From NCBI GenBank assembly GCA_003525075.1, contig DQFO01000021.1, positions 48,255-112,254 on the forward strand: a stretch of DNA of 64,000 nucleotides, written 5' to 3'. The DNA is from Clostridiales bacterium (GTDB lineage: Bacteria; Bacillota; Clostridia; TANB77; CAG-508). Below, piece after piece: positions 1-64,000 of this stretch. The translations under genes were made by a program, and so were the position numbers. A model generated the notes under the pieces. That model had not been told where the DNA came from. It searched no databases and saw only the letters and a program-made list of their open reading frames with translations. The number at the start of each line of letters is the position of its first letter. The stretch's first letter is position 1.

Positions 1-634
1 TTTTATCAATTATTTTTGCAGCCTTTACATTATTTTCATCATATCTTTCCTTTTGACTTTGAGACATATCATTAGTTTTTTGTGTTGATCTTGTTAGCCA
101 ATCTCTTATTGTATGAACATTTGAAGAAAGTAATTGTAAAGTATTTTCTGATACAACATTAGAACTTACAAATCCAGTTTGTGATAAATTGCTAAATTTT
201 GTTAATAAATCGTTTTTTCTTGTTGAAATCTTTTTCATATTAGTATTTGTTATTGGCGAATTGTTTGGAAATAAGTAATCATATGATGATGATTCTTCTA
301 TATGAAATGATGTCCATCTACTATCTGTTTTTGACATTTCAAATGAAATGTTTAACTGTATTTCCTCATAGCCTTCATTTGCATTTTGCGTAACCCAAGT
401 ATTATAATCAACAACAGAATTTATAACAGAAAGCATTTCATTTCCACGTATTGTTTTTCCATCATAATTTGTAAATTTCTTATTTAATTCGACAATTTGT
501 CTTAAGCTTAAATTGTCACTCTGTTGTTGATAATAATTAGAAATTTGATTATATCCTAATAACAACATTGATAATATTATAATTCCTATTAAAACACCAG
601 CTGCTATCAACAATGCTTTTGTTGCATTTTCCAT
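1..634 (-). CDS. membrane-anchored protein, 3'-truncated by the window edge. Begins with a hydrophobic segment (MENATKALLIAAGVLIGIIILSMLL...). Possibly a pseudopilin/minor-pilin-like component downstream of the Tad-like genes.
   Basis: Reverse-complement translation from the ATG at complement(632..634). An AGGAG RBS lies about 7 nt upstream. The frame stays open to position 1. No class-III signal motif is recognisable. Confidence 0.3.
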   Translation of the reverse strand, partial: MENATKALLIAAGVLIGIIILSMLLLGYNQISNYYQQQSDNLSLRQIVELNKKFTNYDGKTIRGNEMLSVINSVVDYNTWVTQNANEGYEEIQLNISFEMSKTDSRWTSFHIEESSSYDYLFPNNSPITNTNMKKISTRKNDLLTKFSNLSQTGFVSSNVVSENTLQLLSSNVHTIRDWLTRSTQKTNDMSQSQKERYDENNVKAAKIIDK

Positions 635-655
635 ATAATCAAACTCCTTTCTTTA

Positions 656-2722
656 TTATTGTAATCCTGCAAATGCACTTCCCATACTTGATAGACCAAT
701 AAATACTAATGGTATTATCAAATATCCAACGAATAAGCAAATCATTGGTGCAAAGCCTACAAATTTTCCTATTATTCCTTTTTTAGAAATAAATTGATCA
801 TTTGTTGCTTTACGTTTTTCTCTATGATAATCTTTATCTGCATCTAATTCATCAAATGCTTCTCTAATTGGTATTTTTTCTACTGCTGATTGTAAACTTT
901 CTACAATCCTAATCATATCATGATTGCTTACTGATTGTTTTAATTCCTCAAGTGCTTCCCAAGCACCTGCTTCATAGTTGTTTACACATCTTGCTATCGG
1001 CTCTTTGAAAATATTTGAATAACGTTCTAGCCATTCAAGGATCATTTCAACACTTATTCTTTCTATTTTCATAAGCATTAAAATAATTGTTTGGAATTGC
1101 ATTACTTCATTTTCCATTTCCATTTGTCTCATTTTCTTTTGGAATATCATTAACCAAACTGGAGCCATATATCCCATAACAGCTATTCCCATAGCAATTA
1201 ATTCTTCAAACCATTTCATTTGTTCTGAATTTATAATTTTTAATTTCTTCAAAATTCTTTCAGAGTCTGTTGTTAGGTTTTCGTCTGATTCTGTATAATA
1301 GTCTGATTTTATCATTGCTTTTTTAATATCATCTACTGTTACATCTAATTTTCCTTTAAATTTATTTAAGAAATAATTATCTTGTTCTGTTAAGTTTTCT
1401 GCTTTTTTCTTTTCTTTATCTGATAATGTTCCTAAAACTGTAGTTCTAGTTGTTGGCTCTGTATATACATAATTTATTGCTATTTTATGTAGCTGTGTTG
1501 TAAGAATTATTGTTGCCACAAAGCTTATAACTGCTAAAATAATTCTATTTACATATATCCATTCCATTTTTGATTTTGATGCTGAATCTTTTAATAATTG
1601 TTGCATCTTTTTGTAATCTTTTGTTCCCTTTTTAGGGATAAACATATTAACAATTTTTTTTACTAAAGGAATATTATACAATTTTTCTTGCCAAGGATGA
1701 TCTGTATGAGAAACTTCTGTTTGAACCCCTCCGTTATCTTTTAGCTTTCTTGTTAATATATAAGAAACAATTGTTATAACTACTATTATTATTTGGGCTA
1801 ATAGCCCCATCTTTCCATTATAAAACTCTCCTGTAAAAGAGAAGTTTGAAAGACACCAATTTTTTAATGGTTCTAGTAATAATACTGGTAATATTGATAT
1901 TATTGACAAACTTTGAAATACATAATTTAATTTATCTCTTTTTAAAATTTCAATTTGCATTTCTTGTGTAATATTATCTACGTTTTTCAAAAATAATGAT
2001 GAACCATCTTTGTCTTTTCTATCACCAAATTCCTTGGTCAAATATGATATACCAGCAAATTCTTTTAAATAACTATTTGGTGCTGTATCATAATATTTTT
2101 CTAGTTCTGTTTCTGGATCATCTGAAATTAATATTTCATAAATTTTTTCACCTTGTTTTGAAACATTTTTTTCATCATCCAAAGAAACTTGATATATAGC
2201 TTCTTCAACCATATTAAACTCATGATAAGCATGTCTAATTTCAGCGAAAAAGTCTATTTGTTCTTTTAATAATTTATTGTCAATTTTGTCAACCATTCCC
2301 TCTGTCATTGAATCTACAACAAACAATTCGAAGATTAACAAAATTGACATAAGTAATATATTTTGTTTTGTGATTATAATTGTTATAAATACAATAGGTA
2401 TAAGTATTAATATTGCATTCATTAAAATTTTTGCTGAATCTCTTCTTGTACTATATTCATCGTCAATATTTAAAATTTCAAGCCTTCTACGAAGTTTAAA
2501 TAAATATCTTTTGATGAAAGGTATTTTAATAAATGTTATATATAATCTCTGGTATAAAACATCCATTGAAAAGCCACTTGTTTTAGTTCCTTGTTGTAAC
2601 TTCTTTATTCTTGCATATTCTGATTTTCCCATTTGTTTTGCTAAAGCAAAATATGCAATTCCAGCAATTACTAATAAACCAATAGAACCAAATATTATAT
2701 ATTTTAGCACACTAGCATCCAT
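656..2722 (-). CDS. polytopic membrane protein, GspF/TadB-TadC-like platform protein (apparent two-repeat fusion, 688 aa)
   Basis: Cytoplasmic helical segments alternate with clusters of 2-3 TM helices, twice over. It sits immediately downstream of the CpaF-like ATPase, as tadB/tadC do in tad loci. The call rests on architecture and context, not on a clear motif. Confidence 0.45.
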   Translation of the reverse strand: MDASVLKYIIFGSIGLLVIAGIAYFALAKQMGKSEYARIKKLQQGTKTSGFSMDVLYQRLYITFIKIPFIKRYLFKLRRRLEILNIDDEYSTRRDSAKILMNAILILIPIVFITIIITKQNILLMSILLIFELFVVDSMTEGMVDKIDNKLLKEQIDFFAEIRHAYHEFNMVEEAIYQVSLDDEKNVSKQGEKIYEILISDDPETELEKYYDTAPNSYLKEFAGISYLTKEFGDRKDKDGSSLFLKNVDNITQEMQIEILKRDKLNYVFQSLSIISILPVLLLEPLKNWCLSNFSFTGEFYNGKMGLLAQIIIVVITIVSYILTRKLKDNGGVQTEVSHTDHPWQEKLYNIPLVKKIVNMFIPKKGTKDYKKMQQLLKDSASKSKMEWIYVNRIILAVISFVATIILTTQLHKIAINYVYTEPTTRTTVLGTLSDKEKKKAENLTEQDNYFLNKFKGKLDVTVDDIKKAMIKSDYYTESDENLTTDSERILKKLKIINSEQMKWFEELIAMGIAVMGYMAPVWLMIFQKKMRQMEMENEVMQFQTIILMLMKIERISVEMILEWLERYSNIFKEPIARCVNNYEAGAWEALEELKQSVSNHDMIRIVESLQSAVEKIPIREAFDELDADKDYHREKRKATNDQFISKKGIIGKFVGFAPMICLFVGYLIIPLVFIGLSSMGSAFAGLQ

Positions 2723-2751
2723 TTAATAACAACTCTCCTTTCATCTATGTT

Positions 2752-4641
2752 TTATACTTTTTTAGTTTTTCCCCAATATTTTTCAATAAATTTGTCAAAT
2801 TCAACTGCATCTGTTTCATCCATATTTGCTCTCATATCATGAATATTTTGATCTGTTATTTTATTTGTCAATTGATATTCTCCATCAACATATTCTAAAA
2901 CATTTTGATATGTATATAAATTTTGTTCTGTTACTTTTGAAAAATATGTTGTTGCATTTTCAAAGAATTTTGTAACTTTTGAATCCATATCATGTTCTTT
3001 TTTATATTCAAAGTCATAAGTCTTTGAATCTTTAACAGGTATACATTCTGTTACTCTCTCAATATATCTTCTACCTCTAAAGTCTTTTTGTAAATGTATA
3101 TCAAAATTTAATACTTGTACAACTTGTTCCTCAGCTGTTTTTTCATTTTTAAACACTCCTGCTCTTAACATTGAGTTTCTTAATGCTGTAACTAAATCTG
3201 GGAATGTTTTAGCATGGTGAGTAAATAATGTAAATTTGGAAGCAACCTGTGCTGATTGAATCATCCAAGATGCTACTGGGTCTGTTGCAACCTCACCGAT
3301 GATATTAACAGAACCATCTGTCTTTTTCTGAACGTCCAAACACTCTTGTCCAGAAATTGTATCAGTCTCACGCATTGATAAAATGTTTCTTGTTGGATAA
3401 ACTTTTCTTAAATGCAACTCGAATGCCATTTCAGTGATACGTAAGTTCATTGTTTCATAAATATTTTCAATCAATCCCATAAGTAGTGTTGTTTTACCAC
3501 AACCTTGTTCACCAGTTATTGATGTTATTCTTGCACCTTTTACAAGATATTTTAATAATTCAATTGCTTTTTCTTTTCCAGCCATATCTCCTGTCCATTG
3601 TTCAACAGTAGCACGTTTTACGTCGAACTTTCTTACGAAGAATGCCCATGTTTCTGACATACTTGGTCTTACAACAACAACACGAGATCCGTCTTTCATT
3701 TCATTTACTTTATAACCATTTGTGTCTGATAATTGTCCTGGGTTATTATATTTATAAATATTTTGACATACTCTTTTTAATTCTGCTTCTGTTCCAAATG
3801 ATAAAAATGCTAAACGAATTGATTTACCTTGGAAAAATATCCAAATACTATCACATGCTCTTGGAACTTTATGTTCAGATACTTGTTCAATATAATCTGT
3901 TGTTCCTGTTTGTGCAACTTGGCTTATAAAACTTTCTGGTAAACCAGATACACCACCAGATACACCATCTATATTCATATCTCTTATTTCGTCAATTGAA
4001 CTATATCCTTTATAATGTTGATATATTCTTTGAACAACAATTTCTAGTTTATCTTTAAATGATAATACTAATTTTTCTTTTTCATAAATATCTGAAATTT
4101 CATCTTCTGTTATTACATAAGATGGCTTACTTTCACCTTGAAGATATTTTAATGTTGCTAAATTATATCTTTTTATAAGTTCTGTTAATGCTTCATATCC
4201 AAATTCTTTTTTATACATATATATGATAATATCAAATTTGTCTTGTGCAGTTAACAATGATGGAACATCAAAAGGAATTGCCTTTGATATATTTGTTTCA
4301 TCAACACCATATTCCTTTGATAATAAATCTGATATTAATTCTTTTACATATCTTTTATCATTAACATCTCCATATGTACAACCTTTTAAGGCTTTCTTTA
4401 ATGCATATTTTTTATTTTTTCTTCTTTTTAATTCTTCTTCTGATAATCCTATATCATAAAGATTTATTTTTGTAATTTCATCAAGTCTCTTTTTTACATA
4501 ATCTCTCATTTTTTCAAGAGTATATGTTTTATCATCTTTCTCAATTTCTTGTACGACTTCTGCATTTTGTTTATTTTTAAGCCAAAATATTAATGCTACT
4601 CCACCAATAATCAAAACGACAATACACAATAAAATTGCCAT
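2752..4641 (-). CDS. CpaF/TadA-like type II/IV secretion-family ATPase with an N-terminal transmembrane anchor and a long N-terminal extension
   Basis: Walker A box ITGEQGCGKTTLL. EIRDMNIDGVSGGV is a VirB11/CpaF-like 'I-D-I-NG' motif. NIIGEVATD...FTLFTHHAKT resembles the His-box region of CpaF. Confidence 0.65.
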   Translation of the reverse strand: MAILLCIVVLIIGGVALIFWLKNKQNAEVVQEIEKDDKTYTLEKMRDYVKKRLDEITKINLYDIGLSEEELKRRKNKKYALKKALKGCTYGDVNDKRYVKELISDLLSKEYGVDETNISKAIPFDVPSLLTAQDKFDIIIYMYKKEFGYEALTELIKRYNLATLKYLQGESKPSYVITEDEISDIYEKEKLVLSFKDKLEIVVQRIYQHYKGYSSIDEIRDMNIDGVSGGVSGLPESFISQVAQTGTTDYIEQVSEHKVPRACDSIWIFFQGKSIRLAFLSFGTEAELKRVCQNIYKYNNPGQLSDTNGYKVNEMKDGSRVVVVRPSMSETWAFFVRKFDVKRATVEQWTGDMAGKEKAIELLKYLVKGARITSITGEQGCGKTTLLMGLIENIYETMNLRITEMAFELHLRKVYPTRNILSMRETDTISGQECLDVQKKTDGSVNIIGEVATDPVASWMIQSAQVASKFTLFTHHAKTFPDLVTALRNSMLRAGVFKNEKTAEEQVVQVLNFDIHLQKDFRGRRYIERVTECIPVKDSKTYDFEYKKEHDMDSKVTKFFENATTYFSKVTEQNLYTYQNVLEYVDGEYQLTNKITDQNIHDMRANMDETDAVEFDKFIEKYWGKTKKV

Positions 4642-4648
4642 CTTATTC

Positions 4649-5512
4649 TCACCTCATTCTCATTTGCAATTCTTTTATTTTTTCTATAATTTTTTCTACT
4701 AATTTATCAAGTTCTTTCATAAAAATATAATTTGAATCTGTTGTATCTTTTATTTTGCTTAGTCTATAAAATAAATCTACAACTCCTACTTCTTCAGCTG
4801 CTTCATATAATAAAATATTAAATGGAATAACTGATAATTCTTTTTTTTCTCTTAAATATTTTTGCAAATTACTTTTATTGTATTTTGAATAATGACTATA
4901 TTTGCCTATAACGATAATATTTTTTGGTTCTGCTACAATCGGATTATCCATTTTTAATTGTATATAGTAGTCTAAACTTCTTAATTTTTGACCTGCAATA
5001 TAAAGATTTATAGTAGCCATTTTTAAGATTTCATTTCTTACGCCCTCATCTAGTTCTCTACTTAAATCTACTAAAACCATATCATAGTATTGATTTGCTA
5101 CATTTAGTATTGCAGGATAAACTGCTGATATTGTTTTATAGTCTCGTAGATTTTCTTCTTTTGTCTTTGTAGGATTTTCCATATATCCATCTAGAACTTC
5201 TAATGTGTCTTTAAAAATAACATGTGTATAATCTGTTATATTTTCTGGTTCTATCTTATTACTTGCTATTAATCTAGATAATCCTTCAACACCATTCTCT
5301 ATTGCAATGCTTGATGATCTATCAGCCATAATTTGTTTTCTTACAGCATTTTCTTTCCAAAAGCAATTTTTTATTGTTGAATCATTATATGCTGCTGAAA
5401 CAATCAAAACTTTTAAGTTACGCTCGATAGCCATTTTTGTTGCAACAGCAACTGTTGATATTGAAACTCCTGATTGTTCTCTATCTGCATTCCAAAATGT
5501 TACAATTGACAT
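4649..5512 (-). CDS. ParA/MinD-like protein with a degenerate Walker A (TadZ/CpaE-like pseudo-ATPase)
   Basis: The N-terminus IVTFWNADREQSGVS aligns to a deviant Walker A that has lost the GK[ST]. YDMVLVDL is Walker-B-like. Position matches tadZ in tad operons. Confidence 0.4.
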   Translation of the reverse strand: MSIVTFWNADREQSGVSISTVAVATKMAIERNLKVLIVSAAYNDSTIKNCFWKENAVRKQIMADRSSSIAIENGVEGLSRLIASNKIEPENITDYTHVIFKDTLEVLDGYMENPTKTKEENLRDYKTISAVYPAILNVANQYYDMVLVDLSRELDEGVRNEILKMATINLYIAGQKLRSLDYYIQLKMDNPIVAEPKNIIVIGKYSHYSKYNKSNLQKYLREKKELSVIPFNILLYEAAEEVGVVDLFYRLSKIKDTTDSNYIFMKELDKLVEKIIEKIKELQMRMR

Positions 5513-5528
5513 CTTATTCTCTCCTTTT

Positions 5529-6215
5529 TTATATTTCCTTAGTCATTTTTCTAAGCATTTTTTCATCTAATCCACTACATAATTCTCTTACAATATATAC
5601 AATGTTTTCTCTATATTCATTACTTAAGTTTTTTAATTTTATACACTGCAATCTGTGGTTTTCCATGTGTACTGCTAAATCTCCGTTTTCTAATAAGAAG
5701 TATAATTTATTGTCTGTCCATTCTTCTTTTAATTCAAGTGTTAAATAATTAAAGTATTCATCTTCTTCTTTTAACATTTCTTTTGTAAAAAATAATCTTG
5801 TCATTTTTAATGGTAAATTTATTTCTTTTAGAAGTTCAATTCCTTTTCTTAGTGAATATCCATCAAATGATGTTACATAATATAATTTGTCAAAACTTAG
5901 AGCTTCAAAATCTCTAACTCCATCAAAATTATCAGTATCAAGAAATATATATTCATATTCGAATTCATTTTCAGTGTCAACACCTAAATAATGGGCTATT
6001 TGTTCTATATTTTCAAAACCTATAGCAACATCAATGTCTTCAAATGTTGTTACATAAGATACTGTAGGTAATATATTAGGAACTATATATTTTGCTTTTT
6101 GATCCTTTGTAGAATCTATGAATAAAACTTTTTTTCCATTTCTTGTTAATAATTTGGATATATCCAAAATTAGATCTGTTTTATCATATACCCCTATAAA
6201 TCCAACTTTCTTCAT
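5529..6215 (-). CDS. second ParA/MinD-like protein with a degenerate P-loop (TadZ-like)
   Basis: Start taken as MKKVGFIGVYDK at position 6215, which has an AAAGGA RBS 8 nt upstream. The listed ORF extends 14 codons further. Overall MinD-fold layout but no canonical KGGxGKT. Confidence 0.4.
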   Translation of the reverse strand: MKKVGFIGVYDKTDLILDISKLLTRNGKKVLFIDSTKDQKAKYIVPNILPTVSYVTTFEDIDVAIGFENIEQIAHYLGVDTENEFEYEYIFLDTDNFDGVRDFEALSFDKLYYVTSFDGYSLRKGIELLKEINLPLKMTRLFFTKEMLKEEDEYFNYLTLELKEEWTDNKLYFLLENGDLAVHMENHRLQCIKLKNLSNEYRENIVYIVRELCSGLDEKMLRKMTKEI

Positions 6216-6279
6216 GTTATTATCCTTTCTATATAATAATTCATATAGTAAGGGCATAATATGCCCTTACTATAACTAA

Positions 6280-7383
6280 TTATTCTCCTAGTGAATCTAA
6301 ATATTTTTGTCTTGCATCTTGTGCATTAGAAATACTTTCTTCCATTGAATTTTTTACATTTGTATCATAGTCAGCTCCAATTTGTTGTTCTAAGTATCTT
6401 CTTGCATTTGTTGCTGATGTTGTATATCTCTTCTTTAATTCTTCTACTGCACTTGATACTATATTTGGATTTGATACATTTCCGTTTGAATCTGTTATTA
6501 ATGCTGTTACAGAATCATTTGGTCTATATGTTGGTACAGCTGCATCTTGTATTCCTGCTTCTTTGTATTTTGTTGCATATAATTTTGCACCATTAATTCC
6601 GGCAGCTTCTACTATTGCACTAGACATTGCTAAAATTTCATCTTCTCTTAATGTCATTCTTATTGTATCTGCTAAACGTCCTTCTGCTCCCATTGGTATT
6701 TCAACTATTTTTTTTGAAACAACTATGTAATTTTGTCCATTTGGTAGCATTAATCTTATATCAACATAATCTCCATCTGTTAAATCTACTGGTAAAGATA
6801 CAACATTATATTCCTCTACTCTTACATCATTTGAAACAATATTATCAGTTTGTTGAACCATATTTGGTGTTACTACTGTATTTTTTTTCATATCTAATTT
6901 TGCTACTACTGGTACATTGTTTAATTCAATATATTGTTTTGTTGTTGATGTAGGTTTTATATAATAATTTTCCGTTGTGTCTTCTTTGTAAACTCTTACT
7001 ATGCTATCTGATCCATTAGCATCTGTTTGTGTATAATAAAGACCTTCTTCATCTCTATTTAACATAGTTCCATCTTTTGTTTGCATATACCAACTTTCAA
7101 TAACTGATATTACTGATGTTGCATTTGCTGGTATTGTTGTTTGATCTACTGCTTTTAGGGCAAACATATCTTCTGTTATTTCTTCTCCTGATTTTACGTC
7201 TTGACTTAATACGTAAACCTTCTTTCTATTTGCATTTAATGTAGAAATCTCTGTATTCAATTTATTTACATAAAACAATAATAATGCTATTACAATTCCT
7301 GTTAATAATAGTGTTATTACTACTCCTAATATAAATGATGTTCTTGCTTTTTTTTGCATTGGGTTCATTGCCATTTTTTCCAC
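6280..7383 (-). CDS. CpaB/RcpC-like Flp-pilus assembly protein (N-terminal TM plus SAF-like domain) with a C-terminal extension
   Basis: An N-terminal TM segment is followed by VYVLSQDVKSGEEITEDMFALKAVD..IPANA. This matches the SAF/CpaB pattern of a hydrophobic beta-strand, charged turn and '..P..A'. GTG start with an AGGGAAGG RBS. First gene of the minus-strand cluster. Confidence 0.5.
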   Translation of the reverse strand: MEKMAMNPMQKKARTSFILGVVITLLLTGIVIALLLFYVNKLNTEISTLNANRKKVYVLSQDVKSGEEITEDMFALKAVDQTTIPANATSVISVIESWYMQTKDGTMLNRDEEGLYYTQTDANGSDSIVRVYKEDTTENYYIKPTSTTKQYIELNNVPVVAKLDMKKNTVVTPNMVQQTDNIVSNDVRVEEYNVVSLPVDLTDGDYVDIRLMLPNGQNYIVVSKKIVEIPMGAEGRLADTIRMTLREDEILAMSSAIVEAAGINGAKLYATKYKEAGIQDAAVPTYRPNDSVTALITDSNGNVSNPNIVSSAVEELKKRYTTSATNARRYLEQQIGADYDTNVKNSMEESISNAQDARQKYLDSLGE

Positions 7384-7529
7384 GTTCCTTCCCTATTTTT
7401 TAATTTATTTCTATTTTATTTTACAATATTTTTATACTAAAATCAACAAAATATTTCTATTGTAATATAAAATTAATGCTTTTGTAATATTAATGTAATA
7501 TTTCTTTAAAGCCTTTAGTTTACTACTAT

Positions 7530-8408
7530 TTACAAGTTTAAATCAAATATTTTATTAAGAATTATTGCTACTCCATCTTCATCATTTGTTGGTGCAATTA
7601 TATCTGCTGATTGTTTTACATATGGGGCACTTTCCCCCATTGCAACACCAAGTCCAGCATTTGTTATCATTTTTAAGTCATTGGCATTATCTCCAATTGT
7701 TACAACTTCCTCTTTTGATATATTCATTAAACCTATTATTTCTTCTAATGCATTCCATTTATCTACATCTTTAGCTGATACTTCTGTATAAAAGTATTCT
7801 AATGCTATTTCGTCTGTTCCCTGTTTTATTATTTTTCTAGACATGTGAGATACTTCTAATACTTCAATTTCAGATAATTCTTTTAGTTTTCTTACAATAG
7901 AATTAAATACAGTTTTATGTTCATCACAAATCATTATTTTTAGAATTTTTTCTTCTCTTTGTTCAAAATAATCATAAACATTTTCAACAATATTTATATG
8001 TGTCCTATTTTCATCTGGTTTTGTTAAATTATCTTTATAATAATATAATGTGTTATAGCTTAAGTTTTTGGCTATTATTCCATTTTCAGTATAAACATTA
8101 TAATAAATACTGTTTTCTTCACAAATTTTTATGATTTTCAATGCTTTTGTTTTGGATAAAATATTTTCGTATAATATTTTATTATTTTTTATATCATATG
8201 TAATAGCTCCATTTCCTGAAATGAAGTATTTATTACTATTAATTTCTTTTGAAAACCTTTTTACAGATGTGATTGCTCTTCCTGATGCAATCATTACTTC
8301 AACACCTTTTTCTTGTGCTTTTGATATTGCTTTCTTTGTTTTTTCAGTAATTATTCCATATTGGTTCAGCATTGTTCCATCAAGATCTATTGCTACTAAC
8401 TTATACAT
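7530..8408 (-). CDS. Cof-type HAD-IIB family hydrolase
   Basis: Motif I VAIDLDGTML, ASGR motif, and a C-terminal GDNANDLKM...GVAMG typical of Cof/YidA phosphatases. Confidence 0.8.
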   Translation of the reverse strand: MYKLVAIDLDGTMLNQYGIITEKTKKAISKAQEKGVEVMIASGRAITSVKRFSKEINSNKYFISGNGAITYDIKNNKILYENILSKTKALKIIKICEENSIYYNVYTENGIIAKNLSYNTLYYYKDNLTKPDENRTHINIVENVYDYFEQREEKILKIMICDEHKTVFNSIVRKLKELSEIEVLEVSHMSRKIIKQGTDEIALEYFYTEVSAKDVDKWNALEEIIGLMNISKEEVVTIGDNANDLKMITNAGLGVAMGESAPYVKQSADIIAPTNDEDGVAIILNKIFDLNL

Positions 8409-8614
8409 ATCTTTCTCCTATCTTTTGTTTTAATTTTCAAACATATTTAATTTTAATAAATTTATCTGTTTTTTTCAAGATATTTTTGTAATTTATTTGT
8501 TTTTTCCAAAAACTTCTTGTTTATTTTATTAAAAATTGCACATTCTATTCTTAGAAAAGTTTTTACTTTTCAAAAAGAAATTAAATGATGTTATATATGA
8601 CGGAGGTGAATACA

Positions 8615-8815
8615 ATGGCAAATTCAAACAGCAATAAGAAATTAGTACCAGAAGCAATGAGCGCTTTAGACAAATTCAAATATGAAGTAGCTTCTGAAAT
8701 TGGTGTTACTTTAAAAGATGGTTATAATGGTGATATATCAGCAAAAGATGCTGGTAAAATAGGTGGAAACATGGTTAGAAAAATGATCCAACAAGTTGAA
8801 AACAACATGAAATAG
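8615..8815 (+). CDS. small acid-soluble spore protein, alpha/beta type
   Basis: LVPEAMSALDKFKYEVASEIGV...GDISAKDAGKIGGNMVRKMI is the SASP alpha/beta signature. GGAGGTG RBS at 8602-8608. The listed ORF begins at an upstream in-frame ATG (8585). Confidence 0.85.
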   Translation: MANSNSNKKLVPEAMSALDKFKYEVASEIGVTLKDGYNGDISAKDAGKIGGNMVRKMIQQVENNMK

Positions 8816-8900
8816 TTTTTTTAATAATGTATTCATAATATATTTATTAGGCAGAAGTATTATTCTTGGTTTTAGATATGTTTTGGTTTAAACATACATA

Positions 8901-8932
8901 AAGGCAGGAGTTGTGCTCCTGCCTTTATTTTA
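8901..8932. terminator. bidirectional Rho-independent terminator between sspA (+) and the cpsB-like gene (-)
   Basis: Perfect 10-bp stem aaggcaggag/ctcctgcctt with a 5-nt loop, followed by a T-rich tract. Confidence 0.7.
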
Positions 8933-9638
8933 TAATATCTTCATTATTTAAAACTTTTTGAGGATTAATTTCTGTAAATTCAATAAATTCTTCGTCTGAA
9001 ATAACTTTTTTTAATTTTTTAATAATTTTAGGAATTTTATTATATACTTGTTCTGGTTTATGGACATCTGATCCAAAAAAACTAATCAAATTATTTTTCA
9101 ATAAAATTTTTAATGTTTTTTTAGCTTTGCCACCATACATTCCTATTATACTACCAAAATTTGCTTGAAAAAGAGCTCCCATTTCTTCTAATTCAAATAA
9201 ATAATCTGGATTTTCTTGAACAAATGGATATCTTTCTGGATGAGCAATAATTGGTATATATCCATTTTCAATTAATCTATATATAACTTCTTTATCATTC
9301 ATAGGTTTTGTATTAATTAATGGAAATTCAAAAAGAACATATCTTGTATTATTTATAGATGATGCCTGTCCATTTTTTAATAAATCTATCATATTATTAG
9401 TAATATATATTTCATTTCCAAGGTATAATTCAATTCCATCAACAGAATCTTGTACCTCTTTTAATAATCGTTTTCTTTCTTGCTCATTACATTCATAATA
9501 ATTTTCCATATAATGTGATGTTGATATAATTTTGGTAAAACCTACATTTTTTGCTTCATTTACCATATAAATTGATTGTTCTAAATTTCTAGAACCATCA
9601 TCAATTCCTGGTAATATATGTGAATGAAAATCTATCAT
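8925..9638 (-). CDS. CpsB/YwqE-type PHP-domain protein-tyrosine phosphatase
   Basis: MIDFHSHILPGIDDGS N-terminus and conserved His/Asp pattern of Mn-dependent CpsB phosphatases. Lies downstream of the BY-kinase gene. Confidence 0.85.
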   Translation of the reverse strand: MIDFHSHILPGIDDGSRNLEQSIYMVNEAKNVGFTKIISTSHYMENYYECNEQERKRLLKEVQDSVDGIELYLGNEIYITNNMIDLLKNGQASSINNTRYVLFEFPLINTKPMNDKEVIYRLIENGYIPIIAHPERYPFVQENPDYLFELEEMGALFQANFGSIIGMYGGKAKKTLKILLKNNLISFFGSDVHKPEQVYNKIPKIIKKLKKVISDEEFIEFTEINPQKVLNNEDIIK

Positions 9639-9659
9639 AAAATCCTTCCTTTAAATCAT

Positions 9660-10583
9660 TTAAAAGTCTTTCTTTTCTTCCTCTATTATTTTTTTCCAAT
9701 TATCTTTATCAATATTATTTCTTAACGCTTTTGGAACTTGTGTATTTTCTTGTCTTGTATTTTGTGAATTTCTATTGTTTGTTTCACTATGATTTCCATT
9801 TCTTTTTGAATTTTGTGATAAAGCATTTTGCGTTCTTTGTTGCAATTTTCTTCTTTCTGCTTCATAATCTGGTTGATTATTTTTTTGAACTGTTACATTT
9901 GAAGAATAATAATATGTTTGATTATATTTTTTACTGCTTACTGGAATTTTATTATAAACAACTCCTGCAACATTTCCACCAACATTTCTTACGTCTTTTA
10001 TTACTCTTTCTAAATCATCTTTTCTAGTTTGATTATGTGCTGATACTATTAGTGTAGAATCAACTATTCTTGATAATATAACAGAATCTGTTACAAGTTT
10101 TGATGGTGTTCCATCAATTATAACTAAATCAACTTGATTTTTTAATTGTTCTAATAAATTTCTCATTTGACGTCTTACAAGTAATTCTGATGGGTTTGGT
10201 GGAATATTTCCAGCTGGAATTATATATAAATTATTTACATCTGTTTGTTTCAAATATTTATCTATATTTACAGATTCTTGATTTTCATAATATCCTGACA
10301 AATAATTTGATAATCCCGGTCTTGGTTCAACTCCAAATATAGAATACAATCTTCCTTTTCTCATATCTGCATCTATTAATGCTACTCTTTTCCCTGCTTG
10401 TGCAAATGTTACTGCTAAATTTGAAGCAACCCAACTTTTGCCTTCTCCTGGCATTGTAGATGTAACTAACAAGCTTCTTAATCTTCTATTAGAATTCATA
10501 AATTGTATATTTGTTCTTAATGTTCTAAATGTTTCAGAAACAGGTGATTTTGGATCTAGATGTGTAACTAATTCTTTTCTCAT
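9660..10583 (-). CDS. CpsD/YwqD-type BY tyrosine kinase (cytoplasmic ATPase module), long low-complexity C-terminal tail
   Basis: Walker A' and A region SLLVTSTMPGEGKSWVASNLAVTFAQAGKRVALIDADMRKG. Walker B VIIDGTP. Y-rich tail YNQTYYYSS. Confidence 0.85.
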   Translation of the reverse strand: MRKELVTHLDPKSPVSETFRTLRTNIQFMNSNRRLRSLLVTSTMPGEGKSWVASNLAVTFAQAGKRVALIDADMRKGRLYSIFGVEPRPGLSNYLSGYYENQESVNIDKYLKQTDVNNLYIIPAGNIPPNPSELLVRRQMRNLLEQLKNQVDLVIIDGTPSKLVTDSVILSRIVDSTLIVSAHNQTRKDDLERVIKDVRNVGGNVAGVVYNKIPVSSKKYNQTYYYSSNVTVQKNNQPDYEAERRKLQQRTQNALSQNSKRNGNHSETNNRNSQNTRQENTQVPKALRNNIDKDNWKKIIEEEKKDF

Positions 10584-11299
10584 TATCTTTTTCCTCCTCT
10601 TCTACCTTTTGACTTTGTTTCTGCTAAATCATATATTGGAATACTAGCTAATACTGTAACTCCTGATATTTTTTCAATGTCTTGTGCAGATTTTATTGTT
10701 GTATCTAACATATTTAGTATTAATACATATCCAAATGCAATTACTATACCAATTACAGCGAATATTAAAACATCTTTTTTATGATTAATATTATATGGTT
10801 CATTTTCAACTTCTGCTTCATCATAAATATATAAGTTTTCTATTTTATAATATTGTTTTACATTTTCTATAAATACTTTTGCTGTTTCATTAGCAATTTT
10901 TTGAGCTACTACAGGATCATCATTTTTTACTATTATATCTATCATGTCTGCATTATCTCTTGCTTTTACACTAATACTTTTTTTAACATCATCTTCTTGA
11001 AGATTCATTCCTAAATTTTTTATTACTTCTCTGATTATTTTATTTCCACTAACCATATCACTATATGTAGAAACAAGTTTTGAGTTTAATGTAAGGTCAT
11101 TTGTAGTTATTCCATTTGCATTAGATTGGCTTGATGAATTTGTTGCTAATAAAAGACTTGTTTTTGATTGATATTTTGGTTTTACAAATCCAACAGTATA
11201 AATTATTCCTAAAACTATAAAAATTGCTGTTATTAATAAAATTTGTATTCTTTTTTCCCAAAATATTTGAATTAGCTCTTTTAAATCTAGTTCTTCCAT
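10583..11299 (-). CDS. Wzz/CpsC/YwqC-type polysaccharide chain-length determinant (kinase modulator)
   Basis: Two TM helices flank a periplasmic domain. A C-terminal basic tail follows the second TM. Its stop overlaps the kinase start. Confidence 0.8.
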   Translation of the reverse strand: MEELDLKELIQIFWEKRIQILLITAIFIVLGIIYTVGFVKPKYQSKTSLLLATNSSSQSNANGITTNDLTLNSKLVSTYSDMVSGNKIIREVIKNLGMNLQEDDVKKSISVKARDNADMIDIIVKNDDPVVAQKIANETAKVFIENVKQYYKIENLYIYDEAEVENEPYNINHKKDVLIFAVIGIVIAFGYVLILNMLDTTIKSAQDIEKISGVTVLASIPIYDLAETKSKGRRGGKR

Positions 11300-11334
11300 T
11301 TTTTTGTTTTAATCCCTTCTTTTTATGTTTCAAA

Positions 11335-12174
11335 TTAATTATTTTGATTTTCTTCTTTTTTCTGTGAAAGTATAATAATTGCATAAATTACTACTAATAT
11401 AAAGTAAACTATAATAAATTTTCCTGCAATTATATTTATTTTACTTAATATGTCTTTGATTATTGTTACTACAATATTTGAAAATGCGTCATTAAAAATT
11501 TTTATTCCATCTATATTTACTTTTGATTTTATTACAGTTGTTATTGCTAATTGCATAACTGCTGAAGATAAAACAGCTGATTCTGTCCAAAATAATAGTT
11601 TTAAAATATCTTTAACATTTAATGCAATTACTCCAATAATACTTATTATTATTGCAATTATCAATATGTTTTGAACTTTTGTTATTTTTTGTGTTATTTT
11701 ACTATATTTTTCATTTATTGTGTTTTCATAGCTTGTACTTATTATTGTGTCTTTATATGATTGACAGATATGTTCTACAAATTCATCAATAGCTTTACTA
11801 TTACTTGATGTTCTAACGTTTTCTTTATCAATATTAGAATTTAAGTTATTTGATATTTCTGATGTATCAATCTTTTCATTTGTTCCTTCGTAAATATTTG
11901 ATAATATTATATTAATATCATTTTTTATTTTATCTTCTGTACATATATTTTTTATTACTTCTTCGTCAAGTCCTGATTGTCCTATGTAATTTTCAAAACC
12001 TGATTCTACAAGTTTATATGTTTCAGAATAAAAATTATTGTTTTCCATTTGTTCTAATACATATTCTTTGTTAAATATTGTTTTAAAAACAACACTTTTA
12101 ACTCCTATAAATGTGAAACTTAATGCAATAACTAGAACAAATATAAAATTTAAAATTTTCTTTCCTACTTTCAT
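11335..12174 (-). CDS. membrane protein of unknown function (N-terminal TM, extracellular domain, about 3 C-terminal TM helices)
   Basis: Hydropathy only. No recognisable family. Confidence 0.35.
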   Translation of the reverse strand: MKVGKKILNFIFVLVIALSFTFIGVKSVVFKTIFNKEYVLEQMENNNFYSETYKLVESGFENYIGQSGLDEEVIKNICTEDKIKNDINIILSNIYEGTNEKIDTSEISNNLNSNIDKENVRTSSNSKAIDEFVEHICQSYKDTIISTSYENTINEKYSKITQKITKVQNILIIAIIISIIGVIALNVKDILKLLFWTESAVLSSAVMQLAITTVIKSKVNIDGIKIFNDAFSNIVVTIIKDILSKINIIAGKFIIVYFILVVIYAIIILSQKKEENQNN

Positions 12175-12188
12175 CTTTTTATTCCTTT

Positions 12189-12815
12189 CTATTTTTCTAA
12201 TTTGGCATATACTACATATCTTTGTGTTGCATATCCAACATTGTTAAATGGATAACAAGTATACACCATTAGTATTTCTTCATCTCTTTGTATTGGAACT
12301 TTGTCCAAATCTGTTTCTTTTATTAATTGCATATCATAAATTTTGTAGTTATATTCTCCATATGTTGTTGTTACCTTTATTTCATCTCCAATTTGCAATT
12401 CAGAGAATCTTCTAAATACTTTTTTGGAATTGTGTCCCATGTATAATATAGAACCACCTTCACCTGGAAAATAACTTCCGCTTGAGTGTCCTACACCTTT
12501 CTTTAGTATTTCTAGTGTATCTCCAAAGTACACTGGTAAATTTGCTCCTATTCTCGGAATTTCAATTGTTGCATATTGGGTTCCATATTCTGGATAACTA
12601 TCAAGTGATTTTTTTTCTTCATCTATTGTTATTGGTTGTTGTTCTTTGTCTTTATTTATATTTATTGAGACTTTATTTGCTAACATAAATATATTTTCTA
12701 TTTCTGTCCCCCAACATATTTTTATAGCAAGAAATACTCCTATCACTATAAATATTGCAATTAAAATTGTTCCTATAGTTGATTTACATGCTTTTACCAC
12801 TTTTTCTTTTTGCAT
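12189..12815 (-). CDS. sortase (class A/D-like transpeptidase)
   Basis: N-terminal TM anchor. Catalytic His (LYMGHN), TLxTC-type Cys (LMVYTCYPF), and Arg 13 residues downstream (TQRYVV). Confidence 0.75.
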   Translation of the reverse strand: MQKEKVVKACKSTIGTILIAIFIVIGVFLAIKICWGTEIENIFMLANKVSININKDKEQQPITIDEEKKSLDSYPEYGTQYATIEIPRIGANLPVYFGDTLEILKKGVGHSSGSYFPGEGGSILYMGHNSKKVFRRFSELQIGDEIKVTTTYGEYNYKIYDMQLIKETDLDKVPIQRDEEILMVYTCYPFNNVGYATQRYVVYAKLEK

Positions 12816-12896
12816 ATGTAATACTCCTTTTTAATTCATAAAAAAATTATAACATTTTAGAACGTTTTATGCAAGAGTTTTTGCGTTCAAAATAAA

Positions 12897-12935
12897 AAAA
12901 TCTCCTGATTATTCAGAAGATTTTTATTTTACTAA
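12897..12935. terminator. bidirectional hairpin terminator downstream of the LAYTG-protein gene
   Basis: 9-bp stem with one mismatch (atctcctga/tcagaagat), flanked by A and T runs. Confidence 0.5.
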
Positions 12936-13462
12936 GCATTTACAATTCTTTTTCTTGCAACTACTGCTGATACAGCAACTAATGCTACTACTGTTGTAGC
13001 TAAAACTACTACGTTTACAACATTTCCTGTATAAGCTAATTTTCCATTAGTATTTGAAACTGTTTCTACTAATTTTCCATCATTGTTGTAAATAGCAACT
13101 GATTTTTTGTTGAAAACTAATTTTAAGTCAACAATTTTTGCTGCTTCTGTTGCAATTGATTTTACTTCATTTTTTTGAGCCTTTGTTAATTTGTCATAAT
13201 TTGTTACTCCAGCTTTTTCCATTACAGCTATTGCTTCATCAGCTTTTGTTAATATTTCATTTGCTTGAGCATCTGTTACTGGATTTTCTTTTAAATATCT
13301 TTCGATTTTTACTTTATCTGCTGAAGTCATTCCATATTTTGATCCTTTTGCATATAATTCATCAGCTAATGTTGATGATGTAGCAGCATTTACGCCTGTT
13401 GCTAAAGCCATTATTGTTATTATAGCTAATAAAGCTATTGTTAATGTCTTTTTCATTTTCAT
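12932..13462 (-). CDS. secreted, sortase-anchored protein with a C-terminal LAYTG sorting signal. Mostly helical, function unknown.
   Basis: Signal peptide. The C-terminus carries LAYTG, a hydrophobic stretch and a basic tail (ARKR). Confidence 0.6.
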   Translation of the reverse strand: MKMKKTLTIALLAIITIMALATGVNAATSSTLADELYAKGSKYGMTSADKVKIERYLKENPVTDAQANEILTKADEAIAVMEKAGVTNYDKLTKAQKNEVKSIATEAAKIVDLKLVFNKKSVAIYNNDGKLVETVSNTNGKLAYTGNVVNVVVLATTVVALVAVSAVVARKRIVNA

Positions 13463-13540
13463 TCTCCCTTTCTTCTTTTAAAATTTTCTTCTTCATTATA
13501 GCATTATATGTTTTTTTATGCAATACTTTTTTTGATTTTT

Positions 13541-14371
13541 TTATTTAATTTCGATATTTTTATATCTTATTAAACTTATTGTTCCAATAGCAACTGCTAC
13601 TAATACAATTAATGCTACTGTTGTTGCACCTGTTTTTGGTAATTCTTTTTCTTGTGATACTGTTGTGTCTTGTGTTGTTTTTTCTGTTGTATTATCTGTT
13701 TTTGCTGTATTTGTTATTATTTCTAATTCATCTTTTTTGTTATCATCTTTCGTTGTTTCTGTATTTTTTTGATCATCTTTCGTTGTTTCTGTATTTTTTT
13801 GTTCATCTTTTGTTTCTTCTGTTTTGTCTGCCTTTGGAACAACAGCTACTTGTGTTACTAATTTAGGTGTGTCATATTCATTTTTTCCATCTGTAAGTTC
13901 TTCAACTTTTAAAACAACTCCTGTTGTTGTTACATTTTCCAATCCTTCTTTGAATGTAAGTGTTATTTCTGCAACATCTTCACCATCTTTTGGTGTTCTA
14001 TTTGCTTCTACAAGAAGTCTACCAGATTCTTCACTAAATTGTACTGTATAACCGTTTAAAGCTTTTATATCATTTTGTGTTAATTGATTAAAATATACAT
14101 CACTATATTCAAAAATTCCCTTAAACATACATATTCCACTTGTATCTATTGACTCTAATTTATCATATCCTATTACTACTTTTACCTCTTTTGTTACATC
14201 TTCTACTTCAACTTTTTCTGTTGTCTTTAGTGTTATACTTGAGTCTTTTGAAGTTGATTCACTTGTTGTTTGTGTTGTTTGTTCTGTACTTTTTGTTTCG
14301 TCTGCAAATACATTAACTCCTACACTTATTAGCATCATTGCTATAATTATACTTGCTAATATTTTTTTCAT
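13541..14371 (-). CDS. LPKTG cell-wall-anchored protein carrying a cohesin-like domain and a Thr/Lys/Asp-rich repeat linker
   Basis: Signal peptide. GICMFKGIFEYSDVYFN and VQFSEESGRLL...TPKDGEDVAEITLTFK resemble the cohesin motifs GIANCDFVYSYDPNVLE and FLFAEDSG...ITKDGVFATIVAKVK. The C-terminus carries LPKTG, a TM segment and RYK. Confidence 0.6.
   Translation of the reverse strand: MKKILASIIIAMMLISVGVNVFADETKSTEQTTQTTSESTSKDSSITLKTTEKVEVEDVTKEVKVVIGYDKLESIDTSGICMFKGIFEYSDVYFNQLTQNDIKALNGYTVQFSEESGRLLVEANRTPKDGEDVAEITLTFKEGLENVTTTGVVLKVEELTDGKNEYDTPKLVTQVAVVPKADKTEETKDEQKNTETTKDDQKNTETTKDDNKKDELEIITNTAKTDNTTEKTTQDTTVSQEKELPKTGATTVALIVLVAVAIGTISLIRYKNIEIK
13741..13830. repeat. tandem ~30-bp direct repeats (about 3 copies, the third degenerate) inside the cohesin-protein gene. 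They encode TKD(E/D)QKNTET repeats.
   Basis: gatcatctttcgttgtttctgtattttttt occurs twice in tandem, followed by a diverged third copy. Confidence 0.8.
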
Positions 14372-14489
14372 TTTTCTTTTGCCTCCTTCTTTTTATTTAT
14401 CCATTAAATTGTAACATTTTTTGCCGTATTCGACAATATTTTTTTGTTTAAGTTTTTGTTACATTTGTGTTACAAAATTATTACAAAAA

Positions 14490-14535
14490 ATAAAACTTAG
14501 AATTGTCATTTTAAAACAATCAATTCTAAGTTTTT
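14490..14535 (-). terminator. Rho-independent terminator after the RloB-like gene
   Basis: Perfect 10-bp inverted repeat cttagaattg/caattctaag, followed on the minus strand by a U-run. Confidence 0.65.
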
Positions 14536-14537
14536 TC

Positions 14538-15197
14538 TTATAATATCTCACAATCATTTAGTATTTTTTCAATACTTTCATTTATTTCTAAATCTGGATT
14601 TTCTTTATAATAAATATATTTTCCATATTTTATTTGTTTGTTATATTCTTTGTTATGATCTCTTATTTTTTCAGCTCTTTTTATTGCATTTATAATATCT
14701 TCCAATGTAATTTGTTCAACTACTCTCTTAAAGTTTTTTTCTTCTTTATATTCATCAAGACTTTTAAAATCTTCATCAAATATTTCATTTATATATTTTA
14801 AATATTGTTTTTTATCTGTTAATGGTCCTTTTAAATCTTTTTTGTGCAAAATTATCCAAAGTTCAAATGTAAAATTACTATATCCTAATTTATATTTTAA
14901 ACTATTATTAATTTTCGAAACTTCTTTCATATCATCTAAAATCTTATGAAATTTTTTTACATCATCTTCTGAATCACTTTCATAATCACATAAATGATAT
15001 ACCTCTTCTTCAGTTATATTTGCTAATGTTTTGGCATATCTTGTTGGCATTAATTTTTTATGTTTTAATTTTACTGTACAAGTTGCTTTAGAACAGTTAT
15101 TAATTAATTTTTGTAAATAGTCTAAATACCAGCCTTCTGTATCTCCTTCAACAGAAAAATAATAATTTTTATTTGTTTTTAATTTTTTTGCACACAT
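14538..15197 (-). CDS. RloB-family protein (AbiLii-like, OLD/Toprim-related putative nuclease)
   Basis: The N-terminus YYFSVEGDTEGWYL matches the RloB motif hhhVCEGxxTExxYh. Immediately downstream of the AAA_21 ATPase gene with a 9-bp gap. Confidence 0.6.
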   Translation of the reverse strand: MCAKKLKTNKNYYFSVEGDTEGWYLDYLQKLINNCSKATCTVKLKHKKLMPTRYAKTLANITEEEVYHLCDYESDSEDDVKKFHKILDDMKEVSKINNSLKYKLGYSNFTFELWIILHKKDLKGPLTDKKQYLKYINEIFDEDFKSLDEYKEEKNFKRVVEQITLEDIINAIKRAEKIRDHNKEYNKQIKYGKYIYYKENPDLEINESIEKILNDCEIL

Positions 15198-15206
15198 TTA
15201 TATTTA

Positions 15207-16541
15207 TTACTTCCTTTCTTGATTCATATATTCTTCAAATATATCTGAAAAGTCAACATCAGTGATTGCACCATATTTGTTTATAAAATAATTTTTTAAA
15301 TAATTTTCTCCATTTCTTACTCCATTTTTTCCACTTGTTCCAAAATCTGATAATGAATATAATATACTTTCTTTTTCTTCTTTTTCTACAAATTTTATTT
15401 CATCTCTTCTAAAAAGATTTTTATTTAAGAAAATTGGATTATGTGTATTAAATATTAATTGAGCTCCATTTTTGTTTATTTCATCATTATGGAAAATTTT
15501 TATAAAACTCATTATTATCATTGGATGCAAAGACGCATCTAACTCATCTACTAATAATGTTGCACCTCTTTTCATTGTTGCCATCATAAGTGGAAAAATA
15601 TCTAATAATCTAAGTGTTCCAAATGACTCAAAAAACTCTGCTGGAACAACTATACCTTTTTCATCTATAGTTTTTATTACAGATACTGGAAATATTAAGT
15701 CTTTTTTATCTGTTATTGGATATGCTATTTTTTCAGATGTTAATCCAATTTCTTTTACAGCTTCATTTATTTGTGGATTAGAGAATAATTTTTTATTTGA
15801 ATTTTTTATATCTATTCTTGATTCTAAGTTTGGTGCATAATGTATTTTATCTGCATGATATATAATTCTTAGTTTATCTTGAAACCAATTTGTTATAATT
15901 TCATAAATCTTTTTACTATATAATGTTTTAAACATTACATTTAATAGTAATTCTTGTGGCTCTATATTTGAATTTATAATATCTTTTGCCACTTCTTCAT
16001 GAAAGTTTTCTATTAATAATTCTTTTTCTTTTAAATATTCTAAATTTTCTATTTGAATTTTTTCATTTCTTATATAAATATTATTTCCATCGATTTTAAG
16101 TTTTTCTTCTAATATTTTTCTTTTATCCTTTTCTTTAGATAATAATTTTTCTGTTAAAAAAGTTATACTATATTCAATTATCATATTATTAGTTAAAAAT
16201 TTTATATAAAAATATGTTGGTTCATTTTCTTTGCTGTCTATATGTGGTATAAAATCTAATTTTTCTGTTGCTATATTAATACTTGTTAAATCATCTGCAT
16301 CTTTTATATTTCCTCTTAATACGATTGCTTTAAATACTTGTAATCCACCTATTAAGTTTGTTTTTCCTGATGAGTTTGGTCCATATATAACAGATGATGA
16401 TAATGCTTTCTCTTCTTTGTTATTTGCTTTTTCTTTTAACAAACTATATTCTAAGTCTTTTATTTTTTGAGCTGGCGTCATTTTAAATTCAACTAAATTT
16501 CTAAATGATTTGAAATTTTTCATTTTAAATTCTAATAACAT
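15207..16541 (-). CDS. AAA_21/ABC-like ATPase (AbiLi/RloA-like)
   Basis: N-terminus MKNFKSFRNL. Walker A GPNSSGKTNL. Walker B and D-loop LLVDELDASLHP. Confidence 0.65.
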   Translation of the reverse strand: MLLEFKMKNFKSFRNLVEFKMTPAQKIKDLEYSLLKEKANNKEEKALSSSVIYGPNSSGKTNLIGGLQVFKAIVLRGNIKDADDLTSINIATEKLDFIPHIDSKENEPTYFYIKFLTNNMIIEYSITFLTEKLLSKEKDKRKILEEKLKIDGNNIYIRNEKIQIENLEYLKEKELLIENFHEEVAKDIINSNIEPQELLLNVMFKTLYSKKIYEIITNWFQDKLRIIYHADKIHYAPNLESRIDIKNSNKKLFSNPQINEAVKEIGLTSEKIAYPITDKKDLIFPVSVIKTIDEKGIVVPAEFFESFGTLRLLDIFPLMMATMKRGATLLVDELDASLHPMIIMSFIKIFHNDEINKNGAQLIFNTHNPIFLNKNLFRRDEIKFVEKEEKESILYSLSDFGTSGKNGVRNGENYLKNYFINKYGAITDVDFSDIFEEYMNQERK

Positions 16542-16723
16542 ATTTTACCCTTCTTTCGATTTTGCGAGTTTTTTGCAAAATCTATTATCATTTTACTATT
16601 ATTTTATGACATTGTCAATAAATTATTGCACATTTTATGTAAATTATAATATTTATTGTTACTAATTTTGTAAAATTATGTCACATCAATACTAAGCATT
16701 AGCGTAAATAAATATTTTTTAAT

Positions 16724-17860
16724 TTATTCAAAAATATCCTCTGTTATTATATCCCATAATAATTGCATTAAAACAGCTGTATCTCCTAAACACAAATAAT
16801 CAGAACTTTCATTATTAATGTGTGCAATATTATTTCTCATATTTAATTCGTTTGGATCAAATATTAAATTAAACAACTTTGTATATTGTTTTTTTATTAA
16901 AGAATTCGCATATGGTGAAACTATAACACTTCCAAGTGTTAATTTATTTTTTATCTTTTTATTATCTTTTTTATTAATATATTCATGCAAAATCAATAGT
17001 TTTATATCTTCATCTTCTTCATTGATAATACGATATTTTATAAACATTTTATAGATATTTGCTCTAATAAATTTTTCACTTGCAAATATTGTTTTATCTC
17101 CTTTTTCAGTAATAATATTATAATATTGTTTTTCTTCATCAGTTAATTTTATATTTTCTTTTTCAATTTTATCTTTTAATTCTTTCATTAAGTTTTTTAG
17201 GATTTTTGAATCTAATTGAATTATAAGAAATCTTTCTATTAATGTTGGTAATATGAATGCTGTTCCATATGCATGTTCATCTCTTATACATTCAATTTTA
17301 TTATTTGTTAATGGCTCTGCCATTGGAAATACTACACCTCTATATTCAATCATTCTTATAATTTGTAAATTTTGTTGTTTTTTAGGTGGATTTTCAAATA
17401 TTCCTTTATATTCATTTCCTTTTAATGTTTCAAAATATTCGTTTAATGCTCTTATATATATTTCATTAAATTTTATTGTTGCTTCATTTGTAATTATTGG
17501 TACTCTTTCTCTATATTCTTTTGCTATTAATTTTTTATGATAATTTATACATATATTTCCTAAATAATAAACTAAATCATTTATTTTTATTTTCTTTTTT
17601 ATAAGTTCGTCTTTTTCTTCTTTTGTTTCAAAGTGTCCTAATGGTTCTGGACATATTGTGTTTTTTGCATCATATTTTAGTATTTTATAAAATTCATCTA
17701 ATATTTCTAATTTTATATTTATTTCTTCGTTCTTACTTTTGGCTTTTATTAGTTTTTCTACTTTTTCATCAATGTATTTTAACATGGGTTCTGGATTGCT
17801 TAAATGTAATTGCATATTATTTAACATTACATATTCTTTTTGATATAAATATTCTTCCAT
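16724..17860 (-). CDS. hypothetical protein with a C-terminal HEPN-like Rx4H motif (possible Abi-type RNase)
   Basis: The C-terminus NMRNNIAHINNES fits the R[NHQ]xxxH HEPN motif. No other family signature. Has its own AGGAGG RBS. Confidence 0.35.
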   Translation of the reverse strand: MEEYLYQKEYVMLNNMQLHLSNPEPMLKYIDEKVEKLIKAKSKNEEINIKLEILDEFYKILKYDAKNTICPEPLGHFETKEEKDELIKKKIKINDLVYYLGNICINYHKKLIAKEYRERVPIITNEATIKFNEIYIRALNEYFETLKGNEYKGIFENPPKKQQNLQIIRMIEYRGVVFPMAEPLTNNKIECIRDEHAYGTAFILPTLIERFLIIQLDSKILKNLMKELKDKIEKENIKLTDEEKQYYNIITEKGDKTIFASEKFIRANIYKMFIKYRIINEEDEDIKLLILHEYINKKDNKKIKNKLTLGSVIVSPYANSLIKKQYTKLFNLIFDPNELNMRNNIAHINNESSDYLCLGDTAVLMQLLWDIITEDIFE

Positions 17861-17875
17861 ATTTTTCCTCCTATT

Positions 17876-17903
17876 TTAAAAGATGCAACATTATTTTGTT
17901 GCA
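17876..17903 (-). terminator. hairpin (terminator/attenuator) between the GH39-like gene and the HEPN-like gene
   Basis: Perfect 10-bp stem aagatgcaac/gttgcatctt with an 8-nt loop. It overlaps the GH gene stop and sits directly upstream of the RBS of the next gene. Confidence 0.5.
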
Positions 17904-20900
17904 TCTTGGTTTAATAACATTAATCTCATTTTTACTAAGTCTTTTAAATTAATTTTTCCGTCAAAATTGCAGTCTGCAGCTAGCATTTCATTTTCATCTA
18001 AATTATTTCCATCTAAGAAATACTTTCTTATTTTTACTAAGTCTTTTAAATTTAATTTTCCGTCTTTATTCAAGTCTCCTGTAACTATGAGTGTATATTT
18101 ATCTCCTGCTGATGTTGTTAATATATCTCCTGTTGCAATACTATCTGTATTAGAAATTTCTTTTTCATTTCTTGCTATTTTATATGTTATTCCTAATTTT
18201 AGTTTATTATCAAAATCTGATTTTATAGTTTGTTCTGATATGTTTTTTATTATATTGTCTTGAATAATATAATTTTGATTATTGTTTTCCATTATTTGGA
18301 ATGATATTTGTGTTTTGTTTCCTGCTTTGTCTATTACAGTTAATGTGTAAAAGCCTTCTTCTGTTAATGTTGTTCCTGATTTAAAGTTCTTTACTTCTTC
18401 ACCATTTAAAATTAGTTTTATAGTATCTATGTTTTCATCTGTTATTGTTGGTGTTATTTTGCTTGTGTATAGTTTTCCGTCTACTACTCCATTTATTATT
18501 GGTGATGTTTTGTCAATGTTTGTTACTTTTGCTGTTATTTGTTTTGCTTGTCCTTTTATTGTATATTCAAATGTAAAGCTTCCGTTTTGATCAAATACGT
18601 ATTCTTTACTATTTGAGTTGTTTGTTATTTGTATTTCTGCATTTGTTTTTATTGTTGCTTTTACAGATTTATTTGTTATGTTTGTTTCTGAATATTCTAT
18701 TGTTACTGGATTTTGAGCAATATATTCATTTATATTATTGTTTATTTGAATACTTGCAAATTTATTAGCCCAATTTGCTAATAATTGTGCATGTAAATTA
18801 TTGCTTATTATTAAACCTGCTTTGATGTCATTTTGTTCTTCTAAACTGTTTATATAATCGGATTTTTCATAACACTCTTTACTGAATTGCAATATTTTTG
18901 TTGGATATATTATTTCTACATCTGTATTAGTATTTATTAAATTTTCTGTTTCATCTATTTTTTGTTTTGTTGTTGTTAATTCTGATGAATCAACATTTGC
19001 TTCATCTAATGTTTTCATTACACTATTTATTGTATTGTTCACACTAACTGTTACTAGATCTTCATATGAATTTCCTATATCATTTATCATATCTAGCATT
19101 GAACTTATTTTTACTGGTTCTGCTTTTAATTGTCCTTCTTCATATGCTTTTAATATTATATCTCCTAGTTCGTAATGTCTTTTCATTGCTGTTATTGCTG
19201 TATTTTGCATTAATTTTTGTGTGTTTGCTACTGATTGACTATAATTTTGTCTTTGGTTTATTTTCTCTTCAAAACCTGAAATTTGTAATATTTCTGTTGC
19301 GAATTTTTCTTTGAATTCATCATATTTACTTGTTGCAACATTTGATATTGCTTTATAAAAATAATTATAGTCTACATCATACAAATAGACTGGAGATGTT
19401 GTTATTGTTAATTTTCCGTTTTCGTCTGGTTGTATGTCTTTTCCATATAGGTCTTTTGCAGTAAAATCTTTATAATCTATTTGTATATTATTTGTACTGT
19501 TTTCTGACCATGTTATTATTATTGGCTTTCCGCCTTTGTCATATACATGTCCTTCTAGTCCTTCTGCTATGTTTACTGTTCCTATGTATTCAGCTCCATT
19601 TGTATTTTGAAGATAATTTTTCATTGCATAGTATGTTTTTTTGGGTAAATTTTTCTTATCTATTAAACCATACTGAGAATTATCAAAATCATCAATAAAA
19701 TTATAAAGAAATGAATAATCTATTCCTTGTTTTTCATTAGTTATTGTCTGCTCTATTATTCTTTCACCCCTAATATCTTCATTCTCAACAACTCTACTAT
19801 TTATTCCATACTCTGTTATATACAGTCTTTGAAATCCTCCAAGTTCATTAATTATACTTTTATGACTATTATTCTTATCCTTTAGCCATTTCATATTTTC
19901 AGAAGACGAATATACATGATACGAAAAAGCCTTTGAATTTACATATGCCCCATTATTGGCAATTTCTTGTATATATTGTTCAGATTTTTCAGTCTGATAT
20001 GGAGTTGCAGTTGCCCCTGAAACAACATTATTAAAATTCAAACAATTTACCTTTTGAACCATTAATGAATACCAATTCATTGCTTGATTAGAAAACCACT
20101 TTACATTAGGCTCATTCCAAATCTCAACTCCTATAATTTTATTTCCATAATATTTTTTTACTTCATTTGCATACTCTAAAAAATTTTTAAGTTCATTTTC
20201 ATTTGAAATCTGGTAATCATTTCCTAACCTTTTAGATGTATTATCAAATAAAATAACCAGAATGTTAATTCCACTACTTTTAATCTTTTCAAACCAATTG
20301 TCAATTTTTTCAAAATTATATTTTTTATTATTTTCTATTTGATTCCATTGAATCGAATTTCGTATATTTTTTATTCCTAAATTTCTTAACAATTCAAAAC
20401 TATTATTAATATCATCATATCCTTCAATATAATGTGTTCCTATTCCTATACATGATAATTCATCTAAAAACTGCTTTTCATATGGTTTAATAATATAAAC
20501 ATTTCGTAGAAACTCTACTTTTTTTTCATTATTCATATAAATATATATCTTTAGTTCTTTTTTTCCTTCATCGCTTTCTAAAATTTTAAATTGATTTTTG
20601 ACTTTTTTCAATTCTATTTCTTCTTTTAATGTTTCATCAAGAAATATTTTTGCCATATAACTATTTTCTGAATTATAGTTTTCTATGCTTATATAACCAT
20701 TAATTTCATTATTATATATTACTTCTTTTGTAGTTAACTCTATTGTATATATTATTTCCTCTGAAACAGTTTGATATAACTCAAAAATATTATAAACTTT
20801 TATTTTTTTTTCTTCATTTCCTTCCTCAATTGAAATATGTCCATTTAACACAAAGAAAAATAATGTTGGAAAAAACCAAACTATAGCAAATAGTATTATA

Positions 20901-21019
20901 ATTACTTTTATCATTTGTTTCTTATTTATCTTTCCTATTCCTAGTAAATCCATTTTTTTCCCTTCAATTAATAAAACTATCTTTGATATTATTATATATA
21001 TTTTTTTTATTTTTTTCAA
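17891..21019 (-). CDS. large secreted/membrane-anchored glycoside hydrolase (clan GH-A, GH39/PslG-like) with beta-rich middle domains and a C-terminal type-I dockerin
   Basis: The IGVEIWNEPNVKWF motif carries the clan GH-A acid/base 'NEP'. N-terminal TM. The C-terminus has two Ca-binding repeats, DLNKDGKLNLKD and DCNFDGKINLKD, typical of dockerin. Confidence 0.6.
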   Translation of the reverse strand: MKKIKKIYIIISKIVLLIEGKKMDLLGIGKINKKQMIKVIIILFAIVWFFPTLFFFVLNGHISIEEGNEEKKIKVYNIFELYQTVSEEIIYTIELTTKEVIYNNEINGYISIENYNSENSYMAKIFLDETLKEEIELKKVKNQFKILESDEGKKELKIYIYMNNEKKVEFLRNVYIIKPYEKQFLDELSCIGIGTHYIEGYDDINNSFELLRNLGIKNIRNSIQWNQIENNKKYNFEKIDNWFEKIKSSGINILVILFDNTSKRLGNDYQISNENELKNFLEYANEVKKYYGNKIIGVEIWNEPNVKWFSNQAMNWYSLMVQKVNCLNFNNVVSGATATPYQTEKSEQYIQEIANNGAYVNSKAFSYHVYSSSENMKWLKDKNNSHKSIINELGGFQRLYITEYGINSRVVENEDIRGERIIEQTITNEKQGIDYSFLYNFIDDFDNSQYGLIDKKNLPKKTYYAMKNYLQNTNGAEYIGTVNIAEGLEGHVYDKGGKPIIITWSENSTNNIQIDYKDFTAKDLYGKDIQPDENGKLTITTSPVYLYDVDYNYFYKAISNVATSKYDEFKEKFATEILQISGFEEKINQRQNYSQSVANTQKLMQNTAITAMKRHYELGDIILKAYEEGQLKAEPVKISSMLDMINDIGNSYEDLVTVSVNNTINSVMKTLDEANVDSSELTTTKQKIDETENLINTNTDVEIIYPTKILQFSKECYEKSDYINSLEEQNDIKAGLIISNNLHAQLLANWANKFASIQINNNINEYIAQNPVTIEYSETNITNKSVKATIKTNAEIQITNNSNSKEYVFDQNGSFTFEYTIKGQAKQITAKVTNIDKTSPIINGVVDGKLYTSKITPTITDENIDTIKLILNGEEVKNFKSGTTLTEEGFYTLTVIDKAGNKTQISFQIMENNNQNYIIQDNIIKNISEQTIKSDFDNKLKLGITYKIARNEKEISNTDSIATGDILTTSAGDKYTLIVTGDLNKDGKLNLKDLVKIRKYFLDGNNLDENEMLAADCNFDGKINLKDLVKMRLMLLNQDATK

Positions 21020-21027
21020 TACATGTT

Positions 21028-22440
21028 TTAATTTATATTTTTTACTTTTTTGCCTATAACTTTTTTAAATTCTATTAACAATTCTTTATTTACAATAATT
21101 GCATACAATATACATAAAAGCAAATTAATTACATTTAGGGCTATATTGTTGTATAAATATAATACTACTACTAATATAAATATAATAGAATTTACTACTA
21201 TATTTTTTATAGGAATTTTCACTTTCACATACTTTTGAACATCAATATATCTATATATAGCTAACAACATATAAGATACTAATGTTGATATTGCTGCTGC
21301 ATAAATACCAATAACTTTTATCAATGCTATATCTATAGTTAAATTTATTATTGCTGCTATCATTGTGGTTTTCGCTACTTCTTTTGTCATTTTCTTTGCA
21401 ACATAGATTGATCCTATTAATCCAATTAATACACTAAAAATATTGGCTAACAACAATATTGGTACATATTTATAGGCTTCTCGATATGAATCTTTTATTA
21501 AAAGTTCAAATACAAATGGTAAACATGCAAGTATTCCTATACAAAAACAAATAAATAGGTTAAAAACTTTATTTATTACATTCGAAAAAAATTCATCCTT
21601 ATCTGTATCATTAATATGTAATGCTGCTGATTCTTGCCATGATAAGTTAAATATATTAAATATACTTGATAATATATTTGAAAATTTACACGATACAGAA
21701 TATATTCCATTTGCTGCAACACCTAAAGCATACGAAATTATAGTTCTATCTGATACATGTACAATCCACCAAGATAACTCATTCGGTATCATAGGTATTG
21801 AATATTTTAGCAAATCCTTTATGAGTTTCTTATCTATATATTTTATCTTTACATTTTTTAAAATTTTATTAACTATTAATAAATATATTGTACAAATAAT
21901 ATTAGAAATTAAACTAGCTATTAAAACATATTTACCATTTTTATGAAATCCCACCAAGAAAATCAAGTTTAATACAATAGTAACAATTGCTGCAATTATG
22001 CTAGAAAATGAATATTGCTTATTTTTTCCTATTCCTCTAACTATTTGTAATAAAAATGTTAATACACTTAAAGAAATTAAATTCATTACAATTAATATAC
22101 TATACTTTATCGAAAATATCTTTACTGCAACCGCAAATAATATAGTTGATATTATAAGTTCTACAAACATTATAAATATACCATTTGTTATAATTTTATT
22201 TTTTTCTTCTTCGCTTTTTCTTGCATCTATTAAAAACCTAAATATCCCAGCATCAATTTTTAGTAAAATTAATGGAATAAAGAAAGTTAAATATGTTTGT
22301 ATTAAATCAATATATCCATAATCTTCTGTTGACAAAAAATGTGTATATAATGGCAATAACAATAATGTTATAAATTGCGTACAAAATTTTCCTATAAATA
22401 TAATTATTGTATTTTTCACTAATTCTTTATTTTTATTCAA
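21028..22440 (-). CDS. Wzx-type oligosaccharide flippase (MOP/PST family)
   Basis: About 12-14 TM helices with a PST-family N-terminus. Confidence 0.7.
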   Translation of the reverse strand: MNKNKELVKNTIIIFIGKFCTQFITLLLLPLYTHFLSTEDYGYIDLIQTYLTFFIPLILLKIDAGIFRFLIDARKSEEEKNKIITNGIFIMFVELIISTILFAVAVKIFSIKYSILIVMNLISLSVLTFLLQIVRGIGKNKQYSFSSIIAAIVTIVLNLIFLVGFHKNGKYVLIASLISNIICTIYLLIVNKILKNVKIKYIDKKLIKDLLKYSIPMIPNELSWWIVHVSDRTIISYALGVAANGIYSVSCKFSNILSSIFNIFNLSWQESAALHINDTDKDEFFSNVINKVFNLFICFCIGILACLPFVFELLIKDSYREAYKYVPILLLANIFSVLIGLIGSIYVAKKMTKEVAKTTMIAAIINLTIDIALIKVIGIYAAAISTLVSYMLLAIYRYIDVQKYVKVKIPIKNIVVNSIIFILVVVLYLYNNIALNVINLLLCILYAIIVNKELLIEFKKVIGKKVKNIN

Positions 22441-22450
22441 TTTATCTCTC

Positions 22451-23632
22451 CTACTTTTTATCTCTAATTTTTATTAATTTTTCTCTTATTTCTTTAGGAA
22501 ATATCCATGCAGTATCATTAAAAATTAAAGAAATCTTTCTTTTTAGTGGCATATTTTTTTCTCTAATATATTTCTTAACTGTATCATCATAACCAGCCAG
22601 AAAATAATTTTTCCAAAATTCATTATATAATTTATTTTTTTGAAAAGGTTTTCTCAAGCATTGATTACCTTTTGCCGCTTCTTCAAATGTTTTTTCAATA
22701 TAAACAATTCTTTCTTTTATTTTATAAAAATACTCTTCTCCAACCTTTGTATTTACCATAACCAATGATATTCCTTTTTCTGTATTTCTATTTTTAAAGC
22801 TTTCTGATATATATCCCCAAAAATCTGCTAATGTAATATCACTAACTCTATCTTTACCAGTATATTTACATTCACAACAAACCTCATTAGTAATATAGTC
22901 TTCTAAAAATGCTCTAATATACTCATCTTTGTATGTGGTATTAGAATATGAACTTCCATTTTTATAATCTATTTTCATACTAAATATTGTCCAACTTGGC
23001 TTTTTATATCTAAATTTTATGTTTGATATTTCATTACCATTATGCCTTTTCTTATACTCCTCAAATATCATTGGTGATGGAACTCCATGACACAAAACAT
23101 CCACTGTTATCAAATTATTATATTTTTTATTCAAAAAATTTTTTAATCCTGCTATTTGACATGCCACTCCACTAAATAAAACTTTTCTTCCTTCATCTAA
23201 ATATTTCTTTACTATTTTAAATGAATCACCAATATAACTTTGTACATATTTTGATCCTCTTGTTTTTTGTAAATCTTCTTTATTAGTTAATATTCCATGT
23301 ACAACCTTAAAATTTTCATCATATATAGCTCCTACTACAATTCCATCTTCTTCCAAAACTTTCTTTGCAATCTCTGAAAAAATACCTCCTGAAGTGCTTT
23401 CTTCTCTTTCTATTTCAGAATTACTCCAAGCAGCATATACTACTTTGTTTTCTTTTTTTTCAGCTAAATTATTCTGTGGACATGTTATAACACATTTCTT
23501 ACATTTTTTACATTTTTCTTCAATAATATGTGGTTCATAAAAACCTTTCTCATTTTGTATTATTTCTATTGCATTAAATGGACAAGCATTATAGCAAGCC
23601 ATACAACCTGTACATTTTTCAGTTATATTCAT
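22451..23632 (-). CDS. coenzyme F420 hydrogenase/dehydrogenase beta-subunit-like protein with 2x[4Fe-4S] ferredoxin domain (partner of a polysaccharide pyruvyl transferase)
   Basis: CxxCxxC...CP and CKKCKKCVITCP cluster motifs, followed by FrhB-like N- and C-terminal domains. Confidence 0.7.
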   Translation of the reverse strand: MNITEKCTGCMACYNACPFNAIEIIQNEKGFYEPHIIEEKCKKCKKCVITCPQNNLAEKKENKVVYAAWSNSEIEREESTSGGIFSEIAKKVLEEDGIVVGAIYDENFKVVHGILTNKEDLQKTRGSKYVQSYIGDSFKIVKKYLDEGRKVLFSGVACQIAGLKNFLNKKYNNLITVDVLCHGVPSPMIFEEYKKRHNGNEISNIKFRYKKPSWTIFSMKIDYKNGSSYSNTTYKDEYIRAFLEDYITNEVCCECKYTGKDRVSDITLADFWGYISESFKNRNTEKGISLVMVNTKVGEEYFYKIKERIVYIEKTFEEAAKGNQCLRKPFQKNKLYNEFWKNYFLAGYDDTVKKYIREKNMPLKRKISLIFNDTAWIFPKEIREKLIKIRDKK

Positions 23633-23643
23633 ATAATAATCAC

Positions 23644-24786
23644 CTATATTTCTTCAAATTTTTCTTTTAGTTTATCATAATAATGTGTTCTAAAATATTC
23701 TGGTAAAACTTTGTAATCTTTTTTGTTTCTATAAATATCTTCTGCTAATTTCTGAGCTTCTTCTAAAGATTGAGCAAAAAATATATATCCTTTAAATTCT
23801 TCCTTATCTTTAAACCAATCCACTCCTGAAGATAACTTATGATCTGTTGAATTAATTACAATAGTTGGTGTATTAGAAGCTAAACTAAATATCGTTCCAT
23901 GATATCGGTCGGTAATTACTACTTTATACTTAGAAAATTGTTCTATTGTATTTTCTATAATTGATTTTAACTCTTTCTTTAATTCTGTATATTTTGTTGA
24001 AATTGTTGTATCTATTCTATCAACTTTAGTAATCTTCTTTAATTCTGACATCATTTTATCTATATCTTCATTCTCATATAATTTTTCGCCATCTCTTCTC
24101 ATACAACATAAAATTCCTTCTCTTGGTGAATTAAATTGGTATGTTCCTATTAGTGATGTAACTATATCTGGATATAATTCCACACAATTATTCACGTAAC
24201 TTTTCTTAGCCATTTCATATGATTTTTTATCTCTCGCTAAAAATAACAGTCTTTTTCCTAATTTATATGCCTCCTTAGATTCTTCTAATTCTTTATCAGA
24301 TTTAAAATTAATTGTCTGTGGAAAAACCAATATTTTATTTTCAGAAAACATTTTTATTATTTTTCTGTGTGCATATTCTCCTTTTATATTAGCTACATCT
24401 GTTGTTCTATATCCACTTTGAAAAATGATTATATCTTCTTTATTTATAATTTTTTTTATAACTTTATTAATATTTAGAAAGTTAGAATTTATTAAAATAT
24501 CAGGCATTTCAATTACTTTAAAATTTGAATAGTTATTTGATAGCCACTTTGATATACAATAATATTGTGCTTGATCTCCTAAATTTGAATGTAATGGAAT
24601 TCCTACATATAATACCTTAGAATCTTCAGCTTTAACTGTCTTTAACTGTTTTTTTATTTTTTTATATTCTCTAAACTTTATTGGTATTCTTTTAATATAA
24701 CTCCATACACTTCCTATTTTTTTTAATATATTATATATCCATTCATTTTTCTGTTTTATTTTTCTTTTTATTTCATAAACTTCCAT
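23644..24786 (-). CDS. polysaccharide pyruvyl transferase family protein (CsaB/WcaK-like)
   Basis: LGDQAQYYCISKWL matches the PS_pyruv_trans N-terminal motif. Adjacent to the FrhB-like gene. Confidence 0.7.
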   Translation of the reverse strand: MEVYEIKRKIKQKNEWIYNILKKIGSVWSYIKRIPIKFREYKKIKKQLKTVKAEDSKVLYVGIPLHSNLGDQAQYYCISKWLSNNYSNFKVIEMPDILINSNFLNINKVIKKIINKEDIIIFQSGYRTTDVANIKGEYAHRKIIKMFSENKILVFPQTINFKSDKELEESKEAYKLGKRLLFLARDKKSYEMAKKSYVNNCVELYPDIVTSLIGTYQFNSPREGILCCMRRDGEKLYENEDIDKMMSELKKITKVDRIDTTISTKYTELKKELKSIIENTIEQFSKYKVVITDRYHGTIFSLASNTPTIVINSTDHKLSSGVDWFKDKEEFKGYIFFAQSLEEAQKLAEDIYRNKKDYKVLPEYFRTHYYDKLKEKFEEI

Positions 24787-24817
24787 TTTTATTTTATCCT
24801 TTCTAATTAAAGTACTT

Positions 24818-25879
24818 TTATAAATTCATAATCTTATATGGTACAACACCATACCACTCTGGTCTATATATCATTAATAATAACCAATACATAAAGAATC
24901 CTGTTGCAAATACAATTTTAAATTCATTTCTATTTTTTTTCATTGCTTTTAGCATATTTGGAATCCAAATAATTTGAAAAATAGAAAAATATGCTATAAA
25001 TCTATAAAAAATTCCTACTCTTATTGAGAGTACTGCAAAAATTATATTTATAATTATAATTTTTCTAAAAAAATCCATTCCACTAATTTCTTTATTTTTT
25101 AAAACATCGTTCCCAAAATATAACATTATAATTGGAATCATAGCCATAACTAATGAACCAAAGTAGTTAGAAACATCATACATTCCTCCCATATATTCCA
25201 ATATACGTGGTGAAAACTTTGCAATTAAAACTAAAATCTTTCTTCCCATTATAAACACTATTATAAATAATGGTAGTAAAAATTTATTATATTTCTTTTT
25301 ATATTTAAATCTACTTGCAAATAAATATAATATTCCTAAAATAGCTGAACCATGAAAACTCATTGCTAATAATATTTCCAAAAAATATTTTACATATTTT
25401 TTGGATTTTAAATTTTCAAATGCTAACAGTAGAAATCCTATTGCCACAGCTTGTCTCATAATGTTCATATATGAAAAATAAAAATTTAAAGTAATATATA
25501 AATATACACTATATACTAAATTATTTGAATTTCTATATATAAATCTTAATACACAAAAATTAATAAATGCAGATGTAATGAATATCAATATTTGTGGATC
25601 AGAACTTATTTTATTTAGCCCATAACATAATATTACAAATCCTTTTTCATAACGTTCATTAAATGCACTGTTTATAGAAGTGTATGTTCCTATTCTTTTA
25701 TATGCTCGATAGTATTGTTCTGTGTCTGTTCCTACATCTTTTGTTCTTATTCCAGCAACTATTGTAAGAATAACAAAGGTTATAATTATAAATATTTTTT
25801 TTGAATTTTCCTTTTTGTTCACACTTAGTAATAATCCAAATATTATTTCAAAAATAAGTACTATTATATAAATTGCCAT
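24818..25879 (-). CDS. EpsG-family / Wzy-type polysaccharide polymerase (polytopic membrane protein)
   Basis: About 10-11 TM helices. EpsG-like composition. Sits between a GT and a pyruvyl transferase. Confidence 0.55.
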   Translation of the reverse strand: MAIYIIVLIFEIIFGLLLSVNKKENSKKIFIIITFVILTIVAGIRTKDVGTDTEQYYRAYKRIGTYTSINSAFNERYEKGFVILCYGLNKISSDPQILIFITSAFINFCVLRFIYRNSNNLVYSVYLYITLNFYFSYMNIMRQAVAIGFLLLAFENLKSKKYVKYFLEILLAMSFHGSAILGILYLFASRFKYKKKYNKFLLPLFIIVFIMGRKILVLIAKFSPRILEYMGGMYDVSNYFGSLVMAMIPIIMLYFGNDVLKNKEISGMDFFRKIIIINIIFAVLSIRVGIFYRFIAYFSIFQIIWIPNMLKAMKKNRNEFKIVFATGFFMYWLLLMIYRPEWYGVVPYKIMNL

Positions 25880-26995
25880 TTATTCCTCCAAATTTACTAA
25901 ATCATTATATATTTTTTCTAACTTAATTGTTGCTTCTTCAATCTTATATCCTTTTTCTATCATTTCTGAAATTCTACTTTTTCTCTCTTTATTTTTTTGT
26001 TTCAATATTTCTTCTATCCAAATTTCTTTATTATCTATACTCAAAAAATTGGTAGTTTCTAATATCTTTGCTTCTTCTGTTACTTCATTAGAAAAAATAC
26101 ATGGTAAGTCTGCACACTGTGCTTCAACTCCAACAACTGGCAATCCTTCATATAATGAAGGTAGTACAAATAAATCTGAAGCATGCATATATTCATTTAC
26201 ATTTGTTATATTTTTCTTCATTATAATATTCTTTTCAATACCATAAGTTTTTATTTTTTCTCTTATTTTTTCCTCTAATGGTCCAGATCCAATTAATAAT
26301 AATTTATATTTATCACTTTTTTTCAATATTTCATTAAAAATATCTATTAAAAAGAATAAATTCTTTTGAGGAGCAAATCTTGCAACATTAATCAATAATA
26401 TCTCATTATCTTCTATTTTTTCTTGTTCCCTAATTTTTACTCTATTTGATAAATTAAATGTGAATTTTTCAACATCTATAGAATTAGAAATTATTGTATA
26501 TTTTTTATTTTTAAACATAAAATCACCAGCTAATTTAGAACACGCAAAATATGTATTTGCAAATTTTTTTGAGAATACTGAAAATATCGTATTTCTTATA
26601 TTATTTATGAATTTATCAGCATATTTTGTTGCATGACTATGCAATATCCTTGTTTTTATGCCATATTTTTTAGCATAATATAAATAAAATGCTCCCATAT
26701 TTAATACATGACAATGAATAATATCATATTTTGTTGCATTTTCTTTCAAAAAATTCTTTATTTTTCTTCTTACTTCAATAATATTTTTTATTCCCATTTT
26801 AGGAATATAATATATTTGACTTCCAGCATTTTTTATTTCATCATAATATACACTTTCTTCATTTGCTCCTGTTATAAAATCTATATGAAACTTATTTTTG
26901 TCTATATTTCTGAAATAATTCATAGCGTAACTCGCTACGCCATTACATAATCTTAATGATGGAACAATATATAGAATTCTTATTTTATCACTCAT
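25880..26995 (-). CDS. glycosyltransferase family 4 (GT-B, retaining)
   Basis: C-terminal EX7E region LPSLYEGLPVVGVEAQCADLPCIFSNEVTEE. Confidence 0.8.
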   Translation of the reverse strand: MSDKIRILYIVPSLRLCNGVASYAMNYFRNIDKNKFHIDFITGANEESVYYDEIKNAGSQIYYIPKMGIKNIIEVRRKIKNFLKENATKYDIIHCHVLNMGAFYLYYAKKYGIKTRILHSHATKYADKFINNIRNTIFSVFSKKFANTYFACSKLAGDFMFKNKKYTIISNSIDVEKFTFNLSNRVKIREQEKIEDNEILLINVARFAPQKNLFFLIDIFNEILKKSDKYKLLLIGSGPLEEKIREKIKTYGIEKNIIMKKNITNVNEYMHASDLFVLPSLYEGLPVVGVEAQCADLPCIFSNEVTEEAKILETTNFLSIDNKEIWIEEILKQKNKERKSRISEMIEKGYKIEEATIKLEKIYNDLVNLEE

Positions 26996-28194
26996 TTCTT
27001 CACCTGCTTAAAATATTTTTTATATAATACTTTTATTTGTTTCGGCATTATGTCTTTCAAAACATATTTTAGTTTGTTTTTATTTGCCAAATATTTTTTA
27101 GAATATTCCTCAAATGACATTTCATCTAATTGTTTATATATAATTTCTCTATTTTGTGGTCTTGTTGTAGGATGTTTTAAATTTCCGTTAAATTTAGTTA
27201 CTTGTTGTTCATTATATTGTCTATATTCAACAAGATTTTTTACTTTATTAAAAATTTTTTCACCTTTTATAGTATTAACAATTGCTAAAGATACTCCATT
27301 TTTGTCATAGAAGTCATAATCAAATTGTTCTATTCCCCATAAATCTCCTAAAGTAATGTCTCCAATTCTATCTAAATTTGCATATTTACATTCATAACAA
27401 CATTCTCTATTTACTTTTCCTTTTAAAAATGCCGTATAATATGGATCAAAATCTGCTTTCTTATATTTTATTTTGTTTTTAGTTTTTATTTCTGCACAAT
27501 ATCCCATTCCCCATGCAACTTTGCTCTTACTTCTAGCAGTATAACTAATTATTTTTTCTCTTAATTTTTTTTCTTCATTTTCTAAATATTTTTTAAATAT
27601 TTTCTGACTTGGTACACCATGGCATATAATATCTATTGTATAAAGATTTTCATAGTCTTTTTTTAAAAATTTTTTTAATCCTCCAATTTGACATGGTACA
27701 CCTATATATAATATTTTCTTTCCTTCTTCTAAAAATTCTTTTACTTGAGAAAATGTTTTTTTAGTATCACTTGTAACATATTTTGAGCCTCTTAATTGTT
27801 GCAATTCTTTTTTATCTTTTACGTATTTTTGATATGGCATTAAATTTTCATCATATGCACTTCCAAACACAATCCCATTTTCTTCTATAACCATTTTCGA
27901 TATAAGATATGCTATACCACCTGAAGTACTATTTTTTGCTATCTCTTTTTCTTTTGGTCTTACACCTAAGAATTTTCTTTCTTCTAAATTATTTTTATTA
28001 TAAAATCTATCAATTTGTCCACATGTTTTTTTACATAAACCACATTTTATGCATCTTTCTTCATCAACTTTTGGAGTTATAAATCCCTCATCATCTTCCT
28101 TCATACTAATTGCTTTTACTGGGCAAATTTGTTCACATGCTCTACAACCAGTACAGTCCTTTTTATTTAATATTTTTATAAATTTTTCTTCCAT
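26992..28194 (-). CDS. second F420H2-dehydrogenase beta-subunit-like 2x[4Fe-4S] protein
   Basis: CTGCRACEQICP and CIKCGLCKKTC motifs plus an FrhB-like body. Paralogous to 22451..23632. Confidence 0.7.
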   Translation of the reverse strand: MEEKFIKILNKKDCTGCRACEQICPVKAISMKEDDEGFITPKVDEERCIKCGLCKKTCGQIDRFYNKNNLEERKFLGVRPKEKEIAKNSTSGGIAYLISKMVIEENGIVFGSAYDENLMPYQKYVKDKKELQQLRGSKYVTSDTKKTFSQVKEFLEEGKKILYIGVPCQIGGLKKFLKKDYENLYTIDIICHGVPSQKIFKKYLENEEKKLREKIISYTARSKSKVAWGMGYCAEIKTKNKIKYKKADFDPYYTAFLKGKVNRECCYECKYANLDRIGDITLGDLWGIEQFDYDFYDKNGVSLAIVNTIKGEKIFNKVKNLVEYRQYNEQQVTKFNGNLKHPTTRPQNREIIYKQLDEMSFEEYSKKYLANKNKLKYVLKDIMPKQIKVLYKKYFKQVKK

Positions 28195-28206
28195 GTTTCC
28201 TCCATT

Positions 28207-29319
28207 TTAATCATTTAGTGCTTTATCTAAATATTCTGAAGCTTTTTTTCTTTCATCTTCTAACACTTTGTTTGCATGTTCAAAATTTATTGTTTTATCT
28301 GCTAGTTTTATATCATTATAATCTTCAACAATTCTGTCTTGTAAACCTGTTACTTCTAATATACTAGCTAATCTTGTACTAAACTTTTCTGGAAATATTA
28401 TCATAAATGGTGTATTAAAATTTATTGAAAAAGCTGTTGCGTGAAAAGAATCTGTAACAACATAACTTGCATTCGCTATTAAAGATAAAAAGTCTTCAAC
28501 TTTTACATTACATTTCATTTTACCTTTTTTGAAGCATTCATGTAAATTATAACTAATATAGTATATATCCAAATTTTTTTCTCTTGCTAGTTTTTCAACA
28601 TACTTATCAATTTTTTTATTTCTATTTAAATTGTACATTAATACATAATTTTTGCTATTATATTTTGATGAAGCTATCTTTAACCATTCTTTTTTATTTA
28701 GTAATAGTGTTGGGTCTAAAACATTTATTCCATCATTTCTTCCTAATTTTTTTAAAATATCTACTCCAGATATTTCTCTCATAGAAAGATATTGATATTT
28801 ATTAACTAATCTTCTTGTTTCTTCAACTTCTTCTGGAACAAGTGATTTTTTTCCAAAACTTGCAGCATAAGATATTCTTTTTTTATCATCTGGAACAAAA
28901 TCTAAGAAGAATGGATATTCTATTTTTTCATTCCATTCACTATTCCAAACTTGGTCACTTCCTGTACAATAGATATCTGCTTGTGGTATATTTTTTTCTA
29001 ACTCTTCTTTATTGTAATATGTTTTGTCTGTCATTTTTATATATTTTTTCAAGAATTTTTTAAACATTGAAAATCTTTGAACATATGACGGAAATATAAC
29101 ACATTGTGCTCCAAATCTCACAATTGGATTTTTTCTTAATATCTCTTTTTTATTTTTTAATCTTTTTAGCATTCCAAATAAATGTAATCTTTCAGGATAA
29201 TAATCTATTGTCTCAACTTCAAATCCTTTTTCTTTTATTTTTTCTTGTAATGCATATGTTTGTAAAACAGAACCATAATTTACAACCCTATGTAATGTGA
29301 TTATATCTACTTTTTTCAT
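28207..29319 (-). CDS. second polysaccharide pyruvyl transferase family protein
   Basis: HRVVNYGSVLQTYAL N-terminal motif of the PS_pyruv_trans family. Confidence 0.7.
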   Translation of the reverse strand: MKKVDIITLHRVVNYGSVLQTYALQEKIKEKGFEVETIDYYPERLHLFGMLKRLKNKKEILRKNPIVRFGAQCVIFPSYVQRFSMFKKFLKKYIKMTDKTYYNKEELEKNIPQADIYCTGSDQVWNSEWNEKIEYPFFLDFVPDDKKRISYAASFGKKSLVPEEVEETRRLVNKYQYLSMREISGVDILKKLGRNDGINVLDPTLLLNKKEWLKIASSKYNSKNYVLMYNLNRNKKIDKYVEKLAREKNLDIYYISYNLHECFKKGKMKCNVKVEDFLSLIANASYVVTDSFHATAFSINFNTPFMIIFPEKFSTRLASILEVTGLQDRIVEDYNDIKLADKTINFEHANKVLEDERKKASEYLDKALND

Positions 29320-29328
29320 TTTTTTCTC

Positions 29329-30390
29329 CTATCTTTTATTTTTTAATGAGTTAAATAATTTAGGTAATTTTTTCTTACAAAAAGCCAATCCTTTTCCCAT
29401 AATCATAGCTAATAACACTGATTTTATCCTATATGGTATTAATAATATTTTTACTTTTTTACTTTGAGGTTTCATTTTTTTGAGTTCTTCTCTTGTTGTT
29501 TCATCATATATAATTTGTTTTATTTTTTTGTATTTCTCTTTAAATGACATATTACATTCTTCATTAAATAAATTTTCGATACAACCTAATGTCCTTTCAA
29601 TATGTCTTCTAGCACAAAACTCTTCATAATTTGATTTTTCTATGCCGAATTTATCAAAATATTCTTTAAATTCTTGGTTTTCTTTTAATCTTATCTCATA
29701 CAAGTTTTTTATATATTTTCCTGTAATTGTAGTTCCTCTTCCTCTTATATAATGATAAAAACATTTTTGCATGTTAAAAAGAGTATTGACTTGTAATAAA
29801 TACTCTCTATTAAATTCAATATCTTCTCCCCAATTATAATCTGGAAATTTTATATTGTGTTTTTCTATAATTTCTCTTTTATACATTTTATTCCATATAT
29901 TGTATAGCAAATGTTTGTCCCATAAAGTCACAAAATCCTTTTTTATTTCTTCAATATTGGGATAATTTTTGTCATCGCAATATATCTCATCCATTTGTAC
30001 TTTTCCATCAATATCTTCTACTTCTGAGAAAAAACCAGAAACAATTAAATCAGGTTTATATTTTATATATATATCCATATAGGAATTCAGCATATCTTTT
30101 TCAATATAATCATCTGAATCTACAAAACATATAAACTCTCCAGTTGCTTTTTCAATCCCCATATTCCTTGCATTTGATACGCCCTTTTTGCTTTGAATAT
30201 AAAATTTTACTCTTTTATCTTTTTCTTGATACTTTTTACAAATTTCAGCAGAATTATCCGTTGACCCATTATCAATAAGTATTAATTCATAATTATTGTA
30301 CGTTTGCTCTAATATAGATTTTATTGTTTTTTCCAAATATTTTTCTGAATTGTATACTGGTATAATTACTGTTATTATATTTTTTTTCAT
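29329..30390 (-). CDS. glycosyltransferase family 2
   Basis: VIIPVYNSEKYLEKTIKSILEQTYNNYELILIDNGSTDNS and DSDD (DXD) motif. Confidence 0.8.
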   Translation of the reverse strand: MKKNIITVIIPVYNSEKYLEKTIKSILEQTYNNYELILIDNGSTDNSAEICKKYQEKDKRVKFYIQSKKGVSNARNMGIEKATGEFICFVDSDDYIEKDMLNSYMDIYIKYKPDLIVSGFFSEVEDIDGKVQMDEIYCDDKNYPNIEEIKKDFVTLWDKHLLYNIWNKMYKREIIEKHNIKFPDYNWGEDIEFNREYLLQVNTLFNMQKCFYHYIRGRGTTITGKYIKNLYEIRLKENQEFKEYFDKFGIEKSNYEEFCARRHIERTLGCIENLFNEECNMSFKEKYKKIKQIIYDETTREELKKMKPQSKKVKILLIPYRIKSVLLAMIMGKGLAFCKKKLPKLFNSLKNKR

Positions 30391-30406
30391 AAAAGCTCCT
30401 CTTTTA

Positions 30407-31477
30407 TTATACTGTTATTTTTTCATGTTCTTTTAAATCTTCATTTTTCTTTTTATTTATCCATTTATCTTTCAAGTAATGTGCAAATTTCACTTCAATA
30501 ATTTCATATGCAAAATTTGCTATAACCAAGCTAATAATAATAGCCAAACAAGCACATAAAATTGAAATAATATTAATTTCATTCATTGGATTAACAAACT
30601 TCTTAAAAACTAAAATCACATAATAATGTATCAAATAAAAAGAATAACTAATATTTCCTATTCTTAATAGTACATTAGGTGCTTTCAAGCTTTTAAAAAA
30701 TGCCGTTAAAAAGAATAGTACTACTATTCCTGATAATATAGCTCTTATAATTGGGTTAATCTTAGTAAAAACTACCATAAAAGAAATAATTCCTAATGCT
30801 ATTAGTATTTTTGATACAGCTATATTTTTTGTCATATTGAATGAATTATATTCAAAAAGTTTTTTAGCAATATAAAATAAAATTATTCCTATTATAAAGT
30901 CAATCATTCTAATGCTAGTCCAAACTCTAAGAGTTGCATAAGCTGATACATCAAAGAAATTTCCAATTAATATTAAAATCATTAATATTCCACAAGTAAT
31001 TTGTCCTCTTTTTTTATGATTAATTTTTGCAGAGATCCAAAATACTAAATAAAAAAACATTTCATTTAATAAAGTATGAGCTGGTCCAACTATTGGTCTA
31101 GTAACATCTATCGCTCTTATTGCATCTCTTGAATATGGTATAAAAAATAATGATTTCAATAATTCAATGCCATTTGGTCTATATGGAACTATTCCATCAA
31201 CAATATATGCTGCTCCAAAAGTTAAAATTGTTAAAATCCAGTATAATGGTACAATTTTTATTATTCTTTTTTTAGCATAATTATCCAAATTACTTTGGGT
31301 TGTATACATTATTATAAATCCACTAATAACGAAGAAAATATCTACTCCTATTGCTGTATTAATTTTTAAATTATAAATGAAATCAATATGATATAATGCC
31401 ACCATCAATGCCGAAATTGCTCTTAAAATTTGAATTCCATCAAATTTTATTCCAGAAAATTCTTTTGCGTTATTCAT
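30407..31477 (-). CDS. acyltransferase family 3 membrane protein (probable polysaccharide O-acetyltransferase)
   Basis: N-terminus GIQILRAISALMVALYHI plus about 10 TM helices. Confidence 0.75.
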   Translation of the reverse strand: MNNAKEFSGIKFDGIQILRAISALMVALYHIDFIYNLKINTAIGVDIFFVISGFIIMYTTQSNLDNYAKKRIIKIVPLYWILTILTFGAAYIVDGIVPYRPNGIELLKSLFFIPYSRDAIRAIDVTRPIVGPAHTLLNEMFFYLVFWISAKINHKKRGQITCGILMILILIGNFFDVSAYATLRVWTSIRMIDFIIGIILFYIAKKLFEYNSFNMTKNIAVSKILIALGIISFMVVFTKINPIIRAILSGIVVLFFLTAFFKSLKAPNVLLRIGNISYSFYLIHYYVILVFKKFVNPMNEINIISILCACLAIIISLVIANFAYEIIEVKFAHYLKDKWINKKKNEDLKEHEKITV

Positions 31478-31478
31478 T

Positions 31479-32171
31479 TTATCTAGCTCCTTCTTTCTTT
31501 AAAACTGACAATATAGTCTTGAAAAACACTTTTATATCCATTTTCAAAGATAAATTATCTATGTAATACAATTCCATTTCCATTCTTTGTTCATATGTAG
31601 TATTACTTCTACCATTGGCAGCCCAATATCCTGTTAATCCAGGAGTAACACTTAAAAATTTATCTTTATTTACTCCATATTTTTCCAACTCATCTGCCAC
31701 TACTGGTCTAGGTCCAATTATTGATAAATCCCCATTAATTATATTTATAAGTTGTGGCAATTCATCCAAACTTGTTTTTCTTAGAAATTTACCAACTTTA
31801 GTTATTCTTGGATCATTTGTCAATTTATAGTTTTCCTTATATTCTCTCATTTGTTCTGGTGTAAATGATTTTATTAATTCTTCTGCATTTATTACCATAG
31901 ATCTAAATTTATATAATTTTATAATCTTTCCATTTTTTCCAATTCTTTTATGTGCAAAAAAAACTGGTCCCTTTGAATCTATTTTTATTGCTATTGCAAT
32001 TATAGCAAATAATGGTGATAATAATATAAGTGCTACACTCGCCAAAATTACATCAATCACTCTTTTTATTTTTATATATACTTTTTTACTAATTTTTGTT
32101 TTAACATCGCTTTGGGTTCTTAAGCTTGTTGTTTCTATATTTTCTGTTGTTTCACCAGTTATAATATTCAT
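31479..32171 (-). CDS. bacterial sugar transferase (PF02397-type undecaprenyl-phosphate sugar-1-phosphate transferase, short form)
   Basis: KIDSKGPVFFAHKRIGKNGKIIKLYKFRSM...DELPQLINIINGDLSIIGPRP. Confidence 0.85.
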   Translation of the reverse strand: MNIITGETTENIETTSLRTQSDVKTKISKKVYIKIKRVIDVILASVALILLSPLFAIIAIAIKIDSKGPVFFAHKRIGKNGKIIKLYKFRSMVINAEELIKSFTPEQMREYKENYKLTNDPRITKVGKFLRKTSLDELPQLINIINGDLSIIGPRPVVADELEKYGVNKDKFLSVTPGLTGYWAANGRSNTTYEQRMEMELYYIDNLSLKMDIKVFFKTILSVLKKEGAR

Positions 32172-32198
32172 TCTTATCCCCCTTATAAAATAAATATT

Positions 32199-32726
32199 TT
32201 AAATTTCTCTTACTTCTCTATTTTCTCCTCTTTTTCTCTCCATCACTTTTCTTGCAATCCACAATACAAAAATCACAATACATATACCAAGGCAAACACC
32301 TGCTGAATCAATCATAACATCAAAAACTCTAGCAGACCTTCCTGGCACAAAATATTGATGTATTTCATCAGAACTTGCATACAATACACCAACTATTAAA
32401 CTTATCCATATTCTTTTACTTTGCTTTAACTTATATGTATTCATAAGTGACATCATTAGTAATCCAACTACTGTATATATTGAAAAATGTGCTAATTTTC
32501 TTATTATTTTTTCTGTATGCTCTAAAAAGAGCTCTTTCTCACTTTTAGGCATATTTTGTACTTTTTTGATATTACTTGTAACTATTTCTGTAAATTTTCT
32601 ACTTACTCCACTTGATTTTGTTCCATTTTGGTTTGAAAAACAGAATATTCGTACAAATGTTGCAAGTAATAATATTATTAATATTGCTCTTATTATATTT
32701 ATTTTGCTAATCTTATTTTTTTTCAT
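32199..32726 (-). CDS. VanZ-family membrane protein
   Basis: Four TM segments and a VanZ-like core (HFSIYTVVGLL...DEIHQYFVPGRSARVFDVMIDSAG). Confidence 0.6.
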   Translation of the reverse strand: MKKNKISKINIIRAILIILLLATFVRIFCFSNQNGTKSSGVSRKFTEIVTSNIKKVQNMPKSEKELFLEHTEKIIRKLAHFSIYTVVGLLMMSLMNTYKLKQSKRIWISLIVGVLYASSDEIHQYFVPGRSARVFDVMIDSAGVCLGICIVIFVLWIARKVMERKRGENREVREI

Positions 32727-32852
32727 TTTTGTTCCTCTGTTTCTATCTATATAATTTTAATATTATATTAAGATTTTGTCAATATACAATGTGCTATTTT
32801 TCAACAAAAGTCTACACTAATTTTAGGATTTTTTTACTATTTTCTCCATAAA

Positions 32853-32880
32853 TAAAGAAGCCAGATTAATCTAGCTTCTT
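32853..32880 (-). terminator. possible hairpin terminator or internal attenuator downstream of the LCP gene, in the 259-bp gap
   Basis: 7-bp stem aagaagc/gcttctt with a 12-nt loop, followed by a U-rich tract on the minus strand. Confidence 0.3.
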
Positions 32881-32985
32881 TGCATACGAATAATATATAT
32901 TATATTTTTTATACCATGTCAAGCCTTTTAAAACTTTTCGATTTAAGTATTAACGTTAAGATATTATTCTTATATTATGTCTTTT

Positions 32986-34023
32986 CTATTCCCCATAAAT
33001 AATATTTTTCATACTCTTACTAGCCTTTTGTAGATCACAAACATAATAATATATACCATTTATATTATCACCTTTTCCACCATCATCTTCTGAAGGAATT
33101 TGTTTTGATACAATATTATTCAAATATGAACTTGTATTTCCTAATACATCTGAAGCAATTCCCATACATTCAGAAACATTCAAATTTGTTTTTACCTCTG
33201 ATAATACACTATCACTCAAGCTCCAAAGTTGTGTTATACTCATTGTAGAAACCTTATTCATTACAGCTGTAAGAACATCTCTTTGACGTTCCTCTCTAGT
33301 AAAATCATTTCCAATAGTTCTATTTCTAGAATGTGTTAATGCTTGTTCACCTGTTAATTTTACTTTTCCATAACTTGACAATAATTGTACAGGTTTTTTA
33401 GTCAATTCATAAGATTCATGAACAAACTCATTTATATAATCTTTTTCTGCTTTACTTATATTTAATTCAATACCACCAATTTTATTTATAACATTTATTA
33501 ATCCTTTAAAATTAATAGTTACATATTCAGATATATTTAATCCAAAATTAGAATTAATTGTCTTTAATGCTAATTGTTCTTTTCCATATGCATAAGCATG
33601 ATTTATTTTTGTTTTTCCATGTCCTGCAACAGAAACATATGTATCTCTTGGAATACTTATTAATTTTATTGTTTTATCAACTTGATTTATTGATGCAATC
33701 ATTATTGCATCACTTCTACCACCATCTATTCCAAATAATGCTACATTTTTTATTTTTTCAAATTCTTCTTTACTTACATTATCAGATACTTCAGTATATA
33801 AATCTTCATTTACATCCAAATCACCTTTATCTAATTTATCAAAATTTATTTTTGATATTTTTCCAGCAACCATTCCAGTTCCAACACCTAATAATATTAC
33901 TAATAATATTAAAATTATTGCTACTATAATTCCAGCTATTTTTCCTTTTTTACCTTTTTGCTTTTTTTGATATCTTTTTCCACCTTTTGTTTTTCTTGTT
34001 TGTCCATTTTCTTCATCAATCAT
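32986..34023 (-). CDS. LytR-CpsA-Psr (LCP) family phosphotransferase
   Basis: N-terminal TM. VALFGIDGGRSDAIMIASINQVDKTIKLISIPRDTYV is the LCP core. Confidence 0.8.
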   Translation of the reverse strand: MIDEENGQTRKTKGGKRYQKKQKGKKGKIAGIIVAIILILLVILLGVGTGMVAGKISKINFDKLDKGDLDVNEDLYTEVSDNVSKEEFEKIKNVALFGIDGGRSDAIMIASINQVDKTIKLISIPRDTYVSVAGHGKTKINHAYAYGKEQLALKTINSNFGLNISEYVTINFKGLINVINKIGGIELNISKAEKDYINEFVHESYELTKKPVQLLSSYGKVKLTGEQALTHSRNRTIGNDFTREERQRDVLTAVMNKVSTMSITQLWSLSDSVLSEVKTNLNVSECMGIASDVLGNTSSYLNNIVSKQIPSEDDGGKGDNINGIYYYVCDLQKASKSMKNIIYGE

Positions 34024-35555
34024 TGTTTTACCTCCTTTTTTCTGAATAGTATATTTTTTATTATATTTATATAATATTTATATTCTTCTGTTCTCCCAGA
34101 TACTAATGTTATTATTATAACTGGTATTATTATAGCTACTACAACACTCAATACTTGTTCAGCAAATATATTACTTACTCTTATTAATTGATTTACTCCC
34201 ATTGTAATTCCAATTATAACTGTTGCATACAATATTGTTTTAATAAATTCTAAATAATAATCTTTTAATCTTTTATTAAATATTGGTCTATATACATATT
34301 TTGGATAACTATATAATAGTATTACTAAAGAACTTACTGCTGTACCTAAAAATATTCCTGCTAATCCACATATTTTTAATAATATTATTGACGCAACTAG
34401 ATTAACTACTGATTCTAATATTGGTACAAATCTATCTACATAAAATATGCCTGCTGCTTCTTTAAATGCCATAAGTGGTCTTCTCATTCCTTGAATGAAG
34501 AATTTTAATATTAATGAGATTAATATAAATTTTGATAATATATATTGTTCTCCAAAGAAAATCGTTATAAATGGTTCTATTGCACATGCCATTCCTGTTG
34601 CACCTATTATAAATATTACAAAATTAAGAAAATTTAGTTTTTTATAAATTTCATAATTTCTTTCTTTATTATTTTCTGTTAATAAATCACCTATACTTGC
34701 CGTAGCTGATAATAAAAATTGATTTAATATTGTTGTAATTGCTGAAAGTACTAAATTGTAATTTGAATAATAGGCAACTGTAACTAGTCCTTCAAAAAAT
34801 ACTGAAATCAATATTGTATCTGTACTACTTACAACAAATCCAGCTATCTTATGGAAAAATAAAGCTTTTATATTTTTTATAATATCATCTTTTGTTTCTT
34901 TATCTAATTCTTTTACATCTTTTTCATTTATATATGGATATTTTTTATCTGCAATTATATTTATCAGTACATTTTCTAATATTCTGCAACCTAGTTTAAT
35001 TAACAAAAATACACAATAATTATGTGTTAAATATAAAAATACTATTTGCAATCCATTCATTACTACTAAATAAATTAAATGAACTATATTTGTAAGATAT
35101 TCTTCTTGGTTTGCATATATTATTGATCTTTTATATGCTATTGTATATGAAAATATTACATCTGTTAAAAATAAGAAATATAGTAAGTATAAGTTTTGAA
35201 TTGTCTGTGTTTCTCCTACAATTTGTTTTAAAAATATACTAACAATAAGACCTATAGCCAGCATTACTATTATTATAATGCTATAACACTTTTTGTAAAA
35301 TTTCATTAATGATTTTATTTTTTCTTTATCTTTATTGGCTATTGGTTTATACATATTATATATGATTGCTGAACCTAATCCTAGTTCAGCAATTGATAAC
35401 ATTGACAATATACTTGTTAATACTGTGTTTAATCCTAAATATTCTTCCCCTAATGTTTTTAAAAATATTGATTGTACTACTACTCCTAATACTATATTTA
35501 GAGCATTACTTATTAGTGCAACTATAATATTTTTTGCCGATTTTTGTGCTCTCAT
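34020..35555 (-). CDS. second Wzx/MOP-family polysaccharide flippase
   Basis: 14 predicted TM helices and a PST-family N-terminus (KNIIVALISNALNIVLGVVVQSIFLKTLGEEYLGL). Confidence 0.7.
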   Translation of the reverse strand: MRAQKSAKNIIVALISNALNIVLGVVVQSIFLKTLGEEYLGLNTVLTSILSMLSIAELGLGSAIIYNMYKPIANKDKEKIKSLMKFYKKCYSIIIIVMLAIGLIVSIFLKQIVGETQTIQNLYLLYFLFLTDVIFSYTIAYKRSIIYANQEEYLTNIVHLIYLVVMNGLQIVFLYLTHNYCVFLLIKLGCRILENVLINIIADKKYPYINEKDVKELDKETKDDIIKNIKALFFHKIAGFVVSSTDTILISVFFEGLVTVAYYSNYNLVLSAITTILNQFLLSATASIGDLLTENNKERNYEIYKKLNFLNFVIFIIGATGMACAIEPFITIFFGEQYILSKFILISLILKFFIQGMRRPLMAFKEAAGIFYVDRFVPILESVVNLVASIILLKICGLAGIFLGTAVSSLVILLYSYPKYVYRPIFNKRLKDYYLEFIKTILYATVIIGITMGVNQLIRVSNIFAEQVLSVVVAIIIPVIIITLVSGRTEEYKYYINIIKNILFRKKEVKQ

Positions 35556-38167
35556 TAATTTTTCCTCATTTCATATTTGTTTATAATTATTTTTACTACT
35601 TGGTATCCACATATACACATAATCCATGCACCCCAAAACTGTGGTGTTATTATAAATTGCAAAAATTGTAATGCTTCTGCTCTTGGAATTATAAATATAT
35701 TTAATGTACTTATTAATACTATTGATGCTATAAAGGTGTTCTTTTTTAATAGTCTTGGAATTGCCATTAATAAATATCCTAAAATCAGGCTATATACAAT
35801 TACACCAATATATCCAAAGTCTGTATATGTTTCCAGTATAAATGATGATCCCCATCCATGTCCTTCTAAATAATCTTTTCTTGTTAAATATGATATTATA
35901 TGTGAATAACTACTTGATTCAAGTGCTTTTGTTACATTATTTCCTGTTGGTAATGGCTTTGTTTTAAATATTTTTTGTGATATTGTACTATATTTAAAAT
36001 AGTCAATAAAAGGCCCAAATGTATAATTATGGTTTGTTGTTGTTTTTATCTTATCTTTTATCTCATATCCTATGTTCAATACATCATAAGATACTCCTTG
36101 TGTATAGAAAAAGTCTCCAAATAAAGATATTATATTAGTTGTTGGTACTTCTTCATCTACTCTTGAATAATTATAAATTGCAAGTCCTATTATTGCTACT
36201 GGTATAAGTAATATTAAAGCTATTTTTTCGAATTTTCCTATCCATCTTTCTTTGTTATTCAAATAATCTCTTATTACAAAATATGAAAATATAAACAATG
36301 CTGATATAACAATAGGTGTTCTTTGCCCTATTAAAAATGTTGGGATATTATATATCATAAAAATTCCAACTGGTATTATTGCTTTCTTCTTACTTGGCAT
36401 ACATGCAAGGAATATACATAACATTATATCTGACATTCCTGCTAATAGTGTTATTATTGGATTAAATGTATTTTCATATGTTAGATAATATTCTACATAG
36501 TCTTTTCCATTCATATATATTAATTTATCATATTCTGTTATTATTGAAAAAATAGCACAAACCAAAAATAATACTAAAGCTATATTAGTAAATATTTTCT
36601 TATCTTTACATTTTGATTCGTTTGTATTTTCTTTTATATTTTCTGTAATTTTATTTTTCTTTTCAGAAATTCTACTTCCAATATATATTGAAAATGTTGC
36701 TATAAAAACTAATAAAAATACATGCTGTTGTGAATCTATTGAGAACTTTTCTATCCAGTTTATAGCTTTAAATATGCTTATAACTGGCTTGGCTAATAAA
36801 AATGTAAACATTGCTATATTAAATATTAATAAATATATTCTTTGACTTATATTTTTACTTGAATATATTATATTTAATATTACTCCTATTACATCTGTAA
36901 TTAATAATAAATACAAATTTTTAGTAAAAAAGCTTATTATAAATGCAATTACTGTAATTAACCAAACTGAATCTATATTATGCTTTTCAACTGGCAATTT
37001 TTCAATTTCTTCATATGTTCTCTTTGAATTTTCTGTATCTGTATAAATATAAAAATCTTTTGTTTTATTTTTATATTTTTCATTCATTTCAAAGTTACAA
37101 TTTACACTTTCTATTAGTTTGTTAATACATTCATCAACAGTATGTGTTACTTCTCCAAAACCATCTTCATAATTCCAATATCCTTCTGGTATATGATTTT
37201 TTCTAAATTCTTCATAATCAAATTGAAAATATTGTAATGGCTTTTTCATATATGCAAAATCAAATGCTACACTTGAATAGTCTGTTATTAAATATTTGCA
37301 CTCTCTTAATAGTTCTTGTATACTCTTTTCTGTTTTGTCAACTATCTTTATTCTTGAATTTGTAGTTATAAATTTATCTTTGTATGGAATCATATTATCA
37401 TGTAAACACATATATAATTCTAAATTTTCTTTTTCTAATAAGTCTGACAGTCTTGTATCTTTTATTAAATCTTGTATAGTTGAATAGTATTTTGAATCTA
37501 AAAATGCTTTTTCATCATTTTCAAATTGCTTTCTCCATGTAAACATCATTAAGATTTTATTGCTATTTTTTGACTCGTCTTTTAATAAATCATATCTGCA
37601 AAATCCTGTTTTTTTGGCATTTTCTTCATTATATCCTAACTCGTTTATTACAAAATCATATTCTTTGTTTCCTGCACAACAAAATAAGTCTACTTTACTC
37701 TCGTTTTTTAATAAACATTGCACTTTATTTTGTGTTATCCCATGTTGCAAAAATATTGATTTAAATCTATATATAAATGTTCCTTGAAAATTAAATACTA
37801 ATTCTGGAAATGGTAATCCAGAACCTATTTGCGAGCTTATATATTTTGTTGATGCTATTGTATATATATTGTGTTTTAAACTATTTTTATATAATAGATT
37901 TTTATTGTATTTTTTTAATTTATCATAATATATTGATTTTTTTGTTATTACATAATATATATCTTTTTTACTTTTATTTTCCATTGCATATTTAAAGAAT
38001 GCATATCCATTGTCTTTGGCATCATCACCATTTTCTGCTACTATCCATATATCCCTTTTTATCAGTCTTAATATCATTCCAGGTATAAAAGATATTAAAA
38101 TAACAAGCATTTCCAAGATATGTTTTGGTTTTATTTTTTTCAATTTGTTTAGCATTTGTCCCTCCAT
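35555..38167 (-). CDS. fusion protein: N-terminal TagB/TagF-like CDP-glycerol glycerophosphotransferase plus C-terminal polytopic Wzy_C/O-antigen-ligase-like domain
   Basis: LITDYSSVAFDFAYMKKP matches the TagF family signature. The C-terminal half has about 11 TM helices, and its extracytoplasmic loop YLEGHGWGSSF resembles the Wzy_C H..GxGxG motif. Confidence 0.6.
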   Translation of the reverse strand: MEGQMLNKLKKIKPKHILEMLVILISFIPGMILRLIKRDIWIVAENGDDAKDNGYAFFKYAMENKSKKDIYYVITKKSIYYDKLKKYNKNLLYKNSLKHNIYTIASTKYISSQIGSGLPFPELVFNFQGTFIYRFKSIFLQHGITQNKVQCLLKNESKVDLFCCAGNKEYDFVINELGYNEENAKKTGFCRYDLLKDESKNSNKILMMFTWRKQFENDEKAFLDSKYYSTIQDLIKDTRLSDLLEKENLELYMCLHDNMIPYKDKFITTNSRIKIVDKTEKSIQELLRECKYLITDYSSVAFDFAYMKKPLQYFQFDYEEFRKNHIPEGYWNYEDGFGEVTHTVDECINKLIESVNCNFEMNEKYKNKTKDFYIYTDTENSKRTYEEIEKLPVEKHNIDSVWLITVIAFIISFFTKNLYLLLITDVIGVILNIIYSSKNISQRIYLLIFNIAMFTFLLAKPVISIFKAINWIEKFSIDSQQHVFLLVFIATFSIYIGSRISEKKNKITENIKENTNESKCKDKKIFTNIALVLFLVCAIFSIITEYDKLIYMNGKDYVEYYLTYENTFNPIITLLAGMSDIMLCIFLACMPSKKKAIIPVGIFMIYNIPTFLIGQRTPIVISALFIFSYFVIRDYLNNKERWIGKFEKIALILLIPVAIIGLAIYNYSRVDEEVPTTNIISLFGDFFYTQGVSYDVLNIGYEIKDKIKTTTNHNYTFGPFIDYFKYSTISQKIFKTKPLPTGNNVTKALESSSYSHIISYLTRKDYLEGHGWGSSFILETYTDFGYIGVIVYSLILGYLLMAIPRLLKKNTFIASIVLISTLNIFIIPRAEALQFLQFIITPQFWGAWIMCICGYQVVKIIINKYEMRKN

Positions 38168-38409
38168 TAATAGAATATTTCATCATAATTATAATTCATA
38201 AAAAATTCTCTTGCATTTGAGAAATATTCCTTATAATTGTCTTTATTTAATAACTTTGATTCCCTTTTCATTTTTTCTGCTATATACTCATTTATTTTTT
38301 CTAAATAATGTGAATAATCTTTATAATTATCTAATTTTATTCTCCTATCATTTTTTGTTGTAATGCTACATATAATTTCAATGGAAATACAAATTTTGCC
38401 AATGCACAT
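38167..38409 (-). CDS. small hypothetical ORF. May be only a frame-shifted overlap with the GT2 gene 3' end.
   Basis: Its stop overlaps the start of the TagF-like gene (coupling-like). Its 5' portion overlaps GT2 38337..39302 in another frame. No homology recognised. Confidence 0.2.
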   Translation of the reverse strand: MCIGKICISIEIICSITTKNDRRIKLDNYKDYSHYLEKINEYIAEKMKRESKLLNKDNYKEYFSNAREFFMNYNYDEIFY

Positions 38410-39302
38410 TTTATAAAAATTCTCTTGCGCACAGGGAATTGTTTTAATATTGTATTAATATCTTGTCCATCCAAATTTTTTTTACATTTATTAATATTTT
38501 CTATTATTTCTTTTTTCAAATGTTTTTCTTTTATCAAACTATATGTTTTACTATATAGCAAATGCTCTACCATTCTTATATTTATTGATTTTTTATATTC
38601 TTGTGGTAATTGATTTTTAAATTTTTCATATGTTATATCATAAAAACTCAAATCTTCTAATCTATGGTTAGACGCTGAGTTTTCTCTTTGAAAATAGTTA
38701 TATAAACATTCATCTATATATACTATTTTTTGTGCATAAAATCCTGCAACAGGTATAACTGGCAATTCTTCACAGTTCTTTATTCCTACAGGATATTTTA
38801 TATTGTGTTCTACTAAAATTGATTTTTTTATTAATTTTGCCCAAGATGTTATTGGTAAATATGAAATACATGTTTCTTTGGTTATTTCTATATTATTAAA
38901 AGTATTATATTTTGCTTCTATTTTTCTTCCATCTTTATATGTTATATAATAACCTACAAATACAAAATCTGCACCATCTTCAACTTTTTCCATCATTTTT
39001 TTAGTTGCTTGCTTTTCATACCAATCATCTGAGTCACAAAACATTATATATTCAGACTTTGTATTTTCTATTCCTCTATTTCTTGAATATGATACTCCCA
39101 TATTTTTTTCATTTTCAAGAAGAATAATATTATTATATTTTTTTGTATATTCTTTTACAATTTTAGTTGATTCGTCTGTAGAACAATCATCTACTACTAT
39201 TATTTCATTTACTCTATATTCTTGTTCTAATAGTGAATCTAAACATCTTTTTATATATATTCCTGAGTTGTAATTAGGTATTATAACTCCAATTGTTTTC
39301 AT
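38337..39302 (-). CDS. glycosyltransferase family 2
   Basis: GVIIPNYNSGIYIKRCLDSLLEQEYRVNEIIVVDDCSTDES. DSDD motif. Confidence 0.8.
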   Translation of the reverse strand: MKTIGVIIPNYNSGIYIKRCLDSLLEQEYRVNEIIVVDDCSTDESTKIVKEYTKKYNNIILLENEKNMGVSYSRNRGIENTKSEYIMFCDSDDWYEKQATKKMMEKVEDGADFVFVGYYITYKDGRKIEAKYNTFNNIEITKETCISYLPITSWAKLIKKSILVEHNIKYPVGIKNCEELPVIPVAGFYAQKIVYIDECLYNYFQRENSASNHRLEDLSFYDITYEKFKNQLPQEYKKSINIRMVEHLLYSKTYSLIKEKHLKKEIIENINKCKKNLDGQDINTILKQFPVRKRIFIKCALAKFVFPLKLYVALQQKMIGE

Positions 39303-40304
39303 CTATTTTCTCTTCCTTTTCATAAAAAATCCCTTTACTATTCCCACAACAGTACCTATTCCATAAGCACAATGCAATACAAAGAAAATAAATGGGAGTA
39401 ATAAATAGCTAATACTAAATCCATTTTTTATTGTTATTAGTATAATATTTAATATATTAAATAACAAATATGCACTTGTTAATAAATATACAAATATTGG
39501 AACATTAACAAATGCCATTATTACAGAAAATAAAATTCCTAACACAAATAAAAATGGTACTAAATGATATATTGAAAAACATTTTGGACAATAATGTAAT
39601 GTTATTCCAATCCATTTTCCATTACCATATTTTTGTTTTATCATTCCTTTCAAATCACTTCTTGCATATCTATATGATTTAATATTGGGTGAAAGTAAAA
39701 ACTTATATCCTTTTTGTTTCATTCTATAATGCATTTCATTATCTTCTGTTCTTGCTAAATTTTCATTATATGGTCCAACATCATCAAATACTTTTTTTCT
39801 GTACATTGCAAATGCCAATGTACTTACATATTCTTTACTTTCTTTTCTTCTAAAATCTGCAATTCCACATCCAAATATAGATTCTTCTGCTATTAATAAT
39901 AATTTTTCTTTCCAATCATTATTTTGTGTTACACTTATACATTTTCCCCCAACAATGTTTTCTCCATTTTCAATCTCTTTAACATTGTTCCAAATAAAAT
40001 CTTTGTCAAAAAACGTATGTGCATCAACTCTTAGTACAACTTCTCCTGTAACTTCTTTTAATGCTACATTCCATCCTTTAGGTAAAGTTTTTCCTTTGTT
40101 TGTAAGTATTTTTATTTGATAAAAATCTTTTTCATTTTCTTTTTTAAATTCCTCAAAAACTTTTCTTGTTCCATCTGTTGATATACTATCAACTAATATT
40201 ACTTCTATATCTTTATGTGGATAATCTTGTTTTTTTAATGATTCTAAACTTTTATCCAAAAATTTTTCTGCATTATATGCTATTATTATAAAAGATACTA
40301 ACAT
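39303..40304 (-). CDS. glycosyltransferase family 2 with C-terminal TM helices (polyprenyl-phosphate glycosyltransferase-like)
   Basis: SFIIIAYNAEKFLDKSLESLKKQDY...VILVDSISTDGT, plus three C-terminal TM segments. Confidence 0.75.
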   Translation of the reverse strand: MLVSFIIIAYNAEKFLDKSLESLKKQDYPHKDIEVILVDSISTDGTRKVFEEFKKENEKDFYQIKILTNKGKTLPKGWNVALKEVTGEVVLRVDAHTFFDKDFIWNNVKEIENGENIVGGKCISVTQNNDWKEKLLLIAEESIFGCGIADFRRKESKEYVSTLAFAMYRKKVFDDVGPYNENLARTEDNEMHYRMKQKGYKFLLSPNIKSYRYARSDLKGMIKQKYGNGKWIGITLHYCPKCFSIYHLVPFLFVLGILFSVIMAFVNVPIFVYLLTSAYLLFNILNIILITIKNGFSISYLLLPFIFFVLHCAYGIGTVVGIVKGFFMKRKRK

Positions 40305-40313
40305 CTATTTCTC

Positions 40314-41012
40314 CTATCTTAATACTCCTATTACTGTATCTATACAAATTTTCAAATCATGTAAAACAGAAAACTGTTTTAAATATTCTAAATTATATTT
40401 CATTTTACCTGGTAAAACATCTTCAACATATGCCACATCTGTATCTTTACCAGCCTTTACTGCTTTGTCTAATATTTCATCTTCATCTTTATATTTTATA
40501 CTTGCAATTGATGTAACACCAGCAGGCATAAGTAATGTTGCCATCATTTCATCTGTATATTTGTCAACATATTTTTTTACTTCTGGTCTTGTTCCAACAA
40601 ATGTCATCTCACCTTTTAAAATATTTATTAATTGTGGTATTTCATCAAGTCTAACTTTTCTAATTACTTTTCCCACTCTTGTTATTCTAGCATCATTTCC
40701 AACTGTTACTAATGATCCTATTTTGTCTGCATTTTGTACCATTGTTCTGAACTTAAATATTTTAAATATTTTTCCATTTGTTGTAACTCTTTCTTGTCTA
40801 TAAAATACTGGTCCTTTTGAGTCTATCTTTATTAATATTGCTAATATTAATAAAATTGGTGAAAGTATTATTAATAAGACTAATGAAAAGAATATGTCAA
40901 ATATTCTTTTCATTACTAAACTAATTTTCTTTTTTGATATTATATCATAATATTCTTTCACTTTTTCATTTTTCATTTTTTCTGGTAATTTTTCATAATC
41001 TTTTAATATCAT
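40314..41012 (-). CDS. second bacterial sugar transferase (PF02397; PglC/WecP-like initiating phosphoglycosyltransferase)
   Basis: KIDSKGPVFYRQERVTTNGKIFKIFKFRTM...DEIPQLINILKGEMTFVGTRPE. Confidence 0.85.
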   Translation of the reverse strand: MILKDYEKLPEKMKNEKVKEYYDIISKKKISLVMKRIFDIFFSLVLLIILSPILLILAILIKIDSKGPVFYRQERVTTNGKIFKIFKFRTMVQNADKIGSLVTVGNDARITRVGKVIRKVRLDEIPQLINILKGEMTFVGTRPEVKKYVDKYTDEMMATLLMPAGVTSIASIKYKDEDEILDKAVKAGKDTDVAYVEDVLPGKMKYNLEYLKQFSVLHDLKICIDTVIGVLR

Positions 41013-41027
41013 TTTAAATTTTCCTTT

Positions 41028-42251
41028 TTATTTACCATATTCTTTTAAAATATCAACAAAATTTGTTATTACATATTTTGCTTCTTCATCTGTTAATAAT
41101 GAATATAATGGTAATGTTATTTCACATTTATAATAATCAAATGCATTTGGATAATTTTTTATATCAAATCCCAAATTTTTATATGCTGTAAGCATTGGTA
41201 ATGGCTTATAATGTACATTTGTTGCAATTCCTCTTTCTGCCATTTTTATTATTATTTCATTTCTTGTTTTTTCATCAATTCCTTCTACTCTTGTTATAAA
41301 TAGATGTCCTGATGATTTTGAATTTGTTTTTTCATCTTCATGATTTAATGTTTTTACTTGATGTCCTTTTAATGCATCTTCATATATTTTTATTATTTCA
41401 TGTCTTCTTGCTACTAATTGTGGATATCTTTTTATTTGTGCTAATCCCATTCCTGCCATTATATCTGTCATATTACATTTGTAAGCTGGTTCTACTATAT
41501 CATATTCCCATGCTCCTAATTGATTTTTATGTAATGCGTCTTTTGTTTGACCATGTAATGATAATAATTGGTATCTTTTATAAATTGCTTCATTATCAAA
41601 TTTATCATTTTTCTTCCATGTAACAGCTCCACCTTCTGCTGTTGTTAAATTCTTTACTGCATGGAATGAGAAACATGTAAAGTCTGCATATTCTCCTGCC
41701 ATTTTACCATTTCTCATTGCTCCAATAGCATGTGAACTATCTGCCATTATTGCAATTCTTCCTAATTTTTCTTGTAATTCTGATGATGGTTTAAATATGT
41801 TTGCTTTTTTCTCTACTATTTTTTGTATTCTATCATAATCACACATTACTCCACCAATATCTACTGGTATAATTACTTTTGTTTTTTCTGTTATTGCTTG
41901 TTCTAATTTGTCATAATCCATTTCGAAATTATCTTTTTGAATGTCTACTAATACTGGTGTTGCTCCAACATGGCATATTACACTACATGATGCTGTATAT
42001 GTATATGCTGATGTTATTACTTCATCACCAGGTCCAACTCCTAATACTCTTAATGTCATTTCCATTGCTGCTGTTGATGAATTTAAACATACTGTTTTTT
42101 CTGTTTTGCATAATTCTGTTATTTTTTGCTCAAATAATTTTGTTTTTGGTCCTGTTGTAATCCATCCTGATTTTATTGCGTCTATAACTTCCTCAATTTC
42201 TGCTTCACCTACATCTGGTGGTGAAAATCTAATGTTCATTTTATTTTCCAT
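41028..42251 (-). CDS. DegT/DnrJ/EryC1/StrS-family PLP-dependent sugar aminotransferase (PglE-like)
   Basis: LNSSTAAMEMTLRVLGVGPGDEVITSAYTYTAS plus the Lys-containing SFHAVKNLTTAEGG region. Confidence 0.85.
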   Translation of the reverse strand: MENKMNIRFSPPDVGEAEIEEVIDAIKSGWITTGPKTKLFEQKITELCKTEKTVCLNSSTAAMEMTLRVLGVGPGDEVITSAYTYTASCSVICHVGATPVLVDIQKDNFEMDYDKLEQAITEKTKVIIPVDIGGVMCDYDRIQKIVEKKANIFKPSSELQEKLGRIAIMADSSHAIGAMRNGKMAGEYADFTCFSFHAVKNLTTAEGGAVTWKKNDKFDNEAIYKRYQLLSLHGQTKDALHKNQLGAWEYDIVEPAYKCNMTDIMAGMGLAQIKRYPQLVARRHEIIKIYEDALKGHQVKTLNHEDEKTNSKSSGHLFITRVEGIDEKTRNEIIIKMAERGIATNVHYKPLPMLTAYKNLGFDIKNYPNAFDYYKCEITLPLYSLLTDEEAKYVITNFVDILKEYGK

Positions 42252-42282
42252 ATTTCAACATTCCTTCCTTCATTACAATTTC

Positions 42283-42322
42283 TTATTTATAATGAATAAA
42301 TTCTAATTATTGATTTAACTAG
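42283..42322 (-). terminator. intergenic hairpin (attenuator or terminator) between the dehydratase and aminotransferase genes
   Basis: 11-bp perfect stem aataaattcta/tagaatttatt with a ~16-nt loop. Confidence 0.35.
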
Positions 42323-42343
42323 AATTTATTCAATTATTGGTAT

Positions 42344-44284
42344 TTAAGTATTTGCTGTTGCTTCTACTTTTTGTGTGTTTTCATTTGTTTCCTTTTTTTC
42401 GTTAACAATCTTTTTATTAACTTCATCTGGCTCTTTATATGTTGGAACAACTTGTTTCATTACTTGTTTTACTTCTTCTTCAAGATTCATGTCATTATCT
42501 TTTATTTTACTTAATTTGTTTAGTTTACTTTCTAATTCTTCCATTCCTAAGTTCATTGGTTGTGATACAAAGATTTTATTATGTTTTGTTGCTGTTAATC
42601 CTTCTTCTGCCATTAATAATTCTTCATATAATTTTTCTCCTTCTCTTAGTCCTGTGAATTGAATTGGAATATCTACTCCTGGCTCATATCCAGATAATTT
42701 TATTAGGCTTACTGCTAAATCATAAATTTTTACTGGTTTTCCCATATCTAATACAAATATTTCTCCACCTTCTGCATATGTTATTGCTTGTAATATTAAT
42801 CCAACTGCTTCTGGTATTGTCATGAAAAATCTTGTTATATCTTTATGTGTTACTGTTACAGGTCCGCCTTCTGCTATTTGTTTTTTGAATAATGGTATTA
42901 CTGATCCATTGCTTCCTAATACGTTTCCAAATCTTACTGCAACATAGTCTGTTTTACTTACTTTATTTTTTGCTTGTATTATCATTTCACAAACTCTTTT
43001 TGATGCTCCCATTATATTTGTTGGGTTTACTGCTTTGTCTGTTGATATTAATACAAATCTTTCTACTCCAAATTCATCTGCACAATTTGCTACATTATAT
43101 GTTCCAAATATATTGTTTTTTATTGCTTCTAATGGGCTATTTTCCATTAATGGTACATGTTTATGTGCTGCTGCATGGAATACTAGTTTTGGTGAATATT
43201 TTTCAAAAACTTTTCTTAGTCTTTCTTTATCTCTTACACTTCCAACTATTGCTTCTATTTTTGTTTTTGGATAATGTGCATCTAATTCCATTTGAATGTC
43301 ATATAAATTATTTTCATATATGTCAAATATTATTAATTTTGCTGGATTGTATTTCATTATTTGTCTACAAAGTTCAGATCCTATTGATCCTCCTCCACCT
43401 GTAACTAATACATTTTTTCCTTTTATTAGGTCTGTAATGTTTTTATTATCAAGTTTTATTGTGTCTCTTCCAAGTAAGTCTTCTATTTCTACATCTCTTA
43501 AGTTATTCATTACTCCACCTTTTTTCATCATTTCTTCTGTACTTGGTAATACTCTTGTTCTTACTCCTGTTGTTTGACATATTTCTATTATATTTTTTCT
43601 TGATCTTTGTGTTATATTATCTATTGCTAAATAAATAATGTTTACATTTTTTTCTTTTACTATATCTGGAATATCATATCTTGTTCCTAATACTTTTACT
43701 CCTAGTATGCTTTTATTTAGTTTATTTTTATTGTCATCTATCATTCCAACAATATTATACTTATCTTTCATTGTGTTGTTAACAGCTAATATTATTTCTT
43801 TAGCTCCCATTCCTGCTCCAATTATTAATAAGTTTTCTATTTTGTTTGGTTCTTTTTCTGCATTTTTTGGTCTTTTTACATTTGACATTCTTGATAATAT
43901 TGATCTTCCAGCAATTCTATATAATACGAATATTCCTGATATGAATATTCCTGACAATATGTTTATTCTTGCTCCAAAATAATCGAATTTTAACATATTG
44001 CTTATTACTATCATTAATATTGTTGATAAAAATCCACTAATTAGATATTTAATGTAATCTTCTCCTATTTCATATCTTATCATATCCCTATACATTTGAA
44101 AAACATTTAAAAACACTTCATATACTAATACTGCAATACACATTTCTTTTGTAAATTCTAATAAATCTGTTATTTGTGTATTTAGGAATAATAATGATGT
44201 TACATAGCTTCCAATTACTACTATTACATCTATTAATACTAATGCTAAATGTCTATATTTTTTTGCTAAATTTATAATTTTCAT
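42344..44284 (-). CDS. membrane-anchored CapD/PglF/WbpM-type UDP-N-acetylglucosamine 4,6-dehydratase
   Basis: Four N-terminal TM helices. Rossmann motifs VLVTGGGGSIGSELCRQI and IIGAGMGAKE. SDR catalytic region. Confidence 0.85.
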   Translation of the reverse strand: MKIINLAKKYRHLALVLIDVIVVIGSYVTSLLFLNTQITDLLEFTKEMCIAVLVYEVFLNVFQMYRDMIRYEIGEDYIKYLISGFLSTILMIVISNMLKFDYFGARINILSGIFISGIFVLYRIAGRSILSRMSNVKRPKNAEKEPNKIENLLIIGAGMGAKEIILAVNNTMKDKYNIVGMIDDNKNKLNKSILGVKVLGTRYDIPDIVKEKNVNIIYLAIDNITQRSRKNIIEICQTTGVRTRVLPSTEEMMKKGGVMNNLRDVEIEDLLGRDTIKLDNKNITDLIKGKNVLVTGGGGSIGSELCRQIMKYNPAKLIIFDIYENNLYDIQMELDAHYPKTKIEAIVGSVRDKERLRKVFEKYSPKLVFHAAAHKHVPLMENSPLEAIKNNIFGTYNVANCADEFGVERFVLISTDKAVNPTNIMGASKRVCEMIIQAKNKVSKTDYVAVRFGNVLGSNGSVIPLFKKQIAEGGPVTVTHKDITRFFMTIPEAVGLILQAITYAEGGEIFVLDMGKPVKIYDLAVSLIKLSGYEPGVDIPIQFTGLREGEKLYEELLMAEEGLTATKHNKIFVSQPMNLGMEELESKLNKLSKIKDNDMNLEEEVKQVMKQVVPTYKEPDEVNKKIVNEKKETNENTQKVEATANT

Positions 44285-44440
44285 CTTTTCCCCCTCTTTG
44301 ACATTTTTTTATCTTTTCATACTATATCACTTATCATTTTATTTGACAAGATTTTTCGTACATTTTTTCTTGGTAATTTATGCTTAGCCAATTGTTTTTT
44401 TATTGAATAACTTTATTTATAATATTTTTTTATGCTGGGG

Positions 44441-44470
44441 TTGAATATTTTTATTTGTTACTGTATAATA
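44441..44470 (+). promoter_or_regulatory. sigma-A-type promoter of ssrA
   Basis: -35 TTGAAT (44441-44446), 18-nt spacer, -10 TATAAT (44465-44470) preceded by TG. The ssrA 5' GGGG lies 10 nt downstream. Confidence 0.5.
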
Positions 44471-44480
44471 TATGTTATAT

Positions 44481-44830
44481 GGGGATGTAATGGTTTCGAC
44501 ATTATATCTGAAGCATGAATAGCGAGTAGTGGATTCTCGTTTGCCACTATAAAAACGGGAAATTAAATATAAACGCTGATAATACAGAATTAGCATACGC
44601 TGCTTAGTTGCAACGTCGCCTCTAAAAGTATCCCCACATATTTTTAGTTGGTGTCATTTAGTGGGAAACAAAGCTATTTTTTCTATGGAAATAGTGGGTA
44701 TTTAATAGATATATTTTTTAATCGCTTGTTTGTTTGTGGTTATTAGATGAATATTAAAAATAAACTGCACTCGGAGAAGTTTGTGTGAATCTTATAGTGG
44801 ACAGGGGTTCGACTCCCCTCATCTCCACCA
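44481..44830 (+). ncRNA. ssrA: tmRNA (transfer-messenger RNA)
   Basis: The 5' end GGGGATGTAATGGTTTCGACA and the 3' end GGACAGGGGTTCGACTCCCCTCATCTCCACCA form a tRNA-Ala-like acceptor/T-arm with encoded CCA. The internal tag ORF ends ...GCATACGCTGCTTAG (..AYAA*). Confidence 0.85.
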
Positions 44831-45120
44831 AAAATACTCTATTTCAGGGTATTTTTTTTTTATCTGTCAATATCAAAAATGGCTATTTTTCAATGTTTTT
44901 TATTTGAAGTTATTTAAGTTTAATTAAAAATATTTCTGCTATTGCATTAACTATTGCATTATTTTTATTTGTTGTAAAATCCCTTGCATTTTCTTGAAAA
45001 CCATTATATAATACTATGCATGTGAACTAAGTTTTCACTAATTAGTAAGAGGTTTTCCTCTGACTTTTTAGTTTTACATATATAACCATTTACATCAATA
45101 AAAGTTATAAGGAGGAAATT

Positions 45121-45396
45121 ATGTTAAAAATTTTTGAAACTTTGATTAATCTCTTAGCCGTATTAGCAATAGCTACTTTTGCACTTACACTTTTTTGCCA
45201 ACGATTATCAAAAAAATCAAATTGGCAAACATCTCGGATAATTTCAAATTCATATTTGATTGTTTACGAATTAATTTACATTACAATTCACTATTTTTCT
45301 AACAAATCTTTTATTATAGATCTTGTTACTTTGGCAATTTGGGTTATCAATTTTGCAGTTAGCTATTATTTTTGGCAAGACAGAAAAAATCAATAA
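45121..45396 (+). CDS. small membrane protein (3 TM), unknown function
   Basis: AAGGAGG RBS 6 nt upstream. Hydropathy only. Confidence 0.35.
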   Translation: MLKIFETLINLLAVLAIATFALTLFCQRLSKKSNWQTSRIISNSYLIVYELIYITIHYFSNKSFIIDLVTLAIWVINFAVSYYFWQDRKNQ

Positions 45397-45445
45397 GAAC
45401 AAAGTGATATAGTTGCTATCTGTTCTCACATAATTTAAGCACAAA

Positions 45446-45483
45446 AAGATGAAGTTGATAAATATCAGCTTCATCTTTTCTTT
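45446..45483. terminator. bidirectional terminator between the small membrane-protein gene (+) and the deaminase gene (-)
   Basis: 14-bp stem with one G-U pair (aagatgaagttgat/atcagcttcatctt) and an aaat loop, flanked by A and T runs. Confidence 0.65.
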
Positions 45484-45945
45484 TTAATATATTGTTCCAT
45501 TATTTTTACTATATTCATTAAATGCTTCTATACATTCATCTCTATCCATTTGTTTTAAATTTATTAAATCTTTATTTTTTCCTTCAAGATATTTATAAAT
45601 TATATCATCTCTAAATCCAATATTTCCAGCATCTTCTTTAGTACATCCATAATATACTTCTTTTATATTTGACCAAATTATTGCTGATAAACACATTGGG
45701 CATGGTTCACATGATGTATATAAAATATAATTTGATAAATCATATGTTCTTAATTTTTTACAAGCTTCTCTTATTGTTGTTACTTCAGCATGTGCTGTTG
45801 GGTCTAAATCACATAAAACTCTATTATTTCCTTCTGCGATTACATTTCCTTCTTTATCTACTATTACTGCTCCAAATGGTCCACCTTCATGATTTCTGCA
45901 TCCATTTATTGATCTTTCTTTTGCTATTTTCATAAATTTATTCAT
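45484..45945 (-). CDS. CDA-fold nucleoside deaminase (guanine deaminase GuaD / TadA-like)
   Basis: HAEVTTIREA ... CEPCPMC zinc-binding motifs. Start taken as MNKFMKIAKE (45945, GAAAGGA RBS). The listed ORF extends 23 codons further. Confidence 0.7.
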   Translation of the reverse strand: MNKFMKIAKERSINGCRNHEGGPFGAVIVDKEGNVIAEGNNRVLCDLDPTAHAEVTTIREACKKLRTYDLSNYILYTSCEPCPMCLSAIIWSNIKEVYYGCTKEDAGNIGFRDDIIYKYLEGKNKDLINLKQMDRDECIEAFNEYSKNNGTIY

Positions 45946-46065
45946 AATTTTTCTTTCCTTTCTTTTTGTTGAAGTTTTCATTATTTTTATATCATATTTT
46001 TGCTTATTTGTCACTAAATTTATTTGTTTTCATATTATAAGTATATATATTAGAATGGGGGTTTT

Positions 46066-47002
46066 ATGAATTATTTTAGACAAGATTCTATTATTTCTAC
46101 AAATGTTAATTATAGTTACAATGTTTTTATTAAGGATTTGCACAAATTGACAAGCTTATATCCATTTATTTCTGTTGGCAGTATTGGAAAATCTATTATG
46201 GGAAAGGATATTCCTTTTATAAAAATCGGTAATGGTTCTAATGAAGTTTTTTATTCCGCTTCATATCATGCAAACGAATGGATCACAAGCATTGTTTTAA
46301 TGAAATTTTTAGCTGATTATTGTTATTGCTATTCTAATAATTTAACTATTTTCGGATATCCCGCTCGTTGGCTTTTTAATGTTTCTACTATTTATCTTGT
46401 TCCTATGGTTAATCCTGATGGTGTTGATTTGGTTACAGGTACTCTTCCTACAAGTTCTCCATCATATACTCAAGCTTCAAAAATTGCTTATGGCTTTGCT
46501 ACTATTCCTTTTCCAAATGGCTGGAAAGCAAACATTAGAGGTGTGGATTTAAACTTACAATTTCCAGCTGGTTGGCAACAAGCACGTGCAACAAAATATT
46601 CGCAAGGTTTTACTCGGTCCAGCTCCTCGTGATTTCGTTGGATATGGTCCTCTTACAGAACCAGAATCACTTGCAGTTTATAATTTTACTCTTCAACATA
46701 ATTTTAGGCTTATTCTTGCATATCATTCTCAGGGTGAAGTAATTTATTGGCAATTCCAGAATTATAATCCTCCTTACAGCTTTGAAATTGGAACTCAATT
46801 TGCTAATGTTAGTGGGTATTCTTTAGAATCAACTCCTTATAATTCTAGCTTTGCTGGTTATAAAGATTGGTTTATTCAAAACTATAATAGACCTGGATAT
46901 ACTATTGAAGTTGGTCTTGGTACTAGTCCACTTCCTCTTTCTCAATTTGATAAAATCTATTCAGATAATTTGGGTATTTTAGTTTTAGGTTCAATTATAT
47001 AA
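46066..47002 (+). pseudogene. M14-family zinc carboxypeptidase (gamma-D-glutamyl-L-diamino-acid endopeptidase-like) split by a frameshift near 46590-46630
   Basis: ORF 46066..46632 carries HANEW (the HxxE zinc site). ORF 46586..47002 continues the M14 fold in another frame (GYGPLTEPES..LAYHSQGEVIYW). The two overlap by about 45 nt. Confidence 0.6.
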
Positions 47003-47006
47003 AAAA

Positions 47007-47059
47007 GCGAGTCTAAGATTTTCTATCAAATGAAAATTTTAAGAAAATCTAAGACTCGC
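47007..47059. terminator. long hairpin (17-bp stem, one mismatch) downstream of the M14 gene
   Basis: gcgagtctaagattttc ... gaaaatctaagactcgc. Confidence 0.45.
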
Positions 47060-47117
47060 CATATTTATCTAGTACAGAAAGTTCTCCTACAAGGAGAACT
47101 TTACTACTATATAAAAA

Positions 47118-47137
47118 AGAGTATCAATTGATACTCT
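47118..47137 (-). terminator. 20-nt perfect palindrome hairpin with a U-run, terminator of the AIM24-family gene
   Basis: agagtatcaattgatactct, followed by tttt on the minus strand. Confidence 0.55.
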
Positions 47138-47142
47138 TTTCT

Positions 47143-47835
47143 CTAATTATTATTTGTTGTTCTTGGCATATATGGAATCAATCTTCCTGCAAAATCTTTA
47201 AAGTTTTGAGATTGTAAAATTACTTTACCAGGTCCTACTAATTTTGTTAAGAATAAACCTTCTCCTCCTAAGAAAATGTTTCCTAATCCGCTTATTGTCT
47301 CAATACCATATGATACACTTGGCTCAAATGCAACAACATTTCCTGTATTAACTTTTATAATTTCTCCTGGTGCTAAATCTTTTTGGATTATATCTCCATC
47401 AACTTCCAAAAAGATTTTTCCATTTCCTGTAGCTTTTTGAAGCACAAATCCTTCTCCTCCAAATAATCCAGCTGAGAATTTTTTTGTAAATGCAACACTT
47501 GTTTCTACATTTGATTCGGCACATAAAAATGATCCTTTTTGAATCATCATTCCACCTGGCAATGTTGCTAAGTCTAAGTCAATAATTCCTCCTGGTACTG
47601 TTGACGCAAATGCTACCATTGCTCCATCTTTTTGTGCTGTATAATTTGCCATAAATATTGATTCGCCTGTAAACATTCTTCCTAAACTTTTCATTATTCC
47701 ACCACGAGCATTTGTTGCCATTGATATTCCATCTGATTGGTATGCCATTCCCCCTGATTGTGTATATACTGTTTCTCCTACTCTTAATTTCATTTCAACT
47801 ACTGGTACTGTTTCTCCTATAATTTTATAATCCAT
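47143..47835 (-). CDS. TIGR00266 / AIM24-family protein
   Basis: Gly-rich repeated beta pattern (GGEGFVLQKATGNGKIFLE...GEGLFLTKLVGPGKVILQS) typical of the DUF124/AIM24 family. Confidence 0.7.
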   Translation of the reverse strand: MDYKIIGETVPVVEMKLRVGETVYTQSGGMAYQSDGISMATNARGGIMKSLGRMFTGESIFMANYTAQKDGAMVAFASTVPGGIIDLDLATLPGGMMIQKGSFLCAESNVETSVAFTKKFSAGLFGGEGFVLQKATGNGKIFLEVDGDIIQKDLAPGEIIKVNTGNVVAFEPSVSYGIETISGLGNIFLGGEGLFLTKLVGPGKVILQSQNFKDFAGRLIPYMPRTTNNN

Positions 47836-47901
47836 TTTATCCTCCTCTATTTGGGTATTTATCCTTAAATATATTATATGTATTTATAATTTTCTATATT
47901 T

Positions 47902-48462
47902 TTAAATATTTTTATTTTTTATAAAATCTCCTGTAAATTCTTCTGCTAATATGTCCATACTTATACTATCATAATATTTTCCGTTAATAAATTTGCATTT
48001 TCTTCTTCTTCCATTTTCTTGGAATCCACATTTTTTATAACATTTTAATGCTCTTTCATTAAATTCCATTAAATCTAGTTTTATATTATGTAGATTTAAA
48101 TATCTAAATCCATATTCTAATATAAGTCTTATTGCTTCTGCTCCATATCCATTATCTCTATAATCTTTATCTCCTATAAATATTCCTAGTGTTGCATTTC
48201 TATTTATATCATCTATTTGTTCTAATGATACTGTTCCTATCATTTTATTATCTTCTAATGTGACTATTACAAATGTTGCTGTGTCTTTACTTACTCTTGA
48301 TAAGTATTCTTTTTCTGTATCTAATGTTACACTTGCTCCACTTCTTCCGATATAATCTGTTGTGTTAAAGTCATTTAACCATTCTGTGAATTGTTCTACA
48401 TCTTCACTATTTCTTGGTGATAGATATATTCTTTCTCCTACTAATTTCTTGAAATATTTCAT
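47902..48462 (-). CDS. GNAT-family N-acetyltransferase (RimJ/RimL-like)
   Basis: Acetyl-CoA-binding region RDNGYGAEAIRLILEYGF. Confidence 0.75.
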   Translation of the reverse strand: MKYFKKLVGERIYLSPRNSEDVEQFTEWLNDFNTTDYIGRSGASVTLDTEKEYLSRVSKDTATFVIVTLEDNKMIGTVSLEQIDDINRNATLGIFIGDKDYRDNGYGAEAIRLILEYGFRYLNLHNIKLDLMEFNERALKCYKKCGFQENGRRRKCKFINGKYYDSISMDILAEEFTGDFIKNKNI

Positions 48463-48549
48463 ATTGTGCCCTCCTATTTTACAATTTTCTATATATTAAC
48501 AAAAAAAGAGATAATTATCAATCTTTTTTGTTAATTATCTGCTTTTTCT

Positions 48550-49224
48550 TTATTTACAAAATCTATGTTTTCCTATTGTTACAGTCATTGGTCTTGACCA
48601 AATCCATTTATTTGTAGCTGTACTAGGATTAAAATAATATATTGCCCCATAAGATGGATCCCATCCATTTAAGGCATCTTGTGCTGCCTTTTTTGCAGTT
48701 GTATCTGGTGTCATATTTATTTGTCCATCAGCTACTGCATCAAATGCTCCACTTTGATATACTACTCCTGATATAGTGTTTGGGAATTTACTACTTTTAA
48801 CTCTATTAAGAACTACTGCAGCTACTGCAACTTGCCCTGTATATGGTTCGCCTCTTGCTTCTCCATAAACAACTCTTGCTAGTAAATTTACATTTGATGA
48901 ATTATTTGAAGAAGATGATGATGATGAACTAGATGTTATTCCCATAGCTTTAAGTGTTTGCGTTCCTGCAATTCCATCAACTGTTAATCCATTTTTCTTT
49001 TGGAAACTCTTTACTGCTGAAACTGTTTGACTTCCATATATTCCATCTACAGAACCACTATAATATCCCCATCTTTTCAATTTTTCTTGTATTGTTCTTA
49101 CTTCTGTTCCTCTTGAACCATATTTAGATAATGCTTCAACTTCTGAATTCCAACTCATTAATACAACATCAAAAGTTACTACTAAACCTAATAAAAGTAT
49201 AATAAATATAATTTTCTTTTTCAT
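48550..49224 (-). CDS. sleB: spore cortex-lytic enzyme, SleB-family cell-wall hydrolase with a PG-binding domain and a poly-Ser linker
   Basis: Signal/TM. PG_binding_1 region YGSRGTEVRTIQEKLKRWGYY..GIYGSQTVSAVKSFQKKNGLTVDG. Hydrolase_2 motif LARVVYGEARGEPYTGQVAVAAVVLNRV. Confidence 0.8.
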   Translation of the reverse strand: MKKKIIFIILLLGLVVTFDVVLMSWNSEVEALSKYGSRGTEVRTIQEKLKRWGYYSGSVDGIYGSQTVSAVKSFQKKNGLTVDGIAGTQTLKAMGITSSSSSSSSSNNSSNVNLLARVVYGEARGEPYTGQVAVAAVVLNRVKSSKFPNTISGVVYQSGAFDAVADGQINMTPDTTAKKAAQDALNGWDPSYGAIYYFNPSTATNKWIWSRPMTVTIGKHRFCK

Positions 49225-49289
49225 AACAATTTTCCTCTCTTTAATGTTTTTGTTATTATTTCCAAAAATTAAATTTATTATACTTTCTT

Positions 49290-49727
49290 TTATAATGATT
49301 TTATCGCATTTCTTGCTAGTTCATCACATCTATTATTATATTCATTATCAGCATGTCCTTTTACTTTTATAAATTCAACATTATGTTTTTGGGTTAAACT
49401 ATATAGTTCTTGCCATAGTTCTTTATTTTTTACAGGATCTCCACCTGCTGTTTTCCAGCCTTTTTTTATCCAGCCATATATCCATTTTTGATTAAACGCA
49501 TTTACAGTATATGCACTATCACTATATACTTGTACATCACTTTTTACTTTTAGGCATTTTAATGCTTCTATTACGGCTGTAACTTCCATTATATTATTTG
49601 TTGTATCTTTCTTTCCTCCAGATATTTCTTTTTTTACACCTTTGTACATTAAAATTGCTCCCCAACCACCAGGTCCTGGATTTCCTGAACAAGCACCATC
49701 TGTATATATAATAACTTTTTCTTCCAT
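49290..49727 (-). CDS. rnhA: ribonuclease HI
   Basis: [20 protein letters not shown]...[14 protein letters not shown]...[16 protein letters not shown]. Confidence 0.85.
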
Positions 49728-49856
49728 TTGTTAATATCCTTTCATACCATTGTATAAATTTCTAAAATTTTCTTGTATATCTATCTTTTTTGTGATAAGA
49801 TTATATCAATAATTTTTAGAAATTACAAGGGAAATTTAAAGAAAGGAAATTTTATT

Positions 49857-51095
49857 ATGAGCAATATACTGGGAATAATTTGTGAATATAACCCATTTCA
49901 TAATGGTCACTTATATCACTTAAATGAAGCAAAAAGACTTACAAATTCAGACTATTCTGTTGCTGTAATTTCAGGTAATTTTTCTCAAAGAGGAGATCCA
50001 GCAATTGTTAGTAAATGGGTAAAAACTGAAATGGCTTTAAAATGTGGTGTTGACTTAGTATTAGAGTTACCTACTATATATTCAATTTCTAGTGCTGAAA
50101 ATTTTGCATATGGTGCAATAAAAATTCTTGATTCACTTAACCTTGTTGATTATTTGTGTTTTGGAAGTGAATGTGGAGATATTTCTATTTTAGATGATAT
50201 TGTTCAAGTTCTTGTTGAAGAACCAAAAGCATATAGAACATTGCTTTCTCATGAATTATCTACTGGTGTTTCCTTTCCTAAAGCTAGAGAAAAGGCTTTA
50301 ATGATGTATCTTGGTAATATGAGAAGATTTGCTAATGTACTCTCTTCTCCAAATAATATTTTGGGAATTGAATATTTAAAGGCCTTGAAAAAACAGGATT
50401 CTTTCATTCAACCTGTTACTATAAAAAGACAAGAAGCTGAACATAATAACAACATGTTTTCTTCTTCATCACGTTTTGCAAGTGGTTCAGCAATCCGTTC
50501 TGCTTGTATTTCTCCTAATATTGACCAATTACAAAAATATATGCCTGAAGATTCTTTTTATTTATTGGAAGATTGTTTGAAAAAAGGAAATTATGTTAAA
50601 GATTTATCTGCTTTTGATAAGGAAATCTTATATACATTAAGACGTATGACTATTGCTGATATTGCTAATTTACCTGATGTTTCTGAAGGTTTGGAATATG
50701 CAATTAAAGATGCTGCAAATTCATGTAATAGTGTTGTTGAATTATTAACTTTAATTGATACTAAAAGATATACTAAAACTAGACTTCAAAGAATTCTTTT
50801 ATATGCAATTCTTGGTATTACAAAAGATGATATGCAACTTTCCAAAAAGGTTGCTCCATATATAAGAATTCTGGGTTTTAATGAAAATGGTAAAAAAATC
50901 ATTAGTGAAGCTTCAAGAAGAAATCCAAAATTAAATCTAATTACTTCTCCAAAAAAGTTTATGGATGGTTCTTCTAATAAAAATTTGAAGCATTTACTTC
51001 AAAAAGATATTTGGGCTTCTAATGTTTATACTTTGGGATTTGAATATGAATCTAAATCTAATTTGGACTATACTCATAAGTTAATAATAGTTTAA
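49857..51095 (+). CDS. tmcAL: tRNA(Met) cytidine acetate ligase TmcAL (YlbM/DUF795 nucleotidyltransferase)
   Basis: GIICEYNPFHNGHLYHL HIGH-like motif. Start at MSNILG with a GAAAGGA RBS. The listed ORF begins at an upstream in-frame codon (49773). Confidence 0.75.
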   Translation: MSNILGIICEYNPFHNGHLYHLNEAKRLTNSDYSVAVISGNFSQRGDPAIVSKWVKTEMALKCGVDLVLELPTIYSISSAENFAYGAIKILDSLNLVDYLCFGSECGDISILDDIVQVLVEEPKAYRTLLSHELSTGVSFPKAREKALMMYLGNMRRFANVLSSPNNILGIEYLKALKKQDSFIQPVTIKRQEAEHNNNMFSSSSRFASGSAIRSACISPNIDQLQKYMPEDSFYLLEDCLKKGNYVKDLSAFDKEILYTLRRMTIADIANLPDVSEGLEYAIKDAANSCNSVVELLTLIDTKRYTKTRLQRILLYAILGITKDDMQLSKKVAPYIRILGFNENGKKIISEASRRNPKLNLITSPKKFMDGSSNKNLKHLLQKDIWASNVYTLGFEYESKSNLDYTHKLIIV

Positions 51096-51133
51096 AAGAG
51101 ATGAATTTTTTCTAATTCATCTCTTCTTTTTTT
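51096..51133. terminator. bidirectional terminator between tmcAL (+) and glgP (-)
   Basis: 12-bp perfect stem aagagatgaatt/aattcatctctt with a 6-nt loop, followed by a T-run. Confidence 0.7.
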
Positions 51134-53699
51134 ATTTTTCAACCCATTTTATTAAGTCTAAATTTGCACTTTCTAATAACATTTCATGTTTTGGCATAAC
51201 TCTAAATGAGTATCCATAATTTCCACCTGATATTAAATCTATTTTTGCTGAATAATAATATTTTTTATTTTCATCATCTTTTCCATCAAGTTTCATTGGT
51301 ATAATTTTTACATCTTGAACAGATCCATCATCTAAAAATTTTCCATAATATACTTGTGCTTCAATATGTCTTACATCAATATTTGGTAATGTTACAACAC
51401 ATTTTACTTCTATTTGATTTCCTGCATCTAATGTAATATTATCTGCATTTCCTTCAATTTGTTCTATTTGAACATCTTTCCAATTTGTTGTAATATCTTT
51501 CTTCCATACACTATATTCTGTAACTGATTCTAAATTTGTATAATATTTCTTTGTTAAATTACATAATGGAATATATAATTGATTTGTATAATCTACTACC
51601 ATTCTTGCTGTACTATATTTTCCACCTGTTGACATGATTGAGTTCTTCATGTATTGCATCCATTTTTTAGATATTCCATTTTCATCTTTTGCATAATATG
51701 CTGGTATTATCTTATTTTCTAATGTATAATACATGCTTTGGCTATCTGCAATATCTTGTTCTTCATATGATGGATATTCTGCATTTGTTCCAATTGTCCA
51801 ACCATTTTTTTGGTTATACCCTTCTGCCCACCAACCATCTAAAACGCTAAAGTTTACAACTCCATTTACAGATGCTTTTTGTCCACTTGTTCCAGATGCT
51901 TCCATTGGTCTTCTTGGATTATTTAGCCAAACATCTACACCACTTACTAAATATCTTGAGATTTCTATACTATAATTTTCTAATATAAATATTTTTCCTT
52001 TGAATTGTGGCATCATTGATACTTCATGTATTTGTTTTATTAAATCAGCACCATATCTATCTGCTGGATGTGCTTTTCCTGCAAATACTAATACCACTGG
52101 TTTATCTGTATTATTTAATATTTGTGTTATTCTTTCTAAATCTTTAAATATTAATGTTGCTCTTTTATATGTTGCAAATCTTCTTGCAAAACCTATCATT
52201 AATGTGTCTGGATGTAAGTTTGCCAATGCTTCTCCTATTGCATCATAACTAACACCTTCTCTTCTTAATCTATTTATTAGATTTTGTTTTATTACATTAA
52301 TTAATTTTTGTTTTCTTTCCATATGAACTTCCCATAATTTATCATCTGGAATTGTGTCTATTTTTTTCCATACATCATCTTCATGTATATTGTCTTGCCA
52401 ATATGGTATTAAATATTTGTTATATAAGTCTTTTAATTTTGGTGCTAACCATGTGCATGTATGAATTCCGTTTGTTACATATGTTATAGGAGATTCATTT
52501 GGTGCTATATGTGGCCATACTTCTGAGAATAGTTCTCTTGATACCTCACCATGTAATTTACTTACACCATTTTTCTTTCCTGCTATTTTTAATGCTAGTA
52601 TTCCCATATTAAATCCTTGCTCAAGATTATCACATGGTTTCATTCCTAGTTTTAGGAATTCTTCTCTTGTTAATCCTAAACGTGGCCAGAAATCTTTAAA
52701 ATATTTTTCTACTAATTCTATTGGGAATATATCATTTCCTGCTGGAACTGGTGTATGTGTTGTAAATACTGTTTTTGATGATGCTATATCTCTTGCTATA
52801 TCAAATGATACTTGTTTATCTCTTATTGTATTTTTTATTAATTCTAAGTTTAAGAATGCTGAATGTCCTTCATTCATATGGTATACAGTTGGTGTTAATC
52901 CTAATTTTTTTAATGTGTTAACTCCTCCCATTCCAAGTATGATTTCTTGACGAATTCTCATTTCTTGGTCTCCACCATATAATTTTGCTGTTGTTCCTCT
53001 GTCTTCTTCTGCATTTATATCTATGTCTGAATCTAATAAATATAATTTTATTCTTCCTACATTAATTTGCCATACTTTTAAATATATTCTTCTTGCTGGG
53101 AATTTTACATATGTTATAAAATCTTTTCCATCTTTGTCTTTAACAGGATGTATTGGTAAATCTGCTAGATTTAAGTCTTTATATTCTGGATGTTGTATTC
53201 CATCTTTGTCTATTCTTTGATGGAAATATCCATTTTTGTACATTAAACCAACTGCTACTAATGGAATACCTAAGTCACTTGCTGATTTTAAATGATCTCC
53301 TGATAATATTCCTAATCCTCCTGAATATATTGCTATTGTTTGATCTAATCCATATTCTGCTGAGAAATATGCAATTAAATCATTTTTGTTTTCTGGATAT
53401 TTTTGTGCAAACCATGTATTTCTACTTGCCATATATGAATCAAAATTCTCAACTATTTTGTCATAATCTTTTACAAATTGTGCATTGTTTTCTGCTTCTT
53501 CTAATTTTTCTTGTGATATATGTTTTAAAAATTTAACTGGATTTTTATCACATTTTTCCCACAAGTCTCCGTCCATTGTTTTTAATAATCTTAAAAATTC
53601 AGTATTCCATGCCCACCATAGATTATTTGCTATTTCATTTAATCTATTTATTCTTTTTGGTAGTTGTGGATTTACTGTAATCCTATTAAATATGTACAT
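51132..53699 (-). CDS. glgP: alpha-glucan (glycogen/maltodextrin) phosphorylase, GT35, with an N-terminal DUF3417-type extension
   Basis: Conserved phosphorylase segments, e.g. GGLGILSGDHLKSASDLGIPLVAVGLMY and GTSGQKASVNGVVNFSVLDGWW with the PLP-lysine region. Confidence 0.85.
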   Translation of the reverse strand: MYIFNRITVNPQLPKRINRLNEIANNLWWAWNTEFLRLLKTMDGDLWEKCDKNPVKFLKHISQEKLEEAENNAQFVKDYDKIVENFDSYMASRNTWFAQKYPENKNDLIAYFSAEYGLDQTIAIYSGGLGILSGDHLKSASDLGIPLVAVGLMYKNGYFHQRIDKDGIQHPEYKDLNLADLPIHPVKDKDGKDFITYVKFPARRIYLKVWQINVGRIKLYLLDSDIDINAEEDRGTTAKLYGGDQEMRIRQEIILGMGGVNTLKKLGLTPTVYHMNEGHSAFLNLELIKNTIRDKQVSFDIARDIASSKTVFTTHTPVPAGNDIFPIELVEKYFKDFWPRLGLTREEFLKLGMKPCDNLEQGFNMGILALKIAGKKNGVSKLHGEVSRELFSEVWPHIAPNESPITYVTNGIHTCTWLAPKLKDLYNKYLIPYWQDNIHEDDVWKKIDTIPDDKLWEVHMERKQKLINVIKQNLINRLRREGVSYDAIGEALANLHPDTLMIGFARRFATYKRATLIFKDLERITQILNNTDKPVVLVFAGKAHPADRYGADLIKQIHEVSMMPQFKGKIFILENYSIEISRYLVSGVDVWLNNPRRPMEASGTSGQKASVNGVVNFSVLDGWWAEGYNQKNGWTIGTNAEYPSYEEQDIADSQSMYYTLENKIIPAYYAKDENGISKKWMQYMKNSIMSTGGKYSTARMVVDYTNQLYIPLCNLTKKYYTNLESVTEYSVWKKDITTNWKDVQIEQIEGNADNITLDAGNQIEVKCVVTLPNIDVRHIEAQVYYGKFLDDGSVQDVKIIPMKLDGKDDENKKYYYSAKIDLISGGNYGYSFRVMPKHEMLLESANLDLIKWVEK

Positions 53700-53794
53700 T
53701 ATTTATTTCCTCCTAAGTTATTTTCTTTTCATTTTTCTTTTCGTAATCGTCTATATTATCTACTAAAAAAATTTTTTTGTCAATAATTCCTATC

Positions 53795-53821
53795 AAAAAA
53801 GCGAAAATTTAATTTCGCTTA
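53795..53821 (-). terminator. Rho-independent terminator after the small alarmone synthetase gene
   Basis: 8-bp stem aagcgaaa/tttcgctt, followed by a U-run on the minus strand. Confidence 0.6.
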
Positions 53822-54493
53822 TTTATAATTTATCATTTTGGTATCAAATTTATTTATCATTTTTGCACAACTTACTAGTTCTTTTGACATTTTAGGATTT
53901 ACATCATTTTTTGTTTTATATTTTACTTTATGTTCAAAGCTTGCCCAAAAGTCCATTGCTAATGTTCTTATTTGAATTTCACATTTTACATATATTGTTT
54001 TTTGTGTTAGTTTTACTGGTACTTCTACAATCATGTGATAACTTGAATATCCACTTTCTTTTGGATTTGTTACATAATCTTTTTCTTTTAATACATGTAT
54101 GTCTGGTATTTGTTTTACTAAATCTCTAATAAAAAATATGTCATCTTTTAGTGTACATACAATTCTTATTCCTGCAATATCATTTATTTTTTCTATTAAA
54201 TTTAAATATGTTTTGTCATATTTTTTCTTTTCCATTTTCTTTACAATACTTTTTGGCTCTTTTATTCTTGTGTCTATATGGTCTATTAAATCATAATTAT
54301 ATATTAATTTGAATTCATCTTTTATTATATTCATTTGTAATTCTAATTGCTTTAATGCTGACTTGTAAAAAAACATTAATTTTTCAAATGGTTCTTCTTT
54401 CACATCTAATTTTTCATTTTTGTTTTCTATACATCTTTCTATTATCATTAAATCATTTTCTCTCATAAATTCCTCCATTTTAGTTATATTCAT
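53819..54493 (-). CDS. small alarmone synthetase (RelQ/RelP, YjbM/YwaC-like GTP pyrophosphokinase)
   Basis: RelA/SpoT synthetase core DIAGIRIVCTLKDD...GYSSYHMIVEV. Confidence 0.8.
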   Translation of the reverse strand: MNITKMEEFMRENDLMIIERCIENKNEKLDVKEEPFEKLMFFYKSALKQLELQMNIIKDEFKLIYNYDLIDHIDTRIKEPKSIVKKMEKKKYDKTYLNLIEKINDIAGIRIVCTLKDDIFFIRDLVKQIPDIHVLKEKDYVTNPKESGYSSYHMIVEVPVKLTQKTIYVKCEIQIRTLAMDFWASFEHKVKYKTKNDVNPKMSKELVSCAKMINKFDTKMINYK

Positions 54494-54595
54494 TTGTTTT
54501 GGATATATAACTTAACTTCCGTTTTCATGATATGATTTTATACATATTTTGTTGCCAAATTATTTCTTATTTGTGTTCTTGATGTGAATTAATTC

Positions 54596-55300
54596 TTATA
54601 TTTTTATTAACTTAAAATCTAGTCCGTCTGCACTTACTAATTTTAATTCTATTCCTTGTATTTTTCCTTCAACTGCATCATATATTGAATTTCCATGTAA
54701 ATGTCCATAATAACATCTTTTTACATTATATTTTTTCATTAATTCTATAAATTTCATTTCTTCTTCTGATAAAATTTTGTTTTTTGTAATTGGTGGATAG
54801 TGCATAAATACTATTATTTCTTTGTTCTCTCCTGCTTTTTTTGCTCCATCTTGTAATGATAATTCTAGTCTTCCTAATTCTCTATTTATTAATTTTTCGT
54901 CTATTTCTTCATCTACTAGACTCCATCCTCTTGTACCACATAAAATTTTGTTTTCATATTCAAAACTGTTATTATATAAAAAGTCTATATTCTGAAAATT
55001 ATTTTCTTTTAGAAATTTTCTCATACTTGTAACTGTTGTCCACCAATAATCATGATTTCCTTTTAACATAATTTTCTTTCCTGGTAAACTGTTTAAATAT
55101 TCAAAATCTGGTATTGTATCTTCAATATATGTTGCCCATGAAAAATCTCCTGGTAATACTACCAAATCTTCTTCTTTTACTTTTTCATTCCAATCTTTTT
55201 TTATTTTTTCTTCGTGTTTTGTCCAATTATCTCCAAATATATCCATTGGTTTTGGATTTTTGAATGATAAATGTAAATCGGCAATTACGAATATTGACAT
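54596..55300 (-). CDS. calcineurin-like metallophosphoesterase
   Basis: Motifs DLH (IADLHLS), GDFS, GNHD and GHLH of the MPP superfamily. Confidence 0.7.
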   Translation of the reverse strand: MSIFVIADLHLSFKNPKPMDIFGDNWTKHEEKIKKDWNEKVKEEDLVVLPGDFSWATYIEDTIPDFEYLNSLPGKKIMLKGNHDYWWTTVTSMRKFLKENNFQNIDFLYNNSFEYENKILCGTRGWSLVDEEIDEKLINRELGRLELSLQDGAKKAGENKEIIVFMHYPPITKNKILSEEEMKFIELMKKYNVKRCYYGHLHGNSIYDAVEGKIQGIELKLVSADGLDFKLIKI

Positions 55301-55341
55301 TCTTTTATTTTCCCTTCTAAAGTTTCTTCTTGAAACTGTAA

Positions 55342-56337
55342 TTATTCACCTATTTTTAAATTTGGAACTGCATTAAGTGTATTGTCTGATATGTCTCCAT
55401 GTAAATATCTATAATATCCTGCTGATCCTATCATTGCTGCATTGTCTGTACATAGTTTTAAATCTGGTTTATATATTTGTACATTTAATTTTTGACCTAA
55501 TTTTTCGAATTCTTCTCTTATATGTGTATTTGCAGATACTCCTCCTGCTAATACTACTTTTTTTATTCCTGTTTGTTTTATTGCTTTTTCTATATTTTCT
55601 GTTAATACTTCTGTTACTGCTTTTTCAAAGCTCATACATAAATCTGCTTTGTTTACTTCTGGATTTTTGTGATGTAAGTTTATTACTGCTGTTTTTATTC
55701 CACTAAAACTGAAATCTAAATTTTCGAAATGCGTTTTTGGAAAATTGATTGTTGCTTTTCCTTGCTCAGCTAATTTATCAATCTTTGGTCCTCCTGGATA
55801 TGTTAATCCAATTACTCTTGCAACTTTGTCAAATGCTTCTCCAATTGCATCATCTCTTGTTCTTCCCAATACTTCCATATCACAATAATCTTTTACATAT
55901 ACAATTTGTGTATTTCCTCCAGATGTTAACATACATAAAAATGGTGGTTCTAAGTCTGGATGTGTTATATAATTAGCTGATATATGTCCTTCTAGGTGGT
56001 TTACTCCTACAAGTGGTTTGTTTAATGCATATGCTAAACCTCTTCCATATGAAACTCCTACTAATAATGCTCCTACTAAACCTGGTCCATATGTTGGTAC
56101 TATTACATCTATATCTTCTAATTTTACATTTGCTTGTTCTAATGCTAATTTTGTTACTCTTGAAATTGCTTCTATATGATTTCTTGATGCAATTTCTGGT
56201 ACAACTCCTCCAAATTGTTCATGTATTTTTATTTGTGTATCTATTACATTTGACAAAACCTCTCTGCCGTTTTTTACAACGGCTACAGAGGTTTCATCAC
56301 AGCTTGATTCTATTCCTAATACTAATGTTTCTTTCAA
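55342..56337 (-). CDS. tsaD: tRNA N6-adenosine threonylcarbamoyltransferase
   Basis: [15 protein letters not shown] plus the Kae1/Gcp core. Confidence 0.9.
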
Positions 56338-56371
56338 TTTAGTTCTGTCCTTTCATTTTCTATTAGTTTAT

Positions 56372-57109
56372 CTATGCTAATCCAAATATTTTTAATGCTA
56401 TTCCTAATATTGCACTTGTCATTTTACTTATTAATGGTGAAATCATATTTCCTGCAATTCCTGATATCCATATAACTAAAAATATTATATAAAATATTCT
56501 TTCATTTTCTATAAACCATGTTTTTGCTCCTCTTGGCAATATTGGAAGAAATATTTTTGATCCATCTAGTGGTGGTAATGGTATTAAATTAAATACTCCA
56601 AGTCCTATATTCATTGTTATTATATATGCAACCATTGTCATTATAACACTTCCTACAGTTGTTGTTATAAATGTTATTTTAGCAAATTTTATTATTGCAC
56701 AATATATTAGTGCAAATATTAATGCTGTTATAAAATTCATTAATGGTCCTGCAAATGATACTATTGCATCTGCTTTTTCTACAGATATGTTTCTATTATA
56801 ATTTCTTGGGTCTATTTCTACTGGTTTTCCCCATCCAATATGTGCAAATAATAACATTGCTATTCCTAATGGATCTATATGATCAAATGGGTTTAAGCTT
56901 AATCTTCCTTGTCTTACTGGTGTGTCATCTCCTAATTTATATGCTGCAAATGCGTGTCCAAATTCATGAACTGTTATTGCTATTAATACTGCTGGAACTG
57001 ATAATAATAAATCTATTATTCCGTCTGTTCCATAGCTAAATAATGATATTATTACTAATATTCCTGCTACTATATATAGTGTTTTCTTGTCTATACCGTA
57101 TCCAAACAT
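56372..57109 (-). CDS. site-2 protease (peptidase M50) family membrane metalloprotease
   Basis: HExxH (TVHEFGHAF) inside a TM helix. LDG motif (LIPLPPLDGSK). Confidence 0.7.
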   Translation of the reverse strand: MFGYGIDKKTLYIVAGILVIISLFSYGTDGIIDLLLSVPAVLIAITVHEFGHAFAAYKLGDDTPVRQGRLSLNPFDHIDPLGIAMLLFAHIGWGKPVEIDPRNYNRNISVEKADAIVSFAGPLMNFITALIFALIYCAIIKFAKITFITTTVGSVIMTMVAYIITMNIGLGVFNLIPLPPLDGSKIFLPILPRGAKTWFIENERIFYIIFLVIWISGIAGNMISPLISKMTSAILGIALKIFGLA

Positions 57110-57191
57110 AAATCTTTCTCCTATCTTACTTTTTTACTTTATATAATATATCATATTTGATTTTAAATTTCAATTGAATTGTATAAATTTA

Positions 57192-57223
57192 CAAAAGGGA
57201 CACACTTCATATAAAGTGTGTCC
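57192..57223 (-). terminator. Rho-independent terminator of lysS
   Basis: 9-bp stem ggacacact/agtgtgtcc with an 8-nt loop, followed by a U-rich tract on the minus strand. Confidence 0.65.
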
Positions 57224-57233
57224 ATAATTTATA

Positions 57234-58736
57234 TTAATTTAATGGTTTCATTGTTGGGAATAATAATACATCTCTAATTGATGCTGAATCTGTTAATAAC
57301 ATAACTAATCTATCAATTCCTATTCCTAATCCTCCTGTTGGTGCCATACCGTATTCAAGAGCATTAATATAGTCTTCATCCATCATTCCTGCTTCATCAT
57401 CTCCATTTTCTCTTGCTGCAATTTCATCTTTGAATCTTTCATATTGGTCTATTGGATCATTTAATTCTGAGAATGCGTTTCCATATTCTCTACCATCTAT
57501 GAATATTTCAAATCTTTCTGTTAATCTTGGATCTTTTGGTGATTTTTTAGCTAATGGTGATATTTCTACTGGATAGTCATATACAAATGTTGGTTGTACA
57601 ATAGTTTTTTCAACATATTCATCAAAGAATAAACTGATAATGTTTCCTCTTTTTTCTTTTCCTACTGGAATTTCAATTTTTCTTTCTTTTGCCAATGCTA
57701 CAGCTTCTTCATCTGTATTTATTTCATTGAAATCTACTCCACAAGCTTCTTTTATAGCATCTATCATTGTGATTCTTTTCCATTCTCCGCCTAAGTCTAT
57801 TTCTTTTCCTTGATATGTTATTTTTGTTGTTCCACATACTTTCATTGCACATTTTTTGAATATTTCTTCTGTTATATCCATCATGTCATGATAATTTTCA
57901 TATGCTGAATATAATTCTATTGATGTAAATTCTGGGTTATGTCTAATGTCCATTCCTTCATTTCTGAATATTCTTCCCATTTCATATACTTTGTCATATC
58001 CACCTACAATTAATCTTTTTAAGTTTAATTCTGTTGCTATTCTTAAATACATATCTATGTCTAATGTATTATGATGTGTTATGAATGGTCTTGCTGTTGC
58101 TCCACCTGATATTGTATTTAATATTGGTGTTTCAACTTCTAGATATCCTTTTTCATCTAATATTCTTCTTATTTCTGCTATAATTTGGCTTCTTTTTCTG
58201 AATGTTTCTTTTACTTCTGGATTCATTATTAAGTCAACATATCTTTGTCTATATCTTAAATCTACATCTTTTAGTCCATGGAATTTTTCTGGTAATGGTC
58301 TTAATGATTTTGAAAGTAATACTACTTCTTTAGCATGTACAGATATTTCTTCTGTTCTTGTTTTAAATACAAATCCTGTTATTCCAATTATATCTCCAAT
58401 ATCAAATGTTTTGAATGCTTTATAACTTTCTTCTCCTAAATCATTTATACTTACATAACTTTGAATTTTTTCATCACTATCTAATATTGTGCAGAATGAT
58501 GCTTTTCCCATTATTCTTTTTGCTATTATTCTTCCTGCTACAGATACATCTTTTTGTTCAAATTTTTCGTAGTTTGCTTTTATTTCTCCTGCTGAGTTTG
58601 TTCTATTATATTTTGTTATTTCAAATGGGTTTTTTCCTTGTTCTTGTAATTCTTTTAATTTATCTTTTCTTATTTGTATTAAGTGGTTTTCATCTACTTC
58701 TATTTCTTGATTTTGGTTATTTTGATTTTCTTGCAT
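57234..58736 (-). CDS. lysS: lysine--tRNA ligase (class II)
   Basis: Class II motifs 1-3 (e.g. [34 protein letters not shown]). N-terminal OB anticodon-binding domain. Confidence 0.9.
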
Positions 58737-58942
58737 TTTACTCTCTCCTCTTTTTTATTACTAACATCAATAATTATAATGTATTTTTAGCTAAAAATCA
58801 AGTTTTCTATGTAAAGAATTTTGATTTCTTACCACATTTGTGACATAATATTTTTTTGCTAATCTAATATTGTTGTTTTTTGTTTAATTATGGAAAACTT
58901 TGTTATATAATAACAGAAAATAAAAGATGAAAGGAAAATAAA

Positions 58943-59064
58943 ATGGGTAAATCAAAAGAAAATCAAGAAGTAGTTGTTCTTATCTAAGAAATAGCAAAAT
59001 TTCAATTAACATAAGTGATGCTAAGGCTAAAGGTTATACAGCTTGCTCTAGATGTAATCCATAA
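58943..59064 (+). pseudogene. frameshifted small ORF encoding the C-terminal half of an Ada-type zinc-binding domain
   Basis: Frame 2 reads ..SSCSYLRNSKISINISDAKAKGYTACSRCNP*. This resembles the Ada N-terminal domain end ..PSCRAR..FYANASEALAAGFRPCKRCQP. The only ATG (MGKSKENQEVVVLI*) is in the adjacent frame. Confidence 0.3.
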
Positions 59065-59070
59065 TAATAT

Positions 59071-59109
59071 AAAAAAAACAGCTAAATTCATAAAATAGCT
59101 GTTTTTTTA
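59071..59109. terminator. bidirectional Rho-independent terminator
   Basis: An A-run, an 8-bp stem aacagcta/tagctgtt with an 11-nt loop, then a T-run. Confidence 0.7.
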
Positions 59110-59268
59110 TGGAGCGGTTAAGCAACAGCTTACGAACCATAACGCTCTCTTTCTAAAAATATTATATATGAATTCTTATTAAATTTCAATGGGAGTATGG
59201 AGAATTTTGTTATTTTATAGTATAATATATTCAAAATTAAACTTGATTCTATATAAGGAGGAAGTATA

Positions 59269-59736
59269 ATGGATATAAGATATGCGGTAAGAGTATTTGC
59301 TTTTAAAGATAACAAGGTTGCCTGTATTAAATATAAGAATATTAACAAAGATTATTTTGATATACCTGGTGGAAAGATTGAAGATGGTGAAACTGAAATA
59401 CAGACTTGTATAAGAGAATTTAAAGAAGAAACCGGAATGGATATTAATGATTTAAAATGTATTGGAAATGTTGAAATTATATATCCAGGTAAAAATAAAA
59501 AATTTGTTATGAAAACATATATCGCAAATAAAGTGAATGGTAACCCATTGGATTTAGATGATAACTATGCTTATTGGTTACCTATAAATGAATTAACTAA
59601 GAATGAAAAAAGATTTGCAATAACTCATTTGTTAGATGATGATTTAATTAATTATTTTGAATCAGAGAAAATCAATATTTTATTTACTTGCGATGATAAT
59701 CATAATATTACTAATATGGAAATAAAGGAGGCATAA
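59269..59736 (+). CDS. NUDIX hydrolase
   Basis: Nudix box GGKIEDGETEIQTCIREFKEETG. AAGGAGG RBS. Confidence 0.8.
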   Translation: MDIRYAVRVFAFKDNKVACIKYKNINKDYFDIPGGKIEDGETEIQTCIREFKEETGMDINDLKCIGNVEIIYPGKNKKFVMKTYIANKVNGNPLDLDDNYAYWLPINELTKNEKRFAITHLLDDDLINYFESEKINILFTCDDNHNITNMEIKEA

Positions 59737-59737
59737 A

Positions 59738-60154
59738 ATGAATGCAAATTTGTGGACACAATTACTTATAGCAATAGTTCCTGCACTTATTACTGGTGTT
59801 GGAAGTTTAATAATTGCTATTAAGAAATGTAAGAATGAAATTAATACACTTGAAACTAATAATAAACACGAAATAGAAAAATTAATGAAACAACATAAAA
59901 TAGATATTGAAGCATTAAATGAAAAACATAGACTTGATATAGAAACTAAAGAAAAAGAACATCAATTAAAAATTGAAGAGATAAAAGTTCAAAATGAACA
60001 AGAAATATTAAAAAGAGAGAAAGAATTATCTAATTCTGCAATGTATTCAATGATGGGAGATGCAACTAAGGATTTATTTGCAGGAATATTTAACTCACCT
60101 GAATTTAAAGAAGAAATGAGTAAAAAAATTAAAGAAGGATTTAATAAGAAATAA
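59738..60154 (+). CDS. membrane-anchored coiled-coil protein, unknown function
   Basis: N-terminal TM followed by a Lys/Glu-rich heptad-like region. Start overlaps the NUDIX stop. Confidence 0.4.
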   Translation: MNANLWTQLLIAIVPALITGVGSLIIAIKKCKNEINTLETNNKHEIEKLMKQHKIDIEALNEKHRLDIETKEKEHQLKIEEIKVQNEQEILKREKELSNSAMYSMMGDATKDLFAGIFNSPEFKEEMSKKIKEGFNKK

Positions 60155-60172
60155 TTATTATGGAGATACAAA

Positions 60173-60817
60173 ATGGGATTTAATGAAAAGGAAAATTCCT
60201 TAGAATATTGGGATAATATACATAGTAAATATGAACGAAATGAAATAAAATTAGACGACTGGTTGGATAAGTTTGAAACTATAATAGATAGTTGCTCAAC
60301 TCCTATTTTGGATTTAGGGTGCGGAAGTGGTAATGATACTTTGTATTTAATTAACAAAAATAAACAAGTTATATCTTGTGATCAATCTAGCAATGCAATT
60401 AATAATATTAAAAAAAACTTTCCAGAAGTGTATGATACTAAGTGTTTTAATATGCTTGATGGAATGCCATTTGATAATAATTCGTTTGAACTAATAATTG
60501 CTGATTTATGTTTGCATTATTTTAAAGAAAAAGATACATTTGAATTATTAAATGAAATAAGACGCATTCTTACTGTTGGAGGACGCTTAATTTTTCAAGT
60601 TAATTCAGTAAATGATGTAAATCACGGTGCTGGTCAAGGTAATGAAATAGAACATCATTTATATGAAACATCGGATAAAAGATTAAAAAGATTTTTTGAT
60701 GAAAAAGACATTAAGTTTTTCTTTAAAGATTTTGATATCGAATATCTAAATGAAGAAATAATGACAAGATATAAATTAGAAAAAAGATTATATAGAGTTT
60801 GTGTTAGAAAAAAGTAA
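60173..60817 (+). CDS. class I SAM-dependent methyltransferase
   Basis: Motif I ILDLGCGSGNDTLYL. Post-I acidic residue (SCDQS). Motif II/III region LIIADLCLHY, RILTVGGRLIFQ. Confidence 0.75.
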   Translation: MGFNEKENSLEYWDNIHSKYERNEIKLDDWLDKFETIIDSCSTPILDLGCGSGNDTLYLINKNKQVISCDQSSNAINNIKKNFPEVYDTKCFNMLDGMPFDNNSFELIIADLCLHYFKEKDTFELLNEIRRILTVGGRLIFQVNSVNDVNHGAGQGNEIEHHLYETSDKRLKRFFDEKDIKFFFKDFDIEYLNEEIMTRYKLEKRLYRVCVRKK

Positions 60818-60900
60818 AGGGTATGGGAATTCCCATAGTAGAATTTATGCGGGAGTATAAATTCAGTGCTGGCTAGACACGACTTTTACTCCCATACTCT
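60818..60900. repeat. structured inverted-repeat element: a 16-bp perfect palindrome centred on GAATTC plus nested 7-10-bp inverted repeats
   Basis: tatgggaattcccata (60822-60837). gggagta (60851-57) pairs with tactccc (60887-93). gggtatggga pairs with tcccatactc. Confidence 0.6.
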
Positions 60901-60910
60901 AAAAAATATA

Positions 60911-60954
60911 AAAAGAGGATTAAATTATTTTGATAATTTTTTCCTCTTTTTTAA
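60911..60954. terminator. bidirectional terminator between the methyltransferase gene (+) and the 118-aa gene (-)
   Basis: 7-bp stem aagagga/tcctctt with a long loop, flanked by A and T runs. Confidence 0.4.
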
Positions 60955-60961
60955 AGATTAT

Positions 60962-61318
60962 TTACACAAAAACATATTCATTTAAGACAATTTCTTCAGC
61001 CATATTCTTGTAATTATTCATTAACTTTGTCCATTCTAATGGATTTAATTCTTTATTTTTTTCAGGCAATCTTTCATCATTTTTAATATAATCATCCATT
61101 AGTATTTTGTATAAACTTTCGCAAGAATCACTGACTAAAAGAAGATGATGAGTAAGTTTATTTGTCATTAAAAGTGTTTCATAAAGTGCTTGTTTATTTT
61201 GAGCAATAAAGTGTAATCTTGATATTCCATATTTGCCAATTCTTCCACATTCTTCATCCTTTTCTAAATATAAATTTGGTATTAAATAATCTCCTTGCCT
61301 TGTATATTTTATTTCCAT
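60962..61318 (-). CDS. hypothetical protein, co-oriented with and immediately downstream of the serine recombinase gene (candidate accessory/directionality factor)
   Basis: 25-bp gap to the recombinase stop. No recognisable family. Confidence 0.35.
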   Translation of the reverse strand: MEIKYTRQGDYLIPNLYLEKDEECGRIGKYGISRLHFIAQNKQALYETLLMTNKLTHHLLLVSDSCESLYKILMDDYIKNDERLPEKNKELNPLEWTKLMNNYKNMAEEIVLNEYVFV

Positions 61319-61343
61319 ATTTTTATCATTCCTTTCTTAATTT

Positions 61344-63125
61344 TTAAACATTTATTAGTTCAGTTTTTGGTATTAGAATTAAAGTATCAACTATATTATT
61401 GCCTTCAATATAGGGACAATTTATTATTCCATCTACATAGAAATGTTCTTTCATCAAGTCAAAATAATTGTTTAATTCTTCTTCGGTATATTGATTGTTT
61501 TCCATTTTTACTAATGACATAATTGTATAATCATTTTCTAATTCTAATAATTTTTCTTTATTAATTTGTTCTTTATAGGTTATGCCAATGTTGTTATCAG
61601 CCAGTAATTCATTTAAATAATCAATATAATCTTGTGTACTTTTTGAGATAAATTCTTCTGTAAATTTGATGCTTTTTATCTCAATATTGAATTTATTATC
61701 TCTTGTTATTTCTATTGAAGATATTAATCTATTAATTAATTCTTTTTGTGCTTTTCTATTTAAACTATCAAACAAATAAGTAAAACTTAAATTGTTTTTA
61801 AAGATAAAATCTCCATTATCTTCTTCATAATCTAACTTTTTAAGAAGTTCTACTGTGTATTCTTTAAAGTCATTATCTGGATCAAGAGTAGTTTTCTTTT
61901 TAGTTAGTTTATCAATTTCTTTTTTAATAACATCATTTTTATGATTAATTGTTTCTACATCTAAAGTAGAACTTAAATATAAATCTACTAATCTTTTTTC
62001 TTGAACTTTTAACTTTTCAATGGCTTTTTCTATTTCTTTTACTTCTTTACTTTTAGTAGAACTACAAGTAATTATTTCATTAGAATTATCATACATAAAT
62101 CTAGTTAATTCATTTAAAATTCTTTTTAATTTATCTTCAATTTTATCTGAATTATAATGATAACCATAGCCTTTGCAACTAGTATTTTTACATCTTAAAT
62201 GGTAGTAAACTTTGGTATTACCTTTATAAGTTTTAAATGATTCACTAGCAGCAAGTATCTCATTACATATTGGACATTTTACTAATCCTGCAAATAAATG
62301 AATATGCTCTCCGTAGTTTGGATGTTTATTCTTTTCTAGATTTGCTCTTGTCGTGTTCCAAGTATTTATATCAATGATTGACTCACAATAATTTTCAACT
62401 CTTAAAACATCTTGTGGCTTTCTTTTATACTTTCCATACTCAAATACACCAATATAAATAGAATTAGTTAGTATCTTATAAACTCTATCTGATGCCCATT
62501 TTCCTCGTTTTAAATAAGCGTTATTATCTTTCATAATGGTTGCAATATTTCTAGTTAATTGTCCTTTTTTACATAGTTCAAATATCTCTTTTACAACTTG
62601 TGCTTCAATAGGTTCTACTTCTAAATGACCAGTATCTTTATTTCTAATATAGCCATAAGGTGCCTTACTAGGGTGTATTTTTTCTAAAGCCATTTCTTCC
62701 ATAGCACGTTTAGTTCTCGCTCCAATTTCTTTTCTTTCACGTTGACCAAATACTAAATTCATACCAAATATCATTTCGCCATTAGCAGTAGATACATCGT
62801 AAGGTTCAAGTATTAATTCAATCTTAACATCGTGTTCTTCACAGTAATTAAGTAGCCAAAATCCATCATAGTTGTTTCTAGTTAATCTATCTACCTTTAT
62901 TGCAACTAACTTATCAATTTTCTTTGATTTAATATCTTTAAGTAGTCTTTGCATTTCAGGTCTCATTAAATCCTTTCCAGAATGCCCTGCGTCATTATAA
63001 ATATCTACTATATCATAATCATTCTTTTCACAATATTCTTTAATCATTCTAAGTTGTGAATCAATAGAATAACCATTATCTCTTTGGTCATCAGTAGACA
63101 CTCTTACATAAACTCCACATCTCAT
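61344..63125 (-). CDS. large serine recombinase (resolvase/invertase catalytic domain, recombinase domain and zinc-ribbon/coiled-coil C-terminus)
   Basis: The N-terminus CGVYVRVSTDDQRDNGYSIDSQ carries the catalytic Ser of the resolvase fold. VDRLTRN motif. Cys cluster CPICNE...CKNTSC. Length 593 aa. Confidence 0.85.
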   Translation of the reverse strand: MRCGVYVRVSTDDQRDNGYSIDSQLRMIKEYCEKNDYDIVDIYNDAGHSGKDLMRPEMQRLLKDIKSKKIDKLVAIKVDRLTRNNYDGFWLLNYCEEHDVKIELILEPYDVSTANGEMIFGMNLVFGQRERKEIGARTKRAMEEMALEKIHPSKAPYGYIRNKDTGHLEVEPIEAQVVKEIFELCKKGQLTRNIATIMKDNNAYLKRGKWASDRVYKILTNSIYIGVFEYGKYKRKPQDVLRVENYCESIIDINTWNTTRANLEKNKHPNYGEHIHLFAGLVKCPICNEILAASESFKTYKGNTKVYYHLRCKNTSCKGYGYHYNSDKIEDKLKRILNELTRFMYDNSNEIITCSSTKSKEVKEIEKAIEKLKVQEKRLVDLYLSSTLDVETINHKNDVIKKEIDKLTKKKTTLDPDNDFKEYTVELLKKLDYEEDNGDFIFKNNLSFTYLFDSLNRKAQKELINRLISSIEITRDNKFNIEIKSIKFTEEFISKSTQDYIDYLNELLADNNIGITYKEQINKEKLLELENDYTIMSLVKMENNQYTEEELNNYFDLMKEHFYVDGIINCPYIEGNNIVDTLILIPKTELINV

Positions 63126-63165
63126 AATTTTCCTCCTTTCCTTAAATTTTGAGAAATACTAAATA

Positions 63166-63313
63166 CCTCTCATATGTTTCCTCACTCAAACGCCAAAAGT
63201 AAACCCTAAATTTGAAAAAAATTTAATTTTTTTTAATATTTCTCATTAGTTTCTTCAAATAAAGTGGGTTTTACGAAGTCAAATTTAATATATTTCTCTA
63301 TATGTTTCCTCAC
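63166..63313. repeat. pair of ~14-18-bp direct repeats upstream of the recombinase gene
   Basis: atatgtttcctcac appears at 63172-63185 and again at 63300-63313. The flanking tctc extends the match. Confidence 0.7.
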
Positions 63314-63339
63314 AAATAAGCAAAATGTATAGTCTAAAA

Positions 63340-63618
63340 TTAAAATTTTTTCAAAAATTGTGCAATTTCTTTAAAATTATACTTTTTATTATGTTCTTTA
63401 ATATAAAAAGGCTTATTTGATATTTCATTAACTTTGTATTCAAGTATTGTAAGAGTAGTAGGATATGTAATCTGGTATTCAGTAGGTATTACTACTTGTA
63501 AGTTGGTGTGTAAAATAGTTTTAATTTGTCCTAATTTAACCTTATATTTAAATTCTTTTAAAATGTTGGTTAAATCTTTATTAGCTTTTAAATTTGCAAT
63601 TACTTTAAATTCAAGCAT
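63340..63618 (-). CDS. hypothetical small protein
   Basis: ORF only, no homology recognised. Confidence 0.3.
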   Translation of the reverse strand: MLEFKVIANLKANKDLTNILKEFKYKVKLGQIKTILHTNLQVVIPTEYQITYPTTLTILEYKVNEISNKPFYIKEHNKKYNFKEIAQFLKKF

Positions 63619-63709
63619 GAAAAAAGTCCTCCTTTCTAGAAAGAGAACTTTTAAAGTTTTATATAAAATAAAAACTCACGAACTTTTAAGTCCGTAAGTT
63701 GATTTCAAA

Positions 63710-63785
63710 TGGAGCTTACAACGGGAATCGAACCCGTGACCTCAGCCTTACCAAGGCTGCACTCTACCAACTGAGCTATGAAAGC
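63710..63785 (-). tRNA. tRNA-Thr (anticodon GGU), CCA encoded
   Basis: The reverse-complement folds as a cloverleaf. Acceptor GCTTTCA/TGTAAGC. Anticodon stem CAGCC/GGCTG with loop TTGGTAA. T-arm GGGTTCGATTCCC. Confidence 0.8.
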
Positions 63786-63894
63786 ATCTATTATGTATTA
63801 TACTATATCTTTTTTCTAATATCAATATATATTATATTATTATTTCATAAAAGCCAGTCAAAAGCTTTTGACTGACTTTTATAGTATTTCTTAT

Positions 63895-64000
63895 ATTATT
63901 GTTCAATTTGTTTTTTAAACAATGATTTAGCAATTTCACCTATACCAGATATTTCTGGTTCTTCATTATCATTACAAGCTTTTACTATTCCTATTATACT
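63895..64000 (-). CDS. C-terminal end of a gene whose 5' end lies beyond the window; product not identified
   Basis: Open minus-strand frame ending ...EIAKSLFKKQIEQ*, with stop at complement(63895..63897). Confidence 0.25.

Follow-up and report, generated by a model that had tools for sequence, protein, structure and literature searches.

A probable site-specific serine recombinase cassette of 4.6 kb at the CCA end of a clostridial tRNA-Thr gene

In the 64,000-nucleotide stretch of Clostridiales DNA analyzed here (the window), positions 59116-63715 very probably constitute a 4.6-kb site-specific integrative element that is driven by a large serine recombinase (LSR) and adjoins a tRNA-Thr gene at its CCA end. 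It has defined boundaries and a defined target, is present in some members of its species and absent from others, shares the architecture of a wider family, and carries modular cargo bordered by a motif that covaries. We class it as a Tn4451-like or SCC-like LSR cassette. A first-pass annotation of this DNA had proposed a small LSR element at the tRNA-Thr 3' end; filled and empty alleles found in one species bear this out, and the tRNA, open reading frames and repeats that it listed are all present where it had placed them. The features that delimit the element are:

59070..59107, minus: native tRNA-Thr terminator, host DNA and not element DNA, directly after the CCA end in empty sites
59109..59115: attR core ATGGAGC (GCTCCAT on minus), second copy of the tRNA 3' end, from the filled/empty allele comparison
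59116..63715, minus: inserted element, exactly 4600 bp with one core copy counted
59116..59145, minus: predicted right-end recombinase-binding arm (P arm), GCGTTATGGTTCGTAAGCTGTTGCTTAACC on minus, kept across 27 right ends, making an imperfect palindrome together with the left arm
63673..63700, minus: left arm (P'), overlapping an intrinsic terminator (12-bp stem and T-run)
63709..63715: attL core ATGGAGC, 7 bp identical to the attR core, covering the final 6 nt of tRNA-Thr (G71 to A76) and 1 nt beyond
63710-63785, minus: tRNA-Thr(GGU), target gene, intact (Rfam, 68.5 bits)

Comparison with related contigs gave six empty and 14 filled alleles with exact junctions. On the six empty contigs, all from the same species and each encoding a LysS protein identical to that of the window, tRNA-Thr is directly followed by its terminator, and these sites are scarless and exact to the nucleotide. 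On the 14 filled contigs the insert is found at the identical nucleotide. The tRNA end is 27 bp from the terminator at empty loci versus 4627 bp at most filled loci, the insertion having moved the native terminator 4.6 kb off. Positions 58943-59108, the only part of the interval first annotated that falls outside the element, are conserved flank and present at empty sites too. The sequence at 59107-59140, suspected to be an att remnant, is the true attR: it holds the 7-bp copy of the tRNA end and sets the far boundary. A duplicated tRNA 3' segment was indeed found nearby, but it is only 7 bp (ATGGAGC, corresponding to the tRNA-Thr 3' end GCTCCA plus T) and not a long duplication of the tyrosine-integrase type. 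Since this repeat equals the tRNA 3' end the tRNA is regenerated, and a 7-bp duplication with a probable CT crossover indicates the product of a serine recombinase.

As judged from sequence, the crossover dinucleotide is probably CT (AG on plus). The attP palindrome is centred on CT, its arms are inverted repeats about it, and the attL and attR of another copy, L021, have only CT in common. We propose that the LSR recombined a ~48-bp imperfect-palindrome attP (GTTCGTAAGCTGTTGCTTAACCG-CT-CCATTTGAAATCAACTTACGGAC) with an attB that would span the tRNA-Thr gene from T-loop to acceptor end, the most likely crossover point being the CT of GCTCCA (tRNA C72-U73). As the element brings CCA+T beyond this point, the tRNA gene would be rebuilt exactly, and the element would provide a substitute terminator just after it. 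This left-end terminator is predicted to end the tRNA-Thr transcript now; a hairpin and T-run occur in 59/59 distinct family left ends, the sense strand being more stable than the antisense in 52/59. The right half of attB, downstream of the tRNA, varies between targets and is not conserved, so that recognition apparently rests mainly on the tRNA half-site.

Followed along the minus strand, the element consists of a terminator, ORF92, LSR, TnpV and a bidirectional terminator, in that order, with the cargo convergent. ORF92, LSR and TnpV, encoded in one direction, make up the recombination module of the backbone:

60962..61318, minus: tnpV, 118 aa (PF14198, E=3.8e-28; phrog_24764)
61344..63125, minus: LSR, 593 aa, intact (PF00239 Resolvase and PF07508 Recombinase; zinc ribbon sub-threshold)
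63172..63345, minus: intergenic repeat unit, two copies (...TTTGCnTTTnAGTGAGGAAACATAT(G)AGA on minus), with the 14-mers of the first-pass annotation as core
63340..63618, minus: ORF92, 92 aa, conserved recombinase companion, no domain match, upstream of the LSR in relatives
63626..63648, minus: hairpin over the ORF92 Shine-Dalgarno (SD), GTTCTCTTTCTAGAAAGGAGGAC, predicted P(paired)=0.97

The catalytic domain of the LSR aligns with TP901-1 integrase (YVRVSTDDQ) and contains the nucleophile motif, and the protein matches the phrog_95 integrase with E=3e-100. Domain searches on the two small ORFs identified the 118-aa protein as TnpV (PF14198) and returned no match for the 92-aa one, nor for the 138-aa cargo protein. 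ORF92 belongs to the element, of which it is the most constant companion gene; among relatives whose contig extends far enough, nearly all have it upstream of the LSR. It counts 2510 clusters, and a search with its AF2 model (pLDDT 91.5) found no structural neighbour. Both exact copies of the 14-bp repeat ATATGTTTCCTCAC are present (63172-63185 and 63300-63313). They form the core of a larger unit, each opening an imperfect repeat of 46 nt (76% identity, spacing 128), and family-wide this unit occurs one to four times in the gap separating ORF92 from the recombinase gene.

The right end and the cargo side contain the following features:

59161..59189, minus: outward promoter Pout, TTGAAA-17-TATAAT, reading through attR, 11/12 consensus match
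59189..59197, plus: ATGGGAGTA box, adjoining two divergent -35 hexamers and overlapping the Pout -35 by 1 nt
59198..59226, plus: candidate cargo promoter TGGAGA-17-TATAAT, -10 conserved as ATTATA on the opposite strand
59269..59736, plus: cargo gene 1, NUDIX hydrolase, 155 aa (PF00293, E=3e-14; PADLOC PDC-S07, E=1e-15)
59738..60154, plus: cargo gene 2, coiled-coil protein with N-terminal membrane anchor, 138 aa (phrog_2542, E=1.4e-14)
60173..60817, plus: cargo gene 3, class I SAM-dependent methyltransferase, 214 aa (Methyltransf_11, E=1.3e-16)
60808..60886, plus: conserved structured noncoding motif at the cargo/backbone border (alignment of 60 sequences, also for its three parts)
60823-60827/60832-60836, plus: motif hairpin 1
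60841-60850/60855-60864, plus: motif hairpin 2, loop GGGA
60865-60878, plus: conserved motif tail AGTGCTGGCTAGAC
60887..60895, plus: TACTCCCAT, in the backbone between structured motif and terminator, conserved only in the closest subfamily
60910..60953, no strand: bidirectional terminator hairpin of cargo operon and tnpV, AAAGAGGA...TCCTCTTT flanked by A and T runs, called by eye and not listed by the terminator scan

Across 27 right ends the TTGAAA of Pout is invariant or nearly so, TATATAAT is invariant, and the ATGGGAGTA box is kept as CCATACTCCCATTGAAA. At the other end, the hairpin over the ORF92 SD pairs GGAG in 46/51 family sequences (dG -9.95 sense versus -3.65 antisense). As the 5' end of a Pout transcript (UAGAAAGAGAGC) could open this hairpin covering the ribosome-binding site, expression of the ORF92/LSR operon would be favoured from an excised circle or array joint. 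Lyras and Rood reportedly found in 2000 that the Tn4451 joint assembles a promoter raising recombinase expression in the circular form. The Pout 5' end and the anti-SD are complementary through near-invariant sequences, beyond the reach of covariation. The idea that a joint transcript overcomes the left-end terminator finds no support in folding: the terminator still forms, with P=1.0.

The NUDIX and class I methyltransferase calls were confirmed by domain matches; no specific NCBIfam equivalog reached its cutoff for the methyltransferase, and a Pfam search with the 138-aa protein gave no match. The cargo slot, transcribed toward the recombination module, sits between the right-end promoter region and the structured motif with the bidirectional terminator. 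Homology to elements with other cargo ends at ~60813 and restarts at ~59239, and the same cargo (~100% protein identity) was found on backbones with LSRs 75-99% identical, including in genomes of other species. The 9-bp inverted repeat ATGGGAGTA/TACTCCCAT, taken in the first reading to flank the cassette, does occur at 59189-59197 and 60887-60895 but marks no cargo boundary. Both 9-mers lie in conserved backbone on either side of the slot, the first within the promoter region, the second close to the 3' structured motif, and the repeat is weak as evidence because the 9-mer has three more copies in unrelated coding sequence of the window. At the domain level the cargo may have a role in defence or nucleotide metabolism.

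At least 310 relatives occur in species-representative genomes of uncultured gut Firmicutes. They share the backbone and the order tRNA-ORF92-LSR-TnpV, with interchangeable cargo (often nucleases, nucleotide hydrolases and abortive-infection-like genes) that is antisense to the LSR in nearly all of them. Fifty of 84 left junctions abut a tRNA: Gly(TCC) in 32, Thr(CGT) in nine, Gly(GCC) in seven and Thr(GGT) in two. The remaining 34 follow other sequence ending in CTCCA, most being recurrent types that resemble right ends of other elements. Family elements target the CCA ends of tRNA-Gly and tRNA-Thr or line up behind other elements, accumulating in tandem arrays that include recombinase-less units. 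A limited literature search found no description of this family.

The LSR, ORF92, TnpV, arms and promoters of the window copy are all intact, and their sequence suggests that this copy may be active at present. It is unlikely that the element is instead a fixed, immobile remnant or domesticated island, its polymorphism reflecting one ancient insertion followed by lineage sorting. Such a history would fit the failure to detect a circular form: excised circles were not observed, the metagenome collection lacked the exact attP joint, and the 13 generic joints found all lay inside longer contigs, consistent with tandem arrays. It would also fit the frameshifts in several same-species copies (LSR truncated in L006 and L010, NUDIX split in L015 and L019), given which the mobility of any one copy is not assured. 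The intact window copy argues against it, as do the scarless empty sites, a 99.3%-identical copy in another genomic context (L021), the same element joined on its left side to tRNA-Gly(GCC) in L015, and the near-identical cargo on diverged backbones of other species. The position at a tRNA 3' end and a far boundary marked by a direct repeat of that end also recall a classical island of the tyrosine-integrase type with a long tRNA 3' duplication, usually ~20 bp or more. We give this almost no credence: there is no tyrosine recombinase, the serine enzyme being the sole recombinase, the repeat is only 7 bp, and the att arms flank a central dinucleotide as inverted repeats, the arrangement of serine integrases. 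A prophage remnant, or a phage satellite packaged by a helper, is very improbable. PHROG matches for TnpV and all three cargo proteins, 14 relatives on IMG/VR contigs labelled viral, and distant homologues of the coiled-coil protein, located 3-4.7 kb into Streptococcus prophage records, point that way. However, the 4.6 kb hold no capsid, terminase, replication, repressor or packaging gene; on the IMG/VR contigs the elements lie mostly at or near contig ends, and the informative flanks are tRNAs and resemble host flank. Among 50,697 phage records, no relative of the LSR exceeds 36% identity.

The structured motif raises a further alternative. In the 60-sequence alignment 96.5% of cells are paired, six pairs show double changes and G-U pairs occur on this strand only; the covariance model has a single match in the window (96 bits), and an Rfam search gave none. 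The motif could be a transfer or single-strand origin (an oriT mimic) and not an RNA element of the cargo transcript, making the family mobilizable in trans by conjugative elements, a possibility that we consider real but doubtful. It occurs once per unit even where ORF92, LSR and TnpV are lost, is common to element families with LSRs only ~26% identical, and has a hairpin with an invariant single-stranded tail, AGTGCTGGCTAG, behind it, a layout that recalls the hairpin and nick region of MOBQ-type oriTs; moreover, the elements have no relaxase of their own. But no relaxase partner was found, G-U (G-T) pairs and a GNRA-like GGGA loop suit RNA at least equally, and the motif lies ahead of the terminator, where the 3' UTR of the cargo operon is expected. 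A search of the element for a relaxase, a recognisable oriT and genes for replication or packaging found none. We read the motif as a putative structured RNA (or single-stranded DNA).

Among known systems, Tn4451/Tn4453 from Clostridium perfringens and from C. difficile (TnpX-TnpV) are likewise small clostridial elements in which the LSR gene is immediately followed by tnpV, with variable cargo and a 2-bp crossover (PMC5704250, PMC3158075). The LSR studied here is, however, only distantly related to TnpX (E=8e-8 to the TnpX N-terminal domain; no match above 36% identity in a plasmid search), and the element lacks TnpZ/Mob relaxase and RSA site. It inserts with strict site specificity at tRNA CCA ends and has a CT core, whereas Tn4451 has a GA core and low specificity; and no Tn4451 counterpart has been described for ORF92, the complete outward promoter, the RBS hairpin or the structured motif. 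The 118-aa ORF had been suggested as a directionality factor. This is unsupported: the protein is TnpV, and for the Tn4451 homologue TnpX alone was reported to be enough for both excising and inserting the element (Lyras et al. 2004, cited by PMC5704250 and PMC3158075).

SCC elements (SCCmec and other SCC; CcrAB/CcrC) are LSR cassettes inserted at the very 3' end of an essential gene, which stays active. They have variable cargo, no transfer genes, and tandem composite arrays including recombinase-less units. The likeness extends to the LSR, whose best NCBIfam match is CcrB (E=1.3e-44), though its score of 152.8 is far under the family cutoff of 900. The present elements differ in having one recombinase, a tRNA target in place of rlmH, a much smaller size (~4-8 kb) and uncultured gut Clostridia-like hosts. 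SCC-type cassettes and arrays are also discussed in PMC3146451, together with the Dehalococcoides ssrA-specific islands (DsiB serine recombinase), which target the tRNA-like 3' part of tmRNA. These have an integration module beside attL and accrete in tandem with module-less units, but differ in a 20-bp direct repeat and T-loop insertion (here 7 bp and C72-U73), in a six-gene module with two serine recombinases (here the companions are ORF92 and TnpV), in larger size and in phylum (PMC3146451). Prochlorococcus tycheposons are also cargo elements at few tRNA genes, sometimes side by side, that seed variable islands; 474/501 have tyrosine recombinases, with partial-tRNA repeats, and there are replication modules too (10.1101/2020.12.28.424599). 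They are unrelated to this element in sequence and mechanism.

Phage serine integrases (TP901-1, A118/LI, phiC31, Bxb1; PMC3783163) share the domain architecture and att sites that are imperfect palindromes around a central dinucleotide, although the present element is not a phage and no directionality factor was identified for it. A candidate outer motif, GGTTCG, lies 24 nt from the centre in attP versus 20 nt for the T-loop motif of attB. In the LI integrase model the zinc-ribbon domain is placed differently on attP and attB, and the offset of ~4 bp fits this positioning.

An exact-sequence look-up with the neighbouring LysS protein returned contigs of the window's own species in both states. 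Six of them lack the element and carry a terminator directly after the tRNA CCA end (...GTTGTAAGCTCCAT|AAAAAAACAGCTATTTTATGAATTTAGCTG...), four hold ORF92-LSR-TnpV-MT-CC-NUDIX at the same point, and a look-up with the large serine recombinase (LSR) added 10 further filled loci, bringing the filled loci to 14. The tRNA end lies 27 bp from the terminator in the empty loci and 4627 bp from it in most filled loci, indicating that the insert measures 4600 bp. It is bordered by a 7-bp direct repeat, ATGGAGC, at window positions 59109-59115 and 63709-63715; as this repeat consists of the final six tRNA nucleotides plus one more, the tRNA is regenerated exactly, and the native tRNA-Thr terminator has been shifted by the insertion to 59070-59107. 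The empty attB sequence contains ...GTTGTAAGCTCCATAAAAAAACAGC.... ERZ28757446 and ERZ28749580 are among the metagenomes with the filled allele. The right junction lies at the tRNA-Thr/lysS site in 14/14 filled loci of the exact-protein look-up and in IMG/VR contig L101, and one left junction of the species lies at tRNA-Gly(GCC). The element is real, essentially as proposed by the first-pass annotation, which had placed a small element integrated by a serine recombinase at the tRNA-Thr end; filled and empty alleles of the same species now bear this out. The empty-site comparison that it called for makes the junctions exact to the nucleotide. The tRNA, the ORFs, the 14-mers and the 9-bp inverted repeat are all found where it had put them, and the possible att-site remnant at 59107-59140 is the right junction, attR. 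Within the interval that it reported, 59109 onward is element and 58943-59108 is ordinary flank, present at empty sites too. The parts present are:

63710-63785, minus strand: tRNA-Thr(GGT), Rfam tRNA, 68.5 bits
63340-63618, minus strand: ORF92 (92 aa), ORF call, no Pfam match
61344-63125, minus strand: LSR (593 aa), Pfam Resolvase and Recombinase, sub-threshold zinc ribbon
60962-61318, minus strand: TnpV (118 aa), PF14198, E=3.8e-28
59269-60817, plus strand: three cargo genes, ORF calls
59198-59226: cargo-ward promoter-like site TGGAGA-17-TATAAT, reading into the cargo
59189 to 59161: outward promoter-like site TTGAAA-17-TATAAT, 11/12 matches, reading out through attR

Pfam assigned NUDIX and class I methyltransferase domains to the 155-aa and 214-aa cargo proteins, and no domain to the 92-aa and 138-aa proteins. 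The domain search advised for the two small proteins beside the recombinase thus identified the 118-aa one as TnpV and left the 92-aa one unmatched in Pfam. Decaying copies also occur inside the species (loci L006 5617-7398, L010 5709-7689 and L015/L019 13390-13847), with the LSR split or shortened (540 aa, 561 aa), a TnpV of 89 aa and the NUDIX gene split (99 + 44 aa).

The LSR has a serine recombinase catalytic domain (PF00239, E=9.5e-33, residues 5-146) whose nucleophile motif, YVRVSTDDQ, is aligned to YTRVSTTNQ in the catalytic domain of the TP901-1 integrase, followed by a Recombinase domain (PF07508, E=8.5e-16). Zn_ribbon_recom scores 17.8 bits, under its cutoff of 25.3, and four cysteines (CPIC...CKNTSC) and a heptad-rich stretch can be seen in the sequence by eye. 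The Pfam search found no DUF4368, a mark of many multi-targeting LSRs (PMC10083194). Joining the element ends rebuilds an attP, GTTCGTAAGCTGTTGCTTAACCG-CT-CCATTTGAAATCAACTTACGGAC, which is a 48-bp imperfect palindrome centred on the CT of GCTCCA (tRNA C72-U73); the predicted joint contains ...GCTGTTGCTTAACCGCTCCATTTGAAATCAACTTACGG.... CTCCAT is kept in the attR variants of the species (CCGCTCCAT, CTGCTCCAT and CTTCTCCAT), and a 99.3%-identical copy elsewhere, L021, has attL ...CCCCT|CCATTT and attR ...ACCGCT|GCCAAT with only CT in common. Both observations fit a putative crossover at CT. Dyad symmetry of ~40-50 bp around a 2-bp crossover and a very short direct repeat are what is expected of serine-integrase att sites. 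A tRNA island made by a tyrosine integrase, for which a repeat of ~20 bp or more would be expected, was rejected, since the repeat is 7 bp and Pfam finds no tyrosine recombinase domain among the element proteins. That the element integrates and excises is suggested by population evidence only, from the exact filled and empty alleles. The exact attP joint had 0 matches in metagenome contigs, and a generic joint, tried as evidence of circles, had 13, all inside longer contigs, which point to arrays instead. LSR relatives of >36% identity were found neither in 72,556 plasmid records nor in annotated phages; MT838820, a 4.8-kb 'Bacteriophage sp.' record with an LSR, was considered as a packaged relative and set aside as unrelated (43% GC, no TnpV, no copy of the two-hairpin motif described below).

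A scan with one genome per species led to the identification of at least 310 relatives, the best 80 of which were examined (74-99% identical). Their sources are MAGs of uncultured gut bacteria that bear the labels Clostridium sp. CAG:571, CAG:567 or CAG:354, Bacilli, Mollicutes/Tenericutes, or Erysipelotrichaceae. Where the contig extends far enough, an ORF92 homologue lies upstream of the LSR in nearly all relatives and TnpV downstream of it in most. The 84 left junctions adjoin tRNA-Gly(TCC) in 32 cases, tRNA-Thr(CGT) in 9, tRNA-Gly(GCC) in 7 and tRNA-Thr(GGT) in 2, and the other 34 adjoin other sequence that likewise ends in CTCCA. Most of these 34 look like tandem arrays, as they are of recurrent types resembling the right ends of other elements. 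The target tRNAs have in common the T-loop GTTCGATTC, ~20 nt before CT, and CUCCA, and the sequence downstream of the tRNA differs between targets; GGTTCG stands in the element's own arm, 24 nt before CT. In L015, a locus of the window's species, a left end at tRNA-Gly(GCC) with an LtaS/LytR flank (about 9340-9420) is combined with a right end at the lysS flank. Either a rearrangement or an assembly path that crosses two copies would explain this, and both imply that the species has a second target.

Inside arrays on metagenome contigs there are attP-like joints, some of them followed by units with a left end, motif, cargo and right end but no ORF92, LSR or TnpV. Such units, comparable to pseudo-SCC units, are probably non-autonomous passengers relying on the recombinase of a neighbour. 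Joints made of a right end, GCTCCA and a left end, with such units after them, were seen on six of the compared contigs (L117 66-95, L119 6402-6431, L120 5668-5697, L122 8188-8406, L123 1170-1387 and L126 8176-8393). Second LSR-TnpV pairs lie close to family members on five others (L022 1983-4152, L044 13097-15268, L068 814-2985, L074 14422-16590 and L075 14613-17037), with LSRs 25-30% and TnpVs 53-57% identical, and some adjoin tRNA-Gly; several distinct recombinase families seem to compete for the same tRNA ends.

Comparison with elements that carry other cargo (L070, L084 and L028) showed homology from 63715 to about 60813 and again over the last 120-130 bp, 59239-59109, which delimits the cargo to about 59240-60812. 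The trio of NUDIX, coiled-coil and methyltransferase genes recurs at ~100% protein identity on backbones with LSRs that share 99, 96, 91 and 75% identity with that of the window, and in 24 bounded relatives the cargo is almost always on the strand opposite the LSR. Cargo proteins sampled in relatives include three DUF1016/YhcG nucleases, an Abi_C protein, more NUDIX proteins, a metallophosphoesterase, a metallo-beta-lactamase-fold protein, an NT5C nucleotidase, an EEP-family protein, two APH-type kinases, an AAA_15 ATPase, a DUF6602/NERD protein and an ABC exporter. In the window, the NUDIX protein matches PADLOC candidate PDC-S07, the methyltransferase reached no equivalog cutoff in an NCBIfam search, and the coiled-coil protein matches phrog_2542 (unknown function) and has homologues, 26-31% identical, located 3-4.7 kb into Streptococcus prophage records. 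From these matches and from the company that cargo genes keep in relatives, we infer that the window cargo may have a role related to defence or nucleotide signals.

The two arms of the 9-bp inverted repeat (59189-59197 and 60887-60895) both lie in the conserved backbone, one on each side of the cargo slot. The left arm adjoins the two divergent promoter-like sites. A comparison of 27 right ends shows TATATAAT without any change, TTGAAA with little or none, and the CCATACTCCCATTGAAA box for the most part conserved. The right arm, conserved in the nearest subfamily only, lies between the structured motif and a bidirectional terminator. The 9-mer ATGGGAGTA occurs 5 times in the window against 0.34 expected; three of the five copies are in coding sequence, and it was dismissed as a significant repeat, the count alone being no evidence. 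The exact 14-mers at 63172-63185 and 63300-63313 are the core of a unit, ...TTTGCnTTTnAGTGAGGAAACATATGAGA, which is present between ORF92 and LSR in one to four copies depending on the relative, two of them in the window. One copy overlaps a promoter-like TTGTGA-17-TATATT (63315-63287), and we take the units to be putative LSR promoter/operator units or protein-binding iterons.

The motif next to the cargo (~65-79 nt; 60808-60886, plus strand) is present once per element, always in the same orientation. It is kept in at least two element families, with LSRs only ~26% identical, and in units without detectable TnpV or recombinase; copies elsewhere lie on four compared contigs (L022 4176-4254, L044 15292-15370, L067 10187-10265 and L068 3009-3086). 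On the plus strand, the cargo sense, it consists of a first hairpin, ATGGG-AATT-CCCAT, a second, GAATTTATGC-GGGA-GTATAAATTC, with an invariant GGGA(GT) loop, and an invariant tail, AGTGCTGGCTAG. Pairing is seen in 96.5% of cells over 60 distinct sequences, compared with 33-58% in slid controls, and six pairs have changes on both sides. G-U pairs occur at two positions (in 34 and 9 sequences) and would be mismatches on the opposite strand. A covariance model built on the motif found one copy in the window, one per unit in arrays and none in the empty-site loci searched; no Rfam 15 family matches 60808-60886 at E<=1. The motif may act in RNA, as an element in the 3' UTR of the cargo operon, or in single-stranded DNA, for instance as an oriT mimic or single-strand origin. 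With its hairpins and tail it is a candidate cis site for mobilization.

At the left end the element supplies its own terminator right after CCA, a 12-bp hairpin and T-run (63700-63673) that replaces that of the tRNA. A hairpin and T-run are found in 59/59 distinct left ends of the family, and their folds are more stable in the tRNA sense, at -10.8 kcal/mol, than in antisense, at -6.8 kcal/mol. The ribosome-binding site of ORF92, a protein with a confidently folded predicted model and no structural relative, is inside a conserved hairpin, GTTCTCTTTCTAGAAAGGAGGAC (P(paired)=0.97), and its GGAG is paired in 46/51 family sequences. A dyad operator in this region was also considered and discarded: family members differ in loop length and do not conserve the central CTAG, a pattern that speaks for an RNA hairpin. 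A promoter scan found no consensus promoter ahead of ORF92 in the integrated state. A transcript from the outward promoter would start with UAGAAAGAGAGC, a complement of the anti-SD strand; in the predicted fold of the joined (attP) transcript UAGAAAGAGAGC is paired (P=0.97) and the ribosome-binding site is freed (P=0.02), and this pairing is kept in all four right-end variants via A-U to G-U changes. Joining of the right end to the left end would thus let the 5' end of the outward transcript free the ORF92 ribosome-binding site, and the ORF92/LSR operon might be translated preferentially at such a joint, be it that of a circle or of an array. Folding still predicts the terminator that lies in between, so that this joint-dependent translation, which we put forward as a hypothesis from RNA folding, would need read-through or action in trans. 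An antiterminator formed by pairing of the P-arm GTTCGTAAG with CTTACGGAC in the joint transcript was rejected on equilibrium folding (P(terminator)=1.0, P(antiterminator)=0.0).

The element resembles Tn4451/Tn4453 in having tnpV directly downstream of the recombinase gene (starting 25 bp past the LSR stop) and in carrying cargo, and the proposed ORF92/LSR circuit is similar in spirit to the Tn4451 joint promoter. In contrast, its LSR is not of the TnpX type, reaching only E=8.4e-8 over residues 4-90 with the TnpX N-terminal domain (2mhc), and no counterpart of the TnpZ Mob/Pre relaxase and RSA oriT module was found in it: Pfam, NCBIfam and PHROGs gave no relaxase domain in its six proteins, and the two-hairpin motif may be a cis-acting oriT. 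Tn4451/Tn4453 also show low target specificity with GA ends, whereas the element has tRNA-Gly/tRNA-Thr ends and a CT core. The TnpV of Tn4451 was formerly likened to Xis, but TnpX is reported to suffice on its own for transposition in Tn4451 (PMC3158075; PMC5704250, which cites Lyras et al. 2004); our search found no solved structure of TnpV. With respect to IMEs in the sense of PMC5704250, the element has its own integration/excision module (LSR and att sites). Its lifestyle is closest to that of SCC cassettes and Dehalococcoides ssrA islands (PMC3146451), with which it has in common a serine recombinase, a target at the 3' end of an essential gene (for a (t)RNA or for rRNA modification), accretion in tandem and units that lack a recombinase, although it is a member of neither: its LSR reaches 152.8 bits with the CcrB model, whose cutoff is 900, and the target is a tRNA gene, not the rlmH 3' end. 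Tycheposons have the same tRNA-docking, cargo-carrying habit but use tyrosine recombinases.

In the open-access literature searched we found no description of LSR-TnpV mini-elements at tRNA-Gly/tRNA-Thr CCA ends. The main LSR survey nowhere mentions tRNA (PMC10083194), the targets analysed in LSR surveys being protein-coding, and according to a review mobilizable elements with serine recombinases usually disrupt genes (PMC5704250). The element belongs to a widespread family, undescribed in that literature, with several unexplained conserved parts. Its 4-8 kb recombinase cassettes dock on tRNA CCA ends, leave the tRNA undamaged and form a compact, abundant route of accessory-gene exchange in never-cultured gut Firmicutes with small genomes. 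A clade that rebuilds the tRNA end and for which one conserved half-site seems to be the main requirement extends the known target logic of LSRs and could yield integrases with a well-defined, widely conserved landing site. Concrete regulatory parts for follow-up are the conserved outward promoter, the hairpin around the ORF92 ribosome-binding site and the two-hairpin motif with its covariation. It is a tentative and rather doubtful proposal that all these features make up one undescribed, widespread cassette platform of uncultured gut Firmicutes, combining a tRNA-reading LSR clade, arrays, a slot with its motif and a circularisation-sensing RNA circuit. If so, the LSR clade would read the T-loop and CUCCA end of tRNA-Gly and tRNA-Thr genes, and elements would stack in arrays together with recombinase-less units. 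They would offer a standard expression slot, often for defence-type genes, flanked by a new class of structured RNA/single-stranded DNA element that would recur in several unrelated LSR-TnpV families, perhaps as an oriT mimic, and the ORF92-recombinase ribosome-binding site would be unlocked only when the right end joins the left end.

Some minor observations concern the surroundings of the element. A sub-threshold match to the Rfam HPnc0260 antisense RNA (63606-63748, plus strand; 49.9 bits, gathering score 59) overlaps the antisense of the tRNA 3' end and the left end of the element, and is probably an artefact of tRNA-like sequence. In the conserved flank, a small frameshifted ORF (58944-59064, plus strand), also found at empty sites, reads MGKSKENQEVVVLI* and then, in a different frame, ...ISDAKAKGYTACSRCNP*. 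The 34 nt upstream of it (58889-58922) are 76% identical to the cargo-promoter region 59196-59229, which could be chance or the trace of an older element. The window also contains a tmRNA gene (44481-44830, plus strand; tag peptide ADNTELAYAA), with no element seen adjoining it. Upstream of the tRNA-Thr locus, three loci of the same species (L007 1-5300, L012 1-3950 and L016 1-3950) show a strain-variable block, whose position is held by spoIIIA-recG genes in other strains. Its genes encode a NUDIX protein, a metallophosphoesterase, another NUDIX protein, a DUF1016/YhcG nuclease, and an OLD-family AAA_15+TOPRIM protein and a UvrD-like helicase that form a Gabija-like pair, a repertoire that resembles the cargo of the element family.
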